Shown here one piece after another: positions 1-64,000 of a DNA stretch of 64,000 nucleotides. The stretch comes from an uncultured Gammaproteobacteria bacterium. GTDB taxonomy: Bacteria > Patescibacteriota > Microgenomatia > UBA1406. The stretch covers positions 10,849-74,848 of the forward strand of contig CAYPVH010000004.1 of assembly GCA_964414145.1 (NCBI GenBank), given 5' to 3'. Below the pieces are notes generated by a model. It did not search any database. It had not been told where the DNA came from and saw only the letters and a list, made by a program, of their open reading frames with translations. The translations under genes and the position numbers were made by a program. Numbering within the stretch: the first letter of the stretch is position 1; the number at the start of each line of letters is the position of its first letter.

Positions 1-1167
1 CGGTCGATACAAATATTAGTACCACAGGTTTGGGATGAAGATGGGACTGTATTTATACCAGAGTTTATAAACAAGGGATGGAAATTTCTGTTGGACCCGG
101 TTTATGGCTATTATATAACCATATCTAAAATTATTACGGCAGTGTCGCTTACAGTTTCGTTTGTTTATTATCCATTTTTTAGCACTGTTTTATCATGGTT
201 GTTTATAGTATCGGTAGGCCTAGCTATAGCACTAAGTCCTACAAGTTTAAAAGGTAAGTATCTTTGTGCCATGCTAGTATTTTTAATACCATCTGATCCA
301 GAAGTATTTGGGTTACCGTTATATACATTTTGGTGGTCAGCATTACTTTTGTTTTTACTATTGTTTTGGAGTAAAAAAAGAAAAGATCTACTAATTCGCC
401 TTCTATACTTATTTGTTGGTGGCCTATCATCTACAATCATTATAATAGTGTCACCTATTTTATTTTTAAGAGCCCTAATTTATAGAAAAAAAACAGAGGT
501 TTATATAGCTATTGTCGCAGCAATTATTTTATTAATACAATTAAGTGCTACGATAGGATTTGTTACGAAAAGTTATACTTCTTTAACTAAAATTGCTTAC
601 TACATTGTACCGAATTATTTTGGTAATTTTGTTCTTGGTAATTTGTATAGTTCATGGTTTTTACTGGTTCACTTTGGAGTACTAATTCTGTATTTTATTT
701 TAAAATATTTATACAAAAACTATAGAAACATAAACCTGTGGATTTTGCTATACCTGTTATTTACTATAATTATCGTTACAGCAGTTCGTACTGATATAGC
801 TGGTATTAATCCAAAGAATGTTGGACCAAGATATTTCTTTTATCCATTTATAATACTTTATTGGATACTCGTTCAGCTTTTTTATAATAGTAAGAAAGTA
901 AAAGAAAAACTTTATGCTTTAGCCTTTATTGTTCTTGCTTTACTTAACTTTATTCCTGTTGTAGACAGGGAAAAAACAGACAATCTATATTGGAAGTACA
1001 ACGTTTATAAGTGTACTTATAATAAGCAGTATAATATACCTATACAATATGATGGAAACGAGTATTCAGCTTGGTCGCTTAATTTGCCAGGTAATAAATG
1101 TAAGGAATTAATAAGTAAAGATTTGTTTAATAAAACTGTTATAAAACTGAAAAATAATGAGAAGTAA
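1..1167 (+). CDS. polytopic membrane protein of the glycan locus, 5'-truncated by the window edge
   Basis: The frame of the 91..1167 ORF is open from nt 1 (RSIQILVPQVWDEDGTVFIPEFINKGWKFL precedes the listed TTG), so the true start lies upstream. Many hydrophobic spans. It sits next to GT and methyltransferase genes. Confidence 0.5.
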   Translation, partial: RSIQILVPQVWDEDGTVFIPEFINKGWKFLLDPVYGYYITISKIITAVSLTVSFVYYPFFSTVLSWLFIVSVGLAIALSPTSLKGKYLCAMLVFLIPSDPEVFGLPLYTFWWSALLLFLLLFWSKKRKDLLIRLLYLFVGGLSSTIIIIVSPILFLRALIYRKKTEVYIAIVAAIILLIQLSATIGFVTKSYTSLTKIAYYIVPNYFGNFVLGNLYSSWFLLVHFGVLILYFILKYLYKNYRNINLWILLYLLFTIIIVTAVRTDIAGINPKNVGPRYFFYPFIILYWILVQLFYNSKKVKEKLYALAFIVLALLNFIPVVDREKTDNLYWKYNVYKCTYNKQYNIPIQYDGNEYSAWSLNLPGNKCKELISKDLFNKTVIKLKNNEK

Positions 1168-1804
1168 AATTATTGAATTAATATATAAAAATAGATTTAT
1201 AAATCAACAAGAAAGAGATGCTATGTGGAAAGTAATTATAAATAGTTACTTAAATAAATACTTTGATCGGAAAGATTCGGTAATGGAAATAGCATGTGGT
1301 TATGGTGAGTTTATAAATAATATTAAGTGTAAGAAGAAATACGCACTTGACCTAAATAAACAAGTAAAAAATAAATTAAACAAAGATGTGTTGTTTTATC
1401 TATCCTCTGCAACAAAAATCCCGCAAAAAATAAAGAATTTAGATAAAGTATTTATAAGTAATTTTTTTGAGCATATAACAAGGAAAGAAATTATTGAAGT
1501 TATTAAAGAAATAAAACGAGTATTAAAAACAGGTGGTGAAGTTGTTGTTTTACAACCTAATTACAGATTTTGTGCAAAAGATTATTGGATGTTTTTTGAT
1601 CATATAACACCTATTGACGACAGGGCACTTATAGAAGTCTTTTTAGCTAATGGTTTTAAATGCAGGTTGAACATTGAAAAGTTTTTGCCTTATACTACAA
1701 ATAGTAAATTACCACAAAGCAGTATATTTATTAAGATATACTTAAAGCTTCCATTTTTGTGGAAAGTCTTTGGCAAACAAAGTTTGTTGATTTTTGAAAA
1801 ATGA
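1157..1804 (+). CDS. class I SAM-dependent methyltransferase
   Basis: Motif I VMEIACGYGEF and a post-I/II layout (VFISNFFEHI, LKTGGEVVV). Overlaps its neighbours by 11 nt and 4 nt, consistent with an operon. Confidence 0.75.
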   Translation: MRSKIIELIYKNRFINQQERDAMWKVIINSYLNKYFDRKDSVMEIACGYGEFINNIKCKKKYALDLNKQVKNKLNKDVLFYLSSATKIPQKIKNLDKVFISNFFEHITRKEIIEVIKEIKRVLKTGGEVVVLQPNYRFCAKDYWMFFDHITPIDDRALIEVFLANGFKCRLNIEKFLPYTTNSKLPQSSIFIKIYLKLPFLWKVFGKQSLLIFEK

Positions 1805-2499
1805 AAATATCAATAATTGTACCGGTCTATCACGAAGAGAAAAACATATTAAATGTTTTTAAACAAATTAAGAAGCTTGTAAAGACAGAACACGAACTAT
1901 TGGTAGTTTATGATTCTAAAGAAGACCCTACTTACCCAGTAATGAACATGTATTTATCTAAAAAAAGGTTGAATAATATTAAATTGGTAGAAAATTGTAG
2001 TGGAAATAAAAAGGGTGTGATGAATGCTATAAAAACAGGATTTAGAAAAGCTAAAGGTGACGCAGTAGTAGTTTTAATGGCGGACCTGTCAGATGACATT
2101 ACGCAAATTGATGAAATGAAAAAACTGATAGATACTGGGTATGATATTGTTTGTGCTTCGCGCTATATGAAGGGTGGAAAAAAAATTGGTGGGCCATTTA
2201 TTAAGTCTTTATTATCTAAGACTGCGGGACTTACATTGCATTGGTTTTTTGGTGTACCAACACATGACTCAACAAATGCTTTTAAAATGTATAAGAAAAA
2301 GGTACTGAATTCAATAAAAGTTGAAAGTACAGGTGGTTTTGAATATTCTTTAGAAATTGTTTTAAAGGCATTCAAAAAAGGCTATAGAATAACAGAAATA
2401 CCAACAGTTTGGACAGATAGAGTTAATGGTAAATCAAATTTTAAACTAATGAAATGGTTACCCAATTATATTAGCTGGTACACATCTATATTTAAGTAG
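1801..2499 (+). CDS. family 2 glycosyltransferase (polyprenyl-phosphate sugar synthase-like)
   Basis: N-terminal ISIIVPVYHEEKNI and MADLSDD (a DXD-like motif). Size and layout resemble Dpm1/GtrB-type GT2 enzymes. Confidence 0.8.
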   Translation: MKISIIVPVYHEEKNILNVFKQIKKLVKTEHELLVVYDSKEDPTYPVMNMYLSKKRLNNIKLVENCSGNKKGVMNAIKTGFRKAKGDAVVVLMADLSDDITQIDEMKKLIDTGYDIVCASRYMKGGKKIGGPFIKSLLSKTAGLTLHWFFGVPTHDSTNAFKMYKKKVLNSIKVESTGGFEYSLEIVLKAFKKGYRITEIPTVWTDRVNGKSNFKLMKWLPNYISWYTSIFK

Positions 2500-2504
2500 T
2501 CTTT

Positions 2505-4046
2505 TTATTTAGAATAAATTTCAAAATCGTTAATTACTACTGGTTTAAGATTGAGATTATAGAAGCGCGCTCTTTCTTTAATAAATTTATTTTTTAAAGG
2601 GAAACCGGCTTTGTATACTGCCATAAGTTTCATACTATTTTTTTCGATATTATTAATTGATTTTGAAATGCTGGGATCGGTTTCTGTTGAACTACCGCGT
2701 ATCATTATGGCTTTTCTTTCTGAGTAATAAGGGAGTGTTGAATCCCAGTCGTAGCCATATACAAGTATAATGTCAGTATCATTAGTTTTTGATTTAATGT
2801 AACTGGACGCTTCCCTAATATTATTGTTATTACTCATTTGAATAGGAAGATAGTAACTAAAATAGCGAAGATAAAAATTTGTAAAAATTAATGACGCAAA
2901 GAAAAATGAAAGAAAAACTAAGTTAGTTTTTTTGCTTTCAATTAGGCTAATAATTGCAAATCCCAATGCAGCTAATAAAAAAATAACATTAGCATAATAG
3001 TAATAGTGATGCACAAAATAAAGATTGGTAAATATAAGTGGGCCAATAAAATAAGCAAATATTAATACTAATATGTGTTTGTAATACTTCATTCTTAAAA
3101 TAATTGGTATAGAAACAATAAGTAAGAGTAGTATTGTTGTTAAAATATTAAAGCTGGTTAGATTATAAAGAGTATGAGAAAAAATTTGCTTCCAGGTAGA
3201 TAAAGATAATTTTTGACTAAGTGTTCCAAAGTTCCAGGCAAGTAACGCATTTGAAGTAATAAAATTTTCAGCGAGCGGGTTTAAATTCTTTACATTGTCT
3301 GCATATTTAGTCCACATGTATGAAATTGAAATTGGGATACCAAAGAGAAGAAGTCCGGAGAAGGCTTTATTAAGTACGTAACTATATTTAAATTGGTACT
3401 TTTTTAAAAAATCAAACAAGAACAAAAGCCCAGCTAAAATAAAGAAAGGAACAAATGTAGTTGTTTTTGTTAAACCGGCCAATATTCCAGAAACTATTCC
3501 TAGAAATAAAAACAGTTTTACTGATTTTATTTGAAAATATAAAACATATAAAAGAAATAATAGTGAAAAGAATAATGCCGTTGATTCAATCATAAATGAC
3601 CGAGACCAAAAAATATAAACAGGACTTGCAAGAATAATACTTAATAAAATAAGTATGTTAATTTTTTTTTTAATATATATTTTTAGAATTAAATACGATG
3701 GAATTAGGGATAAATAAAAAAAGGCAATACTTACTAATCTACCGGCTGTATCGAGGTTAATTTTAGTAATAATAGTGACTATAGCAACAAGCCATTGGTA
3801 TATTGGGAATTCCATAGGAATAGACCAGGGTGCACCCAAAACCGGTGTAATATAATTTAGTTTAATACCTTCTTTAACTAAATAAAATGTAGAGATGGCA
3901 GTTTGATTTTGTCGAAAACCATACATATTATTAAGATCGTTACCAATTCCTAGGAACGAAAAAATAAGATGAATTAAGAGAGTAATGAAAAAAATTGAGA
4001 CTATATATAAACTAATATTTTTTCTTTTTAGAATATTTTTAAACAT
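2505..4046 (-). CDS. GT-C type membrane glycosyltransferase (ArnT/PMT-like)
   Basis: 513 aa. More than 10 hydrophobic spans are followed by a soluble C-terminal domain. Paired with a polyprenyl-P sugar synthase-like GT2. Confidence 0.5.
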   Translation of the reverse strand: MFKNILKRKNISLYIVSIFFITLLIHLIFSFLGIGNDLNNMYGFRQNQTAISTFYLVKEGIKLNYITPVLGAPWSIPMEFPIYQWLVAIVTIITKINLDTAGRLVSIAFFYLSLIPSYLILKIYIKKKINILILLSIILASPVYIFWSRSFMIESTALFFSLLFLLYVLYFQIKSVKLFLFLGIVSGILAGLTKTTTFVPFFILAGLLFLFDFLKKYQFKYSYVLNKAFSGLLLFGIPISISYMWTKYADNVKNLNPLAENFITSNALLAWNFGTLSQKLSLSTWKQIFSHTLYNLTSFNILTTILLLLIVSIPIILRMKYYKHILVLIFAYFIGPLIFTNLYFVHHYYYYANVIFLLAALGFAIISLIESKKTNLVFLSFFFASLIFTNFYLRYFSYYLPIQMSNNNNIREASSYIKSKTNDTDIILVYGYDWDSTLPYYSERKAIMIRGSSTETDPSISKSINNIEKNSMKLMAVYKAGFPLKNKFIKERARFYNLNLKPVVINDFEIYSK

Positions 4047-4051
4047 CTTAA

Positions 4052-4972
4052 TTATTTTGAATAAGTAAGCCTTAAACCCTTTGTTATATTAATTTTAGGA
4101 CTCCAGTTAAATTCATTTTTAAAACGAGATATATCTAGAACAACAGACTTGGCGTCTATTGGCCTGATATCTTTAAAACTCGGATCTAATTTTGTTTTAG
4201 ATATTTCTTTTAATATTTTCCATATCTTTGCAATACTAGTCCCCTCCCCTGTTCCTAAATTATAAGTATTAAACTTTGTGTTTTTTGGAAAAGACAATGT
4301 AATTGCTTTTACTAAGTCGTCTATATATATAAAGTCGCGTATCAGCTTTCCATTACCATATAGAATGGGCTTGGTTTTATTTTTTATGTTATTGATTAAT
4401 GAAGGAATTAAGCCAAAGCCTTCTTTTTGTTTTTGCCCCGGACCATATGGATTACTTATTCTATATACAAGATAAGGTACTTGATATATTTTATAAAAGT
4501 AATGTAGGTAGTATTCTATTGCAATCTTTGTAATAGCGTGGGGTGAGTGTGGTTGTATATGTTCACTTTCAGAAATATATTCACTGTTGTTTATACCATA
4601 AATACCACCCCCAGACGATGTATAAACAATTTTTTTTACGCCTATCTTATTTAAGACTTCAATTAACTTTATTTGTGAAACAAGATGATTGTTTATTTCT
4701 TGTAATGGGTTTTGCATTGACGAGTAAGGAACAGATGAAGTTGTTAGGTTAATTACAATACAGTTATTATCAATATTCTTTTTAAGTATATTTACATTTG
4801 ATATATCGCCTTCAAAAACTTCTACATTATTATTAAAAATTTTTGAAATATTTTTCTTAGTTTTTATATTACGAACAAGTATTTTAATGTTGCAATTGCC
4901 GACCTTCGCTATTTCTTTAAGTAAATTAGAGCCAATAAATCCGGTTGCGCCGAGAATTACCACGGTTGTCAT
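4052..4972 (-). CDS. NAD-dependent sugar epimerase/dehydratase (extended SDR)
   Basis: GATGFIGSNL Rossmann motif, YTSSGG, and RISNPYGPGQ. The YxxxK position reads HAITK (see findings). Confidence 0.8.
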   Translation of the reverse strand: MTTVVILGATGFIGSNLLKEIAKVGNCNIKILVRNIKTKKNISKIFNNNVEVFEGDISNVNILKKNIDNNCIVINLTTSSVPYSSMQNPLQEINNHLVSQIKLIEVLNKIGVKKIVYTSSGGGIYGINNSEYISESEHIQPHSPHAITKIAIEYYLHYFYKIYQVPYLVYRISNPYGPGQKQKEGFGLIPSLINNIKNKTKPILYGNGKLIRDFIYIDDLVKAITLSFPKNTKFNTYNLGTGEGTSIAKIWKILKEISKTKLDPSFKDIRPIDAKSVVLDISRFKNEFNWSPKINITKGLRLTYSK

Positions 4973-6180
4973 TATTTGTTAAGTAATTGATAATAAAGTT
5001 GCTCGGTAGTGACGGCTTCATTTTCGATTGAATAAGGATAAAAGATATTATTTTTAAATTTAAGTTTGTCCTTATAAGCTTGCGTAAGTTGTTTAGCTAA
5101 TGAGTCAATATTACCAAATTCAAAAACATAACCATTAGTGCCATGGTTTACTAGTTCTTGTGAGCCGGTTGCGTTAGGAACAATAATTGGAACACCATAA
5201 GCAAGAGAAGCAACACAAACTAACGGGTATGTTTCGGCCCATAGTGAGGGTTGAACAACGATATCGGCTTCTTGGTGAATCTTTGCCGTTTGATCTATTG
5301 TATATGTACCGGGAAAAATTATTCGCTTATCCTTACCCTTTAATTTTAATAAAAAATTCATGTAGCTATTATCACCGTAAGACGATCCATAAACCTTTAA
5401 TTTTAATCTTGGTTGTTTAAGTTTCTTAAAAGCCTGAATTAATATATGTGCACCTTTGTGGGGTAATAATGAGCCGGTAGATATAATAGTAAAATCTTTC
5501 TTCTTTTTATTTGCTAGAGGTGAAAATTTGTTAAAGTAATTAAATCCGTGCCTTATTAAGGCGAGTTTTGACATATCGTATCCATTAAATTTGAACAGAT
5601 CTGCAAGATAATTTGCTGAGGCGACTAAGGCATCGGCATTTTTAATAATACTTTGTGATTCTTTAACACGTTCTTGTATGCGTGATAATAAAAGATTACG
5701 ATAACAAAACTTTTTACAATTTAAACCATTGTCTGAGGAGACACAAGGAGCATTGTTATTCCTAACCAATAAACCTTTTGGACACATTAACCAATAATCA
5801 GTTAAAGTAATTACTGTTTTGATATTTTTCTTTTTTGCTTCCCAGAAGGCAGAAGCCATTCTCATGGGATGAGCAATATGAAAAAGATCTGGTTTTTCTT
5901 TTTTGAATAGATCTGAAAAATATTTACTTATACATGAGTTACTTAATTCAAATGAAATCGAACTCTCATTTGAACATTTAACATATGTTACTTGTAAATT
6001 TTTATATATATAATCACTTTGAATCAATTCTTGTTGCTGAGATATGTTTGCTGGATTGTATGTAATGATATGGATTTCGTGGCCGAGTTTTTGCATCATG
6101 GTTGCAAGATTGTAAAGATATAGTTCTGTACCTGTATAGTAATTTGGAAAAAATTGATGAATTGAATAAGTTATTTTCAT
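4972..6180 (-). CDS. GT4 (GT-B fold) glycosyltransferase
   Basis: C-terminal EX7E-type region: AETYPLVCVASLAYGVPIIVPNATGSQELVNHGTNGYVF. Confidence 0.8.
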   Translation of the reverse strand: MKITYSIHQFFPNYYTGTELYLYNLATMMQKLGHEIHIITYNPANISQQQELIQSDYIYKNLQVTYVKCSNESSISFELSNSCISKYFSDLFKKEKPDLFHIAHPMRMASAFWEAKKKNIKTVITLTDYWLMCPKGLLVRNNNAPCVSSDNGLNCKKFCYRNLLLSRIQERVKESQSIIKNADALVASANYLADLFKFNGYDMSKLALIRHGFNYFNKFSPLANKKKKDFTIISTGSLLPHKGAHILIQAFKKLKQPRLKLKVYGSSYGDNSYMNFLLKLKGKDKRIIFPGTYTIDQTAKIHQEADIVVQPSLWAETYPLVCVASLAYGVPIIVPNATGSQELVNHGTNGYVFEFGNIDSLAKQLTQAYKDKLKFKNNIFYPYSIENEAVTTEQLYYQLLNK

Positions 6181-7709
6181 ATATTGTTTTTCAAAAAAAG
6201 ATTAACCCCGTTTATATTATCATTGATTTTATCTTGTGATAGATAATATTGAGACAAGTGGTTGCTGGCAAACAATGCAAATAACTTATCAACAAGAATA
6301 TATTGTTGTTTTGGTTCTAGAAGTGATATTTTCCACCTACTATTTATATCTGTTAAGATATTTAAAATAAAGCTATCAAAATTTTTATGTAGACTTAAAT
6401 ATAGATCTGTATTTAATTTGCCAGTATTATTATTTAATAAATCACTAAGTAAGCGCACAGAAGAGAAGGTATAATTTAGTAACTTGTGATTTGAATTAGT
6501 TAATATAAGGAAGGGATTAGAATAATTACCTGAATTAATTTTGTTTTCAATTTCTTTTCCAGCCTTTAATAAATTGTAAATAATAGTATAAATATCTACT
6601 TTACTATGATGGTAATTTACTTTTTCATTAAATACTTTATTTAGAAATATATTATCAACATAGTACCGTTTTAATAATTGATCTGCTGAGCGATTATGAG
6701 AATGAATAACGCCATTTGAGTAGATATAACCAAGCCTATGACCGCCTTCAATTAATCTTTTACCCAGTTCTAGGTCTTCGCCGTAGGTATATTTTTCGTT
6801 ATATCCGTTAGAATTTATAAAAAGCTCTTTTTCAAAAACGGCGTAAACATCATCAATAGTACAATAAGCTCGTTTTATATTACTTTTCATTTTTTTAAAA
6901 ACACTTGGTTCTATTTTAATAACCTGATCAGAACTATTTGGAGATATCATATGGCTAAAATTATAAATTTGCCAACATGCAAATACATCTGCGTCAAATC
7001 GTGGTGTTTGCTTTGCTGAAGCCGCTTTTATTTTATTAATTTTTAAGTAATTAATAGTATCGTTTATAGTAATATTATTTAGCATGAAAGCGTCTTGAAC
7101 TGTAAATATTAAGTATTTACCAGATGCCTTGCTGGCCCCAAGGTTACGAGCCGTAGAATGACTAAATGTATTTTTATTAATCTTTACAATTTTTGCATCA
7201 TACTTAGTTGCTATTTTAAGTGTGTTATCTTGTGAGCCAGAATCTATAATAATAATCTCGAGGTTCTTAACATTTTTTTGGTTTACGATTTTCTTTAAAA
7301 CAATATCGAAAGTTGGTCCAGCATTATATGTAGGAATTACTACTGATACTGAATCATTTATTATTGTTCTTTCTTTATCCTTGGCTGTATAACTTTTAGT
7401 ATAACTACGATGTTTGTTATAAATACTAAATTTTTTTACTTCGTTTTTTTGTGAGATTCCGAATTTTTGAATAAATTTTTTTATATTATATTTATATTCA
7501 AAAGGTAGAAGATCTGTTATATAGCCTAAATTGAATAGGCTTTTTTTTATTGAATTAACGTTTTGCCAAAAGTTATATGCTTTTGCATTTGTTATTAAAA
7601 CAAACTGTTTTTTTAAATTATGTTTATGTTTTTTTAGAATATCAAGATTAGTTTGTAGCTCGTTTTTTAAACTATTATCTGAGTTAGTAAAGTCCAGTAG
7701 ATTTTTCAT
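6177..7709 (-). CDS. family 2 glycosyltransferase with an N-terminal coiled-coil-like extension
   Basis: VSVVIPTYNAG, IIIIDSGSQDNT and YGEDLELG. About 110 aa of charged helical sequence lie at the N-terminus. Confidence 0.75.
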   Translation of the reverse strand: MKNLLDFTNSDNSLKNELQTNLDILKKHKHNLKKQFVLITNAKAYNFWQNVNSIKKSLFNLGYITDLLPFEYKYNIKKFIQKFGISQKNEVKKFSIYNKHRSYTKSYTAKDKERTIINDSVSVVIPTYNAGPTFDIVLKKIVNQKNVKNLEIIIIDSGSQDNTLKIATKYDAKIVKINKNTFSHSTARNLGASKASGKYLIFTVQDAFMLNNITINDTINYLKINKIKAASAKQTPRFDADVFACWQIYNFSHMISPNSSDQVIKIEPSVFKKMKSNIKRAYCTIDDVYAVFEKELFINSNGYNEKYTYGEDLELGKRLIEGGHRLGYIYSNGVIHSHNRSADQLLKRYYVDNIFLNKVFNEKVNYHHSKVDIYTIIYNLLKAGKEIENKINSGNYSNPFLILTNSNHKLLNYTFSSVRLLSDLLNNNTGKLNTDLYLSLHKNFDSFILNILTDINSRWKISLLEPKQQYILVDKLFALFASNHLSQYYLSQDKINDNINGVNLFLKNNI

Positions 7710-7710
7710 A

Positions 7711-10368
7711 TTATTTGCCTATTATAAGTTTTCTAATTCTACAATAAGCTTGCCAAAGCTTAAAAAATTTTGCCGACTTAATTTTATTTAGCTGGCTTTC
7801 AAATATTGCTATTTCTTGCTTTTCTATTTCAAGAGCTTCATTTAGTTCTTGTATTTCTGCTATTTCTTTTTTTATACTATTCAGTTCATTTTTTGCTTTT
7901 AAAAGCTGTTTTTCGAGATTTGATTTAGATTTATTATTAGTATTTTCAATTTTATGTAAACTAGACTTATCATTTACGGTTTTAATTAGCGTAGTAAAGA
8001 ATGATTCTGAAATTAGTTTAAAAGGACTTGTATTTATATAATTATTTTTAGCAGAACTTATTACATTCAATATTTTTTTACCATAATTTTCTTTGCTAAT
8101 AATTTTTGTTATGGATTGATAGGCATTACTGCCAAATTTAGCAATATGTTTTTTATTCTTTAAAAAATATTCAATTTTACTACTTAGTTCCTCAATGTTG
8201 CCAGGCGTATATAAAAAGCCGTTTTTACCTTCTTCAATTAGTTCTGGAGTACCACCGCTATTAGTACCAATTACCGGTTTTTTAAGTAGCATTGCTTCGG
8301 CGGTTACCCTACCGAAAGCTTCGTTTTTTGAACAAGTCAAAACAATATCTGCAGAATCAATTAGTGGATAAGGGTTATTAATAAATGGGTGTATGACTAC
8401 CCTATTATTAAGGCTATTGTCTTCTACATATTTTATAAGTTTGTTTGCGTATTCTTTGTTTTCGAATTGTCCAACTATTGCTAGTTCTACTTTGTAACCT
8501 TTCTTAATTAAGTTGTCTGTGGCAAGTAATGCGTCTAGTTGGCCTTTTGAAGGTATTATTGTGCCTAGAGTTAATAGTTTAGTACTGTTTTTAAGATTAA
8601 AAAATTTTGTTTGCAGTTTTTCTTTTACTTGTTCTTCCGGTATTTTTATGTAGTTATAAGCAACTGTAATTTTATTATCATCTATATGGTCTTTGTAGAA
8701 ATTTTTGATGGCTTGTGAATTAACAACAACCGCACTTGAAGTTTGATTAATAAATTTTTTAGTTTGTTCTTCACCCAAATCAAAATGCAAGCCATGATCT
8801 GATTTACCGTATTCCCTTAAGTGCCAAACATGGGGCTTGTTTAATATTTTGGCGGTAATTGCACCCCAAGGAATACTTGCGGTATTGGTGTAAATAACAT
8901 CTGGGTCTAGAGCAGACAATTGTGGAATTGCCTTTAAAAGGCTTGCTAATGATTGAGATAAGTTAGTTTTTTTACTGTTATATTTAATTCTTTCTAGTCT
9001 TGCCCACCAACCATAGTTAACGATAATAGTTTGTACCGATCTTTCTTTAAGCTCTTCAGAAAGTGGACCATTTGAAGGTAGAACAACAGTAATGAAGGCA
9101 TCTTTTTGTAGTAATTCATCTATTAATTCCAGTAAAGAACGTTCTGAACCAGCGAGCAGAGATGAATGTGAAAATAGAAGAATTTTTATTGGTTTTTTCG
9201 GAATACTTAAAATACTTTTTTTTGATTCAAGTGCTTCATTATTATTAATTGGTTTATTATTTTGAACAACGAAGTTATAAAGATTTATTATTTTTTTATT
9301 TATAATTTTATCATTAAAACGTGACATAACTAATTTTCTGGCATTAGCAGACATTATTTTATAAGTACTATTACTGGTATTTATTGCCTTAATAAGGTTT
9401 TTGTTTATTTGATAGATATGATCTTCGCTAGACAAGAAGCCGGTCTTATTATTTATTACTTCTTCAGGAATACCACTATGATAAGTACCAATTACAGGAA
9501 TACCGCAAGACTGAGCTTCAATAACTACGGTAGGTAAACCTTCAGCGTCACCATTTTTGGCTGTTTTACTTGCATGAATTAAAAAGTCTGTCTTTTTAAA
9601 TACTTCAATTATTTCTTTATGTGATATTGCATTTTCAATTTTTATTGAATTCTCTAAACTATATTTTTCGATTAATTTGTTTAAGTAATTTTCTTCTGGG
9701 CCTGAACCGTAAATTGTATATTCAAATTTAAGTTTGTTATTTTGACTTATGATTAAAGAAAGGGCTTTGATTGCAGAATCTATTCCCTTTTTTTCAACTA
9801 ATCTACAAATACTTGTAAACCGAGTTTTACTATTTTTTGACTTGTTTATTTTATAAAAGAATGATACATCTGCCGTTAAAGGAATAATCCAGATTTTTTC
9901 GGGTTTAATGCCTAAATAAATAAGTCGTTGTTTTAGTGCATCGCTAACGGCAATAAAGGAAATATTAGCCTGATTTAAATATTTATATTTATTTTTTTCT
10001 GAATTAGCCATTACGTCAAAGCCATAGCAAGATATGAGTACTGGTATTTTTAAATTAAGAGCGTTTAGTGCTTTTTCTACTGCAACACCAGAAGGGAGAA
10101 AATGACAGTGAATCAGGTCGGTGTTTTTATTAATTTGTTTTTTGAGTTCATCAGGTTCAAAGCTTGAGTTATGAATATTGTCGTGAAAGTATGCAACTTT
10201 TTTATCAAGATTATATTTTTTAACATCGGGTTGAATTACTTTTTGTTGTGGATTGTGATTAGCAAGTATATTTATTTTGTGCTTATTGTTGATAGCATTA
10301 ATGATTTGTTTAAGTATGAAAGTTTCTGAATATGCAGGAAAACTGGTTAAAACAAATGTGATTTTCAT
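7711..10368 (-). CDS. fused double GT4 glycosyltransferase with a C-terminal coiled coil
   Basis: Two separate GT4 signatures: GDAEGLPTVVIEAQSCGIPVIGTYHSGIPEEV and NEAFGRVTAEAMLLKKPVIGTNSGGTPELIEEGKNGFLY. The last ~90 aa form a heptad-like helix (LEKQLLKAKNELNSIKKEIAEIQELNEALEIEKQEIAIFESQLNKIK). Confidence 0.75.
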   Translation of the reverse strand: MKITFVLTSFPAYSETFILKQIINAINNKHKINILANHNPQQKVIQPDVKKYNLDKKVAYFHDNIHNSSFEPDELKKQINKNTDLIHCHFLPSGVAVEKALNALNLKIPVLISCYGFDVMANSEKNKYKYLNQANISFIAVSDALKQRLIYLGIKPEKIWIIPLTADVSFFYKINKSKNSKTRFTSICRLVEKKGIDSAIKALSLIISQNNKLKFEYTIYGSGPEENYLNKLIEKYSLENSIKIENAISHKEIIEVFKKTDFLIHASKTAKNGDAEGLPTVVIEAQSCGIPVIGTYHSGIPEEVINNKTGFLSSEDHIYQINKNLIKAINTSNSTYKIMSANARKLVMSRFNDKIINKKIINLYNFVVQNNKPINNNEALESKKSILSIPKKPIKILLFSHSSLLAGSERSLLELIDELLQKDAFITVVLPSNGPLSEELKERSVQTIIVNYGWWARLERIKYNSKKTNLSQSLASLLKAIPQLSALDPDVIYTNTASIPWGAITAKILNKPHVWHLREYGKSDHGLHFDLGEEQTKKFINQTSSAVVVNSQAIKNFYKDHIDDNKITVAYNYIKIPEEQVKEKLQTKFFNLKNSTKLLTLGTIIPSKGQLDALLATDNLIKKGYKVELAIVGQFENKEYANKLIKYVEDNSLNNRVVIHPFINNPYPLIDSADIVLTCSKNEAFGRVTAEAMLLKKPVIGTNSGGTPELIEEGKNGFLYTPGNIEELSSKIEYFLKNKKHIAKFGSNAYQSITKIISKENYGKKILNVISSAKNNYINTSPFKLISESFFTTLIKTVNDKSSLHKIENTNNKSKSNLEKQLLKAKNELNSIKKEIAEIQELNEALEIEKQEIAIFESQLNKIKSAKFFKLWQAYCRIRKLIIGK

Positions 10369-10557
10369 ACATGTAGTATTATAAATGTTTATAGCTTAAA
10401 ATAATAACTAATTATCATGAAAAACGTAGATAAATAGAAACTAAGTAAATATGAGTTTAAAAATGCAAAAGTCCTATATATTTATCTTTAATTGATTTCT
10501 TAATACAAATTAAAGTTAATAATAAAAACTTAATAATAACTATTAATAAAAAAGAAG

Positions 10558-11625
10558 TTGTATATCGTGTTTATGATTAATAATCAAAAAATAAATATTT
10601 CGATTGTTGGACCTTATAGATATCATAATTTTGGTGACGATTTAATGGGGGCTGTCATGGTTAAAAAACTAATTAAAGATGGTTATAAACCTATAATACC
10701 AAAATTAAGTATAGAAAACTGTAATTGGCTAGGTATACCTTTTTTTGGCTCAACAAAGAAAGCTATATTAGAATCTAGAGGTGTTATTATTGGTGGTGGT
10801 GGAATTTTAGGAGATTCTGGAGTAAAACCTGATAATTACTATTTAAAGCTAGCATTAAAAGCTGTTATTCTTTGTTTATTTACAAGAAAAAATTACATAA
10901 TAACTGGCGTAGGAGCTGGTCCACTAGCAATGAAAACGTCTAAAATATTAACAATAATTAATTCATTGTTTACTGATTTTATAGGTGTAAGAGATGTAGA
11001 ATCAAGGACTTTTTTGGTAAAACTAGGTGTAAATAGAAATATAATAGTACATGGTGCCGATATAGCACTACTTTGGAATGATATTTTAGGGATTGATAAT
11101 AAGGTTAAGAAAAATAAAATTGGTATCCAATATGACATAGGTAGCTACGTTAACCATATTAATAATAACAAAAGTATTTTAGTTAACAATAAATTAAAGA
11201 ATTATCTACATAAAAATAAAGGAAAGATAACGGTAGTTACTAATGGACCTTATCAATCTGAGCTAACGAGAGAGTTAAAAAATATAAATGAAATAAACTA
11301 CGATTATTTGCCTGAATTCTTAAAAAAGTTAAAAGGTTTGAAGGTTATTCTAACTTCTCATCTGCATTTAGCCATTGCGGCATATGCCGCACGAATACCT
11401 TGTTTTTCAATATATGTAAGGGAAAAAACTAAAAGATTCTATAAACAGATTGGACATCCTGAGAGAGCAATAAAACTAGAAGATGCAACAGAAAAAAATA
11501 TTAGTAATATACTTTCACAGTTGGAAAAGACTAGCTGGACAGATTATGACGAGAGTACATTAATTAAACTAAAAAATCAGGCAAAAAAATTAATAGATTT
11601 TAAAAATTTATTAAATAAAAGATAA
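10558..11625 (+). CDS. polysaccharide pyruvyl transferase family protein
   Basis: ISIVGPYRYHNFGDDLMG at the N-terminus. Near the C-terminus, TSHLHLAIAAYAARIPCFSIYVREKTKRF resembles the RxH..I..G.P motif of CsaB/WcaK-type enzymes. The listed start is TTG, and the ATG at 10573 is an alternative. Confidence 0.6.
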   Translation: MYIVFMINNQKINISIVGPYRYHNFGDDLMGAVMVKKLIKDGYKPIIPKLSIENCNWLGIPFFGSTKKAILESRGVIIGGGGILGDSGVKPDNYYLKLALKAVILCLFTRKNYIITGVGAGPLAMKTSKILTIINSLFTDFIGVRDVESRTFLVKLGVNRNIIVHGADIALLWNDILGIDNKVKKNKIGIQYDIGSYVNHINNNKSILVNNKLKNYLHKNKGKITVVTNGPYQSELTRELKNINEINYDYLPEFLKKLKGLKVILTSHLHLAIAAYAARIPCFSIYVREKTKRFYKQIGHPERAIKLEDATEKNISNILSQLEKTSWTDYDESTLIKLKNQAKKLIDFKNLLNKR

Positions 11626-12896
11626 ATTTGATCCAAGATTTTACTTAAAGATGTCAGTAATTTTATATCTGAATATTTTCTTGACATATAAAATTCTATA
11701 TAATTTCTGTCCTTAAAATAAAATGTATCATCATCATCAATCTCATCCAGATTATTGATAATTACTTTTAAGTTTCCAAAGATATATGCTTTTTGAACAA
11801 GGTAATGTTTAATCTTTTTTTTATTGTTAACATTAATAATTTTTGGTTTATCTTGCATTACTTTAATCTCTCTTTTTGTATTCTGATAAAGTTCACTATA
11901 TATAAAAAGGGACTTGTTATATTTCATTTTGGTTAAGTCATTTTTAATTACGTTTATTATTATTTCTTTTAAATTTGTTATCGAAATACGATGATTATAG
12001 TTATGAAGTAAAATATTTGAAATAACTGGTATACGAAGAAGTTCTTCATTAAGTTCGCCACTATGACAAAAATTAGTTGTTGTAATTAGGCTGTCATTAC
12101 CTTCACCATGGTCACTTGTAACGATAAACCAAGAATTATTAAATGTTATATTATAATCACTAAATGTTTTGATTATTTGTGGTAAACGTAGAGAGTCAAA
12201 TTTTTCAATACCTTTTAAATAAAAATCAAGAAATAGATTTTTATGACCGTATTTTTTGGAGTTCGGGTGATTATAAATTTCATTAAAGCTTTCAAATGGA
12301 TATTTATTTTGATCGTAATTTGATTTGATATTTAGCTTGCTTCGTAAATTATCAATAGCTTTTAAGTAATCTTCATTTAAATTATGATCAAAAGATTTAT
12401 CCATAATATATAAGTATGGTTTATGAACATCAAATACATGTATAAAAATGAACCTTCTATTTTTATTTCTTTTTGAAGATAGTAAACCCCATAGGTTGTT
12501 CATATTTTCAAATGACTTATGTTTAAAACCCCGCCATATTTTCATCTCAGAAAACAATATCTTAGTGTCTGTGTACAGATATGTTTCAAAATTAAGATTG
12601 TTAAACTCTTCTGTTAATGTTGAGATATTTGGATTAAGTTTTTGTTTAAAATCAAAAAATGATCTAATTCCATGTAATTGTGGATACACTCCGGTAAATA
12701 AACTAGCATGTGCAGACGTAGTATACGTATTAGTAGAATATGCATTTATAAAACTAGTACCTGTTTGGGCAATTCTATCTAAATTTGGGGTATTAACTGA
12801 TTTGTAGCGATCTTTGCCATAGATTATATCACGATTATAATTTATACAGTCTGCTCTAAGGGAATCTATACTTATAATAACTACATTATTAAACAT
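11577..12896 (-). CDS. sulfatase-like / alkaline-phosphatase-superfamily enzyme (no TM domain)
   Basis: VVIISIDSLRADC metal/nucleophile region, HASLFTG, and VTSDHGEG. Its 3' end overlaps the convergent pyruvyl transferase gene by 49 nt. Confidence 0.6.
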   Translation of the reverse strand: MFNNVVIISIDSLRADCINYNRDIIYGKDRYKSVNTPNLDRIAQTGTSFINAYSTNTYTTSAHASLFTGVYPQLHGIRSFFDFKQKLNPNISTLTEEFNNLNFETYLYTDTKILFSEMKIWRGFKHKSFENMNNLWGLLSSKRNKNRRFIFIHVFDVHKPYLYIMDKSFDHNLNEDYLKAIDNLRSKLNIKSNYDQNKYPFESFNEIYNHPNSKKYGHKNLFLDFYLKGIEKFDSLRLPQIIKTFSDYNITFNNSWFIVTSDHGEGNDSLITTTNFCHSGELNEELLRIPVISNILLHNYNHRISITNLKEIIINVIKNDLTKMKYNKSLFIYSELYQNTKREIKVMQDKPKIINVNNKKKIKHYLVQKAYIFGNLKVIINNLDEIDDDDTFYFKDRNYIEFYMSRKYSDIKLLTSLSKILDQIYLLFNKFLKSINFFA

Positions 12897-13677
12897 ATTT
12901 CTTTATCAATCCGTTTAAATTACAAAATCGTTCCTTGATAAATTTTTTATTAAAATGAAAGTAGGCACTGTGCTTAAATGATATTAATATCCAGTTTTTA
13001 AAGTCGTGCCACTCTTTAAATCCCTTTTTTAGTTTAGAACTGGTTGTTAAATGGTTGTGAATTACACCAATATTTGGGGCAATACCAAATTTGTAGCCCT
13101 GCTCTTTTAGAGTTAGAAAAAGGTCTACATCTTCTAGATACGCAAAGAAACGCTTATCGAAACCACCAATATTAATAAATGTATCACGGCGAATAAGCAA
13201 ACACGCGGCAGTTAAGCCGTCGATATTAATATCGTTTTGAGGAGATAGGACTAGTTCTACTTTGCCAAAAGGTAATACTTTATAACCGTAATTCTCTACC
13301 CTACCCTGTTTATTTTGTAAAACAGGTGAAACTGCAGTAAGTTTGTTTATTTTTGTAAATTTGATTAATTCAGAAATGAGCTGCGAAAAAGATTGTTTAA
13401 GTTTTAATTCGATGTCGTCGTTTAGTATTAAAAGCCATTCAGTTTTGGCCGTTTTTGCACCAATGTTTACAGCAGCGGCAAAGCCAATGTTTTTGGTTTG
13501 GGGTAAATAAGTTATACCCGGTATATTTGAAAGACCATGTTTTTTGCTGTTTGGTTGGTTATCTATTATTATTGTGTTGACCTTTTCCTTAGATAGTAAA
13601 TTAACCAAGTAAAAAAGACCGGAGTTATTAAGCATTGTGGGAATAATGACGGTGACTTTTGAAACCAATGCAGTCAT
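12889..13677 (-). CDS. family 2 glycosyltransferase
   Basis: VTVIIPTMLN, IIIDNQPNS, LILNDDIE, and YLEDVDLF (ED motif). Confidence 0.75.
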   Translation of the reverse strand: MTALVSKVTVIIPTMLNNSGLFYLVNLLSKEKVNTIIIDNQPNSKKHGLSNIPGITYLPQTKNIGFAAAVNIGAKTAKTEWLLILNDDIELKLKQSFSQLISELIKFTKINKLTAVSPVLQNKQGRVENYGYKVLPFGKVELVLSPQNDINIDGLTAACLLIRRDTFINIGGFDKRFFAYLEDVDLFLTLKEQGYKFGIAPNIGVIHNHLTTSSKLKKGFKEWHDFKNWILISFKHSAYFHFNKKFIKERFCNLNGLIKKYV

Positions 13678-13779
13678 ATTTAATTAAATAATAAATAATT
13701 ATTGATATTTAGAATCAACACATAATATACAATCAAATTTTTGTTGACATCTCTATTATTAATATATATAATACTTATA

Positions 13780-14412
13780 TCACGCCCGAGATGCTTGCAT
13801 CTCGGGGTTTTTAATTACATTAACTAACTGCTCTTTATTTGTTAATAGTATTTTCTTAATTTTCTGTTGTTGAGTAATTGATATTGTTTGGAACAGGCTT
13901 TTATTGAAGAAAAATACTATTGTTTGATAATGATAAATAAAACGTCTGGGAATGCGGTTTTGTAATGCAAGAACACTGATTTTAACTTTATTTAACTCAG
14001 CAATTTTGAGCGCGTGCATAAAATCTGCATCTCCGGATATTAAATATATATTACTGTAATATTTGAGATGAGAATGATGGACGATATCAACTGCTAATTT
14101 TACATCTACTTCTTTTTCTTTTCCGCTTGTTTTAGAACGATAGCCCTTAAAAAAAATTACATTTTTTGTACTTCTTACAGATCGATAAAATAAATTTTCA
14201 TTTATTAGATAGTTTTTTTCCTTCCTTGTTGGCTTATTTGGTTTTGGAGAATATGAAGCATAAAAATAAATTTTGTCAAACTTTGTTCTAATGTGCTTCT
14301 GAATTTCTGTTATTAAATTATTAAAGTTTAAATATTGTTTGGGTCCAAATAAATCATACTGTCCTGAATATAGATTTGATCCGTCTATATAAATTGCAGT
14401 TTTTTTCTTCAC
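13780..14412 (-). CDS. NYN/LabA-like domain protein (predicted RNase fold)
   Basis: AIYIDGSNLY, EKEVDVKLAVDIV and YLISGDADFMHALK match the NYN/LabA acidic-residue pattern. GTG start. Confidence 0.7.
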   Translation of the reverse strand: MKKKTAIYIDGSNLYSGQYDLFGPKQYLNFNNLITEIQKHIRTKFDKIYFYASYSPKPNKPTRKEKNYLINENLFYRSVRSTKNVIFFKGYRSKTSGKEKEVDVKLAVDIVHHSHLKYYSNIYLISGDADFMHALKIAELNKVKISVLALQNRIPRRFIYHYQTIVFFFNKSLFQTISITQQQKIKKILLTNKEQLVNVIKNPEMQASRA

Positions 14413-14418
14413 AATATT

Positions 14419-14443
14419 ATTCTATCAAAACATTTGCTAGAAT
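14419..14443. promoter_or_regulatory. symmetric divergent -10 pair (ATTCTA-N13-TAGAAT), each 6 nt from a start codon
   Basis: Plus-strand TAGAAT at 14438-14443 is 6 nt before the ATG at 14450. Minus-strand TAGAAT at 14424..14419 is 6 nt before the GTG at 14412. Confidence 0.4.
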
Positions 14444-14449
14444 TATTGG

Positions 14450-15178
14450 ATGACCGCTGTAATTAGGGCAAAAAACTTGCATAAATACTTTTATTTAAAC
14501 TACCAGCAAACATTAAAAGAGCTGGTACAAGCTATTTTTGTAGGCCAAAAAACAAGGGAAAAGGTACACGCCTTAAACAACATAAATTTTGAAATAAAAA
14601 AGGGCGAAACAGTAGGGATAATTGGTAAAAATGGTGCAGGAAAAAGCACCCTTTTAAAGCTGATTGCCGGCGTTTCGTTCCCGACCACCGGGAGTTTAGA
14701 AGTAAAGGGCAAAATAGCGCCTTTAATTGAGCTTGGTGCCGGGTTCCACCCCGAATTAACCGGAAAGGAAAATATATTTTTAAATGGAGTAATTTTAGGC
14801 ATGGATGAGAAGTATTTGGTAGATAAGTTTGAAGAAATTGTAGCTTTCTCAGAACTAGATATGAAGTTTATCTATACCCCAATAAAGTACTACTCCTCAG
14901 GTATGTACATGCGCCTTGCCTTTTCGGTGGCAATATTTACTAACCCAGAAATTTTATTGGTGGACGAGATTCTAGCCGTTGGCGACACAGCTTTCCAAAA
15001 AAAGTGTATGGATAAGATGAACCAATTTAAAAAGGAAGGCGTTACCATAGTTTATGTTTCGCATAGCATGGGTCAGGTACAGTCATTTTGCGACAGAGTG
15101 ATTTATCTAAGAAACGGTGAAATTGAAGCCGACGGACTTTCAAAAGATGTTGTTAGTCAATATATAAATAATAATTAA
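14450..15178 (+). CDS. polysaccharide/teichoic-acid-type ABC exporter ATPase (Wzt/TagH-like, no C-terminal glycan-binding domain)
   Basis: Walker A GKNGAGKST, signature YSSGMYMRLAF, and Walker B ILLVDE. Confidence 0.9.
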   Translation: MTAVIRAKNLHKYFYLNYQQTLKELVQAIFVGQKTREKVHALNNINFEIKKGETVGIIGKNGAGKSTLLKLIAGVSFPTTGSLEVKGKIAPLIELGAGFHPELTGKENIFLNGVILGMDEKYLVDKFEEIVAFSELDMKFIYTPIKYYSSGMYMRLAFSVAIFTNPEILLVDEILAVGDTAFQKKCMDKMNQFKKEGVTIVYVSHSMGQVQSFCDRVIYLRNGEIEADGLSKDVVSQYINNN

Positions 15179-15179
15179 T

Positions 15180-15941
15180 ATGATCAAATATTGGCCGCTA
15201 ATAAAAAAACTAACATTAAGAGAAATAAAAGCTCGCTACAAGCAAAGCTTTTTGGGCTTGTTTTGGGTAATACTTAACCCCTTTTTCTTAATGCTTATAA
15301 TGAGTTTTGTTTTTAGTACCATTATGCGGTTTGGCGACCTGGGTGTTCCCTACCCTGTATTTTTATATGCGGGTTTACTGCCCTGGACATTTTTTAGCGT
15401 TTCATTAAGCAGTTCTATGGATGTATTTTTTGGCAATTCTTCACTGTTAAAAAAAGTTTATTTCCCAAGGCAAATTTTGGTTTTATCTAACCTTTTGGCA
15501 AAGGCCTTTGATTTTTTTCTTTCGTCACTTATATTTTTTGGCTTAATGTTATTTTTTAAAGTGCCGTTTAGCTGGTTTATATTGTTTTTTATTCCAATTT
15601 ATATACTCCATTTTATATTTACCTACGCCATTGCATTGATATTGGCTTCACTTAACTTGTTTTACAGGGATATACAATACTTGTTTAACTTAATATTAAA
15701 TTTGTGGTTTTACCTAACCCCTATTATTTATTCAACCGAATATTTTCCCGAAAAATACAGGTGGATATTTAAGATTAACCCGATGTCTGTGTTTATTAAT
15801 GCATACAGACAGGTATTATTGGGGGGCGATTGGCCAAGCTGGTCTAGTTTAGCGGTGGCTGGGGCAATTACCGGAATACTATTGGTTTTAGCTAATTTAA
15901 TTTTCAATAAACTACAGAAAAGCTTTGCCGATGTTGTTTAA
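15180..15941 (+). CDS. ABC-2 type exporter permease (Wzm/TagG-like)
   Basis: Six hydrophobic spans, an N-terminal REIKARYKQSFLGLFW motif typical of ABC-2 permeases, and a position directly adjacent to the ATPase gene. Confidence 0.8.
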   Translation: MIKYWPLIKKLTLREIKARYKQSFLGLFWVILNPFFLMLIMSFVFSTIMRFGDLGVPYPVFLYAGLLPWTFFSVSLSSSMDVFFGNSSLLKKVYFPRQILVLSNLLAKAFDFFLSSLIFFGLMLFFKVPFSWFILFFIPIYILHFIFTYAIALILASLNLFYRDIQYLFNLILNLWFYLTPIIYSTEYFPEKYRWIFKINPMSVFINAYRQVLLGGDWPSWSSLAVAGAITGILLVLANLIFNKLQKSFADVV

Positions 15942-15966
15942 GGTTATGGCTGCTTTTTTACAACAC

Positions 15967-15994
15967 TTGACTATTTTATAACAAGATATATACT
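15967..15994 (+). promoter_or_regulatory. sigma70-like promoter for metK (TTGACT-16 nt-TATACT)
   Basis: TTGACT at 15967-15972 and TATACT at 15989-15994. It lies ~150 nt upstream of the metK ATG. Confidence 0.45.
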
Positions 15995-15999
15995 TTACT

Positions 16000-16145
16000 T
16001 TTACCAGTATCCAGAGTGCCGGTTTGTTGTTAAATCAACACAGTTACTAAGCTGAACCGTCAGACAACCGAGGTTTACCGCGGTGTCAAGTTAGTTCCCG
16101 ACGAATGTTGGGAAGATACGCCTTTATAAATTAAAAAGGAAAAAT
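16000..16145 (+). promoter_or_regulatory. long, comparatively GC-rich structured 5' leader of metK (candidate cis-regulatory RNA, class not recognised)
   Basis: Local stems: TGTTG/CAACA (16025-16042), CTGA/TCAG, and TTCCC/GGGAA (16095-16114). CCTTT (16121-16125) can pair with the AAAGG of the SD (16135-16139). Confidence 0.3.
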
Positions 16146-17255
16146 ATGAAAAGCTTTTATTTGACTTCTGAATCTGTTTGTTCCGGCCACCCCGATAAAA
16201 TTTGCGACCAAATAAGTGACGCTATTGTTGACGAGGCAATTAAACATGACAAATATTCACGCGTAGCAGTTGACACAATGGTTACCGAGGATTTTGTAGC
16301 CATTGCCGGTGAGATTACAACAAATTCTAAAATAGATTATGAAAAAATAGCCAGGCAAACAATAAGAGAACTTGGATTTACCAGCAAATGTTTAAACTTT
16401 ACAGATAAGTCCCCTATTTTAGTAAAGGTACATACCCAGTCTAATGAAATTGCGGAAGGCGTAAACAATAATGGTGCCGGAGACCAGGGGATGATGTATG
16501 GGTATGCTTGCAGTGAAACTGAAGAGATGATGCCATTGCCAATAATGTTGGCTAATAATTTAGTAAGGGCAATCGATAAAGCGCGAGTGAGCGGGAAAAT
16601 TAAACACCTAAGGCCAGATGGAAAAGCGCAAGTGACTGTTAGGTATGAACAGGGCAAACCAAAAGAAGTAACCCAGGTAGTAATGGCTGTTCCCCATGAC
16701 CCTTGTTTAAGTAGAGCCGAGTTAAAAGATCAGTTATATAAAAAGATTGTTGTGCCAGTACTAGCAAGGCGTAACCTTAAAATAAAAAAAACTGATTTTA
16801 TATTAAACGGAACCGGCATATGGCATTTATCAGGCCCGTCTGCAGACACCGGTTTAACAGGCCGGAAAATAATAGTTGATACCTATGGTGGTGTTGCCAG
16901 AGCGGGTGGCGGTGCTTTTTCGGGCAAAGACCCTACAAAAGTTGATAGGTCTGGGGCGTACGCTGCCCGATATTTTGCTAAAAACATTGTTGCCAATAAA
17001 TTTGCCGATAGGTGTGAAGTACGCTTAGCTTATTATATAGGTGCCAAAAAACCGGTAATGATTGACGTTGAAACATTTGACACCAGAAAAAAAAGTAAGG
17101 ACTATATTTTAGCTTTTATAAGTGAGCTAATGAATCCGTCTGTTGCAGAGATAATTGAAAGATTGAATTTAAGGCAACCAATATACAAGAATACCGCTTG
17201 TTATGGACACTTTGGCAGGGATGAATTTCCTTGGGAAAGGGTTGAAACGGTTTAA
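16146..17255 (+). CDS. metK: S-adenosylmethionine synthetase
   Basis: GHPDKICDQISDA, GAGDQGMMYGYA, DTYGG, and GAFSGKDPTKVDRS. Confidence 0.95.
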   Translation: MKSFYLTSESVCSGHPDKICDQISDAIVDEAIKHDKYSRVAVDTMVTEDFVAIAGEITTNSKIDYEKIARQTIRELGFTSKCLNFTDKSPILVKVHTQSNEIAEGVNNNGAGDQGMMYGYACSETEEMMPLPIMLANNLVRAIDKARVSGKIKHLRPDGKAQVTVRYEQGKPKEVTQVVMAVPHDPCLSRAELKDQLYKKIVVPVLARRNLKIKKTDFILNGTGIWHLSGPSADTGLTGRKIIVDTYGGVARAGGGAFSGKDPTKVDRSGAYAARYFAKNIVANKFADRCEVRLAYYIGAKKPVMIDVETFDTRKKSKDYILAFISELMNPSVAEIIERLNLRQPIYKNTACYGHFGRDEFPWERVETV

Positions 17256-17908
17256 ATCTGCTCTTGTAGCCGTTTTAGGTTTTGAATAATAACCACTCGC
17301 CGCTTTTGAGTATGGCCCAAGATTCCCATATTTTGCAGCTTTTTAAGATCGAAGCTAACCGTTTCGCGAATCATACCGGTAAAGCTGGCAATGTCTTCGT
17401 GAGTTAAGGGCACGTCTAGTACAACTGAGCCGTCTTTTTGTTCTTTACCAAACCGACTAGCCATTAAGTTAATGAAAGAGGCAATTTTTTGCCTGGCCGA
17501 GTCGTACATTAGGCTTTCCATAACCAAAAGCAAGTTGTCTACGCCCTTGGCAAAATCGGCGTTGAGAGAATCTAATACATTGGGGTTATTTTTAATAAAT
17601 TCTACTACCTTTGCCTTTTCTTCTTTTTGAACCGTTAATGGGCTTTGAGCGGTGTAAAAAAACCTGTTTTTAACACTGTGCATGGTGAAAACCAGAGGTA
17701 AAATGCTACCGGGCCCATAAAGGCTAACAGACCTTTCGCGGCCTTCGGAATTAACACTATACTGGCGAACATAACCGCTTTTAACATAATAAATGTTAGT
17801 TACAGTTTTATTAGCTTCGATTAAGTTTTCGCCCCTTTTTAACTTGATTTGTGGCTTATTTTCAAAAAGTGATTCTATAGTTTGGTTAGATTGATTGTTA
17901 TTATTCAT
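17252..17908 (-). CDS. Crp/Fnr family transcriptional regulator
   Basis: A cNMP-binding-like beta-roll N-terminal half plus a C-terminal HTH (THEDIASFTGMIRETVSFDLKKLQNMGIL). Its 3' end overlaps metK by 4 nt. Confidence 0.7.
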   Translation of the reverse strand: MNNNNQSNQTIESLFENKPQIKLKRGENLIEANKTVTNIYYVKSGYVRQYSVNSEGRERSVSLYGPGSILPLVFTMHSVKNRFFYTAQSPLTVQKEEKAKVVEFIKNNPNVLDSLNADFAKGVDNLLLVMESLMYDSARQKIASFINLMASRFGKEQKDGSVVLDVPLTHEDIASFTGMIRETVSFDLKKLQNMGILGHTQKRRVVIIQNLKRLQEQI

Positions 17909-17989
17909 AGACTAAACATAGTAACATAAATGGCATACAGTTGTCCAGATAGAATTGTTAGACTGGTCACATTATTTAATAAAATTAAG

Positions 17990-18656
17990 AAAACCTAGTA
18001 GGAATCTAGGAATTTGGGATATAGGAATTTAGGAATATAAGAATAAATTCCAATAACCAAATACCAATTTCCAAACAAATCACAAAATACAAAATACAAA
18101 CAATAACAGGAATATATGAATATAAGAATTTAAGAATATAAATAAAAGCACGAAATCCAAATATCGAAATCCGAAATAATATCAAATAATCAATATCAAA
18201 TTATAAAACAGAACTCATAATTCATAATTCATAATCCGTAATACGTAATAGATAAATAGACTATGTGTCATGTTGAATCGTCGATTGAGGCGATGAAACA
18301 TCCCATGGGATTCTTCGTTACTCTCAGAATGACATGTGGAAAAAAAATAGAAAAATTGCTCTATTGTTTCATTGCTTCATTGTTCCCGCCTCTAACGGCG
18401 GGTGAATAGAGTGTCATCTTGAGCGAATGCAAAAGTTCCCATAGGATTCTTCACTTGCGTTCAGGATGACGGATAAAATAACCAATGACCAATTACCAAT
18501 TGACCAGATAATTACCAATTTTCAATAATCAAGGTAACAAGTACGAATTGAATGCTTAAATTTTTGTTTTGTTTGTTGTTTGAAATTTGTTTGACCTCCG
18601 ATTCGGAGGGTTTGGAAATTGTTTTTTTGGATCTTGGGATTTTATTTACCATCTTA
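17990..18656. repeat. noncoding modular low-complexity repeat tract A (family 1)
   Basis: Contains modules shared with 20800-21440, 25310-25390, 37020-37331 and lepA 21671-21740. For example, a 43-nt identical block at 18166-18208 equals 21049-21091. Also holds two imperfect palindromic elements (18260-18350, 18411-18471). Confidence 0.85.
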
Positions 18657-19229
18657 TTATTTATTCCCCCACTGACGGCTGGGGAGTTTGAATAGGTTTT
18701 CACGGAAAGAAAGCTTTTTAACATGCAAAAACCATTCCTGGAGTAATTTTAAAATAATGGCTATTGCTACAAATATGTAAAGATATGTTCCTTGAATAGC
18801 AAAACCGAGAAAATTTACGTAAGAACCCAAAACAAGAAGAATAAAGATGTTTTCGAATAGATTGGGGAAAAGAAATAAGTAAAGGCGGTTTTGGGTATAG
18901 GCAAAAAAAATTGTACCAACGGTACGAAGAAGAAAGAGTGACAAAAATATTAAGAACAGATGGGGAAAATTAATAGTAACAAAGACTAATATTAGGGTGT
19001 ACCAAAAATAGTCTATGGCCTTGTCTACCAGTTCGTATGTATTTTGGCTAAAAGTTTGATTACAGGCAAAATCGGCGTCGAAAGTATCTAGGAAAACAGA
19101 AAAAAATGTTGCTAAGAGCGGATTGGTAAAGACCAGAACAGCAAATATAATTCTGGCTAAAAGAACTAAAAAATAAAAACAATAATGAAACAAGTGCTTA
19201 CTGTTTAGAATTTTATAAAGTAAGTACAT
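18657..19229 (-). CDS. hypothetical integral membrane protein
   Basis: 190 aa with 5-6 hydrophobic spans and no recognisable motif. The C-terminal codons run into repeat tract A, so the 3' end is uncertain. Confidence 0.4.
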   Translation of the reverse strand: MYLLYKILNSKHLFHYCFYFLVLLARIIFAVLVFTNPLLATFFSVFLDTFDADFACNQTFSQNTYELVDKAIDYFWYTLILVFVTINFPHLFLIFLSLFLLRTVGTIFFAYTQNRLYLFLFPNLFENIFILLVLGSYVNFLGFAIQGTYLYIFVAIAIILKLLQEWFLHVKKLSFRENLFKLPSRQWGNK

Positions 19230-19346
19230 ATACTAATTACGTTATAAATTAATTATGTAGTTGTCAAAGGATATGTGCAATTACTGTATAGTTGTAATAA
19301 GCCCAAGATAGATATATAATTATATTTTCTGATAAATTGTATTAAT

Positions 19347-20786
19347 ATGACAAATAAATTTACCAAAATTACAGCTACAATTGGCCCTTCATCGGACAGC
19401 TTGGAAACAATTGAAAAATTGATATTGGCCGGCGTGAATATATTCCGATTTAACTTTAAACATAATACTTTAGTTTGGCACGAAGAGCGCATAAAACGAG
19501 TTAATGAAGTGGCTAAAAAACTTAACGTGTCTATTGGTACGTTAATCGACCTTCAAGGGCCGGAAATACGGCTTAAGATGGCCGGGGACGAAATAGAGGT
19601 TGACAGAGGGGACGAATTACTTTTAAGTGAAGAAGCGTTAGTTGGTCAGGAACAAAAAGCCATTTCTATTTCCCACCCGAGCATTATAAAGCATTTGGAA
19701 AACGATCAGTTAATACTTGCCGACGACGGTCGATTTGCTTTTACATTGAAGGAAATAAGTGGAAAAAAATATTTGGTAAGCCAAAACAAAGGCAAACTAA
19801 AAAACAATAAATCATTAAATATTCCCGGCGCTCAATTCCCTTTTCCGGTATTAATAGAAAAAGATTTTGATGGTTTAAAGTTGGCGGCAAAGGGTGAAAT
19901 TGATTTTGTTGCCCTTTCTTTTGTAAGAAGCGCCAGCGACATTGAAACCCTTCGTGAAGAGATGGATTTGCTTAAAATCAAAGCCAAAATTATTGCCAAA
20001 ATAGAGACTAAAATGGCAATCGACAACTTGGGCCCAATAATTAGGGCTACAGACGGCGTGATGGTAGCCAGAGGTGACCTGGGCGTTGAAATACCAATGG
20101 AACAAGTACCTTACTACCAAAAATTAATAATTAAAAAGTGTGTTGAAAGAGGTATACCGGTTATAACGGCTACTCAGATGATTGAGTCTATGATTGTAAA
20201 CCCATTTCCCACACGGGCCGAAGTTTCGGATGTAGCCAATTCTGTATATGACTATACAGATGCGGTAATGCTTTCTGCTGAATCGGCTACCGGTTTGTAC
20301 CCAGAAAAAACAGTAAAAATTATGGCCAGAACGGTGGCTTTTAACGAATCTAGGCTAACTGAAGATATGCGTAAAACCTTTACTTATAAGCAAAATGACC
20401 AAGAAGCCAGGATAGCCGATACTGCTTATAACCTTTATTTACAGTCGATGAATTCAAACGAAATGGTTTCGGGGTTTGTAATATTAACCCAAACAGGTAG
20501 AACCGCCAGGCTTGTAGCCCGCTACCGCCCTGGGGTGCCAATTTATGCTTTTTGCCCTTCAAAGGAGGTAGCAGACAGTTTAACTTTAAGTTATGGCGTA
20601 ATTCCTATTGTTCAGGAGCAGATATATAGCAAAAAGGTTGAGGTAACCAGTGATCATGTACGAGAAGTAACCAAATTTTTAAAGAGATGTGAAATGATTA
20701 CGGAAGGTGCTAATGTGATTGTACTTCATGGTGAACGTTGGACTTTAGAGGGCAAAACATCGACGGTGAAATTGATAGAGGTCTAG
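19347..20786 (+). CDS. pyk: pyruvate kinase
   Basis: TKITATIGPSS, FRFNFKHN, MVARGDLGVEIP, and MLSAESATG. Confidence 0.95.
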   Translation: MTNKFTKITATIGPSSDSLETIEKLILAGVNIFRFNFKHNTLVWHEERIKRVNEVAKKLNVSIGTLIDLQGPEIRLKMAGDEIEVDRGDELLLSEEALVGQEQKAISISHPSIIKHLENDQLILADDGRFAFTLKEISGKKYLVSQNKGKLKNNKSLNIPGAQFPFPVLIEKDFDGLKLAAKGEIDFVALSFVRSASDIETLREEMDLLKIKAKIIAKIETKMAIDNLGPIIRATDGVMVARGDLGVEIPMEQVPYYQKLIIKKCVERGIPVITATQMIESMIVNPFPTRAEVSDVANSVYDYTDAVMLSAESATGLYPEKTVKIMARTVAFNESRLTEDMRKTFTYKQNDQEARIADTAYNLYLQSMNSNEMVSGFVILTQTGRTARLVARYRPGVPIYAFCPSKEVADSLTLSYGVIPIVQEQIYSKKVEVTSDHVREVTKFLKRCEMITEGANVIVLHGERWTLEGKTSTVKLIEV

Positions 20787-20799
20787 CAATTTTTAAATT

Positions 20800-21440
20800 G
20801 CTAGAAAAAACAAATCACAAATACCAATTTCCAAACCTTCCGAATCGGAGTGCAAACAAATCACAAATACCAAAAAGCATACTTAAAAAAAATTGCTACA
20901 TTGCTAAATTGTTAAACTGCCAGAAGAAAATAACAAGATCCAAGTAACAATTTCCAAACAAGTTCCAACCAACAAAATACAAACAAAGATAAGAATATAC
21001 TTCATTATCAATAACCAATAACCAATTGACCAAGTAAATCCGAATATTGAAATCCGAAATAATATCAAATAATCAATATCAAATTATAAAAAAGTACTTA
21101 TAATTCATAATCCGTAATTCGTAATAGATAAATAGAAAAATTGTTCCATTGCTTCATTGTTCTAATTAAAGTACAAGAGTACTATAGTACAGAAGTACTT
21201 TAGTAATATCAGCTTTTTATTTATTAACTAAAAACTTTAAATTCTAAACTTTCAGTGATGGGATCCTTCTCCGCCAGATGGCGGATCAATTACCAATTGA
21301 CCAAATAATCTCGAATTATCAATGTCAAATATTAAGTTAACAATAACACTATAACACTTTTATACTACTACACTTTATTTATTCACTACTTTATCAATTT
21401 ACAAATTTACTAAGTTACCAGCTTACTAACTTACCAATTT
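20800..21440. repeat. noncoding modular low-complexity repeat tract B (family 1)
   Basis: Colinear with tract A: aaatccgaa.. module at 21036-21063, cataattc..cgtaatagataaatag at 21099-21135, and aaaaattg..cattgcttcattgttc at 21136-21163. Also carries the ccaattaccaattgaccaa module and the ccgaatcgg hairpin module (20837-20852). Confidence 0.85.
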
Positions 21441-21455
21441 AAGTTGGATTTATCG

Positions 21456-21461
21456 TATAAT
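21456..21461 (+). promoter_or_regulatory. TATAAT -10 box 6 nt upstream of the lepA ATG (candidate leaderless transcript)
   Basis: cgTATAATacctagATG. Confidence 0.35.
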
Positions 21462-21467
21462 ACCTAG

Positions 21468-23270
21468 ATGAAAGATAGCTTGATTCGCAATTTTGCCATA
21501 ATTGCCCACATTGATCATGGTAAGTCTACCCTTGCCGATAGATTAATGGAAATAACCGGTCTGGTAAAAAAGGGTGACCACGCCGAACAATTACTAGATA
21601 CCAACCCTATTTCACGTGAGCGAGGTATAACGATTAAACTGGCACCAGTAACTATGAAATACAAATTATCAAATCCGAATATCGAAATCCGAAACAACAA
21701 AAAATCGGAAATCCATAATTCGCAATCCGTAATTCGTAATCAAGATTCAGAATACATTCTGAATCTTGTTGATACTCCCGGACATGTTGATTTTTCGTAT
21801 GAGGTTGAAAGGACTTTAGCCTGTGTTGAAGGTGTAGTATTATTGGTAGACGCTACTCAAGGCATTCAGGCCCAAACAATTGCCCATGCTTATAAAGCTT
21901 TGGAAATGAATCTAAAGATAATACCGGTAATAAATAAAATTGACCGCCCCGAAGCTGAGGTAGAAAAATGTGTAGCCGAGCTTTCGGATTTTTTAGGGGT
22001 TGCAGAAAAAGAAGTTTATAAAATATCGGCAAAAACGGGCGCTGGGGTTGAAGAATTACTGAGGGGGGTAATTGAAAAAATTCCCGGGCCGTTAATAAAC
22101 CCGGACACTAACACGAAGGCGCTAATATTTGATTCGTATTACGACCCTCATAAAGGGGTTATTGCCTTTGTACGCGTATTTGATAACAAAATTGAAAAAG
22201 GTGACCAACTGGAACTATATGCTTCCAAAACCAAATTTGAATCACTAGACGTTGGCATATTTAAGCTAAACCTGGAAATTAAAAGTGAAATTGGTTCGGG
22301 GCAGATCGGCTACGTTGTGACCAATTTAAAACGAATTCATTTGGTTAGGGTTGGTGATACGATTATTAACAACAACAAAACTACTCCCCTGCCCGGTTAT
22401 AAAAAGATTAATCCGGTGGTTCATGCCCACATATTTACAACTGACGCTGCCGACTACCCAAACTTGGAAAAGTCTTTGGAAAAGCTATATTTAAACGACG
22501 CTTCACTTGAATTTGAACCAATCTATTCCCAAACATTAGGACCAGGATTAAGGGTAGGATTTTTAGGACTGCTACATGCCGACGTAGTTCGCGAAAGGTT
22601 GGAACGGGAATTTGGCCAAAGTTTGGTGTTAACCCCCTCAAGAGTAGATTTCAAGATTATTAACAATGAATACTGGGAACCATATGCCAAAGTTAATATT
22701 ATTACACCAACTACCGAGTTGAGCAATGTGTTGAAATTGTGCCAAAGTTACAGAGCGGTTTTATTGTCTACCAATAATGTTAGTTTGGGCAGTCAGGTAA
22801 TGCTTACATATGAATTCCCCATGTCGGAATTGATGAGTAATTTTTATGATAAGTTGAAAAGCGTTTCTTCCGGGTATGCTAGTTTGGATTGGGAGTACAT
22901 TGAGCACCGAAGGGTAAACGCAGAACGGTTGGAAATTATGATTAACAACGACGTTGTTGAAGAGTTTTCGGAAATAGTTGTAGCAGAACGCGCCGATACA
23001 AGGGCAAGGACCATTGTAGACAAGCTAAAAGAAATAATTCCCAGACAAATGTTTGAGGTTAGAATACAGGCCAGGTATAAAGGTAGAATTTTAGCCAGTA
23101 ACAGAGTTGCTCCTTTTAGAAAAGATGTAACGGCAAAGTTATATGGTGGTGACCGATCGCGTAAAGACAAGCTCTTGAAAAAACAAAAGAAGGGTAAAAA
23201 ATTAATGAAGCAGATTGGCAAGATAGAAATACCCAAGGAATCTTTTATAAAACTTTTCAAATCCAACTAA
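21468..23270 (+). CDS. lepA: elongation factor 4 (LepA) carrying a repeat-derived insertion in the G domain
   Basis: G1 AHIDHGKST, G2 RERGITIK, G3 DTPGHVDF, G4 NKID, and the C-terminal LepA-specific tail (KLLKKQKKGKKLMKQIGKIEIP). See findings for the insert at 21666-21745. Confidence 0.95.
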   Translation: MKDSLIRNFAIIAHIDHGKSTLADRLMEITGLVKKGDHAEQLLDTNPISRERGITIKLAPVTMKYKLSNPNIEIRNNKKSEIHNSQSVIRNQDSEYILNLVDTPGHVDFSYEVERTLACVEGVVLLVDATQGIQAQTIAHAYKALEMNLKIIPVINKIDRPEAEVEKCVAELSDFLGVAEKEVYKISAKTGAGVEELLRGVIEKIPGPLINPDTNTKALIFDSYYDPHKGVIAFVRVFDNKIEKGDQLELYASKTKFESLDVGIFKLNLEIKSEIGSGQIGYVVTNLKRIHLVRVGDTIINNNKTTPLPGYKKINPVVHAHIFTTDAADYPNLEKSLEKLYLNDASLEFEPIYSQTLGPGLRVGFLGLLHADVVRERLEREFGQSLVLTPSRVDFKIINNEYWEPYAKVNIITPTTELSNVLKLCQSYRAVLLSTNNVSLGSQVMLTYEFPMSELMSNFYDKLKSVSSGYASLDWEYIEHRRVNAERLEIMINNDVVEEFSEIVVAERADTRARTIVDKLKEIIPRQMFEVRIQARYKGRILASNRVAPFRKDVTAKLYGGDRSRKDKLLKKQKKGKKLMKQIGKIEIPKESFIKLFKSN

Positions 23271-23444
23271 AGTTTTTGTATATTTTTTGTGTATTATGCT
23301 TACGCAAAATGACTACTTTAGAAAGGTACAACAATTATTACTATTCTCAGAATAATTTAGCAATCAAAACACTAGTCTGCCATTAGCAGACTAATAAGAT
23401 GAGTGCCAAATTTTTAGATATTTGGCCAGCAACATCTTGTTCTA

Positions 23445-23453
23445 TGTTATAAT
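23445..23453 (+). promoter_or_regulatory. extended -10 (TGtTATAAT) 6 nt upstream of the murF-like ATG
   Basis: aTGtTATAATattcagATG. Confidence 0.35.
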
Positions 23454-23459
23454 ATTCAG

Positions 23460-24848
23460 ATGTTGAGTAGACTATTTAATACGCTATCAACAACTGTCTA
23501 TTTTCCAGTATGCAGATATTTTAGATTTTTTGCAAGTATTATTTTAAAGAGATGGCGGCCTAAGATAATTGTAGTTATGGGATCTGCCGGAAAGACCAGT
23601 GCTCATAGGCTCATATATAAACTTCTTGGGCAGAACGTAAGTATTCGAAAGAGCAAAAAAGCCAATAGTGCACTTGGCGTACCGCTTGATATATTGGGAA
23701 TTCATTTTACCAACTATTCAAAACGTGAATGGTTGTTAAATATTATTAAGATTCCTTTTTACTCTGTATACAGATACTTGTTTCCCTATAAAGAAAAGTA
23801 CTACCTGATTGAATTAGATGTAGACAGGCCCGGAGAGATGAAATTTGCTGCCGGGTATATAAAACCGGAAATTATATTTTGGACCAGTAGCTTTGCTACT
23901 CATACTGCTAACTTTTCAGCATTAGTTACCAAAAATAAAAAGCTTAGCGAAGAGCAAGCGGTAGCAAACGAATTTGCAAGGTTGGTTTACAAACTAAACA
24001 AAAATGGATTACTGATTTATAATGGCGACAGTAAGTATATTAAGAAGGCTATTTCCAAAATTAATAAGAAGAAGCTTGCCATTAAAGAAGATAATGGTAA
24101 ATATTCTTTTAGCGCCTGGTCTGTGTACAGAAAACGTACTGAATTTGAAATTTTAATCAATAAAAACAAGAAAAACGAAGGCCAGGTTTTTCAAGTTGTT
24201 GTGCCTTATATTGTGCCAAAGAATTTTGGCTATACTTTGGTAGCATTATATGTACTTGCCGATATCTTTAAAATAGATAGAAAAACCGTAGACACGGTTT
24301 TGGAAAATAGTAGCTTTCCGCCCGGTAGGTTAACTGTGTTTGAAGGCATAAACGACACCAAGATAATAGATTCCAGTTATAATTCAAGCTTTGAATCGGC
24401 GTATGGTTTGCTTGAGGTTTTGGCGGAATATAGTGGTAAGCGTAAAATAGCGGTAATTGGAGATATGAGAGAACTTGGGAAACAGTCGGAAGCAGAGCAC
24501 CTGAAATTGGCAAAAGCAATAGTACAATTTGGAATTGATCAAGTAATATTAGTTGGTACCGAAACTGCGGAATATATTTTTCCGGTTTTATTAAAGGCAG
24601 GTTACACCGATACTAATTTGCATCATTTTTACAACACTTACCAAGCAGGGTTGTTTTTAAAGGAAACAATACTAAAAAAGGGTGACACGGTATTAATAAA
24701 AGCTTCGCAAAATACCTTGTTCTTTGAAATAATAACAGAAATGTTGCTGGCCAATAAAGCTGACGAAGATAAACTTTGCCGCAGAGAGCCGATCTGGCAA
24801 GTTAAAAGACAGAGAATTACAGACGAATTTTATAAAAGTATTGAGTAG
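23460..24848 (+). CDS. Mur ligase family protein (MurF-like UDP-MurNAc-peptide ligase)
   Basis: P-loop VVMGSAGKTS, the central-domain DVDRPGE region, and IGDMRELG, which is typical of MurF. Confidence 0.6.
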   Translation: MLSRLFNTLSTTVYFPVCRYFRFFASIILKRWRPKIIVVMGSAGKTSAHRLIYKLLGQNVSIRKSKKANSALGVPLDILGIHFTNYSKREWLLNIIKIPFYSVYRYLFPYKEKYYLIELDVDRPGEMKFAAGYIKPEIIFWTSSFATHTANFSALVTKNKKLSEEQAVANEFARLVYKLNKNGLLIYNGDSKYIKKAISKINKKKLAIKEDNGKYSFSAWSVYRKRTEFEILINKNKKNEGQVFQVVVPYIVPKNFGYTLVALYVLADIFKIDRKTVDTVLENSSFPPGRLTVFEGINDTKIIDSSYNSSFESAYGLLEVLAEYSGKRKIAVIGDMRELGKQSEAEHLKLAKAIVQFGIDQVILVGTETAEYIFPVLLKAGYTDTNLHHFYNTYQAGLFLKETILKKGDTVLIKASQNTLFFEIITEMLLANKADEDKLCRREPIWQVKRQRITDEFYKSIE

Positions 24849-24862
24849 AATATATTAGATTA

Positions 24863-25261
24863 ATGGAAAACAAAAAAATTGTAGCTATTATTATTACTAC
24901 CTTTGCTTTTTTGTTTGCTATATTGTTTGTAGTTTATAGTTTTTCGGCAAACAAGCCTGTACGAACGTATTCACCTAAAGAGTTGCAGGATAAACTTGAG
25001 GAAAAGAAGTTTATATACTTTTACACGTCTACTTGCCCGGTTTGCAAACAGCTAACTGAGTGGCTAAGCAAAAATAATATTACTACCGAAAAATTTGGGT
25101 TTGAAAAGATTAATGTTGAAAATAATGATAATGCCGGTTTGATGTATCAGGCAGCTGCAATGTGCGAAATACCCCAGACCCAAGTAGGCGTGCCTTTTAT
25201 ATATAAGAATGGCAAGTGTTATTTGGGACTAGCTGAAGCGATGGAAGCGTTTAAGCTATGA
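24863..25261 (+). CDS. membrane-anchored thioredoxin-fold protein (CPVC active site)
   Basis: N-terminal TM helix, YFYTSTCPVCKQL, and a cis-Pro-like VGVPFIY followed by G.C. Confidence 0.6.
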   Translation: MENKKIVAIIITTFAFLFAILFVVYSFSANKPVRTYSPKELQDKLEEKKFIYFYTSTCPVCKQLTEWLSKNNITTEKFGFEKINVENNDNAGLMYQAAAMCEIPQTQVGVPFIYKNGKCYLGLAEAMEAFKL

Positions 25262-25912
25262 GTTAAGAGTTAAGAGTTAAGAGTTAGGTGATAATTAAAA
25301 GAGAGATATATTCGAAATCCGAAATAATATAAGAGTGCCAAAACCCAAAAAACAATTTCCAAACAAATCACAAACTACAAAAAACAAACAAAGATAAGAA
25401 TTTTGGAATATAGGATAATTTAAAATTAAAAATCAAAAATTAAAAATTTGAAGTAAAAAGTAACAACTAAGAATTTAAGAATATAAGACAAGAGTTAGGA
25501 GAAAAGAGTTAAGATAAGGTGAAAATAAACAGAAATCAATTTTCTACTTTCTTTTTTCTATTACTAATCTCCAATTTCTAGAAACTAATTTCTATTTATT
25601 AACTATAACACCATAATACTTTAATATCTTCACACTTTACATACTGGATTGACTAATGTATTTTGTCTAATATATCTTGTCTATTGAATAATGTATATTG
25701 TCTATTGAATAGTGTATATTGTCTATTGAATAGTGAATATTGTATATTGATTATTGTCTCTTGTATTCTGGATATTGACTAATGGATTTTGTCTACTGGA
25801 TACTGGATAATTCATACTGACTAATGTATATTGTCTAATGTATATTGTCTAATGTATATTGTCTAATGTATATTGTCTAATGTCTACTGTATATTGTATA
25901 TTGACTAATGAA
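25259..25912. repeat. noncoding repeat tract C (7-mer, 21-mer and 14-mer tandem arrays plus family-1 fragments)
   Basis: gttaaga x3-4 at 25259-25288. The 21-mer tgtctattgaata(a/g)tg(t/a)atat x3 spans 25678-25740. The 14-mer ctaatgtatattgt has 4 perfect copies plus 1 degenerate copy at 25821-25890. Family-1 fragments lie at 25310-25390. Confidence 0.9.
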
Positions 25913-25914
25913 TT

Positions 25915-26811
25915 CTACATTATCGAATAGCTGATTGTGTGGGTGGCTTTATCTGACATTTGCCTGTTATAGGCGTTAACAATGTTGCTCATTAAATAAG
26001 AAATCATAATTGGACCAGTACCGTTTATAACCGGTGTATAAAAAGCCGATTTTTCGGCAATTTCAGCCTCAACATAATCACCCATGGTTTTGCCCTCTTC
26101 TTTATGATAACCAAAATTAATAAGAGTTACCCCTTCTTTTATGTTTTGTGAAGTAATAATATTTTGACCGGTTGAAGTAATTAATATGTCGGCTTGTTTA
26201 TAAAAAACATCTGTGTCTGGGGTTTTTTTGTGCGTAATCACTAAGGCCATTTTGTGATCGACTAAAGTGTTTGCAATAGGTACGCCTGTTGTTTTTCCCC
26301 TGCCAGCCAAAACCACAAATTTTCTTTTGAATGATTTTTTAAAGAAATCTCTGTCTTTAGGAGTAACTTCCCAAGACGAACCATTTGTTGTGATGTATTT
26401 AAGTATGGAAAGAGTAGTTAAGCCAACCGGTGATTTGTAAGGAGTTTTGTATTTTTGCGCTTCCACTTCTTTGTTGAGTGGTATAAAGTTGTCTAGTGTT
26501 GGCGAAGACAGTTCTGGGGGGAGCGGCCGTTGTACAACAACGGCATGGTACTTTCTGCTATTTGCTATTTCTCTAAGATTGGTTGCAAAAACCTGAAAAA
26601 GTGGAGTTTGCGGGTAGTGAATTACTTCGAGGTCAATTCCTATTTCTTTGGCTAGTTCTTTCTTTTTCTGAATAAAAACATGGGTTAATTCATCATTACC
26701 GACGTAGAAAATAGCCGCTTTTGGTGGCGTTTCGTCTACATAATTTTCTTCTAGTCTTTTTTTAACTTTAGCTTGTATTTCTCTGGCTATTTCAAGACAA
26801 TTAATTTTCAT
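25915..26811 (-). CDS. folD: bifunctional methylene-THF dehydrogenase/methenyl-THF cyclohydrolase
   Basis: VVVQRPLP, AGRGKTTGVPIANTL, and TPVINGTGPIM. I place the start at the ATG at 26811 (MKINCLEIA), 4 nt after the gyrA stop, rather than at the listed 26838. Confidence 0.75.
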   Translation of the reverse strand: MKINCLEIAREIQAKVKKRLEENYVDETPPKAAIFYVGNDELTHVFIQKKKELAKEIGIDLEVIHYPQTPLFQVFATNLREIANSRKYHAVVVQRPLPPELSSPTLDNFIPLNKEVEAQKYKTPYKSPVGLTTLSILKYITTNGSSWEVTPKDRDFFKKSFKRKFVVLAGRGKTTGVPIANTLVDHKMALVITHKKTPDTDVFYKQADILITSTGQNIITSQNIKEGVTLINFGYHKEEGKTMGDYVEAEIAEKSAFYTPVINGTGPIMISYLMSNIVNAYNRQMSDKATHTISYSIM

Positions 26812-26815
26812 TTTT

Positions 26816-29302
26816 TTACAATAATGTTGCGCTGGCAATTCGATCTGTTTTACTTGAAAAACGCATCACAATTACCCCTTGGGCTGTTCTTGATAATTTG
26901 GGTAATTGTTTTAATGGTAGTTTTACCGTTTGACCGCTAGTTGACGTTAAAGCCAATTCGGTATTTTCGTCGGACACAAGAGACGAAAAACAAATTTGCC
27001 CGGTTTTTTCGGTAATTGTTGCCGCCTTAACTCCCATACCACCCCGATTTTGAAGGCGGAAAAGAGAAGCCTTTACCAATTTCCCGTAGCCTTTTTTAGT
27101 AATAATAACGATTTTACTTTCTTTTAAACGGTCTTTTGGTACCAGGCTCATTGAGGTCACAACTTCACCTGACTTTAGCCGGATTCCTCGCACACCTTGT
27201 GCGGTTCTACCCATAGAACGAACATTTTCTTCATCAAAAGTAATGGCCTTTCCCCCTGAGGAAACAATAAAAATAAAGTCGTCTTTGTCTACAATTTCCG
27301 CACCAATCAGTTCGTCGTTACCAGACAGTTTTATAGCAATTAACCCGCTTGAGCGGATATTGATGTAATTTGTAAGATTGGTTTTTTTGACAGTTCCGTG
27401 TTTTGTGGTGAAAAAAACCGACTTGTTCTTTATTTTGCTAATATCGTTTGGGTCGTAGCTAAAGAAGGTGGTTACATTTTCGTTTTGTTCGGTTGAGATT
27501 AAGTTAACAATTGCCTTACCTTTGGCTTGACGTGACGTTTCGGGAACTTCCCAGGCACGCAAGTCGAAAACCCTACCCTTATCGGTGAAGAAGAGTAGGT
27601 TATCGTGAGTTTGGGCGTATTCCATCTTCATTACTGCGTCGCCATCGTTGGTTTTTATTGCAGTAATCCCCTTGCCTCCCCTTTTTTGGGTTTTGAAAGC
27701 TGAGGGTGGAAGTTGTTTAATATAGCCGTTTTCGGTTAAGATAATATATGTTTCTTTGTTTGGAATTAACTGTTCATCTGTAAATTCACCTGGTCTTGTT
27801 TTTATAATCTTTGTTTTTCGTTCGTCACCATATTTTTCTTTGAGTTCTATAAATTCCTTTTTAACAAGGGCAATAATGTTTGTTAATGACGAGAGCAGCT
27901 TTTCTAACCTTTCAATTTCGGCTTTTAGTTCTGTAAGTTCTTTTAATAGCTTATCTTTTTCAAGACCGGTTAAGCGCTTTAGCTGCATATCTAAAATGGC
28001 TTGTGCTTGAAGGTCGGAAAATTTGAAGCGGGCAATAAGGTTGGCTTTTGCTTGTACTTCGGCAGGTGATTTTTTAATTATTTCAATAACCTCGTCTATG
28101 TTATCTATGGCAATTAATAAGCCGTCTAGTATGTGTGCCCTTGCTTTGGCAATTTTTAGATCGTATCTGGATCTTTTGATAACCACCAGTAAACGATGAC
28201 GAGTAAAGTGTTCTAGTGCTGCCTTTAAGGTTAGTGTTATTGGAGTACCTTCAACCAAAGCTACCATATTTACCGGAAATGTTGTTTGCAGTTGTGTTTT
28301 TAGGTATAAATTATTTAAGATTTTTTTAGCTACCGCGTCTCTTTTAAGTTCTACAACTACTCTAATACCTTCTCTATTTGATTCGTCACGAAGGTCTGAA
28401 ATGCCCATAATTTTCTTTTCTTGCGCCAAATTAGCAATTTTTTGCACCAGTGTTGCTTTGTTAACTTGGTAAGGTAACTGAGTAATAACAATCGCCTGCT
28501 TTCCGCTTTTATTGGTTTCAATGTTAGCCACGCCACGCATTAGAATTGAATTCCTACCTGTTGTGTAAGCTTCGGCAATGTCTTTTTCGCTGTAAATAAT
28601 GCCACCGGTGGGAAAATCTGGGCCTTTAATGTGTTCCATGATTTGCTCTAGCGTTGAGCTAAAACTTACCATACCGGCTGCTTCGTCTATTGTTGCTTCT
28701 TTATCATAAGTATGATTATCGGTAAGCATAATTAGCGCGTCTAGTACTTCGGAAATATTGTGAGGCGGTATTTTTGTGGCCATACCAACAGCAATACCTT
28801 CACCCCCATTTATAAGAAGGCTGGGAATTCTGGTTGGCAAGAAAAGCGGCTCTTTTAATGTATTGTCGAAGTTGTCTACAAATTCAACCGTTTCTTTGTC
28901 TATGTCGGTCAATAATTCTTGAGATATTTTTTCTAGTTTTACTTCGGTGTAACGCATGGCAGCTGGCGGGTCGCCGTCTATAGAACCAAAGTTACCCTGG
29001 CCCTTCACAAATCTATACCTCATGGAAAAGTCTTGCGCCATTCTAACCAGGGCTTCGTAAACTGAGCTGTCGCCATGCGGGTGGTATTTACCCAGAACCT
29101 CACCAACAACCTTAGCACTTTTTGAATATCGGGCGTTATACGACAACCCCAATTTATTCATTGTGAATATAATGCGGCGATGTACCGGTTTTAAGCCGTC
29201 ACGAACATCTGGGAGTGCCCTCATTACAATCACAGACATAGCATAATCAAGGTAAGACTGCTTCATCTGTTGTGTTATGCTTGTCTGGACTATTTGATTC
29301 AT
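26816..29302 (-). CDS. gyrA: DNA gyrase subunit A
   Basis: [17 protein letters not shown] (catalytic Tyr region), and C-terminal beta-pinwheel repeats. Confidence 0.97.
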
Positions 29303-29829
29303 TATTTTGAAAGACTCTTTTTAACTGCGGCTATTGCGGCATCTTTACCCAAAAATTTATCTGTTTTTACCCATTTGTTTGGTTCTAGTTCTTTATAGTG
29401 ATCAAAGAAGTGCTTAATTTTTTCTTTGACGGCTGCTGGCACATCTGATATGTCGTTATATTTTCCGTAAAGCGGGTCTATTTTCAATACCGGAACGGCA
29501 ATAATTTTTGTGTCCACACCAGCCTCGTCTTTCATCTGCAGCATACCGATCACTTTACATTTAACAACAACACCAGGGATGACCGATTCGGAAGAAAGAA
29601 TCATAACATCTGTGGGATCGTTATCTTCGCTTAGAGAGTTTGGAATAAAACCGTAATTAAAAGGAAACTTCATGGCAGTATATAAAAACCTGTCTGCCAT
29701 TAGAAAGCCGGTTTTTTCGTCTATTTCGTACTTTACATAGCTATCTTTGGAAATTTCTACATAAACCAGCGCTTCGGGAAGTTTGCTTGGACTTGTTTTT
29801 AGTTTCGAAAAATTTAACATATTAAACAA
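29302..29829 (-). CDS. ppa: inorganic pyrophosphatase (family I)
   Basis: [38 protein letters not shown], and KIIAVP. Its stop TAA overlaps the gyrA ATG by 1 nt (TAATG). Confidence 0.85.
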
Positions 29830-29869
29830 TTAAACTAATAATAATACTTAACTTTACCCTTAATTTTTG

Positions 29870-31771
29870 TTAGATATCCAAATTAGCGCTCTTTGCGTGC
29901 GTTTGGATAAACTTTTTACGAGGAGGAACCTTTTCCCCCATTAGCATACTGAAAACCTTGTCGGCTTCTTCTGCGTCTTCTATATTAATTTGTTTTAAAA
30001 TTCGGTTGTCGGGATTCATGGTTGTTTCCCAAAGCTGTTCGGGGTTCATTTCACCCAAACCTTTATATCTTTGCAAATTATAGTTACCGTTAAAATTTTC
30101 GGCTATGATTTTTTTCATTTCTGAATCGTTATAGGCGTAAAAGATTTTTTTACCTGCATAAAGTTTGTAAAGCGGTGGTTGGGCAACATACATGTGCCCG
30201 TTTTCGATTAATTGAGGTAAGTGACGAAAGAAAAAAGTTAGGATTAATGTCATGATATGTTCGCCGTCTACGTCTGCGTCTGTCATAATTACAATTTTGT
30301 GGTATCTGAGTTTTTTGTAATCAAAAAGATCTGAAATACCAGTGCCTAGTGCAATTACCAAGTCGCGTAGTTCACGAAAGGCCATAATTTTGTCTAGGTA
30401 TGATTTTTCGGAATTAAGTACTTTACCCCTAAGTGGTAAAATAGCCTGAATTTTACGATCTCTACCTTGCTTGGCCGAACCACCTGCAGAGTCGCCTTCT
30501 ACAATGAATAGTTCTGATTTTGCCGGATCCTTTTCCCTACAGTCTGCCAGTTTTCCAGGGAGTGCGGCGCCTTCGAGCGCACTTTTACGAATTACCGAAT
30601 CGCGTGCGGCTTTTGCGGCTAGCCTGGCTTGCTGGGTAACCAACACCTTTTGCATTATACTTTGTGCGTTTGCCGGGTGTTCTTCAAAATACCTTTGTAA
30701 ATGGTTTTTGACGATTGTGTATACCGCCGATTGAACTTCGGCGTTGCCTAACTTGGTTTTTGTTTGGCCTTCAAATTGTAGGTTTGTTGAGGGCATTTTA
30801 ATGTAAACTATGGCGGTTAAGCCATCTTTGGCGTCGTCGCCTGATATATTACCTTTTTTTAAAATGTTTTCTTTATTGCCATAGTCATTGATTATTTTTG
30901 TTAAAGCACTTTTGAAGCCAGTTTCGTGAGTACCGCCTTCTTTAGTATTGATTACATTTACATAAGACATTATGTTGTCTTTTATATAATCGGTGTATTG
31001 AACGGCGATTTCTACTTCTACATCTTCTTTGTGGTCTTTAAAATAAATAACCGGGTGCAAAACTTCTTTGCTTGTATTCAATTCTTCCACAAGTGAAGTA
31101 ATACCGCCTTCGAAGAAGTAACCGCTTTTGGCGCCGGTTCGGTTGTCGAAAACTTTAAACAAAACGCCTGGTGTTAAATAGGCCCTTTCTTTAACTTGTT
31201 TTAAAACTTTTTTAATTTCGAGTTCTGTGTTTTCTTTAAAAATTTCGGTATCGGGTATAAAGGTTATGGCAGTACCACTTTCGCTTTCTAAACCCAATGT
31301 AGATTTGCTTATTATTTTTACTTCTGTGATGGGTTTTCCTTTACTGTATTCTTGCGAGTAGACTTTTCCGTCTCTTTTAACTTCAACAACTAAATGACTG
31401 GAAAGAGCGTTAACAACACTACTGCCAACACCATGCAAACCACCCGAAACTTTATAGGCTTTGGCGTCGAATTTTGCCCCGGCATGAAGTTTGGTTAGTA
31501 TTATTTCGAGAGCACTTTTATTGTACTGGGGCATTATGTCTACGGGAATACCTCTACCGTCATCGATGACCGTAAGGTAACCGTTATCCATAATTTTTAT
31601 GACTATGCTGGTGGCATAACCGGCAAGAGCTTCGTCTATGGAGTTGTCTATGATTTCGTTAAGACAGTGATGCACCCCGTCTAGCGACGTGGTACCTATA
31701 TACATGGCTGGCCTTTTACGAACGGGTTCTAGCCCTTCCAGAACAACAACAGATTTTGCGTCATAAGCCAT
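29870..31771 (-). CDS. gyrB: DNA gyrase subunit B
   Basis: LEGLEPVRKRPAMYIG, GGLHGVGSSVVNALS, EGDSAGGSAKQGRDR, and PLRGKVLN. Confidence 0.97.
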   Translation of the reverse strand: MAYDAKSVVVLEGLEPVRKRPAMYIGTTSLDGVHHCLNEIIDNSIDEALAGYATSIVIKIMDNGYLTVIDDGRGIPVDIMPQYNKSALEIILTKLHAGAKFDAKAYKVSGGLHGVGSSVVNALSSHLVVEVKRDGKVYSQEYSKGKPITEVKIISKSTLGLESESGTAITFIPDTEIFKENTELEIKKVLKQVKERAYLTPGVLFKVFDNRTGAKSGYFFEGGITSLVEELNTSKEVLHPVIYFKDHKEDVEVEIAVQYTDYIKDNIMSYVNVINTKEGGTHETGFKSALTKIINDYGNKENILKKGNISGDDAKDGLTAIVYIKMPSTNLQFEGQTKTKLGNAEVQSAVYTIVKNHLQRYFEEHPANAQSIMQKVLVTQQARLAAKAARDSVIRKSALEGAALPGKLADCREKDPAKSELFIVEGDSAGGSAKQGRDRKIQAILPLRGKVLNSEKSYLDKIMAFRELRDLVIALGTGISDLFDYKKLRYHKIVIMTDADVDGEHIMTLILTFFFRHLPQLIENGHMYVAQPPLYKLYAGKKIFYAYNDSEMKKIIAENFNGNYNLQRYKGLGEMNPEQLWETTMNPDNRILKQINIEDAEEADKVFSMLMGEKVPPRKKFIQTHAKSANLDI

Positions 31772-31883
31772 AGACTAATCATTATATCAGAGAAAAATAG
31801 CTTCTACAACTGATATGTGTTAAGGCTGGGGCTTTAGCACAATACGTGTAGTATATGCTATGGGTTTGTTAATTATAGTAACT

Positions 31884-32900
31884 TTATTGTCTAACAATAA
31901 TTTTCTGGTTTCCTGTAGCTGGATCTGCTACTACTTTTACCACTCTAGTCGTTTCATTACCTTCATAATACTCTATTACTTTATCTTGCCTTACTACATT
32001 TTTATCACGATCTTCTTGTATGACTTGTCTAACATATTTTCTTGGTATGCCATCTGGTTCATATGAATAATATTCAACTATAATGAAAGTCGTACCTGCA
32101 ATATGATCTATTTCGACGGTTTTCTTTGTCGATGAAGTTACTCTTTTATCGTCATCGATTGTATAACTAGTTTGTGAGTCAAACTTACGGGTTGTTTTTT
32201 GTGTTTCTGGATCGATATGTTCTTCGTTTTCTGCAACTATGTACCCGTTTTCATCGTAATATGAGTCTGATAAATAAGTTGCTACACTAGTAGCTTGATC
32301 GTATTCTCTATAACTTTGTTGTTGTACATTACCTGTTTGCGGGTTTGTTCTACGTTCACGACGTGTCGTCCAACTTTTACTACCATATTGTTTTGATTTT
32401 TCTACCAAATTTACTAATTTGCCAGCTTCATAATAAGATGTAGTATGTATTTCTTTAGCAACTTCTACATCACTTTCTGCTCTTACTAGCTTTTTAGTAA
32501 ACATGTGACTTTTTCTTCTAGTTTCTAGATCGTAGTCTGTTACGGTATGTAGTTTTAATTCGTTTGTGTCTGGGTAATATTCTTCTTCGATTGTTCTTAA
32601 TGGACTTTGTCTGTTTCTTTCATCACCTTGTGGTGTAGTATAAGTTGCACTTCCAAAGTATGTTATTAACTTTCTAGTTAATTTTTTTGGACCAATTGGT
32701 TGTTTAGTGTGTTCTACAACTATTTTAGTAATTGGTCTTCCAGCAATATCGCGTTCGAATATAGTTGTTCTAGTGTCTCCATTATCATCAACTCTTACAA
32801 CTTCTTTAGGTCTTAGTTTTCCTTGAGGATCTTCAATTCTTTTTATATTATATTCAACAATATAAAATAATATTATATATGTAAACCTATAGTATGTCAA
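31884..32900 (-). CDS. orphan beta-rich repeat protein with YD-like hairpin motifs; start codon unresolved
   Basis: Recurrent Y-Y-x-x-x-G/D units (EEYYPDTNEL, SYYEAGKL, SYYDENGYIV, YYSYEPDGIPRK, EYYEGNETT). No signal peptide. The listed TTG start is itself the -35 box of a perfect promoter-like sequence. Confidence 0.45.
   Translation of the reverse strand: MTYYRFTYIILFYIVEYNIKRIEDPQGKLRPKEVVRVDDNGDTRTTIFERDIAGRPITKIVVEHTKQPIGPKKLTRKLITYFGSATYTTPQGDERNRQSPLRTIEEEYYPDTNELKLHTVTDYDLETRRKSHMFTKKLVRAESDVEVAKEIHTTSYYEAGKLVNLVEKSKQYGSKSWTTRRERRTNPQTGNVQQQSYREYDQATSVATYLSDSYYDENGYIVAENEEHIDPETQKTTRKFDSQTSYTIDDDKRVTSSTKKTVEIDHIAGTTFIIVEYYSYEPDGIPRKYVRQVIQEDRDKNVVRQDKVIEYYEGNETTRVVKVVADPATGNQKIIVRQ
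32872..32900 (-). promoter_or_regulatory. consensus sigma70-like promoter TTGACA-17 nt-TATAAT (minus strand)
   Basis: TTGACA at 32900..32895, a 17-nt spacer, and TATAAT at 32877..32872. Confidence 0.45.
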
Positions 32901-33017
32901 GTATGTATTCTATTAGTAAAATACAGAATGTTGAATTAATTGAATATATTAATATAGGCTTTTTATATTTATGGAATAAAGATTGATCGGTTGATAAAAT
33001 AGTATAATAACTAGATT

Positions 33018-33092
33018 GCCGAGGTAGCTCAGGGGTAGAGCAACTGTTTTGTAAACAGTAGGTCCGGGGTTCAAATCCCCGCCTCGGCTCCA
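33018..33092 (+). tRNA. tRNA-Thr (anticodon UGU), CCA encoded
   Basis: Cloverleaf read by hand: GCCGAGG/CCTCGGC acceptor, GCTC/GAGC D stem, ACTGT-TTTGTAA-ACAGT anticodon arm, and CGGGG-TTCAAAT-CCCCG T arm. Confidence 0.9.
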
Positions 33093-33099
33093 AGGTAAA

Positions 33100-33450
33100 T
33101 TGTTAAAATCAATATTTATTAGACAGTATCCAATAGACACTAGACAGTATCCAATAGACACTAGACATTATTCAAAATACATTATTCATTAAGCTATATA
33201 TAATATTAATAGGACAACATTCTTCACAATAGAAACAAAACAGAATCTAGATCAAAAAAGTATTTTGAATATTAATTATTAACATTTACTATTTTGTTTT
33301 TGTGACTTTTCTGCTTTACTTTACTATGTATTTAAGCCATTGGATATTGGATAATGAATGATAGATAATAATTGCTACTGTATCTTGTCCACTGAATTCT
33401 GTCTTTTTTAATACTGGATATTGTATAATGAATAATAGCTATTGATTATT
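33100..33450. repeat. noncoding repeat tract D (family 2, inverted relative to tract C)
   Basis: The 21-mer tagacagtatccaatagacac x2 (33120-33161) is the reverse complement of the tgtctattg(a/g)a.. units of tract C. Also ctggatattg/ggataatgaat words at 33340-33440. Confidence 0.8.
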
Positions 33451-33452
33451 AA

Positions 33453-34643
33453 TTACTTTTCCAAATAATACTTTTTATTTTTTAACTTTTCGGGAAGGAG
33501 GCTTTTGGACTTTTCCGGGTACATTTCGTAACCTTTACCGTAACCGATTTGTTTCATATATTTGGTTGGGGCGTTTCTTAGTTCTAGAGGTATTGGTAGG
33601 TTGCCCAAAGTTTTTACATCATTTAACGCCATAAAATAGGCGTTGTAGGCATTGCGATTCTTTTTAGCCAGCGCCAAATATACCGTGCCATGAGCCAGGT
33701 TGATTTGGCATTCGGGATAACCAATAGTTTCGCAAGCACGGAATACTTCGTTGGCAACCACAAGCGCGGTTGGTTGGCCCATACCCACGTCTTCACTGGC
33801 AAAAATTACCATTCGCCGTGCTATAAAAAGAGGGTCTTCGCCGGCTTCTACCATTCTGGCCAAGTAGTGGATGGCGGCGTTAACATTACTGGCACGCATA
33901 CTTTTAATGTAAGCCGAAATGGTGTTATAGTGTTCTTCACCTGCCTTGTCGTATAACCTACTGCTTTTATTTTGAAAAATTTCGAGAATAGTTTTTGGTG
34001 TGATTTGTTTTTCTTTGTACCCCGTTACCGCAAGTTCGAGTGCGTTCAGTGCTACTCGCGCGTCACCACCTGAGAGCTCTACAAGTAAGCCTTCTGCCTC
34101 TTTATTTAGTTTTTTGTTATGCTTCCCAAGGCCATTTATTTTATCTGTTAACGCTTGATTTATTAGTTCTACAAGATTTTCGTTTGTTAGTGGCTTCAGC
34201 AAAAACACTTTTGAGCGGGAAAGAAGGGGTGATATAACCTCGAAAGATGGGTTTTCGGTTGTTGCGCCAATTAAAGTAATAATATTAGATTCTACATAAG
34301 GCAAGAGCACATCTTGTTGGGCTTTGTTCCAACGATGAATTTCGTCTATAAAAATTAACGTTTTTTTACCATTTTTTGTTCTTTCCTTGGCCAAGGTGAT
34401 AATTTCCATTAAGTCTTTTTTACCGCTGGCTACCCCGGAAAGGGCGTGAAATTGAGCATTGGTAGATTTGGCAATAATATAGGCAAGAGTGGTTTTACCT
34501 ACCCCGGGCGGACCCCAGAAAATCATAGAGAAAAGATTCTTATTGGAAATTGCGTTATAGATTATTTTGTTTTTGGCAACCAGATGTTCTTGACCAATGA
34601 ATTGTGAAAGTTTTTGTGGGCGCATTCTAAACGCAAGGGACAT
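33453..34643 (-). CDS. rarA: replication-associated recombination protein A (AAA+ ATPase)
   Basis: FWGPPGVGKTTLA, FIDEIHRWNKAQQD, and GDARVALN. The C-terminal MgsA domain carries HYNTISAYIKSMRASNVNAA. Confidence 0.9.
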   Translation of the reverse strand: MSLAFRMRPQKLSQFIGQEHLVAKNKIIYNAISNKNLFSMIFWGPPGVGKTTLAYIIAKSTNAQFHALSGVASGKKDLMEIITLAKERTKNGKKTLIFIDEIHRWNKAQQDVLLPYVESNIITLIGATTENPSFEVISPLLSRSKVFLLKPLTNENLVELINQALTDKINGLGKHNKKLNKEAEGLLVELSGGDARVALNALELAVTGYKEKQITPKTILEIFQNKSSRLYDKAGEEHYNTISAYIKSMRASNVNAAIHYLARMVEAGEDPLFIARRMVIFASEDVGMGQPTALVVANEVFRACETIGYPECQINLAHGTVYLALAKKNRNAYNAYFMALNDVKTLGNLPIPLELRNAPTKYMKQIGYGKGYEMYPEKSKSLLPEKLKNKKYYLEK

Positions 34644-34670
34644 ATTGAGGCATATTTTACCAAAGTTTGT

Positions 34671-36080
34671 TTATTTTTTATTAATTTCGATGCTATAGGC
34701 AGAATTAGGAGGCATTAGTAAAGTTTTTTGGATTACGCCCCTTGGCGCTTGAACTTCTTCGGTTACAACTTGCCCATTCAAACTGGTTGTTGTTACTGTA
34801 TAGTTACCCGGAACTAGGTTTGTAATTGCAAACGGTACGGATTCTGTATTTTTATTTTCAAGGTCGTAATTTACCAAAACTACCGCGTATTTGTTTTTGG
34901 TAAAAGAAGCAATTCCTTTTACAAAAGAACCTTCACCCTGTACGTAAAGCTGGTGGCGATATAGCACGTTTAAAAGTTTGAGAGCATTATACCTAGGCTT
35001 AGCTTCGCCACTATTGGTAAATATACCCCAGCGCGGTTCTGGACCGTCTTTAATATCGAAGGCAAAGGCCATTTCTACTTTTTCTTCAATTAAGTACCTA
35101 ATAGTTGCAAGAGTGTGGGCGGCACCAACATTGGTTTCGCTAATTGGATTTGGATTAGAATCAAAGCCCCATTCCGAAATAATTAAAGGTAAATTTTTGT
35201 ATTTTTGGTAAGGTGATCGGCTTAACCAACTATGAACACTATTTACATCGTTTTTATAGTCGTCTGTTCTTTGTGAGTAATGATGCCATGATATAAAATC
35301 TATTCTGAGATTGTTAGCTTCAATATAATCCAGCAAGCGAAGAAACCAATTTTGATAGGCTTTGGTAGTTACCGGCCCACCAAGATAGAAATGATAAACA
35401 TTAGCTGCTTCTTGTGCGCCTTTTGAAGAATAGTAATACATAGCTTTATAATCTTTTTCACCGCCATATAAACTCCATTTACCAAAACTTTCAAGATCCG
35501 GTTCGTTCCAAACTTCGTAGTAGATATTGTTCATCCACTCGCCATATACACCGCCGCAAAGCCTGGTATTTTTTCCGCTATAATGTTCGACTGTGCTTTT
35601 AACCAGTTGCTGCCATTCTTGCCAGTCTTTTGGTTGTGAAATTAAAGAGCCGTCTAGTGATATTTCGGGTGGCATATAACCGAGTGAAAAGAAAGGCTTG
35701 GCACCAATGTGGTAAATATCGCAAACAGTTTTATCTAGTTGTGTCCAGTCAAATTCTAGGTGGCCGGCATTGTTTCTTTTGACTACGTTGTAGAAGTCGT
35801 AAATATGATCTAACCTAATGTAGCGAGGTTGGAGTGCAGAAGTTTGGTAAACTACATTCTCAAGCATTCTAACCCCCTGCTCTTCCCCACCCTGGGCCAG
35901 AGCTTTCCAGTTATGACTAAGTGGGCCAGTATATTTTTTTACGTCTATTAAGATGTTTGCTTTTCGGTATGTGGCGCGAGATAAAAATTTAAAACTGGTA
36001 TTTTTACCGATGTATAGAATAAGTACTAAGGTAATTGCAAGGAATATAAATATAAGAGTATTTTTAATTCTTATAAACAT
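34671..36080 (-). CDS. membrane-anchored TIM-barrel glycoside hydrolase (GH39/GH5-like)
   Basis: N-terminal TM helix, YYEVWNEPD (acid/base Glu context), and ISEWGFD (nucleophile Glu context). Confidence 0.5.
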   Translation of the reverse strand: MFIRIKNTLIFIFLAITLVLILYIGKNTSFKFLSRATYRKANILIDVKKYTGPLSHNWKALAQGGEEQGVRMLENVVYQTSALQPRYIRLDHIYDFYNVVKRNNAGHLEFDWTQLDKTVCDIYHIGAKPFFSLGYMPPEISLDGSLISQPKDWQEWQQLVKSTVEHYSGKNTRLCGGVYGEWMNNIYYEVWNEPDLESFGKWSLYGGEKDYKAMYYYSSKGAQEAANVYHFYLGGPVTTKAYQNWFLRLLDYIEANNLRIDFISWHHYSQRTDDYKNDVNSVHSWLSRSPYQKYKNLPLIISEWGFDSNPNPISETNVGAAHTLATIRYLIEEKVEMAFAFDIKDGPEPRWGIFTNSGEAKPRYNALKLLNVLYRHQLYVQGEGSFVKGIASFTKNKYAVVLVNYDLENKNTESVPFAITNLVPGNYTVTTTSLNGQVVTEEVQAPRGVIQKTLLMPPNSAYSIEINKK

Positions 36081-36143
36081 ATTAAATCATTATATCTGAA
36101 TTTTTGTTTTTGATTTGTTTATATTATAATAAGGTACTGTTTC

Positions 36144-36162
36144 TAAATTAATTGCCAGAGTG
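36144..36162 (+). repeat. duplicated 5' flank plus first 9 nt of tRNA-Leu
   Basis: taaattaattgccagagtg at 36144-36162 versus ttaaataattgccagagtg at 36298-36316. Confidence 0.8.
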
Positions 36163-36307
36163 TTCGAGGATCAAGAACTGTATACTTGCAGTTCGCAGTC
36201 CTGTACTGTGCTTGTCACTAGTACAGGATGAGTAGCAGAAATGGATAAGTTTTTTACGGGAGCATACGCTGAGACTGATATAATTGAAAGCAGTGCTTTA
36301 AATAATT

Positions 36308-36395
36308 GCCAGAGTGGCGGAATTGGCATACGCGCAGGACTTAAAATCCTGTGGCCCTTTGGGTCGTATGGGTTCGAGTCCCATCTCTGGCACCA
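36308..36395 (+). tRNA. tRNA-Leu (anticodon UAA), class II, CCA encoded
   Basis: GCCAGAG/CTCTGGC acceptor, CAGGA-CTTAAAA-TCCTG anticodon arm, a long variable arm, and ATGGG-TTCGAGT-CCCAT T arm. Confidence 0.9.
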
Positions 36396-36611
36396 GCCTT
36401 CGCTTAAGCTTCGGCCGGCAAGGCACGTTTATAGGTGGGATTAATTGAGTCTCGCCCCTCATAGTCCGTAGGACGACGTGGGGTCCCATCTCTGGCACCA
36501 GCCTTCGCTTAAGCTTCGGCCGGCAAGGCACGTTTATAGGTGGGATTAATTGAGTCTCGCCCCTCAAAGTCCACCGGTTGGCGGATGACGTGGGGTCCCA
36601 TCTCTGGCACA
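36396..36611 (+). repeat. two tandem ~105/110-nt units, each ending in a copy of the tRNA-Leu 3' end
   Basis: Unit 1 is 36396-36500 and unit 2 is 36501-36610. Their first 66 nt are identical. gtcccatctctggcacca occurs at 36378-36395 and 36483-36500, and its first 16 nt recur at 36595-36610. Confidence 0.9.
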
Positions 36612-36669
36612 TTATAAAGAGTTTGCAAGTATTCTTGCAATTACTCTTTGTTATGTCCGTTTTTTCATT

Positions 36670-36740
36670 CGGGATGTAGCTCAGATGGCTAGGCGGTCCG
36701 ACGTTATGTCGGACAGGTCGCTTTGCTTTCCCTTTTTTTC
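36670..36740 (+). pseudogene. tRNA-Pro-like 5' fragment / degenerate tRNA paralogue
   Basis: 26 nt identical to the tRNA-Pro 5' region including 3 nt of flank (36667-36692 = 36796-36821). A 7-bp hairpin follows (GTCCGAC-gttat-GTCGGAC), then AGGTCGC as in the variable/T-stem junction. There is no T arm, and a T-run lies at 36733-36739. Confidence 0.6.
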
Positions 36741-36798
36741 GATTGCTTGTTTATATTGTTCCTATGGAGTAATTAGTTTATAATTGGAATTACATATT

Positions 36799-36875
36799 CG
36801 GGATGTAGCTCAGATGGCTAGAGCGCACGCTTTGGGAGCGTGAGGTCGCGAGTTCAAGTCTCGCCATCCCGACCA
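36799..36875 (+). tRNA. tRNA-Pro (anticodon UGG), CCA encoded
   Basis: CGGGATG/CATCCCG acceptor, CACGC-TTTGGGA-GCGTG anticodon arm, and GCGAG-TTCAAGT-CTCGC T arm. Confidence 0.9.
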
Positions 36876-36992
36876 GTTCCAATCGCACAGTTTTCTAGAT
36901 AGATAGGATCCGTGCGAGTTCCCCGATACGCTTCGCTTTATCGGGACTAACTCAGAATAAACCTCACTTCGTATCGGTAACTCTGAGTTGAG

Positions 36993-37011
36993 CAAGTCTC
37001 GCCATCCCGAC
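36993..37011 (+). repeat. duplicated tRNA-Pro 3' end fragment
   Basis: caagtctcgccatcccgac at 36855-36873 (inside the tRNA) recurs at 36993-37011. Confidence 0.85.
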
Positions 37012-37019
37012 ACATAAAA

Positions 37020-37331
37020 AAATTCCAAATCTCAAATATCAATTTCCAAGCCCTCCGAATCGGAGGGCAAACAAATTACAAATACCAAAAAACAAATAAG
37101 AAGTAAATTTTTTCATGGCTAAGATACATGTCATGATGACAGGAGTGAATTATCAAGAATCAATTACCAATTGACCAATTAAGCAAATAAATCCGAAATC
37201 CGAATATCGAAACTCGAAACAATATCAAAGCACCAAAATCCAAAAAATTCACTTTGTCGGCCTGCTGGCGGACTTCGAGGGGCAGGTAAAATCAAAATAA
37301 ATTCCGAATAACAAACCTAGATACAAATACT
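37020..37331. repeat. noncoding modular repeat tract E (family 1), bracketed by a perfect 39-nt direct repeat
   Basis: Modules: caatttccaag-ccctccgaatcggaggg-caaacaaattacaaataccaaaaaa (37040-37091), caattaccaattgaccaa (37161-37178), and aaatccgaaatccgaatatcgaaa (37189-37212). The 39-nt repeat sits at 36912-36950 and 37332-37370. Confidence 0.85.
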
Positions 37332-37392
37332 GTGCGAGTTCCCCGATACGCTTCGCTTTATCGGGACTAATTCTGTCTTCTTGCTGAATTAA

Positions 37393-38391
37393 TTAAACCA
37401 AACTTTGTTGAGTTTCTTTATTTTCTGAGTTATACAAAATTCCCATATGTTTATACGCCTGCCTGGTTGCGACCCTGCCCTTGGGGGTACGCTTGATAAA
37501 CCCAAGTTGTAGCAGGTATGGTTCTATAAACTCTTCTACGGTTTGTTTGTCTTCCGACAAGGCCATAGAAAGCGTTTCTACCCCTGTTGGCCCGCCATCA
37601 AATTTATTAATTAATGTTTCCATGTATTGCCTGTCTTGTGAAAATAAACCCAAACTATCTATTTCCAGTATTTCAAATAATTTTTTAATTAATGAACTTT
37701 CTATAATTTTATGCTCGTCTACTTGATATAAGTCTCTGGCACGCTTTAGAATTCGGTTCGCAATTCTGGGGGTCTTGCGTGACCGCCTGGCTATTTCCAT
37801 TGCTGCCGATTCTTCGATATTCAAATTCATAATCGCGCTATTTCTGATTATGATTTGCTGAACCTCACCTTCGGTGTAATAATCTAGTCTTAAAACCAAT
37901 CCAAACCTGTCTCTCATGGGGGAAGACAGTAAAGCGACTCTGGTTGTTGCCCCAATTACCGTTATTTTAGGTACAGGAAGGCGAACATTTCTAGCTGACG
38001 GGCCTTTTCCCAAAACAATATCTAGATTATAGTCTTCAAGTACAGGGTAGAGCGCTTCTTCTACCGCTTTTGGTAAACGATGAATTTCATCTATAAACAA
38101 TATGTCTCCATTTTTTAGATTGGTTAAAATTGCAGCTAAGTCGCCGGCCCTTTCAATAGCCGGACCGGAACTGATTTTTATATCTCCTTCAAGTTCAGTT
38201 GCCAAAATATGAGCAAGCGTGGTTTTACCTATACCCGGTGGTCCGTAAAAAAGTAAGTGCTCTGCCGACTCTTTTCTTTTCTTGGCTGCGTCTATAAACA
38301 AGGATAGACTTTTCTTTACCTTTCCTTGACCAATATAATCTTTAAGAGTTTTTGGCCGAAGTTGAGTATCTATGCTTTTAGTTGGTTTCAT
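37393..38391 (-). CDS. ruvB: Holliday junction branch migration helicase RuvB
   Basis: GPPGIGKTTLA, FIDEIHRL, and GATTR. The C-terminal winged helix carries LLQLGFIKRTPKGR. Confidence 0.97.
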   Translation of the reverse strand: MKPTKSIDTQLRPKTLKDYIGQGKVKKSLSLFIDAAKKRKESAEHLLFYGPPGIGKTTLAHILATELEGDIKISSGPAIERAGDLAAILTNLKNGDILFIDEIHRLPKAVEEALYPVLEDYNLDIVLGKGPSARNVRLPVPKITVIGATTRVALLSSPMRDRFGLVLRLDYYTEGEVQQIIIRNSAIMNLNIEESAAMEIARRSRKTPRIANRILKRARDLYQVDEHKIIESSLIKKLFEILEIDSLGLFSQDRQYMETLINKFDGGPTGVETLSMALSEDKQTVEEFIEPYLLQLGFIKRTPKGRVATRQAYKHMGILYNSENKETQQSLV

Positions 38392-38962
38392 TGTTACTTA
38401 AATACTTTAATGCGTGGGTTATTCTTTCTTGTAAAGTTCCAGTTTTTGGTATTTTTGAAAACACTGTTTCTGCCTGAGCTTTTTTAAAACCTAAACTAAC
38501 AAGTGCGTCTATTACCAGATTATCTTCTTCTGTGAACGCAGCGTTGTCTATTTTAAATTCGGCATTGAATTTACTTGATAATTCGAGAAGAATTTTTTGA
38601 GACATTTTTTTGCCAATACCGGGAATTGCCGAAAAATAATGACTGTTTTGTTCTTTTACAGCTGCCACTAATTTTTCTACCTTATTAAAACCGATAATTG
38701 AAATGGCGGTTTTTGGACCGATACTTGAAATGTTAATTAACATATTGAATATTTTTAATTCTTCGTTAGTAGTAAAGCCATACAGACTGATTTCGTTTTC
38801 ACGAACATGAGTGTGAATTAAGATTTCAATATTTTCACCTTCTTTTAATTTAGCTAGAGAGAATGGGGATAAATTTACTTTGTAGTAAACACCAGAGGCA
38901 GTTTCAATAAGGCAATATGATGTATTGATTGTGTCTACCCTACCCTTGATTTTTCCGATCAT
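38378..38962 (-). CDS. ruvA: Holliday junction DNA-binding protein RuvA
   Basis: MIGKIKG start, an OB domain, HhH repeats (ISSIGPKTAISI and IPGIGKKMSQKI), and a 14-nt overlap with ruvB. Confidence 0.85.
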   Translation of the reverse strand: MIGKIKGRVDTINTSYCLIETASGVYYKVNLSPFSLAKLKEGENIEILIHTHVRENEISLYGFTTNEELKIFNMLINISSIGPKTAISIIGFNKVEKLVAAVKEQNSHYFSAIPGIGKKMSQKILLELSSKFNAEFKIDNAAFTEEDNLVIDALVSLGFKKAQAETVFSKIPKTGTLQERITHALKYLSNNETN

Positions 38963-38996
38963 ACAAGTAATTTTAGCACAAAGTTTTGCCTTGGGT

Positions 38997-39473
38997 TTAT
39001 GAGAGTAGTTGATTCATAGATAAGTACGTCATGCCGCAAGCGAGGGCGTCTACTGTATCATCTAATTTTGGTACTTTTTTTAGTTCCAGCAGTGTTATAA
39101 CCATTCTTTCTACCTGATCTTTTTTAGCAGACCCATAACCGGTTAAAGTTTGTTTTATCTGAAGTGGTGTAACTTCTATAACTTTCAAGTTATTAACTGC
39201 CGCTGCCAAAAGCATTACGCCTTGTGCCTGACCAACAATTATGGCCGTTTTTTGATTAGAATTAAAAAATACTTTTTCAATTACCATAATTTTAGGCTGA
39301 TGTTTGGTAATTGTTTTTATGAGTGACTGATATATTACTTGTAGCCTTTTTTCTTTGTTTGTTTTTACGCTGGTTTCGATACAACCATATTCAACTGGAT
39401 TAATTTTACCGTTTTGCTTGTATAAAACCGCCCAACCGGTTCGGGCAATACCCGGATCTAATGAAATAATCAT
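38997..39473 (-). CDS. ruvC: crossover junction endodeoxyribonuclease RuvC
   Basis: MIISLDPGIARTGWA and VIEKVFF, plus C-terminal DDTVDALA (catalytic Asp). Start placed at the ATG at 39473. Confidence 0.85.
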   Translation of the reverse strand: MIISLDPGIARTGWAVLYKQNGKINPVEYGCIETSVKTNKEKRLQVIYQSLIKTITKHQPKIMVIEKVFFNSNQKTAIIVGQAQGVMLLAAAVNNLKVIEVTPLQIKQTLTGYGSAKKDQVERMVITLLELKKVPKLDDTVDALACGMTYLSMNQLLS

Positions 39474-39527
39474 TACATCTTCGTTAATCATTAAGAAAGA
39501 TGTTATCAAATTCTTTGTGAATTTATT

Positions 39528-40025
39528 TTAACCTTGTTCCTTATCTTCTTTTATGAGGTACTTATCCATTAAAACCGGAATTTGATTTTTTAGGTAACTT
39601 GCCATAAATTCTTCTTCGTTAATATTCTGATCCGACAGCCTAACTACATCTTTTAAATTAAGCCGTCTACCGATTTCGGTGAGAACTTTATACTGTGCAA
39701 TTTCGTAATTTTCTAATGCATATTCGTAGGTAGCATTTTTAACCGGCTTATGTGAATTTAATTCTTTTGGAATAGTATTTTCCATATTGATTATAGTTTC
39801 TCTTGTTTCTGGACTGGCTTCTTCTATAGTGCCCCCTAAATTTGTAATTACTTTTTCAACTCGTTTTGTTTGTCGCATTGTTGTTTCTCTGTGCTGTTTT
39901 ATTTGCTTCTGTAAATCTGGAAAATTATTTGCATCGTTGATATGCTGATCTAAAATCTTAGAAATTTCAACTTCCATAGTGTGAATGTTATTCAGCCAGC
40001 CTAGTACTAAATCTCTGTTTTGCAT
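39528..40025 (-). CDS. ferritin-like four-helix protein (DUF892/YciE-YciF-like)
   Basis: Family-like pattern: L..L..IHTMEVEI.K.L....., then LQKQIKQHRETTMRQTKRVEKVITNLGG, then ENYEIAQYKVL. Assignment is from memory of the family profile. Confidence 0.5.
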   Translation of the reverse strand: MQNRDLVLGWLNNIHTMEVEISKILDQHINDANNFPDLQKQIKQHRETTMRQTKRVEKVITNLGGTIEEASPETRETIINMENTIPKELNSHKPVKNATYEYALENYEIAQYKVLTEIGRRLNLKDVVRLSDQNINEEEFMASYLKNQIPVLMDKYLIKEDKEQG

Positions 40026-40220
40026 ACTTAAATATTACATATTAACGGTAAATGTAATATATAACAGTTGTAAGAATTAATTAAGTAACGGGTAAATACC
40101 AAAGCCCAGCATTTCGCCAGGCTTTAGCAAAATTAAAACTACTAAATGATATTTCTACACCATGAGTTTAGTATTAGGTTTTAGTAATAATATAGTAAAT
40201 AAATAGTTTATAATTACACT

Positions 40221-41087
40221 ATGCCACCAGACAAATATACGGCAACTTGGGTATCTCATACCTCTATATCTGATTTTCTAACATGCCCCAGGGCTTATTA
40301 TTTAAAAAATATTTATAAAAATCCTAAAACAGGTAATAAAATGCAAATTATTTCTCCACCTTTGGCACTTGGCCAGGTGGTTCACGAAATTATTGAATCG
40401 CTTTCTGAAATAGAAGTTAAAAAGCGCTTTATTGAACCCTTGAGTTTGAAATTAGACAAACTATGGCCCAATATTAGTGGAGAAAAAGGTGGGTTTTTAA
40501 ATAAAAAAATCGAGGCAGAATATAAAAATAGAGCAGAAACGATGCTTTCAAGAATTACAACAAATCCCGGACCGTTAACAAAACTTGCAGTAAAAATTAA
40601 TATGGACCTTCCCTATTACTGGTTAAGTGAAGATGAAGAAATAATATTATGCGGAAAGATTGATTGGTTGGAATATATTGAAGACATAGATTCGGTTCAT
40701 ATAATAGACTTTAAAACAGGTAGGAGTAATGAAAAAAAGGATTCTTTACAATTGCCAATATATTACCTGCTGGCAAAGAACTGCCAGAAAAGAGATGTTA
40801 TTAAATCTAGCTATTGGTATTTGGACCGTGATGAGGGTATGGTGGAAAATAAACTACCTGATTATCAATCTTCTTCCTTAAAATTATTGGAAATTGCCCG
40901 AAAAATAAAAGTTGCAAGAAAACTAAACCACTTTAACTGCCCGCTAAAAACAGGTTGTTATGCATGTTTACCTTTTGAAAACGTATTAAAGGGTAAAGCT
41001 AAACTGGTTGGTAAAAATAGCTTTGGCCAAGATATATACATTGACACAGATTTAGACACCCCAAATCGAGAAGGCACTATTCTTTAA
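40221..41087 (+). CDS. PD-(D/E)XK nuclease with Cas4/AddB-type Fe-S cysteines
   Basis: An N-terminal Cys (FLTCPRAYYLK) plus a C-terminal C..C...C..C-like cluster (FNCPLKTGCYAC). Core motifs GKIDWLE and IIDFKTG. Confidence 0.65.
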   Translation: MPPDKYTATWVSHTSISDFLTCPRAYYLKNIYKNPKTGNKMQIISPPLALGQVVHEIIESLSEIEVKKRFIEPLSLKLDKLWPNISGEKGGFLNKKIEAEYKNRAETMLSRITTNPGPLTKLAVKINMDLPYYWLSEDEEIILCGKIDWLEYIEDIDSVHIIDFKTGRSNEKKDSLQLPIYYLLAKNCQKRDVIKSSYWYLDRDEGMVENKLPDYQSSSLKLLEIARKIKVARKLNHFNCPLKTGCYACLPFENVLKGKAKLVGKNSFGQDIYIDTDLDTPNREGTIL

Positions 41088-41850
41088 TACAAATCACTAC
41101 CATAACGCTTTTATATTCGCTTATTAAGCTTTTATTAGTTTTTATAAATGAAGATGAACCACCATCTAAGTTTAGAGAGTTATTTATTTCTATATTTTCC
41201 TTTTGGGCCATTTTTTTTACTATTAAAGGAAGGTTGGAAAGTAGCGGTCCGGAATAAGTTGAATTAGGCATAAAAAAGATAGCAAAATATATATTGCCGT
41301 TAATGTCTTCCATAACTACTGAACGCCTAGCTTGCTTGTCTGCATTTATTACAAGGTTAAGCGGATTACCATTTTGAACCAATATTGGCCCGGATTGAAT
41401 AGCGTTAACAGTTCCTTCGGGCGGTTCTATATTTTCAATTTTAAAGATGTTATTTGGGTATGTAGTAAAGTAGCCATTAAGAAAATTGTTATTGGTAGAT
41501 TTTTGAATTTTTTGTTCGTTAATTATTAACAAACCGATCGGTTTGTTTCTTGTGTCGTAAAAACCACCATTAATCGCTTTTTTGCATTTTTCATTTTTTA
41601 CAATGTCTTGTGCGGCTTCTTCTTTATTGTTAAGGACAATGTTTATTTGTTCATTCTGTTTAACTGAGAAAATTAGATATTGATATTTTTTTCCTTTATA
41701 TGTTATTGGATTTCCGATGTTTACTGAATTCTGTTGAGTTTCATTTTTTAATATATTTCTTTGGCTATATGCTTTAATAAAGTTGTTTAGAGTGTTGTAT
41801 GTATAATAGAAAAAATATATAGCAATTGCTGTTATTAATAATTTTTTCAT
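41077..41850 (-). CDS. secreted/anchored phosphodiester glycosidase-like (DUF2233-like) protein
   Basis: N-terminal TM/signal segment, AINGGFYD...PIGLLIINEQK, and NLDGGSSS. Confidence 0.5.
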   Translation of the reverse strand: MKKLLITAIAIYFFYYTYNTLNNFIKAYSQRNILKNETQQNSVNIGNPITYKGKKYQYLIFSVKQNEQINIVLNNKEEAAQDIVKNEKCKKAINGGFYDTRNKPIGLLIINEQKIQKSTNNNFLNGYFTTYPNNIFKIENIEPPEGTVNAIQSGPILVQNGNPLNLVINADKQARRSVVMEDINGNIYFAIFFMPNSTYSGPLLSNLPLIVKKMAQKENIEINNSLNLDGGSSSFIKTNKSLISEYKSVMVVICIKE

Positions 41851-41926
41851 TTTCTTATTATATATTTTTACAAAACACTTACCTTTTTTTGTGCTAAAAC
41901 TATTAATTTATTGTAATACTGCTTTC

Positions 41927-42250
41927 GTGCAAAAATCTGATATATACTTAGATAGTAAAATTACTACTAACCACGAGGAAATAAGGGATTGGATTGAAAA
42001 TAACGGCGGTAAGCCCAAAATTATTGACAATATAGATGCAGAGTCTGATTCAATTGGTATACGAGTGGACTTTAATGGAATTGATAATGATATATACTTG
42101 GAAAATAATCTAAAATTAGGAAATAATTTAGCTTGGAGTGAGTTTTTTGATATTTTTGAAAAAGAAAACTTAGCCTTTGAATACAGTATTAAATTTGATA
42201 AAAATAACCCAGCTTTAAGTTACCGATTCTTAAATAGAAAAGAACAGTAA
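41927..42250 (+). CDS. small conserved hypothetical protein
   Basis: ITTNHEEIRDWIENNGGKPKII ... IRVDF ... LAWSEFFDIFEKENLAFEY resembles a widespread small family of unknown function (from memory). The start is either the GTG at 41927 or the GTG at 41891. Confidence 0.45.
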   Translation: MQKSDIYLDSKITTNHEEIRDWIENNGGKPKIIDNIDAESDSIGIRVDFNGIDNDIYLENNLKLGNNLAWSEFFDIFEKENLAFEYSIKFDKNNPALSYRFLNRKEQ

Positions 42251-42252
42251 TA

Positions 42253-42660
42253 TTATTCTGCCTTCTTTTTAAGCTTGTAGTTTGGCACAATGTTTAAGAT
42301 ATTTCCTTCTTGATCTTCTATGGTTGTTGCCCCGGTTTCGGTTACGTATTTTGCCAAATATGACGAAAGCATTTCTTTGGCGTTTTTTAGCCTATCTTTA
42401 ACATCATCTAAATTCTGCTTTAATGCAACTGTAGAACTTAATTTGTTCATACCTTCGACAACCTTTTTCTTTTCTGTTTTTAATTCTTTTGTTTTTTCTT
42501 CAAGTTCATGAATTTTAGCATCATTTGTAAAAGTATCGTTGTATTGTTCCCTTTTTTCTCTTAGGGTTTGTTGAAGTTCTTGGATGTCTCTGATATATCT
42601 TTTTATTACAACATCTAGTTCTAGAAACTGTTTTGATTGGTCAATATCTGAGTTATTCAT
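42253..42660 (-). CDS. hypothetical coiled-coil protein
   Basis: Heptad-rich charged sequence. Start placed at the ATG at 42660 (MNNSDIDQSK). No motif recognised. Confidence 0.4.
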   Translation of the reverse strand: MNNSDIDQSKQFLELDVVIKRYIRDIQELQQTLREKREQYNDTFTNDAKIHELEEKTKELKTEKKKVVEGMNKLSSTVALKQNLDDVKDRLKNAKEMLSSYLAKYVTETGATTIEDQEGNILNIVPNYKLKKKAE

Positions 42661-42730
42661 ATATAAATTATTAAAACTGATAAGAAAATAACTATACAGT
42701 TTGAAACTATTTTCGTCAAACATATATTTT

Positions 42731-42758
42731 AAAAAAGAGGCCGTTTATTAACGGCCTC
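42731..42758 (-). terminator. rho-independent terminator (minus strand)
   Basis: GAGGCCGTT-(4 nt)-AACGGCCTC followed by TTTTTT when read on the minus strand. Confidence 0.7.
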
Positions 42759-42942
42759 TCGGTACTTAGCCAAAACATATTATGTAGATACTCTTAGCTA
42801 AATAAAATATTTGTTAAGAAGAGTTTTTACCTATATGTTTTGTGCTTAAATATCTAATTTATAATACTGTTGATATTACCGATGTTGAGTTAGTTATGTG
42901 TTTAAGAGTCGTAAGTAAACTGTAAGGTTTTTTATTAATTGA

Positions 42943-43272
42943 TTACTTTTTTCGAGCAGATAGTTTTAGTTTTTGAAACCAATTTCTTTTATACATTACG
43001 GCGATTATTGAATATACTGCTATATCGTTCCAAGTTTCTTCAATTGATTCATTGGTAGGTTTTTTATTATTTTGAAGTAAGTTACGTAAACGATTTATTT
43101 TATCGTTTATTCTGTAACATATTCCTAGTTCTCCGGTGTCTAGAATGTTACCTTTTCCATAATCCAAATTCTTTTTTATGAATATTTCTTCTAGCTCTAG
43201 AGACACTTGTCTGAATGCTTCTTCAAGAGTTTTTGGTTTTTCCATTGTTGATGTTTTTACTAATAATTTCAA
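42943..43272 (-). CDS. small helical protein, DUF1599-like (nucleotide-modification-associated domain 1-like)
   Basis: KKNLDYGKGNI..GELGICYRINDKINRLRNL...WNDIAVYSIIAVM resembles the DUF1599 pattern, which is often phage-associated. Assignment is from memory. Confidence 0.4.
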   Translation of the reverse strand: MKLLVKTSTMEKPKTLEEAFRQVSLELEEIFIKKNLDYGKGNILDTGELGICYRINDKINRLRNLLQNNKKPTNESIEETWNDIAVYSIIAVMYKRNWFQKLKLSARKK

Positions 43273-43330
43273 TTATATAATTTTAAAAAATAATTTAGTA
43301 AATAGAATTGGTATAATTCTTGTATATTAA

Positions 43331-44914
43331 ATGCAAGGCAAAGCTAAGAGTTTGAAGCCTTTAATTAAAAGACAAGAAGACTTATTTACAAGTTATGTTT
43401 TGGACTTTTCGCTTACAAACGCCATTTATGAAAGTACTAGCATTGCCTTAACCGTACTTGACAAAAATTTAACAATTCTTTCTGCTAATAAATCATTTTT
43501 AAAGAAATTTAATCTGGAAACAAGTGAAGTTATTAATAAATCTTTGGCTTCAGTACAACAAGGTAAAATACTTCCGACTAAATTTGTTAGTTCTTTAAAA
43601 CGAGCAATTAAGAATAATGTAAATATTGGTGGATTTTTATTGGAGTATGAAAATTTTCATGGTAGCAAAATTTTTTATAAACTTAATGCTCAGAAAATAT
43701 CTTTGTCTAATTTTAAGACCGATTTGTATTTATTACAATACATGGAAATTACCGATCAGATAAAGACAGAGAGGAACCTGACCGTAATATCTAAACTACT
43801 CGATAGGACTGCTGGTGAAGTTAGAAAAGAAAGAAGCTTTTTGAATAAAATTCTAGACAAAATACAGATAGCTATTCTTTATGTTGATAGGGATTTAACA
43901 ATTAAAAACTGTAATAAAGAAGCAGCAGATTTTTTACGATATAAATACAATAAGTTAGCTAATATTCCTATAAATCAATTAAAAAAGAGCCATTATAGAA
44001 TAGTTGATATATTAGAAAATGTTATATCTTCGGGTAAAAGTATTTACACTAAAACTATTTCTGTTAGTTCTAATTCGCACAGTAAAAATACTAAGTACTA
44101 CTTAATTTCTTGTATTTGTGACAAAAATTCAAAGAAAAAAATACTAGGAGCCTTTTTTCAGGCACAAGACATTACTTCTTTGGTTTTAACAAAAGAAAGG
44201 CTAGAAAGAGAAAGAAAAAAACTTGAGCAGTTGGAGGAACGAAAAGATCGGTTTATTAGCATGGCAAGTCATGAGCTTAGAAACCCAATCACAACAATTA
44301 GCGCTTATTTACAACTAATAGAAAAGAAAAACTTATTTAAAAAAAATAATAAATTTAAAAAATATTTACAAAAAGCCATTAGCCAAGTTGATAAGTTAGT
44401 GCTCTTAATTGATGATCTTCTGGATGTTAGCAAAATTGAAGAAGGAAAAATTATATTAAAAAATAGAAAAATAAATCTAAATAATTTTATAAAAAAAATA
44501 GTCAATCAAACTAGAGCAGTAAATAAAGACTTTAGTATTACAATTAAAAAAGGTAGGGATATAAACATACTTGGTGATACAGACAGACTAGAGCAGGTTT
44601 TTGTTAATATATTAAATAATTCCATAAAGTTTTCAGCAAAAAACAAGCAGATTATAGTTGGCTTTAAAATAACGAGTGGTTTTGTAACTGTGTTTATTCA
44701 AGACTTTGGCATAGGAATACCCAAGGCTGAAATTAACATGGTATTTAAAAGATTTAGAAGATCTAGCGAGGCCAGTAAAATGATGATTGAGGGTACTGGC
44801 CTCGGGCTTTATATATGCAAAGAAATTGTTAAACTACATGGTGGCAAAATTTGGGCTGAAAGTAGTTTACATAAAGGTTCTACCTTCTATATAAGCCTTC
44901 CCTTGGCTAATTAA
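43331..44914 (+). CDS. cytoplasmic PAS-domain sensor histidine kinase (orphan)
   Basis: H box MASHELRNPIT, N box NILNNSIKFS, G1 DFGIGI, and G2 GTGLGLYICKEIVKLHGG. No TM segment. No response regulator gene in the window. Confidence 0.85.
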   Translation: MQGKAKSLKPLIKRQEDLFTSYVLDFSLTNAIYESTSIALTVLDKNLTILSANKSFLKKFNLETSEVINKSLASVQQGKILPTKFVSSLKRAIKNNVNIGGFLLEYENFHGSKIFYKLNAQKISLSNFKTDLYLLQYMEITDQIKTERNLTVISKLLDRTAGEVRKERSFLNKILDKIQIAILYVDRDLTIKNCNKEAADFLRYKYNKLANIPINQLKKSHYRIVDILENVISSGKSIYTKTISVSSNSHSKNTKYYLISCICDKNSKKKILGAFFQAQDITSLVLTKERLERERKKLEQLEERKDRFISMASHELRNPITTISAYLQLIEKKNLFKKNNKFKKYLQKAISQVDKLVLLIDDLLDVSKIEEGKIILKNRKINLNNFIKKIVNQTRAVNKDFSITIKKGRDINILGDTDRLEQVFVNILNNSIKFSAKNKQIIVGFKITSGFVTVFIQDFGIGIPKAEINMVFKRFRRSSEASKMMIEGTGLGLYICKEIVKLHGGKIWAESSLHKGSTFYISLPLAN

Positions 44915-45428
44915 TATTAACAACTTCAATCTTGCTTGCGTTATGTTGATTTAATATGCTTCTTGATTCAAAACTACCACTCTTCTCCGGCACCGCTAGT
45001 ATTATCGCTCCTTTTTTTATTATATCTTCATAATACTTTGCGCTTTCCTCTGGTATTCCAATACAGGTAAGCGCACCTACTATACCACCTGCAAGCGCAC
45101 CTGTTACCGCACCGGAAACCGTTGTTGCTGCTGCACCAGTTAAACCCAATGCTGCTGCAATTGGACCACCAATTAAAATTGCACCAATGCCAGGAATTGC
45201 TATAGCCCCAACCCCAATTAAGAAACCAGCAATACCACCAATAATACCCCCTACTGCTGTTCCTTCTGCTGCTTCGTTTAGTGCTGAATTTTCTCGTGTA
45301 GGTTTAATAGTACCTTCCTTTGCAACAACCGATATATCTTTTGGGCTGTATCCATGTTCGTTTAGTTCTTCAACAGCATTGTTTGCGTCTACTTCATTTT
45401 CAAAAACTGCTATGTTTACTTTGGCTAT
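44907..45428 (-). CDS. YflT/general-stress-protein-like protein with a glycine-zipper membrane segment; non-canonical (ATA) start
   Basis: The frame is open upstream of the listed TTG, back to the TGA at 45437..45435. The sequence (M/I)AKVNIAVFENEVDANNAVEELNEHGYSPKDISVV is the YflT-type N-domain. It is followed by GGIIGGIAGFLIGVGAIAIPGIGAILIGGP and IPEESAKYYEDIIKKGAIIL. A strong SD, GAAAGGAGGTGAA, lies 9 nt upstream of the ATA at 45428. Confidence 0.6.
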   Translation of the reverse strand: MAKVNIAVFENEVDANNAVEELNEHGYSPKDISVVAKEGTIKPTRENSALNEAAEGTAVGGIIGGIAGFLIGVGAIAIPGIGAILIGGPIAAALGLTGAAATTVSGAVTGALAGGIVGALTCIGIPEESAKYYEDIIKKGAIILAVPEKSGSFESRSILNQHNASKIEVVNIN

Positions 45429-45540
45429 TCTTATTCACCTCCTTTCAAGTTTTAATTATTATCCTCTAATATGAATAATTTACTTACTGGTAGTAAAAAT
45501 ACAACAAGCTTTTTGAAAGAGAAAAGTAAGATGTTAATTA

Positions 45541-45579
45541 AAAATAAAGAAACCCGGAATATAAAATCCGGGTTTCTTT
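45541..45579 (-). terminator. rho-independent terminator after the 61-aa gene (stem usable in both directions)
   Basis: AAAGAAACCCGGA-(8 nt)-TCCGGGTTTCTTT with T-rich sequence on both sides. It begins 10 nt after the stop at 45590. Confidence 0.7.
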
Positions 45580-45589
45580 ATTTCTTTTC

Positions 45590-45775
45590 TTATTTATTTA
45601 GCTTTTCTAGTTTTGCGATATCATCTTTACTTAGTATTTTGTAGAGTTTAATTTTCTTTCCGTCTACTACTTTAACAGCGCTAGCTGCTTTTCTACCATT
45701 TTTCATTGTTTTTAGTTCTACGTCTTTTTCATCAACGTCGATCTTTTTTTTAAGTTGTACACTATAAAATTGCAT
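45590..45775 (-). CDS. 61-aa highly basic protein (candidate small nucleic-acid-binding protein)
   Basis: SD GAAAGGAGGTGAA precedes the ATG. It contains 16 Lys and 1 Arg against 9 Asp/Glu, and it has its own terminator. No family recognised. Confidence 0.5.
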   Translation of the reverse strand: MQFYSVQLKKKIDVDEKDVELKTMKNGRKAASAVKVVDGKKIKLYKILSKDDIAKLEKLNK

Positions 45776-46072
45776 TAATCAATTTCACCTCCTTTCGTTT
45801 TTTTTATATTAATTGCCCTTGCTACAAGTATGAAGTATATGTTATTTAGAATAGTTGTCAAGTAAAGTAGGATTGAATCAATACATTTCTAAAACATAAT
45901 CACATTATGTTTTATAAAGAAATATTCCCTTTTCTTTTAAACAAATTGTGTTTTCTGCGCCTATAGCACTACCTTTCATAATATAACGTAGACCTATTAC
46001 CTTGCTCCATTAGTACTTTTTTTGTTTATACCTAACCCTTAAAAAGCCACTAAAGTACCATTGTTTTCACTA

Positions 46073-46429
46073 CTAAAATATTATGAGTAACAGTGTAATA
46101 ATACCAATCGTAATATATGGTCGCAAAACTACAATAAATTCCTTAACTTGATTGTAGTTTGTCCTTGTAACTATATTGGCGGTGATATTTTTTATCATAA
46201 TCATGGAGCCAAGCAATAACTTATCTACTGTTTTTATTAGAAAATAGATAAATAAAATAACACTAAACAGTAGTAGTGACATGGATGTAAAATAAGTAAC
46301 AAATAAGGTTTCTTGATGTAACATGTATGCAGCAGGCATTACTTGAGTAAACACCAGAAAAGAAAACGATAAAAATAACAATGACACTAGAGCTAAATTA
46401 TTATTAATATATTTAGTTAAACGATGCAT
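46073..46429 (-). CDS. hypothetical membrane protein
   Basis: 118 aa with 3-4 hydrophobic spans and no motif. Confidence 0.35.
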   Translation of the reverse strand: MHRLTKYINNNLALVSLLFLSFSFLVFTQVMPAAYMLHQETLFVTYFTSMSLLLFSVILFIYFLIKTVDKLLLGSMIMIKNITANIVTRTNYNQVKEFIVVLRPYITIGIITLLLIIF

Positions 46430-46633
46430 AATCAGAAATATACTATCTTACCGTTTAGATTTAATAAAAATAGTTGAAGATATTGGTAAGAAACCATTAA
46501 CAATATTATGAAGAACATTTAAAAATATTTAACATTACATAATATCTGATATCCTGTCTTCAAAAATTTAGTCATCAATGAAAACTTGTACCTCACCTTG
46601 TACTATATGACGATCTTTATACGATGTTGAATG

Positions 46634-46704
46634 CTGGGAGACAGGGACTCGAACCCCGATTAACGGCTCCAAAGGCCGCTGTGCTACCATTGCACCATCT
46701 CCCA
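46634..46704 (-). tRNA. tRNA-Gln (anticodon UUG), CCA not encoded
   Basis: Minus-strand cloverleaf: TGGGAGA/TCTCCCA acceptor, GCGGC-CTTTGGA-GCCGT anticodon arm, and CGGGG-TTCGAGT-CCCTG T arm. Confidence 0.85.
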
Positions 46705-46778
46705 AATAAGTGATTTCTGTTAACATATTTTATTATCTTTTGCTTGCAAATACAAGCTTTATCATTCATAATTTATTT

Positions 46779-47702
46779 ATGATTACTATCTTCAAGCGAG
46801 GTGTTAAGCAGGAATCTTTCAGCACACTAAAAAAACCAGAAGTCGGCTCTTGGATTAGAGTTCAAAAACCAACCCTGGCAATTCTTGACAATTTAATCAA
46901 AATGATTCCCGGCTTAGATAAAGATATTTTACAAGATACAGTTGACATTCACGAAATGCCCAGAATTGAAAAAGAGGGTGACTTTATTTACATATTGGTT
47001 AGAGCCCCAATAATAAAAGATAACCAACTTTTAACTGCCCCTTTTCTTCTTGTTGTTTCCAGTAAGTACTTTATTTCTTTTGAACCAACTGAATTAAATT
47101 TCCTGGATCATTTAATGAGTCCATATGAAGATATTTATACAACACAACGCTCTAAATTATTAATCTATTCTTTGATTTACTTAAGTAGAGAATATGCTTA
47201 TCACACAGAGGATTTATATAAAAGTACTCAGCAAAAAAAAATCCTTTTAAAAAAACTTAAATCAGCTGACTTGGTTCATTTAATTGAAGCTGAAGAAATT
47301 TTAAATTCATTTATTACTTCTCTTATGCCAACAATTAATGTTATGGAGCGAATTTTGTCGGGTAAGTCAATCACTTTTCATAAAAATGACCAAGACTTAA
47401 TACAGGATTTAATTATTGAATACAGGCAAACACTATCGCTGGCTCAAACCACAGTTAAAAGTACCCAAAATATTCGTAGTGCCTACTCTACCATTATTGA
47501 CTATAACCAAAATATGGTTATTAAATTTCTTACTTCTTTCACGATTATACTTACAATCCCAACAATTGTTGCAAGTATATATGGAATGAACGTTGGCTTA
47601 CCTTTTCAAGGGCAACCCTATGCATTTTGGATTGTAATTCTATTTACTTTCTTCCTTTCCGCTATTGCATATATTATATTTCACCTAATGGATTGGCTTT
47701 AA
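46779..47702 (+). CDS. corA: CorA family magnesium/cobalt transporter
   Basis: YGMNV signature between two C-terminal TM helices. Start placed at the ATG at 46779 because the listed GTG at 46710 abuts the tRNA. Confidence 0.8.
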   Translation: MITIFKRGVKQESFSTLKKPEVGSWIRVQKPTLAILDNLIKMIPGLDKDILQDTVDIHEMPRIEKEGDFIYILVRAPIIKDNQLLTAPFLLVVSSKYFISFEPTELNFLDHLMSPYEDIYTTQRSKLLIYSLIYLSREYAYHTEDLYKSTQQKKILLKKLKSADLVHLIEAEEILNSFITSLMPTINVMERILSGKSITFHKNDQDLIQDLIIEYRQTLSLAQTTVKSTQNIRSAYSTIIDYNQNMVIKFLTSFTIILTIPTIVASIYGMNVGLPFQGQPYAFWIVILFTFFLSAIAYIIFHLMDWL

Positions 47703-47708
47703 GAGTTT

Positions 47709-48158
47709 TTATAGTTCAAGCCTTACAAAGTCTCCAATATTAATGTTTTCACCTAGCTTTGTTATGCTTGCTTTTATTAGGTTTGCTACTGTAATTTTAG
47801 GATCTCTAATATAGGCTTGGTTTAATAACTCATCTGAAGTTTTTGGGTTCATAGAGGCGATTTGCATTGCAATTTCGTAAGCTAATTTTTTAAAGTCTTC
47901 ATTTTTTGCTACAAAGTCGGTTTGACATAAAAGCGATACCATCGCTCCTATTTTTCCATTATGATGAATATAAGATGTAATCACACCTTGTTCTGTAGCT
48001 TTTTCCTTTTTTTTGTCTGCTAATTCGACACCCCAGACTTTAAGCAATTCTTCTGCCTTCTTTATATCATTGCCGGCTTCTGATAAAGCTTTACTGACTA
48101 AAGCAATTGAAACACCTGTTTTACTTCTTAGTTCCTTTATTTTTTGTATTTTTGTCAT
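47709..48158 (-). CDS. tsf: elongation factor Ts (short form)
   Basis: UBA-like N-terminus IKELRSKTGVSIALVSKALSEAGNDIKKAEELLK and the core GKIGAMVSLLCQTDFVAKNEDF. Only 149 aa. Confidence 0.8.
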   Translation of the reverse strand: MTKIQKIKELRSKTGVSIALVSKALSEAGNDIKKAEELLKVWGVELADKKKEKATEQGVITSYIHHNGKIGAMVSLLCQTDFVAKNEDFKKLAYEIAMQIASMNPKTSDELLNQAYIRDPKITVANLIKASITKLGENINIGDFVRLEL

Positions 48159-48957
48159 CTTTTTTATTCTTTGTTACCTTTGACGTCTTAACTTTCTTTA
48201 CTATTTTTTTCTTCTCTTTTGGTTCTTTTTCTTCAACTGAATCTTTTTTTACTTTAGTTGGTTTGTATGCGTCAAATAACGCTTCTAATACATACGTTAG
48301 TGCCGCGCTTGAGTCATCATTCATAACGATTGGATAATCAACCTCTGTAGGATCTGCATTTGTATCCAATATGGCAAATATTTTTGTTTTTTTGCTATTA
48401 TCATAATCCTTATACTGATTTTCTTTTATAGTTTCGTTGATTACATTCTTTTCTTTTTTGGTATCAATAACCAATATATTTTCTGGTACATCTGTAAGGG
48501 TTAAAACACCTTTATAGACCCTTAATAATTTACTAAGTTCTCTTTCAAGAACAGATCTTTCATGTTTTAGCATTACATCCCACTTTCCGTTATTTTTTTC
48601 TTCGATATATTTATTCGTCTTTTCAATATTTTTTTTAATTTCTGCAAAGTTGGTAAAAAAACCACCGACCCATTTTTCACTAATATAAGGAATTTCCAAT
48701 TCCATACACTTCTCTTCTATGTAGTTTTTCACTACTCTCTTAGTTCCAACAACAAGTAGGGTTTCCCCCAACTTACCAATTTGCTGTAGTTGGTTCATTG
48801 CTTCTTCAATGGATTGTTTGGTTTTAAAAAGATCAATTAGGTATATACCATTCTGAGGTTTATAAACATAGGATAGTACTTTTGGATTGGTTCTTGATAC
48901 TTTGTGACCGAAATAAGCGCCTCTTTCTAGAAGTTCTTTTACATCAATATTTTTCAT
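48121..48957 (-). CDS. rpsB: 30S ribosomal protein S2 with a Lys-rich C-terminal tail
   Basis: GAYFGHKVSRTNPKV, LLVVGTKR, and ILDTNADP. The tail EEKEPKEKKKIVKKVKTSKVTKNKKDDKNTKNKGTKK overlaps the tsf start by 38 nt. Confidence 0.9.
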   Translation of the reverse strand: MKNIDVKELLERGAYFGHKVSRTNPKVLSYVYKPQNGIYLIDLFKTKQSIEEAMNQLQQIGKLGETLLVVGTKRVVKNYIEEKCMELEIPYISEKWVGGFFTNFAEIKKNIEKTNKYIEEKNNGKWDVMLKHERSVLERELSKLLRVYKGVLTLTDVPENILVIDTKKEKNVINETIKENQYKDYDNSKKTKIFAILDTNADPTEVDYPIVMNDDSSAALTYVLEALFDAYKPTKVKKDSVEEKEPKEKKKIVKKVKTSKVTKNKKDDKNTKNKGTKK

Positions 48958-48978
48958 AATTTTCCTCCTTTAAACTAT

Positions 48979-49029
48979 CTCTATTTGTATAGATTCGCAT
49001 AATTTGCGAACAAAGAGGATCAAATAGAG
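48979..49029 (-). promoter_or_regulatory. structured rpsB 5' leader (nested stem-loops next to the SD)
   Basis: In the mRNA sense: CTCTATTTG...TTCGCA-aatta-TGCGAA...CAAATAGAG (9-bp outer and 6-bp inner stems), then AAAGGAGG-aaaatt-ATG. The internal CCTC could mask the SD. Confidence 0.35.
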
Positions 49030-49097
49030 TGGTTTATTTACTCTCAATTAATAATAGATCAGAGTATACAATATCTTTTCTTAAAACTCAAACACTC

Positions 49098-49988
49098 TTA
49101 TTTTTTCTTTAATACTTTTTCGAGAAATTTTCTAAATTCTCCATTTATCCCTTCATGCTCCAACGAAAACTCGACAACTGTTTTAATATATTCAAGCTTA
49201 TTACCAGTATCATAATATCGACCATTATCTATTTCGCAAGCATAGACTGGTACCCCCATTTGTTGTAGTTTGTTAATAGCATCTACTAACCATATCTCGC
49301 CCCCCTTACCGGGAACTAGTTCCCTAAGTGCATTAAATATTTCCGGAGGTAAAATATAGGCGCCATGCGTAGCTAAGTTAGATGGTGCTTCTTCGGCTGT
49401 TGGCTTCTCCACTATTCTTTTTATTTTAAAAACCTTTTCACCAACTTTCTCAAGGTCAGCAATGCCATAACGGCTTAGATTCTCTTTCTCATGGATTCTA
49501 ACACCAGAAATTACGATTCCGCCATATTTCTCCCACACATTAATCATCTGCTTTAGTCTAGGTGGGTTTGAGTGAATAAATTCGTCACCCCACATTACAG
49601 CAAAAGATTCCTTTCCGATAATTGGCTCTGCAGACAGTACTGGTGTTCCGTTACCATATGGTCCTTTCTGACGCACATAGATAAAGTTTGCTAAGTTAGC
49701 AATATTTTCTACTTCATCAAGTAATGGTCTTTTTTTATCACCTCCAAGCTTAAGATTTTCAACCAATTCCCTACTTGGTAAATCAAAATGATCTTCTATT
49801 GCCCGTTTAGCAGCACCCGTTACTACTATAACATCTTTTATACCAGACTTAACCGCTTCTTCAACTACATATTGGATTACCGGTTTATCTACAACAGGAA
49901 GCATTTCTTTAGGCATAGCTTTTGTTTGAGGTAAAAATCTTGTACCAAAACCTGCTGCCGGTATAACAACTTTATTTATTTTTTTCAT
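49098..49988 (-). CDS. galU: UTP--glucose-1-phosphate uridylyltransferase
   Basis: VIPAAGFGTRFLPQTKAMPKEMLPVVDKP and the VEKP motif (IVEKPTAEEAPSNLA). Confidence 0.9.
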   Translation of the reverse strand: MKKINKVVIPAAGFGTRFLPQTKAMPKEMLPVVDKPVIQYVVEEAVKSGIKDVIVVTGAAKRAIEDHFDLPSRELVENLKLGGDKKRPLLDEVENIANLANFIYVRQKGPYGNGTPVLSAEPIIGKESFAVMWGDEFIHSNPPRLKQMINVWEKYGGIVISGVRIHEKENLSRYGIADLEKVGEKVFKIKRIVEKPTAEEAPSNLATHGAYILPPEIFNALRELVPGKGGEIWLVDAINKLQQMGVPVYACEIDNGRYYDTGNKLEYIKTVVEFSLEHEGINGEFRKFLEKVLKKK

Positions 49989-50027
49989 ATCAAATACAAT
50001 AAATTTCTAATAATATAACATATTAAG

Positions 50028-50447
50028 TTAATTTGAAGATATAAATTTTACTGTTAACCCTGATGGAAGTGGTTGATTTTCAACAGCGGCTGTAACACTT
50101 GCTTCTCCCGGTTCAAGGGATGTTAATGTAAATTCAACTTTTCCATATCTATCGGAGACATTATTTGCACCGGTAAGCTGGCCAAATGTTGTTGCAAGGC
50201 TAACCTGTTTATCAGCAATTGCAAGCCCATCTTCGTTTCTTACAAAAACACTTATTTTTGAAGCATCTACTCCATCAGCTTGAACCTCAAACTTAGTAGC
50301 AATAACTAAACACTTCTCTATTGATATATCTTTCTTAGCAGCTTGAGTTAAAAAAGGAAGGCGGTTATTACTCAAAACCAAGTAGGTAATGACCATAAAA
50401 AACAATACAAACAGCAATAGGAATAGGTTTAATTTTTTGTCACCCAT
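50028..50447 (-). CDS. membrane-anchored protein with a bacterial Ig-like (Big_1-type) domain
   Basis: N-terminal TM helix. VQADGVDASKISVFVRNEDGLAIADKQVSLATTFGQL...GKVEFTLTSLEPGEASVTAAV fits the invasin/intimin Ig-like pattern. Confidence 0.5.
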   Translation of the reverse strand: MGDKKLNLFLLLFVLFFMVITYLVLSNNRLPFLTQAAKKDISIEKCLVIATKFEVQADGVDASKISVFVRNEDGLAIADKQVSLATTFGQLTGANNVSDRYGKVEFTLTSLEPGEASVTAAVENQPLPSGLTVKFISSN

Positions 50448-50500
50448 CGGTATAATTATAGCATAGGCAGATTATTACAAACTGTCAAGGATGTTATTTT

Positions 50501-50899
50501 ATGAAATTATTTTTAAATATAGATAAAACTTGCTATAACACTGATATTCCCAATAAAATCATTTCTTTTATATCAGAACGTGGGCATGATATATTAAATA
50601 TTAGCGACTTGAAAGATCCCATTAATTCGAAGACATCTGTTATTTTTGAAAATAGCCTTGGCTACTTAAAAAAATCTGACTTTGTGGTTATGATATGTAA
50701 CATACCTATATTTGATCACGGTTTTATTTGTGCTCATTCGGTACTTAATTTACAAAAAAAAACACTGCTTTTATATAATCAAAAATATATATCCAGGCTT
50801 TCAGATCTCGTTTCTGGATGTACCTTGAATAACTTTTACCTTAAACAATACAAAAATATAAATGAAATTAAAACAACCCTTACCCTCTTTAATCTTTAA
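50501..50899 (+). CDS. hypothetical small Rossmann-like protein, apparent paralogue of the N-terminal domain of the tmk fusion
   Basis: LKKSDFVVMICNIPIFDHGF....KKTLLLYNQ parallels IEKADCIVAEGSFPSTTIGGE...NKPVLVLLYKD in the 55292..56395 protein. Similarity judged by eye only. Confidence 0.35.
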   Translation: MKLFLNIDKTCYNTDIPNKIISFISERGHDILNISDLKDPINSKTSVIFENSLGYLKKSDFVVMICNIPIFDHGFICAHSVLNLQKKTLLLYNQKYISRLSDLVSGCTLNNFYLKQYKNINEIKTTLTLFNL

Positions 50900-52505
50900 T
50901 AAAAAAATTTTAGTTCTTGTTGTGCTATTAACTCTAATCTTTACGCGACTATATAATCTTAGATGGGGATTACCATTTTTATTCCATCCCGACGAAAACA
51001 ATATGACTTATGCCATTTCTCAACTCACATGCAACCTTAACAAAATTAGCTTTATTAATAATTTAAAAGATTGTTTTAATCCCAATTTTTATGCTTACGG
51101 ACAGTTTCCACTTTACTTGGCAAAATTATTATCTAATTTATTTAACAGCACCAGCTTACAAACCTATGCTTTGTCTTTACGAATGATTTCCGCTTTTTGT
51201 TCTATAATTTCTGGGATTGTTCTTTATAGAATAATTATTAAAAAAACATCTTTCAAATGGGCTTATTTAAGTTTAGTCATATATATATTTACTCCTGGGC
51301 TAATTCAGTTATCCTATTTTGGCACTACTGAAAGCATCATAATTTTACTAATTTTAGTTCTAATAAATCTTAGGGCCAATCATTTATCATTAAGTGCTTT
51401 GATCTCAGGTATCGGAATTGCTACAAAAGTATCTTTCATGCCTTATAGTCTAATACCACTATTATTTTTATGGCTCAAAAACGGTTCGGTTTTGCTTAAA
51501 AAGTATACATTTCTACAAACTTTAAAATATTTACTTTTTATGTTCTTATTCGCAATTATATTTTCTCCGCATAATTTAATAAATTATAATGATTTTATTA
51601 GGTCTCTTTCATATGAATCGGGTGTAGCTGCTGGCCATATTCTTGTTTTTTATACCAGGCAATTTTTGTATACATCCCCAATCATCTTTCAAATAACCAA
51701 CATACTTTCATATAGTTTAGGTTTTCCTTTAATGATATTAGGTGTGGCTTCATTTGTAGTCCTCATCATTAAAAGAAAGTTTGAATATCCACTTATATTA
51801 ACTTTACTTACAATAAGTACAGTATTTCTTTATGTAAAATGGACCAGATTTATTTCCCATACATACCCTATATTTATAATACTTTCAGTTCTTTTATTAT
51901 TTTATTTGAATAAAAAGTTTAGATTAATTTCATATTTTATTGTCTTTACTCTTCTATTATTTCAAACCATCTTTGGTATAGATTTTATGAAAATTTACTT
52001 TAAAAATGATACAAGAATAGAAGCTTCTAATTGGATAAACAATTCAATTAAAAGTAAATCGAATATTCTAACTGAATCTGCAAATGTTTTAGATATTCCA
52101 ATATACAACAATAATTCATTTAATATCAGAAGTTTATTTCTATATAACATTGATTCAGATCAGCAGCTTAGTAACTTAACGTTTAAACTATTAAAAACAT
52201 CTGATTATGTAATCGTACCTTCAAGAAGAGTCTTCATGAACCACACATGCTATACCTCGGAAACAGGAAGCATTATAAGAAAAGAAAATAGTAACTGTTT
52301 GAAAAAAGAAATTATTTACCCTAAAATCACAAAGTACTACAATACTCTTTTTGGTCCGAATTATAAATTGGTCAAAACAATTTCCCCATTTTTACCAAAT
52401 AAAAATCTATTCATTTTTCACCAAAATAGCGAAAAAGCAGAAGAAACTTGGTCTGTTTTTGATCATCCCACGATCAGAATTTATAAAAATTTACGAACGA
52501 TCTAA
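50862..52505 (+). CDS. GT-C type membrane glycosyltransferase (ArnT/PMT-like)
   Basis: 547 aa. RWGLPFLFHPDEN in the first loop (acidic DE motif), more than 10 TM spans, and a soluble C-terminal domain. Confidence 0.5.
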   Translation: MKLKQPLPSLIFNKKILVLVVLLTLIFTRLYNLRWGLPFLFHPDENNMTYAISQLTCNLNKISFINNLKDCFNPNFYAYGQFPLYLAKLLSNLFNSTSLQTYALSLRMISAFCSIISGIVLYRIIIKKTSFKWAYLSLVIYIFTPGLIQLSYFGTTESIIILLILVLINLRANHLSLSALISGIGIATKVSFMPYSLIPLLFLWLKNGSVLLKKYTFLQTLKYLLFMFLFAIIFSPHNLINYNDFIRSLSYESGVAAGHILVFYTRQFLYTSPIIFQITNILSYSLGFPLMILGVASFVVLIIKRKFEYPLILTLLTISTVFLYVKWTRFISHTYPIFIILSVLLLFYLNKKFRLISYFIVFTLLLFQTIFGIDFMKIYFKNDTRIEASNWINNSIKSKSNILTESANVLDIPIYNNNSFNIRSLFLYNIDSDQQLSNLTFKLLKTSDYVIVPSRRVFMNHTCYTSETGSIIRKENSNCLKKEIIYPKITKYYNTLFGPNYKLVKTISPFLPNKNLFIFHQNSEKAEETWSVFDHPTIRIYKNLRTI

Positions 52506-52510
52506 ATTTA

Positions 52511-53917
52511 CTATTGTTTCTTATTAGTATCTAATCTTTTATATAGTACCGCTATCTTATCTCTGTATAACTGTTCCCATCCAAACATCTTCGCCTTCTC
52601 ATTTAAAGTTAGATCGAGAAATGTGCCACTCTGAATAATTAAATAGTCAGTTTTCATTTTTCTTAAAAATATGTTCCAACCCTTACGTGCTTGAATAACA
52701 CCAAGGTATACAGTATAGGGACTTTCGTTATGCTTGTTAAACCATGCTGGCATTCGACCATCAACAAAAACCTTGGCTTTTGGGTACTGCCATATTAAGT
52801 AGCCTCCCCATTCATAGGCATTATAAATATTACCTTTAAGATTAGGGTTTTTTTTAACAAGTTTCACTGGCATCTTAAAACCATATTTACAATAATCAGC
52901 TTCTTTTGCTACAAGTACTTTCTGATTGTGTAACTGAAGCAGTGCAAGTAGCATTACTGAACTTACAAAGCCTAGATATATTACACTAGGCAGTTGCCAT
53001 TTCTTAAACCAAGTCTTAATAGTATTAACAGTATTAAACATAACAAAAGGCCACATCCAGAATAAGTAAGGCAAATTACGCCTAGCCTTAATTGTTATAA
53101 AAGCAAAAAGCAGTAACAAAATCACCTCGGTATTTAATCTTAATCGTTTTTCTCTATAAAGTAAGTACAAATAAACCAGAAGTAATACAATTATTGTTAT
53201 GATTGTGAATGATGATGGACTAACCCACTCAGCGATAAGGGTGTTTAAAGGCATTCTGTAATGCCTGAGTAGCTCAAAATATACAGTCTCTCGGAAGGGA
53301 TTAATTAAAGTCGCTATGAAAGAAATAATAAACAACAATAAGAAATCGCGCCTTTGTTTGGAATTTGTGAGAGCTTCGATTAGTATAATAATTAAGCCAA
53401 GAAAGAACCCACCATGTGTATTAGCCCAGACTATGTGAATTAAAAAAACTATAGAAAACAACACGGTTTTACTTTTTTTATTTTGTAGAGCTTCTCTAGC
53501 ATACTTAACAAACAGATATACCAAAAATGTGAAAAGTACAGACCAAATCTGTGGTCTGTAGCCAATTTGAATAATGGTTAATGAACCAATAAAAAAAATA
53601 ACGCCGGCTAATATCTTTGCTAAATTCGAGTGAATGTCTTTTATTAATATATAGATAATCGCCGTAAATAAGAGTGCCCCCAATAGAGATAAGCCTACGA
53701 AACCAAATTTATTAAACACAATTGCCATACTGGAATCAAATAACCAAGAAGGATAAGCAAAAAAGTATTTTGGTAAATAGTAGGAATATTCGTTAAAATC
53801 GCACAAATTTCCGTTATTAATCAAGTCAAGCCCACAGCGGTAATGCCAACCAAAATCAGTATCAGAGATTGGTAAAAAACCAAGAAAGAAAGCAACTACA
53901 AGTAATATGTACAGCAT
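52511..53917 (-). CDS. polytopic membrane protein (possible GT-C-like)
   Basis: 468 aa. A first-loop acidic motif (ISDTDFGWHYRCG), more than 10 TM spans, and a soluble C-terminus. Confidence 0.4.
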   Translation of the reverse strand: MLYILLVVAFFLGFLPISDTDFGWHYRCGLDLINNGNLCDFNEYSYYLPKYFFAYPSWLFDSSMAIVFNKFGFVGLSLLGALLFTAIIYILIKDIHSNLAKILAGVIFFIGSLTIIQIGYRPQIWSVLFTFLVYLFVKYAREALQNKKSKTVLFSIVFLIHIVWANTHGGFFLGLIIILIEALTNSKQRRDFLLLFIISFIATLINPFRETVYFELLRHYRMPLNTLIAEWVSPSSFTIITIIVLLLVYLYLLYREKRLRLNTEVILLLLFAFITIKARRNLPYLFWMWPFVMFNTVNTIKTWFKKWQLPSVIYLGFVSSVMLLALLQLHNQKVLVAKEADYCKYGFKMPVKLVKKNPNLKGNIYNAYEWGGYLIWQYPKAKVFVDGRMPAWFNKHNESPYTVYLGVIQARKGWNIFLRKMKTDYLIIQSGTFLDLTLNEKAKMFGWEQLYRDKIAVLYKRLDTNKKQ

Positions 53918-53949
53918 CTAATTTACTATATAACAGATTTGCTACACTG

Positions 53950-55287
53950 TCACTTCAAGATATAACTGTCTTTAACCGGAAAAGTATTACATAAACCTTT
54001 AATTCTCTGCTTTACTGCTCTTATTTCTTTCGACATAGTTATAATTTTGTCTCGGTTGCTTTTTTTTCGTTGTGACTTGGAATCTAGTTTCAAGTTTATA
54101 TTAATCTTTTTGATTGATTTGATAACCTGGTCAATTAATTTAGCTATCAAAACCATTTCCTTCTCTCCCATTCCTCTGCTTGTTATACCAGGTGTTCCCA
54201 TTCTAATGCCGGATGGATAAAGTGGTGGGTTGGAGTCAAATGGCACTTTATTTGCATTTATTATAATTCCGGCCTTCTCAAGCGCTTCAGCTGCGGTATT
54301 ACCCAGAATTCCGGTATCTCTCAAGTCAACTACTATAACATGAGTATCGGTTCCATCGGCAACTAATTTATAACCTAGCTTCTTCAGTTCATTTGCCAAA
54401 GTTTTTGCATTTTTTACCACTTGATTACCATATCGGTTAAATACTTTCGTATCTGCCTCGTGTAAAGATACAGCCAGGGCAGCGGTAACATTATTATGTG
54501 GCCCTCCTTGCATTCCAGGAATAATTGCTTTGGCAATTCTATTGTCTAGCTCGCTATTCTTATTAAGGCCTCGCTCTGTTACCATAATCATTGCTCCACG
54601 AGGGCCTCTTAGAGTTTTATGAGTTGTTGTTGTAACTATATGCGCATATGGAACTGGAGATGGATAGTCGCCCGAAATAATCAGTCCCACAACATGCGAC
54701 ACATCAGCCAAGAGATACGCTCCCACACTATCTGCCATTTCACTAAATTTTTTCCAGTTAATAATTCGTGGATAATGAGTTGTTCCGGCAACCAACATTT
54801 TGGGCTTAACTTTCTTTACCTGCTCAGCAAGCTTATCATAATCAATTAGTTCATCCTTACCTACTGTGTATTGAATGCTGGTAAAGTATTTACCAGAAAA
54901 TGTAATATTTGGAACGCCGTGTGTTAAATGCCCACCTGAATCTAAGGACATCCCCATTATTACGTCATATGGCTTCATCGTAGCAAAGTATACTGCAGCG
55001 TTTGCCGGTGATCCCGAATATGGTTGAACATTAACGTATGGCACTTTAAATAACTTCTTTGCTCGCTCTATACAAAGACTCTCAATCTGATCAATAATCT
55101 CGTTCCCTTGGTAATATCTTAAATTCGAGTAACCTTCGGAATATTTATTAGTTAACTTACTTCCCAGCGCTTCCATAACCGCTTTTGAGGCATAGTTCTC
55201 GGAAGGAATCATCATTAAGGTCTCTTCTTGTCTTTTCTCTTCCAAATTAATAAGCTTTGCTATAGTAGGATCAGTTTTCTTTAGCAT
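53950..55287 (-). CDS. glyA: serine hydroxymethyltransferase
   Basis: MIPSENY, GYPGNRYY-like SNLRYYQG, and TTTTHKTLRGPRG (PLP lysine). Confidence 0.97.
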   Translation of the reverse strand: MLKKTDPTIAKLINLEEKRQEETLMMIPSENYASKAVMEALGSKLTNKYSEGYSNLRYYQGNEIIDQIESLCIERAKKLFKVPYVNVQPYSGSPANAAVYFATMKPYDVIMGMSLDSGGHLTHGVPNITFSGKYFTSIQYTVGKDELIDYDKLAEQVKKVKPKMLVAGTTHYPRIINWKKFSEMADSVGAYLLADVSHVVGLIISGDYPSPVPYAHIVTTTTHKTLRGPRGAMIMVTERGLNKNSELDNRIAKAIIPGMQGGPHNNVTAALAVSLHEADTKVFNRYGNQVVKNAKTLANELKKLGYKLVADGTDTHVIVVDLRDTGILGNTAAEALEKAGIIINANKVPFDSNPPLYPSGIRMGTPGITSRGMGEKEMVLIAKLIDQVIKSIKKININLKLDSKSQRKKSNRDKIITMSKEIRAVKQRIKGLCNTFPVKDSYILK

Positions 55288-55291
55288 TGTT

Positions 55292-56395
55292 TTATTTTAT
55301 TATTTTTTCTTTTTTAAGTACGTTAACAATTTTTTTATTAATATAATCCTTACTATATATTTTCCCGGAACTGTTTGTACAATCAATTTTTTTCCAATGT
55401 TTATGCATTCTACACAGTTTTAAGAACATCTCTTCACTTTTAATTCTATATTCAATGTCTTTTTCAACGATATCCAGTTTTTTACCCTTAACATAGTCTC
55501 TAATACTTTTTTTCTTGGTTAGCTCTAAACCTACCTGCCAGGGTACATAAAGATATATTACAATATCCTCTTTTGGTATTTTATGTACTTTATATTCCAA
55601 CTCATATATCCAAGATAAATACTTTTCTGATTCTTTTTTTGTACTGAATCTATTTCCCCAATGAGCCATATTCGAGGTAGCATACCGATTACAAAGAATT
55701 AAACCACCTTTTAATAAATAATCACTCATTTCTTCTTTTATTGATGCCCTGTCAAGTGCGTATGCGAGTGACGCTAAATACGGTGACAAAGTGTCTAAAT
55801 TACCAAAATCACCATTTAGCATCTTACCAACTATAGCACCATGAAATGAGGTATAGTAACGTGGGAAATCGTATATTCTATGAGAATACTTATTGTCTTT
55901 CAATTTTTTGGCTAACAACTTTACTTGGGTTGCCTTACCAGAACCATCACCACCATCAATAACTACCAGCTTTCCTTTTCTTTTATAGTTAAAGGCAACA
56001 TGATTAAAGAATTTTTTAATTATATAGCTAATATTATGTTTGTCATAGTGTTCAATAAAAATATTTTCTGAAGGATTTCCCAAAAGCATTGGACTTATCT
56101 GATCTGCATGGTCTTTGTACAAAAGAACTAAAACTGGCTTATTATTCATTAAAGCATAAACTATTTCACCGCCTATGGTTGTTGATGGAAATGAACCCTC
56201 AGCTACAATGCAATCTGCTTTTTCAATTAATTCCTTCCTCTTTTTGAAATATTTGGTGCTGGATGATTTTTTAAAATGATTACTCTTTATCAGTTTAATA
56301 TTTACAGGTAATTTACTGAATTGTTTTTCTAGAATCTTGAGTAGATCAGCATTAGAATTATTTATATCTTTCTCAGCTGTATAAAAAAAATACAT
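55292..56395 (-). CDS. tmk: thymidylate kinase fused to an N-terminal ~140-aa Rossmann-like (nucleoside 2-deoxyribosyltransferase-like?) domain
   Basis: The C-terminal part carries VVIDGGDGSGKATQ (P-loop), the DRY-like region CNRYATSNMAH, and a lid. The N-terminal part has no kinase motifs but contains ADCIVAEGSFPSTTIGGEIVYAL..KPVLVL. Confidence 0.75.
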   Translation of the reverse strand: MYFFYTAEKDINNSNADLLKILEKQFSKLPVNIKLIKSNHFKKSSSTKYFKKRKELIEKADCIVAEGSFPSTTIGGEIVYALMNNKPVLVLLYKDHADQISPMLLGNPSENIFIEHYDKHNISYIIKKFFNHVAFNYKRKGKLVVIDGGDGSGKATQVKLLAKKLKDNKYSHRIYDFPRYYTSFHGAIVGKMLNGDFGNLDTLSPYLASLAYALDRASIKEEMSDYLLKGGLILCNRYATSNMAHWGNRFSTKKESEKYLSWIYELEYKVHKIPKEDIVIYLYVPWQVGLELTKKKSIRDYVKGKKLDIVEKDIEYRIKSEEMFLKLCRMHKHWKKIDCTNSSGKIYSKDYINKKIVNVLKKEKIIK

Positions 56396-56407
56396 TTTAT
56401 ATAAAGA

Positions 56408-57163
56408 TTACTTTGTTTCAAGTAATACTTTTATTGAAGGAGTCATAGACCCGGTTATATATACTTCATTAATATACTTTTTATTTATTGCTTTTATTAG
56501 TGCATCAATATTTTCTTTAAGTTGTTTTGTAGTAAAACTTACTTTACCAACAACTTGATGTAAAATAGGAAACTTAGATTCCGATTTATAATGAATAGTG
56601 CCTGACTGAAGTTTTTTCTTTGCTTTTTCTACATCTTCAACTAAAGTCCCCTTCTTTGGTGAAGGCATTAAACCTTTTGGGCCTAGGAAACGCGCATATT
56701 TAACAATGTCTTTCATATCTGAAGTCTTTGCTAATAATATATCGAAATTTATGGTTTTAGCTTCAAGTTCTTTAATTACTTCTTTGCCAAATATAGCTAC
56801 TTTTATTTCTTTTCCGGTACCATGAGGAAGAGTAACCTCTCCTTTCACTGACTTATCATTTAGATTAATGTGAATTTCAACAGATGCATCGAATTTTTCA
56901 TAAGATATTTCTTTAAGTAATTTTACAGCGTCTTCTATAGAATAAAGCTTGTCTTTATTTATCTTACTTTTAGCTTTAAGAAATTTTTTTCCTTTTGCTT
57001 TATTTTTCCTGTTTACTGTAATTGATTCAACTATACTCTTTTTCGATTCCTTAGTTTTTTTCTTTTTCTTATCTTCAACGCTTAAAGATTTTTTCTTATT
57101 ATCTTTTTCTTCAATCTCTGTTATCTCTGTTACACCAATTGTTGTTTTTTTTGTTTTTCCCAT
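56408..57163 (-). CDS. rplA: 50S ribosomal protein L1 with a ~55-aa Lys/Glu-rich N-terminal extension
   Basis: The core starts around KFLKAKSKINKDKLYSIEDAVKLLKE. Also PHGTGK, FLGPKGLMPSPKKGT, and its position after rplK. Confidence 0.9.
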   Translation of the reverse strand: MGKTKKTTIGVTEITEIEEKDNKKKSLSVEDKKKKKTKESKKSIVESITVNRKNKAKGKKFLKAKSKINKDKLYSIEDAVKLLKEISYEKFDASVEIHINLNDKSVKGEVTLPHGTGKEIKVAIFGKEVIKELEAKTINFDILLAKTSDMKDIVKYARFLGPKGLMPSPKKGTLVEDVEKAKKKLQSGTIHYKSESKFPILHQVVGKVSFTTKQLKENIDALIKAINKKYINEVYITGSMTPSIKVLLETK

Positions 57164-57174
57164 ATTATTTTTTT

Positions 57175-57597
57175 TTATTCTGTTTCAACACCCATACTTC
57201 TAGCTGTGCCTGCAACGATTTTCTTAGCTTGGTCAATGTTGTTTGTATTTAAGTCTTCCATTTTTTCTGTTGCTATTTGTTCTAAGTCAGCACTACTTAA
57301 TTTACCAACCTTTTCTTTATTTGGTTTTCCTGAACCAAGTTTAATTCCAAGTTTTTTCTTGATTAGTTCTGCAACAGGTGGAAGTTTTGTAACAAATGTA
57401 AAAGTTCTGTCTTCGTATATAGTGATTACCACAGGTATGATCTGTCCTTTTTTGTCACTGGTTTTTGCGTTATATTGATTTACAAAATCCATGATTGGTA
57501 CACCATGTTGCCCAAGTGCCGGACCAGCCGGAGGAGCTGCTGTTGCCTGACCAGCAGGTAAATTCAACTTAACAATTGCTTTTATTTTTTTTGCCAT
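57175..57597 (-). CDS. rplK: 50S ribosomal protein L11
   Basis: [19 protein letters not shown], and [11 protein letters not shown]-like [11 protein letters not shown]. Confidence 0.97.
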
Positions 57598-57599
57598 AT

Positions 57600-58166
57600 T
57601 TATATTTTTTGAATTTGTAGGAAATCTAAATCAACAGGTGTTTCGCGTCCAAAAATAGAAATTAAAACCTGAGCTTTTCCCTGATCTTCGTCTACCGACT
57701 GTACTGTACCCAAAAAATCAGTAAAAGGCCCATCAACAATCTTAACAGCTTCACCTTTTGAAAACTTTGCTTTAAACTTTGGCGACTCTTGTTCTGCAAA
57801 TTTTAATATTGCATCAACTTCTTTTGCAGAAATAGGAGTTGGTTTATTTCCAGCTCCAACAAACCCAGTTACACCTTCTGTTGTTCTTACTACAAGCCAA
57901 CTATCGTCATTTAGGATCATACTGACAAGGATATATCCCGGAAACAACTTTTCTTTAACTTTCTTTTTTTTACCTTGTTTAATGGTAATAATATCCTTCA
58001 TAGGTACTACAATATCGAATATCTGATCTTCAAATCCTAATGTAACGATTCTTTGTTCCAGTGCTGTTTTGGTTTTTTGTTCATAACCAGCCTGTGTATG
58101 AACAACATACCAGCGTGCATTATCACGGTTGCCATCTTTAGCTGTATTTATTTCTTTGTCTTCCAT
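57600..58166 (-). CDS. nusG: transcription termination/antitermination factor NusG
   Basis: NGN domain [19 protein letters not shown], and [21 protein letters not shown]. Confidence 0.92.
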
Positions 58167-58364
58167 TTAACTCTTCAAGCTAAGTAATATTTTTAAACCT
58201 TGAGCAAAAATATAATCAAATAAACCAATATATAACCCGAGCAAGGTAGAAATTATAACAACGACCAATGTTAAATGCAATGCTTCTTGCTTGCTTGGCC
58301 ACTCAACTTTTTGCAATTCCTCTTTAATATTTTTAAAAATATTTGGGTTTATTTTATCTTTCAT
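58167..58364 (-). CDS. secE: preprotein translocase subunit SecE
   Basis: 65 aa. ELQKVEWPSKQEALHLTLVVVIISTLL, a single TM helix, and a position immediately upstream of nusG. Confidence 0.8.
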   Translation of the reverse strand: MKDKINPNIFKNIKEELQKVEWPSKQEALHLTLVVVIISTLLGLYIGLFDYIFAQGLKILLSLKS

Positions 58365-58410
58365 AGCTTAAATTATAAACGATTTAACTTAAGTAAGCAA
58401 TTTGAAACAT

Positions 58411-60999
58411 TTAGTTTTCATCTTGATTGTCAGGTGTATCTGTTGGTGTAATGCTGGAATCCACTATATCTGTTTTTACTCCGATTGTTATCTCTTTTTC
58501 TTCTTTGCTGTCTTTCTCATTTATAGCAATAATTTTAACTTTATATACACCGTCATCTAGATGGATTATTTTGTCAAGTACAGAATCGTTTGTATCTAAT
58601 TTCAATTCGTTATTTACAACAACCTCAACTTTTTTTATTTTAGTTGTAGATACTGCTTTTACATATATTCTAATGTCGTTGCTGTCATATCGTTTGCCAT
58701 CACTTGGTTCAAGCAACGATATATTTATAGAATCTGAATCATTGTCTGATGTTTCTGTTGGTGGTTTCCATTTTTCGTCTGACTGTTCTCTTGCCCACTT
58801 ATCTATTGCTTCTTGCCATCTATTAATACCATCTGTTGATAGTGGATCTTCTTCATAAACAACAAAGAATTCTTTTTCATCATAATTGTTGTTATTAATC
58901 TCTATTGGGTTTGCTTTTTTATTTGAGTTTCTTAAAATTTTTATTTTACTATAAAAGCTTGATATTTCTTTTGGTTCTGATCCTTCAATAAAGTACTCGG
59001 AACGTTTAGGATAGTCATTATGAGGTAGACCACCAAATATTGAATCTATTTCTAATGCTATTATTCCACTTGGTTTTTCAATTATTCCGTCTTTATAGTC
59101 TTTTTCAAATGCTTTAATAAATACACGTCGCCAAATTGGAGCAGCTCCGCTTACTCCAGATGATAGAAGTGGATTCATTGCTTCATTATCATTATTTCCC
59201 ACCCAAACACCTACGACCAAATCTTTAGTATATCCTACGGTCCAGTTGTCTTTTTTATCATCTGTGGTTCCAGTTTTTGCGGCAACAGTCTTTCCGCTGA
59301 TATTTAAGTAGTTATTTGCTCCGAATGTAAGTAGTCGAGCATTATTGTCACTTAAGATATGTGATATTAGAAATGCAACTTCCTTTGATATGACCTGATT
59401 TTTATTTATCTTTTTTTGCTTATATATTATTTTATTCTTGTAATCTTTAACTTCTTTAATAGCGCTTGGTGTTATAGATTCACCACCATTTGCAAAAATA
59501 GAGTAAGCCGATACCAAATCTAGTAATCTTACCTCGCCACCGCCAAGTGTTATTGATAGCCCAAATCGTTCCATATTCTCATTGCTAGGAGCTAGTGTGG
59601 TTAACCCGGCATCTGATACCAACTGCAAAAAGGGTTTCAGCCCCGACCTTGCAAGTACTTTTACTGCAGGCACATTCAGAGAACTTCCCAAAGCATATCT
59701 CAGTTGCACAGGACCACGATATTTACCATCATAATTGACAGGCTCATAAGAATCCTGTGATTCAGATTGTTTAAAGTTAGTTGGAACATCCATAACGGTT
59801 GTTGACGGTGTCATACCGTTTTCAAATGCAAGGGCGTATGTAAATGGCTTAAGTGTTGAACCCGGTTGACGTAATCCCAAGGCAGCATTAAACTTTCCAA
59901 ATTCATTATTATTAAAGTCAACAGAGCCAACCATAGCCAATATTTCACCTGAATTTGGATCTATAACAACAACAGCTGCATTTGTAATATTTAAACCAGA
60001 AGCTGCCTTGATTTCTTCTTTTACAATCTTTTCGATTTCTTCTTGTAATTCAAGATCTAAGGTTGACTTAATTACTAAACCTTTTTTATATAAAGCCTCA
60101 TCTTCAACCATTTCGTCAAGTAAGTCTTTTATATAAAATACAAAATGAGCCGCAGGTATGTTTTCCATTCTCTTGCTGAATTTAACCGAATCCAACTTTT
60201 TTACTAATTCTTCTTCTTTTTCTTCAGTAATGTATTTATCTTCCCTCATACGTCTTAATACTTCTTTAGTACGTACTTTATATGCATCTTTTGTTCCAAT
60301 TGAAGGTGAGTAGTAACTTGGTCTTTGTGGCAAACCGGCTAATATTGCACTTTCAAGTAAAGTTAGGTCTTTAGCATGTTTTTCAAAGTATACTTGAGAC
60401 GCCGATTCAATGCCATATGCTGTTCCCCCATATGGCGCCATATTCATATACATTTCAAGAATTTCCTTTTTTGTATATCGCCTTTCCAATTCAACCGCTA
60501 AAACCAATTCCTTGATTTTTCTAGTTATGGTTCTTTCAGCAGTAAGTAAATTATTTTTTACCAGTTGTTGTGTTAGAGTAGAACCGCCTTCAGTACTACT
60601 TGTAAATATATTTTTTAATAGAGCACGAATGATTCCGAAAAGCGAATAACCCTTGTGTTTAAAAAAGTCTTTATCTTCAATTGCAACTGTAGCTTGCCAA
60701 GAATATTCCGGTATCTTGTTTAATTTAATTGGAACGATATTCTTGTCATCAAACACCTGATAAACAACCTCTCCATCTCTATCAAGAATTGACGTTGAAT
60801 ATTTGGCATTCTTACTAATATTGTCTGGGGTAGGAAGGTCTCTAACAATAACCGAAATTATTAAGAAAGGCATAACTATAAAAGCAACCACTAAAGCTGC
60901 AATAAAATACTTTGGCTTTTTTATAATTGCCTTCATTATCGACGACTGAGCTTTTCTTAGCCGTCTCTTCTTAGGTAAAAATGCAAAATCTCTTTTCAT
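58411..60999 (-). CDS. class A penicillin-binding protein (PBP1A-type transglycosylase/transpeptidase) with a C-terminal Ig-like/acidic extension
   Basis: GT51 motifs EDKDFFKHKGY and GGSTLTQQLVKN. Transpeptidase motifs STLKPF (SxxK), SLN, and KTGTT. About 150 extra C-terminal aa end in TPTDTPDNQDEN. Confidence 0.9.
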   Translation of the reverse strand: MKRDFAFLPKKRRLRKAQSSIMKAIIKKPKYFIAALVVAFIVMPFLIISVIVRDLPTPDNISKNAKYSTSILDRDGEVVYQVFDDKNIVPIKLNKIPEYSWQATVAIEDKDFFKHKGYSLFGIIRALLKNIFTSSTEGGSTLTQQLVKNNLLTAERTITRKIKELVLAVELERRYTKKEILEMYMNMAPYGGTAYGIESASQVYFEKHAKDLTLLESAILAGLPQRPSYYSPSIGTKDAYKVRTKEVLRRMREDKYITEEKEEELVKKLDSVKFSKRMENIPAAHFVFYIKDLLDEMVEDEALYKKGLVIKSTLDLELQEEIEKIVKEEIKAASGLNITNAAVVVIDPNSGEILAMVGSVDFNNNEFGKFNAALGLRQPGSTLKPFTYALAFENGMTPSTTVMDVPTNFKQSESQDSYEPVNYDGKYRGPVQLRYALGSSLNVPAVKVLARSGLKPFLQLVSDAGLTTLAPSNENMERFGLSITLGGGEVRLLDLVSAYSIFANGGESITPSAIKEVKDYKNKIIYKQKKINKNQVISKEVAFLISHILSDNNARLLTFGANNYLNISGKTVAAKTGTTDDKKDNWTVGYTKDLVVGVWVGNNDNEAMNPLLSSGVSGAAPIWRRVFIKAFEKDYKDGIIEKPSGIIALEIDSIFGGLPHNDYPKRSEYFIEGSEPKEISSFYSKIKILRNSNKKANPIEINNNNYDEKEFFVVYEEDPLSTDGINRWQEAIDKWAREQSDEKWKPPTETSDNDSDSINISLLEPSDGKRYDSNDIRIYVKAVSTTKIKKVEVVVNNELKLDTNDSVLDKIIHLDDGVYKVKIIAINEKDSKEEKEITIGVKTDIVDSSITPTDTPDNQDEN

Positions 61000-61141
61000 A
61001 ATATATGCTTTAATGCTATTATATTAAATATGAAACAAATAAAAAAATTATTTACAAAAAACAAAAATAATATAGTAAAAATCTTAATAATTATTGCTTC
61101 AGTTCTTCTACTTGCTTCATCTTTTTACCATATTTCTTAGC

Positions 61142-63169
61142 ATGAGCCATACTCTTCACTTAAAAGACAATATAACAAAAATACCGGGGATTGGTCCAAC
61201 AACATTTTTTAAGTTTCAAAAGAAAAATATTACGACTGTTTTTGATTTATTAAAACTTTATCCGTTAAGCTATACTGACTACTCTATTATTAAAAAAGTC
61301 AGCCATCTAAATATTAGTGATGTAGCAACTATCTGTGGCAAAATAACCAAGTTTGAAACCCAGTTTACAAGAAACAGAAAACTAACAATCCAAAAAGCAG
61401 TGTTGTGCGATAACTCAGGATGTATTGATCTAATTTGGTTTAATCAGCCCTTTTTAAAACAGTCAATATCTGAAAATAGCGAATACTACTTTTCCGGTAT
61501 TACTGATTCTTATGGTAGTAAACTTATTTTTAAGCCAAGCAACTACGAAGTAAAGTCTACTATTCAACTTAACACAGCCAGAATTGTGCCAAACTATACC
61601 CAATCTATGAAAATTTCAAGCAGATTTATAAGAAAAATAATGTCTTGCGTTCTCAATTCCATAGACAAAACCGAGTTAAAAGAGTACTTAATCACAAACA
61701 ATTTGAATTTACCATCACCATTTAAAACTTTCTCTAATTTACATCTTCCTACTAATCTTGAAGATCTAGAACAGGCAAAAAAAAGATTGTTATTTGAGAA
61801 ATTACTTGCTATATCTCACCAAAATAGAAAGCTAACACTCGAAAATCGGTTGCATAATGGTTACAAAATTAAATCAGACAATAAATCTGCTACTAACTTC
61901 AATACTAACTTACCCTTTAAATTAACTTCTTCTCAAAATACTGCTATATCGGAAATACTTGCAGACTTGTCTACCGGTATACCAATGAGCAGAATGCTTC
62001 TTGGAGATGTTGGAAGTGGAAAAACTGTTGTAATAACCAGAGCTATATATGAAGTTTACAATAACAATTATAAATCGATTGTGCTTGTACCGACAGAGAT
62101 TTTAGCCAAACAGCATTTTTCAACCATCTGCAACTTTCTTCAAAAAACCAAAGCTAAAATTACTTTACTAACATCAAAAACAAATAAAATAAATCTAGAT
62201 TTTGATATTTTGGTTACAACTCATAAAGCCTTCTATTTAAATAAACAGTTCAATAATGTTGCTTTAGTTGTTATAGATGAACAGCACAAGTTTGGCGTTG
62301 ATCAAAGACAAAAACTAGTTAAATTATGCACCAATCATGGTCGCTCCCCTCACCTACTATCTGTTTCCGCTACTCCAATTCCACGTTCTCTGGCCTTAGT
62401 AATATTTGGAGGCACACAAATATCAATGTTAGAAGAGATGCCCATTGGTCGAAAACCCGTAAAAACCTATTTCATTCCTCAGCAAAAAAGAGAAGATGCG
62501 TATAAATGGATAAACACAAAAATTTTAGGCTTCAAAACACAGGCATTTGTTGTTTGTCCGTTAATTGAAGAGTCTCAAAGTAACAAAGATAACGAACTGA
62601 AGTCTGTTGTAAATGAATTTAATGCCCTTAGCAGGGTATTTAATAAACTAAAAATCGATTTACTTCACAGTAAAGTAAAAGACAAAGATAAAGTAATCAG
62701 TAATTTTGAAAAAAACAAAACTAATATTTTGATTACAACTACAGTAGTTGAGGTTGGTATCGATATGAAAAACGCAAGTATTATGATTATAGAAGATGCT
62801 GATAGGTTTGGTCTATCACAACTGCATCAATTAAGGGGCAGAATCGGAAGGGGCGTTGACCAATCATATTGCTTCTTGTTTTCAAAGAGTACTAATTCCG
62901 ACACAATAAAAAGATTGAAAATTTTACAAAAAATTAATAGCGGGTTTAAATTGGCCGAATATGACTTAAGATTAAGAGGGGCAGGTCGTTTACATGGAAC
63001 AGAGCAGCATGGACATAGTCTAATTGATACCAATTTATTACTTAACAAAACCTTTATGAGTAGTTTGTCACAATACACAAATATATTGGTTGAAAAAGAT
63101 GATAAGTTTATTTATAATTCATTATTTAAGGAAATAGGTGAAGATATTAATTATTTATTTCAAATTTAA
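61142..63169 (+). CDS. recG: ATP-dependent DNA helicase RecG
   Basis: Wedge/OB N-terminus, LTSSQNTAI, GDVGSGKT, DEQHKFG, SATPIPRS, and QLHQLRGRIGRG. Start placed at the ATG at 61142. Confidence 0.92.
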   Translation: MSHTLHLKDNITKIPGIGPTTFFKFQKKNITTVFDLLKLYPLSYTDYSIIKKVSHLNISDVATICGKITKFETQFTRNRKLTIQKAVLCDNSGCIDLIWFNQPFLKQSISENSEYYFSGITDSYGSKLIFKPSNYEVKSTIQLNTARIVPNYTQSMKISSRFIRKIMSCVLNSIDKTELKEYLITNNLNLPSPFKTFSNLHLPTNLEDLEQAKKRLLFEKLLAISHQNRKLTLENRLHNGYKIKSDNKSATNFNTNLPFKLTSSQNTAISEILADLSTGIPMSRMLLGDVGSGKTVVITRAIYEVYNNNYKSIVLVPTEILAKQHFSTICNFLQKTKAKITLLTSKTNKINLDFDILVTTHKAFYLNKQFNNVALVVIDEQHKFGVDQRQKLVKLCTNHGRSPHLLSVSATPIPRSLALVIFGGTQISMLEEMPIGRKPVKTYFIPQQKREDAYKWINTKILGFKTQAFVVCPLIEESQSNKDNELKSVVNEFNALSRVFNKLKIDLLHSKVKDKDKVISNFEKNKTNILITTTVVEVGIDMKNASIMIIEDADRFGLSQLHQLRGRIGRGVDQSYCFLFSKSTNSDTIKRLKILQKINSGFKLAEYDLRLRGAGRLHGTEQHGHSLIDTNLLLNKTFMSSLSQYTNILVEKDDKFIYNSLFKEIGEDINYLFQI

Positions 63170-63172
63170 ATT

Positions 63173-63323
63173 ATGGCAGCAGAACCGAAAAGAAAAATTT
63201 CAACACAAAGGAAAGGCAAAAGATTAGCATCAAAAAAAGAAGTTTCTGAAGACTGTTTTGTGTAAACATTGTAGTAAGCAGAAGCTTCCCCATCACGTTT
63301 GCCCACATTGTGGTAAAGCATGA
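63173..63323 (+). pseudogene. rpmF: 50S ribosomal protein L32 gene interrupted by a 1-nt frameshift in an A7 run
   Basis: Frame 0 reads MAAEPKRKISTQRKGKRLASKKEVSEDCFV* (stop at 63263). The +1 frame downstream of the A7 run (63232-63238) reads KKKFLKTVLCKHCSKQKLPHHVCPHCGKA* (stop at 63321-63323), which is the L32 zinc-ribbon. The ORF track missed this gene. Confidence 0.8.
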
Positions 63324-63712
63324 AAACAAGTAAAGATCCTAGGCATCAAAGAAGAGTAACACTGCTTAAATCATTGTATAGTATTCAATTTAAGAACTCA
63401 AATCAGCCCAAGCTTACGAGAAGTACAAAAAAACAGTTTGATTTAATTGTTACTAAAATCGGTCCTATTAATTCTACAATTAACAAATATGCTCAGAAGT
63501 TTTCTACAGAAAAAATGGCTAAAATAGATTTAGCGATTCTCCAACTTGGTGTATTTGAACTACTTTTTGATAAATCAATCCCCTACCGTGTTGTTGCCGA
63601 TGAATCCATTGAGCTGGCTAAAGAATACGGAGCTCAGGCATCGCCTAAATTTATTAGTGGTATTTTAGGATCAATTATTAATAATCACATCAAACTAGAT
63701 GAAAAGAATTAA
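63320..63712 (+). CDS. nusB: transcription antitermination factor NusB
   Basis: PRHQRRVTLLKSLYS, LAILQLGVFELLF, ESIELAKEYG and FISGILGSI. Its ATG overlaps the rpmF stop (ATGA). Confidence 0.85.
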   Translation: MKTSKDPRHQRRVTLLKSLYSIQFKNSNQPKLTRSTKKQFDLIVTKIGPINSTINKYAQKFSTEKMAKIDLAILQLGVFELLFDKSIPYRVVADESIELAKEYGAQASPKFISGILGSIINNHIKLDEKN

Positions 63713-64000
63713 ATCGCTTGAATCCAAAATAAATATTATTTTTAAAGATAAGGATTTGCTTTTAACAGCTCTTACTCATCCTTCCTTTATTAATGAAAAT
63801 GATATTGATAGAGATTCTTATCAAAGATTAGAGTTTTTTGGTGACGCAGTTCTAGAGTTTCTAGCATCTAGACATTTATATGAAAGTTTTAAAAATATTA
63901 GAGAAGGCCGACTAACAGAAATTAGAGCAGCTTTAGTAAGAACTGAAACTCTATCAATCTGCGCAAAAAAGATTCGTTTAGGTGAATATCTTTTTCTTTC
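63699..64000 (+). CDS. rnc: ribonuclease III, 3'-truncated by the window edge
   Basis: The frame from the ATG at 63699 reads MKRIKSLESKINIIFKDKDLLLTALTHPSFINEN...YQRLEFFGDAVLEFLASRHLYE, which contains the RNase III signature. It was not in the ORF track because it runs off the window. Confidence 0.85.
   Translation, partial: MKRIKSLESKINIIFKDKDLLLTALTHPSFINENDIDRDSYQRLEFFGDAVLEFLASRHLYESFKNIREGRLTEIRAALVRTETLSICAKKIRLGEYLFL

Follow-up and report, generated by a model that had tools for sequence, protein, structure and literature searches.

Displaced ends of an intact tRNA-Leu and tRNA-Pro pair beside ruvB in a Patescibacteria genome: possible relics of tRNA-targeting nuclease cassettes

How do two intact tRNA genes come to be surrounded by displaced pieces of their own ends? 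The question is raised by a 64-kb stretch of Patescibacteria DNA ("the window"), in which the 1.3-kb gap between a GH39-like gene and ruvB contains only two intact tRNA genes, Leu(taa) and Pro(tgg), by ARAGORN and Rfam. Both have a copy of their 5' end upstream and copies of their 3' end downstream, with hairpin-bearing inserts of 87-137 nt between. The recognisable genes of the window are housekeeping genes: gyrA, gyrB, a pyrophosphatase (identified by synteny), mgsA, GH39 and ruvABC. An earlier note on this DNA had described five duplications around the tRNA genes, remarked that no integrase is present and proposed serial integration and decay, a miniature element templated by tRNA ends, or functional tRNA-like decoy RNAs. 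The remark about the integrase holds: a Pfam scan of the 47 window ORFs of at least 90 aa found no integrase, transposase or reverse transcriptase in the 64 kb.

Sharp-edged repeats and hairpin-bearing inserts

All five duplications were recovered in place, and they are far above chance: when the region was simulated 500 times under a first-order Markov model, the longest exact direct repeat had a mean length of 9.9 nt and never exceeded 14, and repeated 14-mers, of which the real region has 128, occurred at all in 6/500. The tRNA-Leu 5' end is indeed duplicated at a spacing of 154 nt, but the 19-nt span first claimed matches at only 17/19 positions (14 nt exact); the better match, 16/17 identical, pairs 36146-36162 with 36300-36316 and comprises flank and positions 1-9. 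The rest was as described: the last 18 nt of tRNA-Leu, including CCA, are repeated at 36483-36500 and the first 16 of those 18 at 36595-36610; the tandem units, of 105 and 110 nt, are identical over their initial 66 nt (single mismatch at 36462); 26 nt of the tRNA-Pro 5' end at 36667-36692 equal 36796-36821 (26/26); and 19 nt of its 3' end at 36855-36873 equal 36993-37011. One further repeat had been missed, a 42-nt hairpin element found at both 36912-36953 and 37332-37373. Of the degenerate tRNA-like molecule proposed to continue the tRNA-Pro 5' copy, the hairpin (36696-36714) and the AGGTCGC junction (36715-36721) are present; ARAGORN and Rfam give it no tRNA score. The features are as follows:

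36125-36130, + strand: TATAAT box, 23 nt upstream of the displaced tRNA-Leu 5' copy (relatives have TATAAT 22-24 nt before tRNA-Leu); read as the putative ancestral operon promoter
36146-36162, + strand: displaced tRNA-Leu 5' copy, 8 nt of flank plus positions 1-9 (36154-36162); GH39 start 73 nt away
36163-36299, + strand: insert Y1, with hairpins at 36175-36194 and 36199-36228
36262-36269, + strand: GCATACGC, one of the possible degenerate tRNA-Leu pieces in Y1; the similarity of these pieces alone is not significant (p ~0.1-0.15)
36276-36284, + strand: extended -10 box TGATATAAT in Y1, 23 nt upstream of the intact tRNA-Leu
36308-36395, + strand: intact tRNA-Leu(taa), CCA encoded (ARAGORN, Rfam; 60.8 bits)
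36396-36482, + strand: insert E1, 56% G+C, with a hairpin at 36396-36424
36483-36500, + strand: tRNA-Leu 3' copy 2, 18 nt, from T loop to CCA
36501-36594, + strand: insert E2, tandem copy of E1, initial 66 nt identical
36595-36610, + strand: tRNA-Leu 3' copy 3, 16 nt, without CCA, then CATTATAAAG; read as the putative displaced native 3' end
36611-36666, + strand: AT-rich spacer with a long hairpin (36616-36649) and T run, terminator-like; probably the native Leu-Pro spacer
36667-36692, + strand: displaced tRNA-Pro 5' copy, ATT plus positions 1-23, 26/26
36693-36795, + strand: insert X1, with a perfect hairpin (36696-36714), collinear AGGTCGC (36715-36721), a T run and an AT-rich spacer
36799-36875, + strand: intact tRNA-Pro(tgg), CCA encoded (ARAGORN, Rfam; 68.7 bits)
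36876-36992, + strand: insert X2, three hairpins, holding the 42-nt element (36912-36953) and a hairpin at 36949-36989
36993-37011, + strand: tRNA-Pro 3' copy, 19 nt from T-loop C56, without CCA, then ACATAAAAA; read as the putative displaced native 3' end
37332-37373, + strand: second copy of the 42-nt element (a "plugged T-arm"), with the ruvB stop 20 nt away; may be older debris left where tRNA-Pro originally lay

The five terminal fragments (16-26 nt) are all in direct orientation, the 5' copies upstream and the 3' copies downstream, at spacings of 105-154 nt, with 3' copies at +105 and +217 (Leu) and +138 (Pro). The 3' blocks begin in the T loop, at G59 (Leu) and C56 (Pro), and the 5' blocks stop at positions 9 (Leu) and 23 (Pro). 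Smith-Waterman alignment against shuffles found no residual similarity beyond the perfect repeats, and since these are exact and sharp-edged with nothing alike beside them, we rejected gradual decay of tandem tRNA duplicates as their origin.

Hairpins lie close to the breaks. On the Pro 5' side the X1 hairpin (GTCCGAC-GTTAT-GTCGGAC, 36696-36714) stands 3 nt past the break, on the Leu 3' side CCCC..GGGG abuts it, on the Pro 3' side the hairpin at 36949-36989 ends 3 nt before the copy, and on the Leu 5' side the first hairpin is 13 nt past the break. The E1 hairpin (CCCC...GGGG / GTCC-GTA-GGAC) adjoins the following Leu 3' copy; in E2 its tip changes from GTA to ACCGGTTGGC and GGAC becomes GGAT. 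E1 also carries GGTGGGA (36434-36440), able to pair with TCCCATC, and the 42-nt element consists of GCGAGTTC (the tRNA-Pro T stem plus TTC) followed by a perfect hairpin, CCCGATA-N10-TATCGGG. The + strand has only three TATAAT boxes, at 23, 23 and 14 nt before the Leu 5' copy, the intact Leu and the intact Pro, the last of them in X1 (36779-36784).

In composition the inserts are foreign: G+C is 56-57% in E1 and E2 but averages 29% in intergenic DNA, and values of at least 55% occur in only 0.45% of 90-nt windows. No source for Y1, E, X1 or most of X2 was found within the window by blastn, and the same search of ~1 Mb of fetched loci plus the window found no insert homologues except E1/E2 and the 42-nt element. 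Cognate-tRNA k-mers are modestly enriched in the inserts (P ~0.02). Collinear resumption of the tRNA after the break is weakly supported in the window, best for Pro (AGGTCGC at offset +1, p = 0.027); other such alignments gave p = 0.09-0.25 (Leu GCATACGC and its neighbours, p ~0.13-0.15), and looser alignments p ~0.1 (E1 versus tRNA-Pro) and p ~0.09-0.18 (X2 versus tRNA-Pro).

The unscarred locus in relatives

Comparison with sister genomes, which the earlier note had recommended, recovered an unscarred state: in 7/7 relatives (RuvB 73-77% identical) the ruvB/tRNA-Pro/tRNA-Leu synteny is present without tRNA-end repeats. The Leu-Pro spacer is 3-12 nt in five of the seven and longer in L099 (172 nt) and L096 (770 nt). 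In two relatives (L097, L100) a distance of 26-29 nt separates tRNA-Leu from the GH39 start, and in two (L094, L098) tRNA-Pro adjoins the ruvB stop. The intermediate tandem tRNA duplicates that, according to the same note, would point to ordinary gene duplication were not found among them. Excising the five repeat units removes 638/858 nt and leaves a relative-like locus; judged by the relatives' sequences, this 638/858 nt of the block is a lineage-specific insertion.

The outer copies also look native. Relatives without CCA have a Leu end of GGCA-C-T/A-rich type, the Pro end in relatives reads CCGA-CAT/CAC, and the window's distal 3' copies, which have no CCA, resemble these ends (GGCA-C-AT-rich and CCGA-CA(C/T)). 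The distal copies retain their native surroundings, with a promoter at the ancestral distance and CCA missing; from the inserts come a new TATAAT promoter for the 5' side and, for the 3' side, a gene end that includes CCA. One relative (L094) and the tRNA-Thr of the window's own genome encode CCA natively.

Nested tRNA copies and GIY-YIG genes in other Patescibacteria

In a survey of loci chosen by RuvB alone, 4 of 31 Patescibacteria tRNAs (L023, L027, L029, L095) had a nested design, in the order upstream partial copy (at least 12-17 nt), GC hairpin, collinear resumption, AT spacer and intact tRNA; among 36 non-CPR tRNAs any nearby copy was found for one. Partial 5' copies at the other nested-design loci measure 12-21 nt, usually with some nt of flank. 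Downstream 3' copies occur as well: at L101 one lies at +148, covering positions 55-72 from a T-loop start, and at L027 an 11-nt acceptor 3' piece (positions 63-73) lies at +123. With the definition of the design based on L023, L027, L029, L095, L101 and L111, the window shares the upstream 5' copy, the GC-rich perfect hairpin and the downstream 3' copy.

In at least four lineages (L029, L095, the L101 group and the L111 group) a GIY-YIG ORF sits between the partial copy and the intact tRNA, beginning at the anticodon arm in L029 and L095. The encoded proteins are stand-alone UPF0213-type domains of 80-100 aa without a DNA-binding domain, and in further homologs mis-called extensions proved to be translated tRNA or plug DNA. 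Occupied and empty alleles exist both for the window locus, which is empty in the seven relatives, and for an ORF-bearing cassette, with L095 occupied and L097 empty, the tRNA-Gln of the two being 100% identical. The tRNA-Gln cassette plugs (TCGCC..GGCGA / CCCGCC..GGCGGG) are ~90% conserved between lineages, their nuclease being only ~51-53% identical; they share no sequence with the window's hairpins. The 64-kb window itself has no GIY-YIG gene or remnant by tblastn or by profile HMM against the six frames, the sole HMM match being a spurious one inside the CorA gene.

We think that the displaced ends are relics or non-autonomous derivatives of a homing-type cassette that targets tRNA genes. 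Because the nested design recurs in Patescibacteria, several times with a GIY-YIG gene in the upstream insert, we favor reading the block as what remains, without ORFs, of nuclease cassettes that target tRNA genes, one unit having been amplified in tandem, and give this reading an even chance of being right. Of the three explanations first offered, the miniature element templated by tRNA ends comes closest to this wider comparison, since the design of partial copy, hairpin and intact tRNA recurs in Patescibacteria with or without GIY-YIG.

In the cassette reading, tRNA-Leu(UAA) and tRNA-Pro(UGG) would be native, vertically inherited genes, once a compact, co-transcribed pair beside ruvB, and short cassettes would have entered both ends of both genes in the window's lineage. 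A 5' cassette would supply promoter, leader and 5' end, and a 3' cassette a 3' end with CCA; as each would carry a substitute for the gene part that it displaces, the tRNA would stay intact. The native end would be moved outward with its native flank still attached, and GC-rich hairpins would come to lie at or beside each break. One 3' cassette would then have become a tandem pair through slippage or unequal recombination at the 18-nt repeats that bound it. The repeats, the compact locus of the relatives, the native surroundings of the outer copies, the recurrent design, its association with GIY-YIG and one occupied/empty pair are observed; we infer the cutting of the tRNA gene by a nuclease with repair copying the cassette in, the loss of the ORF at the window locus, and the route by which the tandem copy originated.

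A broader version of the cassette reading is possible, though we lean against it: UPF0213-type GIY-YIG proteins might act as nucleases for homing cassettes of a kind not yet described, which nest in tRNA genes, each cassette bearing a spare tRNA part and conserved hairpin plugs that disrupt the displaced copy (perhaps conferring immunity to re-cutting), with relics decayed to ORF-less, units of 80-160 nt able to amplify in tandem and the window as a doubly hit pair that has only such relics, at both ends of both genes. If the cassette reading is right, the tRNA genes of the reduced genomes of Patescibacteria would be recurrent targets of tiny nuclease-driven cassettes with recognisable nested scars, the widespread UPF0213 GIY-YIG proteins would gain a testable function, tRNA gene fragments that confuse annotation would be accounted for, and occupied versus empty sites would serve as markers of strain-level evolution in uncultured lineages.

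Among known systems, the E. coli tyrT distal repeats (rtT / tpr) form a 178-bp unit present 3.14 times, each with the last ~19 nt of the tRNA including CCA. The window likewise has tandem units after a tRNA that end in ~18-19 3'-terminal nt with CCA; its units differ in being 105-112 nt and two in number, and the tyrT repeats have no 5' copies, come from a different organism and are unrelated in sequence. Intron-type insertions are found in the same phylum and within tRNA genes, but group I introns were rejected here: neither the window nor six cassette loci gave a signal, the inserts fall short of intron length, and the interrupted copies are truncated and accompanied by a separate gene that is intact. 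SegB of T4, a free-standing GIY-YIG homing endonuclease from a cluster of tRNA genes, recognises a motif in the T-psi-C stem-loop of such genes and mediates homing of the tRNA region (PMC2330249); it drives tandem amplification of tRNA segments, breaks giving tandem repeats via short homologies (PMC13096335). As in T4/T6, a GIY-YIG gene is wedged against tRNA genes in the related Patescibacteria, and the T-psi-C stem-loop, part of the SegB target, is also the place where the window's 3' copies start. SegB, a phage protein, has a DNA-binding part that the Patescibacteria domains lack; no nuclease gene lies in the window, and nested partial tRNA copies with hairpin plugs are not described for SegB.

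Other origins for the block

The main alternative, which we regard as unlikely, is a series of tyrosine-integrase scars, in which elements with a tRNA end in their attP integrated at the T loop (3' side) and at the 5' end and were then deleted down to ~100 nt, one scar being duplicated. It is the classic form of the serial integration and decay first proposed; the relatives bear out insertion into a compact Leu-Pro pair, but the integrase form fails on two defining points, the integrase and the interval length. Islander tDNA islands combine an intact tRNA with a displaced, direct-orientation terminal fragment, the gene being restored by the insert, and our five fragments match the Islander signature in configuration and orientation (PMC4383910). 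Both 3' repeats run from the T loop to the 3' end, and the T loop, with the anticodon loop and the T/acceptor junction, is among the known crossover sublocations; tandem arrays at one tDNA are also known, 125 of them in Islander (PMC4383910). Element-side copies with CCA or a promoter likewise recall attP-borne tDNA pieces. Yet no integrase lies in the 64 kb, and the intervals, of 87-137 nt and free of ORFs, compare with island intervals of 2-200 kb, attP alone taking ~250 bp. Four different specificities at two adjacent genes, each hit at both ends, would be required, and two events would have to be of the rare 5'-fragment type (159 of 3919 islands; PMC4383910), with break points, 9 and 23, that are not known sublocations. 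Five exact-string viral scans (Leu and Pro 3' ends; E, X2 and Y1 cores) gave 0 matches in the viral collection, BLAST of the 876-nt block against phages and plasmids returned its two tRNA genes only, and a metagenome scan with a Leu 3' 23-mer found 10 unrelated loci, 0 of them scarred. Nor would integrases account for hairpins at the breaks, or for the finding that partial copies interrupted by a hairpin recur elsewhere in Patescibacteria. If integrase scarring were all that happened here, the locus would be an ordinary footprint, unusually dense.

Local rearrangement without a mobile element (slippage, unequal crossing-over, or template-switching break repair with patchwork filler, in a genome with repeat-mosaic intergenic regions) seems distinctly unlikely. 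It would suit the 42 nt of X2 copied 420 nt away, the blocks that 37012-37250 shares with intergenic regions at 18-21 kb and 25 kb, the plain tandem duplication E1/E2 and the cognate tRNA k-mers in the inserts; it fits poorly with the want of a source in the window for Y1, E, X1 and most of X2, with the high G+C of E and with 7/7 relatives having nothing alike at the locus. Both 5' inserts have a correctly spaced promoter and both 3' inserts a CCA, a regularity too orderly for random filler. Very unlikely, to our mind, are functional RNAs co-transcribed with the tRNAs and under selection (leader or trailer structures, processing decoys, regulators), even though the fragments are perfectly conserved beside unrelated sequence, E has tRNA-like G+C, the E1/E2 change preserves the hairpin (G-C to G-U plus a loop swap) and the tRNA-Gln plugs are better conserved than their nuclease. 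The decoy RNAs of the earlier note find no support: no fragment scores as tRNA in ARAGORN or in Rfam with E up to 10, no Rfam family was matched, four of five segments (Y1, X1 and both E units with their 3' copies) fold no better than shuffles (z -0.7 to -1.3), and the seven relatives live without these sequences. The fifth segment, 36876-37012 (X2 plus the Pro 3' copy), has z -2.45. Homologues for covariation were not found by blastn against phages, plasmids and ~1 Mb of fetched loci. The one further Rfam result, in searches at the gathering threshold and at E up to 10, was a sub-threshold match to YrlA (23 bits versus 69); it arises because of tRNA-like arms and was set aside.

Reading of the insert ends disposed of casposon or transposon target duplication (no terminal inverted repeats, and the repeats vary from 14 to 26 nt) and of integron cassettes (no attC-like ends). 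Neurospora retroplasmids form hybrid cDNA by tRNA-primed reverse transcription, and the CCA junctions and an 18-nt Leu copy that begins just after A58 would fit such a process here; we rejected it as extremely improbable, as it accounts neither for the C56 start of the Pro copy nor for the 5' copies, the window has no reverse transcriptase, and L094 and the tRNA-Thr encode CCA natively.

Finally, strain variants or collapsed or expanded repeats might have been joined in a metagenome-assembled contig. The tandem units and Pro-side copies are known from a single assembly, the same strain's other assemblies end near or within the region, and the copy number of the 90-nt E repeat could be wrong. 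A search for the tandem units in other assemblies through a spurious 104-aa antisense ORF gave no record. We consider an artefact highly improbable. At 14-19 nt, most of the bounding repeats fall below the k-mer lengths that assemblers usually work with, and the junctions must therefore be present in reads; matching architecture occurs in many unrelated assemblies; and an independent JGI contig (L003) shows no difference from the Leu 5' copy through the first insert to the beginning of tRNA-Leu, with both Y1 junctions exact.

Displaced tRNA ends between a GH39-like gene and ruvB

The window, of low G+C content (~32%), is DNA of a Patescibacteria (CPR, Microgenomates-like) bacterium. In the genome collection the best relative of its RuvB is a Candidatus Roizmanbacteria chromosome (63% identity), and the closest proteins in a large protein collection are 73-77% identical. 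The locus is a 1312-nt non-coding gap in which ARAGORN and Rfam detect two tRNAs and no more, Leu(taa) and Pro(tgg):

34671-36080, minus strand: GH39-like gene, bounding the gap
36163-36299: insert Y1, 5' side of tRNA-Leu
36308-36395, plus strand: tRNA-Leu(taa), CCA encoded
36396-36482 and 36501-36594: tandem inserts E1 and E2, 3' side of tRNA-Leu
36693-36795: insert X1, 5' side of tRNA-Pro
36799-36875, plus strand: tRNA-Pro(tgg), CCA encoded
36876-36992: insert X2, 3' side of tRNA-Pro
37393-38391, minus strand: ruvB, bounding the gap

A repeat search of the region recovered every duplication listed in the earlier note, in its place. The 5' flank and positions 1-9 of tRNA-Leu are copied 154 nt upstream (17 of 19 nt identical, 14 nt exact); its final 18 nt recur at 36483-36500 and 16 of those 18 at 36595-36610, closing two units (105 and 110 nt) that are identical over their first 66 nt. 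At tRNA-Pro, a 26-nt stretch of the 5' end (positions 1-23 with 3 nt of flank) is copied 129 nt upstream; beyond this copy come a perfect hairpin of 7 bp with a 5-nt loop (36696-36714) and AGGTCGC, which the gene has too. Of the 3' end, 19 nt are copied 138 nt downstream. The real region holds 128 repeated 14-mers, while only 6 of 500 simulations of the same composition held any at all. A further repeat, absent from the earlier note, is a 42-nt hairpin element at 36912-36953, made up of GCGAGTTC and a perfect hairpin; its second copy, at 37332-37373 and 20 nt away from the stop of ruvB, is possibly older debris of tRNA-Pro, and in two relatives (L094 and L098) tRNA-Pro abuts ruvB there. Elsewhere in the window CCA encoding is mixed, tRNA-Thr (33018-33092) having it and tRNA-Gln (46633-46704) lacking it; neither gene is flanked by copies of its own ends.

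The edges of the repeats are sharp, and local alignment against shuffles left no similarity adjoining them or between inserts. No insert is copied elsewhere in the window, E1/E2 and the 42-nt element excepted; none has a match in ~1 Mb of comparison loci, phages and plasmids, and five scans of a viral collection for exact strings from inserts and tRNA ends gave no match. E1 and E2 have a G+C content of 56-57%, as high as that of the tRNAs, against a mean of 29% for the genome's intergenic DNA, and a perfect or near-perfect hairpin lies at or near every break. Common 6- and 7-mers of an insert and its own tRNA are somewhat above expectation (P ~0.02; for example, the sequence at the head of the 42-nt element, directly 5' of its hairpin, is the Pro T stem plus TTC), and longer insert-tRNA alignments, taken singly, are not significant. 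Pfam scans of 47 ORFs agreed with the earlier note that the window carries no integrase, and found no transposase or reverse transcriptase either; translation and synteny identify the other ORFs as housekeeping genes.

Ancestral state and polarity of the insertions

Through RuvB homologues and their contigs we reached seven relatives, and all seven provide the unscarred state that the earlier note proposed to look for in sister genomes: tRNA-Leu(taa) and tRNA-Pro(tgg) adjoin ruvB in each, and none has repeats of tRNA ends at that locus. It follows that the expansion is confined to the window lineage; the tRNAs of the relatives are orthologues of the window's own. Leu-Pro spacing is 3-12 nt in five relatives (L094, L095, L097, L098 and L100), which have, where counted, a single TATAAT box 22-24 nt upstream of tRNA-Leu; the spacer is 172 nt in L099 and 770 nt, with an ORF, in L096. 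Of the 858 nt that the outermost fragments enclose, 638 belong to the window's five repeat units (154, 105, 112, 129 and 138 nt); without these the locus reduces to Leu and Pro separated by 60 nt.

Neither distal 3' copy has CCA. Both run into AT-rich sequence (GGCA-C-ATTATAAAG and CCGA-CAC-ATAAAAA), matching the native gene ends of relatives that do not encode CCA; the 3' ends continuous with the intact genes have CCA, followed by G+C-rich insert DNA. On the tRNA strand the region has just three TATAAT boxes. Two stand 23 nt ahead of tRNA-Leu sequence, one of the displaced copy and the other (as TGATATAAT, inside the insert) of the intact gene; the third, also inside its insert, is 14 nt ahead of intact Pro. 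The displaced Pro copy has no such box ahead of it, in keeping with a Leu-Pro pair that was originally transcribed together. The displaced Leu copy is also nearer than intact Leu to the start of the GH39-like gene, where the tRNA-Leu of relatives is located. Taken together, the CCA-less distal copies, the promoter positions and the proximity to GH39 argue that the replacement ends came with the inserts and that the native ends were displaced outward.

Nested tRNA copies and GIY-YIG ORFs at other tRNA genes

Copies of tRNA ends were sought within 700 nt of 71 tRNAs, and the scan was redone on a larger set. At loci selected solely for encoding RuvB, collinear partial copies accompany 4 of 31 Patescibacteria tRNAs versus 1 of 36 tRNAs of other bacteria. 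These four Patescibacteria loci have a common order of partial copy of the 5' end (commonly together with some bases of flank), plug, resumption, AT-rich spacer and intact gene, in which the plug is a G+C-rich hairpin inside the D-arm region and the resumption is short and collinear:

L023, tRNA-Gly: 12 nt, 48-nt plug, 12 nt; no ORF
L027, tRNA-Gly: 16 nt, ~50-nt plug, 14 nt; no ORF; 11-nt 3' piece at +123
L029, tRNA-Leu: partial copy to the anticodon loop, directly followed by a 79-aa GIY-YIG ORF
L095, tRNA-Gln: partial copy, directly followed by a 101-aa GIY-YIG ORF; also two to three tandem 81-nt units without ORF

The L095 ORF has 96 homologues at E <= 1e-8, the named ones nearly all from Patescibacteria. 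The two with placed context (the L101 and L111 groups) again have an intact tRNA-Gln 16-26 nt downstream, and ORF and gene are nested in a tRNA-Gln pseudogene (L101 1440-1993, also L102-L110; L111 1447-1960). GC hairpin plugs occupy the pseudogene's D loop, anticodon loop and T loop; in L101 its 3' piece, spanning positions 55-72, is found 148 nt downstream of where the gene has those positions. A 32-nt D-loop plug is ~90% conserved in L095, L101 and L111, whereas the nucleases are only ~51-53% identical. Six further homologues (P0124, P0138, P0147, P0158, P0160 and P0216) have mis-called N- or C-terminal extensions that are translated tRNA or plug DNA (..RLTVVASSATRRRGGDKI-M.., ..LVLGSSPRR.. 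and ..ADLAQLVEQ.., for example), and such run-on gene calls show that the subfamily is, as a rule, wedged between tRNA sequences. At L095 (1660-2213) a plugged partial tRNA-Gln, the ORF and the tandem units precede tRNA-Gln; in its close relative L097 (750-864) EF-Ts is followed by a 37-nt promoter region and a tRNA-Gln 100% identical to that of L095, an occupied-empty pair with the signature of recent insertion.

The cassette proteins, UPF0213-type stand-alone GIY-YIG domains (PDB 1ywl, 1zg2), also match group I intron endonucleases below threshold, and Rfam finds only tRNAs at the cassette loci. A full-text literature search returned no paper connecting GIY-YIG, Patescibacteria and tRNA in this sense. 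These tRNA-nesting cassettes are apparently an undescribed family, and it is in pointing to them that the interest of the window's locus lies.

Some further features may be recorded here. The L023 tRNA-Gly (3706-3809) lies between 11-nt inverted repeat halves (CTGCTCTCAGA / TCTGAGAGCAG), which would lengthen the acceptor stem in the precursor. On the Roizmanbacteria chromosome (L004 9355-9712), a 120-nt tRNA-Thr/tRNA-Arg spacer is full of GC hairpins (e.g., GTCCCTAACGAAGCCGATAGGTGAAGTGGGAC) in the same style as those of the window inserts. Two ~65-nt copies in the window (~18267-18335 and ~18413-18473), with ends of the GTCATnTTGA ... TCAGnATGAC type, resemble in style the 45-nt direct repeats around a GIY-YIG ORF in L025 (3327-3795).

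Origin of the window's inserts

In the upstream Pro unit, 23 nt of tRNA are followed by a perfect hairpin of 19 nt, 7 collinear nt, a T run and an AT-rich spacer of 60 nt with a promoter, the design also seen in L023 and L027. The Leu 5' unit resembles it except that its insert is longer and has two hairpins. The 3' copies of the window and of L101 alike begin in the T loop, with a hairpin immediately ahead of them, and lie at similar distances; the tandem units of L095 parallel E1/E2. No nuclease gene was found in the window, its hairpins have no sequence similarity to those of the cassettes, and support for its collinear resumption is marginal (AGGTCGC, p = 0.027). With middling confidence, we take the most likely origin to be a nuclease-borne cassette targeting tRNA genes, with later loss of the ORF. 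Such a cassette would be copied by repair into the broken gene, bringing the displaced gene part along so that the tRNA remains functional; the ORF would be lost afterwards, leaving 80-160-nt units, and the short repeats could then lead to tandem amplification. We infer that the nuclease cuts the tRNA gene, that the ORF was lost at the window and that E2 arose via unequal recombination. Two steps of the proposed mechanism have a precedent in what is published on the phage GIY-YIG enzyme SegB. The tRNA-gene site that SegB recognises takes in the T-psi-C stem-loop motif, and homing by SegB spreads the tRNA region (PMC2330249); its breaks, with short homologies, lead to tandem amplification of tRNA segments (PMC13096335). 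The earlier note's reading of a scar or miniature element thus has partial support.

Classic integrase scars would account for how the fragments are arranged, for 3' copies that start in the T loop and for ends that restore the gene (PMC4383910), but the window lacks an integrase, the units are too short, two rare 5'-type events at unusual positions would be needed, and the break hairpins and the phylum-wide pattern would be left unexplained; we consider this origin unlikely. Local patchwork duplication is less likely still, even though the long intergenic regions (17909-18656, 20787-21467, 25262-25914, 32901-33452 and 37012-37392) are mosaics of AT-rich 7-8-nt periodic motifs and short GC hairpins. 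Functional RNAs, compatible with the other readings, are improbable: the decoy RNAs suggested earlier find no support, with only the two intact tRNAs detected and four of five segments folding no more stably than shuffled sequence (X2 with the Pro 3' copy, 36876-37012, has z = -2.45). An assembly artefact is very improbable; short same-strain contigs from two other assemblies are identical wherever they overlap the window, one of them reaching from the Leu 5' copy across the complete first insert into intact tRNA-Leu, and the tandem units and the Pro side are known from the window's assembly alone. A reverse-transcription origin we hold to be the least credible of all. The locus itself is a dense footprint, probably inert.

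Among the mosaic intergenic regions, hairpins occur such as CCCTCCGAATCGGAGGG at 37051 and CCCGCCTCTAACGGCGGG at 18385, and different regions have blocks in common at 81-93% identity. A tandem array with a 7-nt period fills 25613-25955 and has a complement-like partner at 33109-33209.
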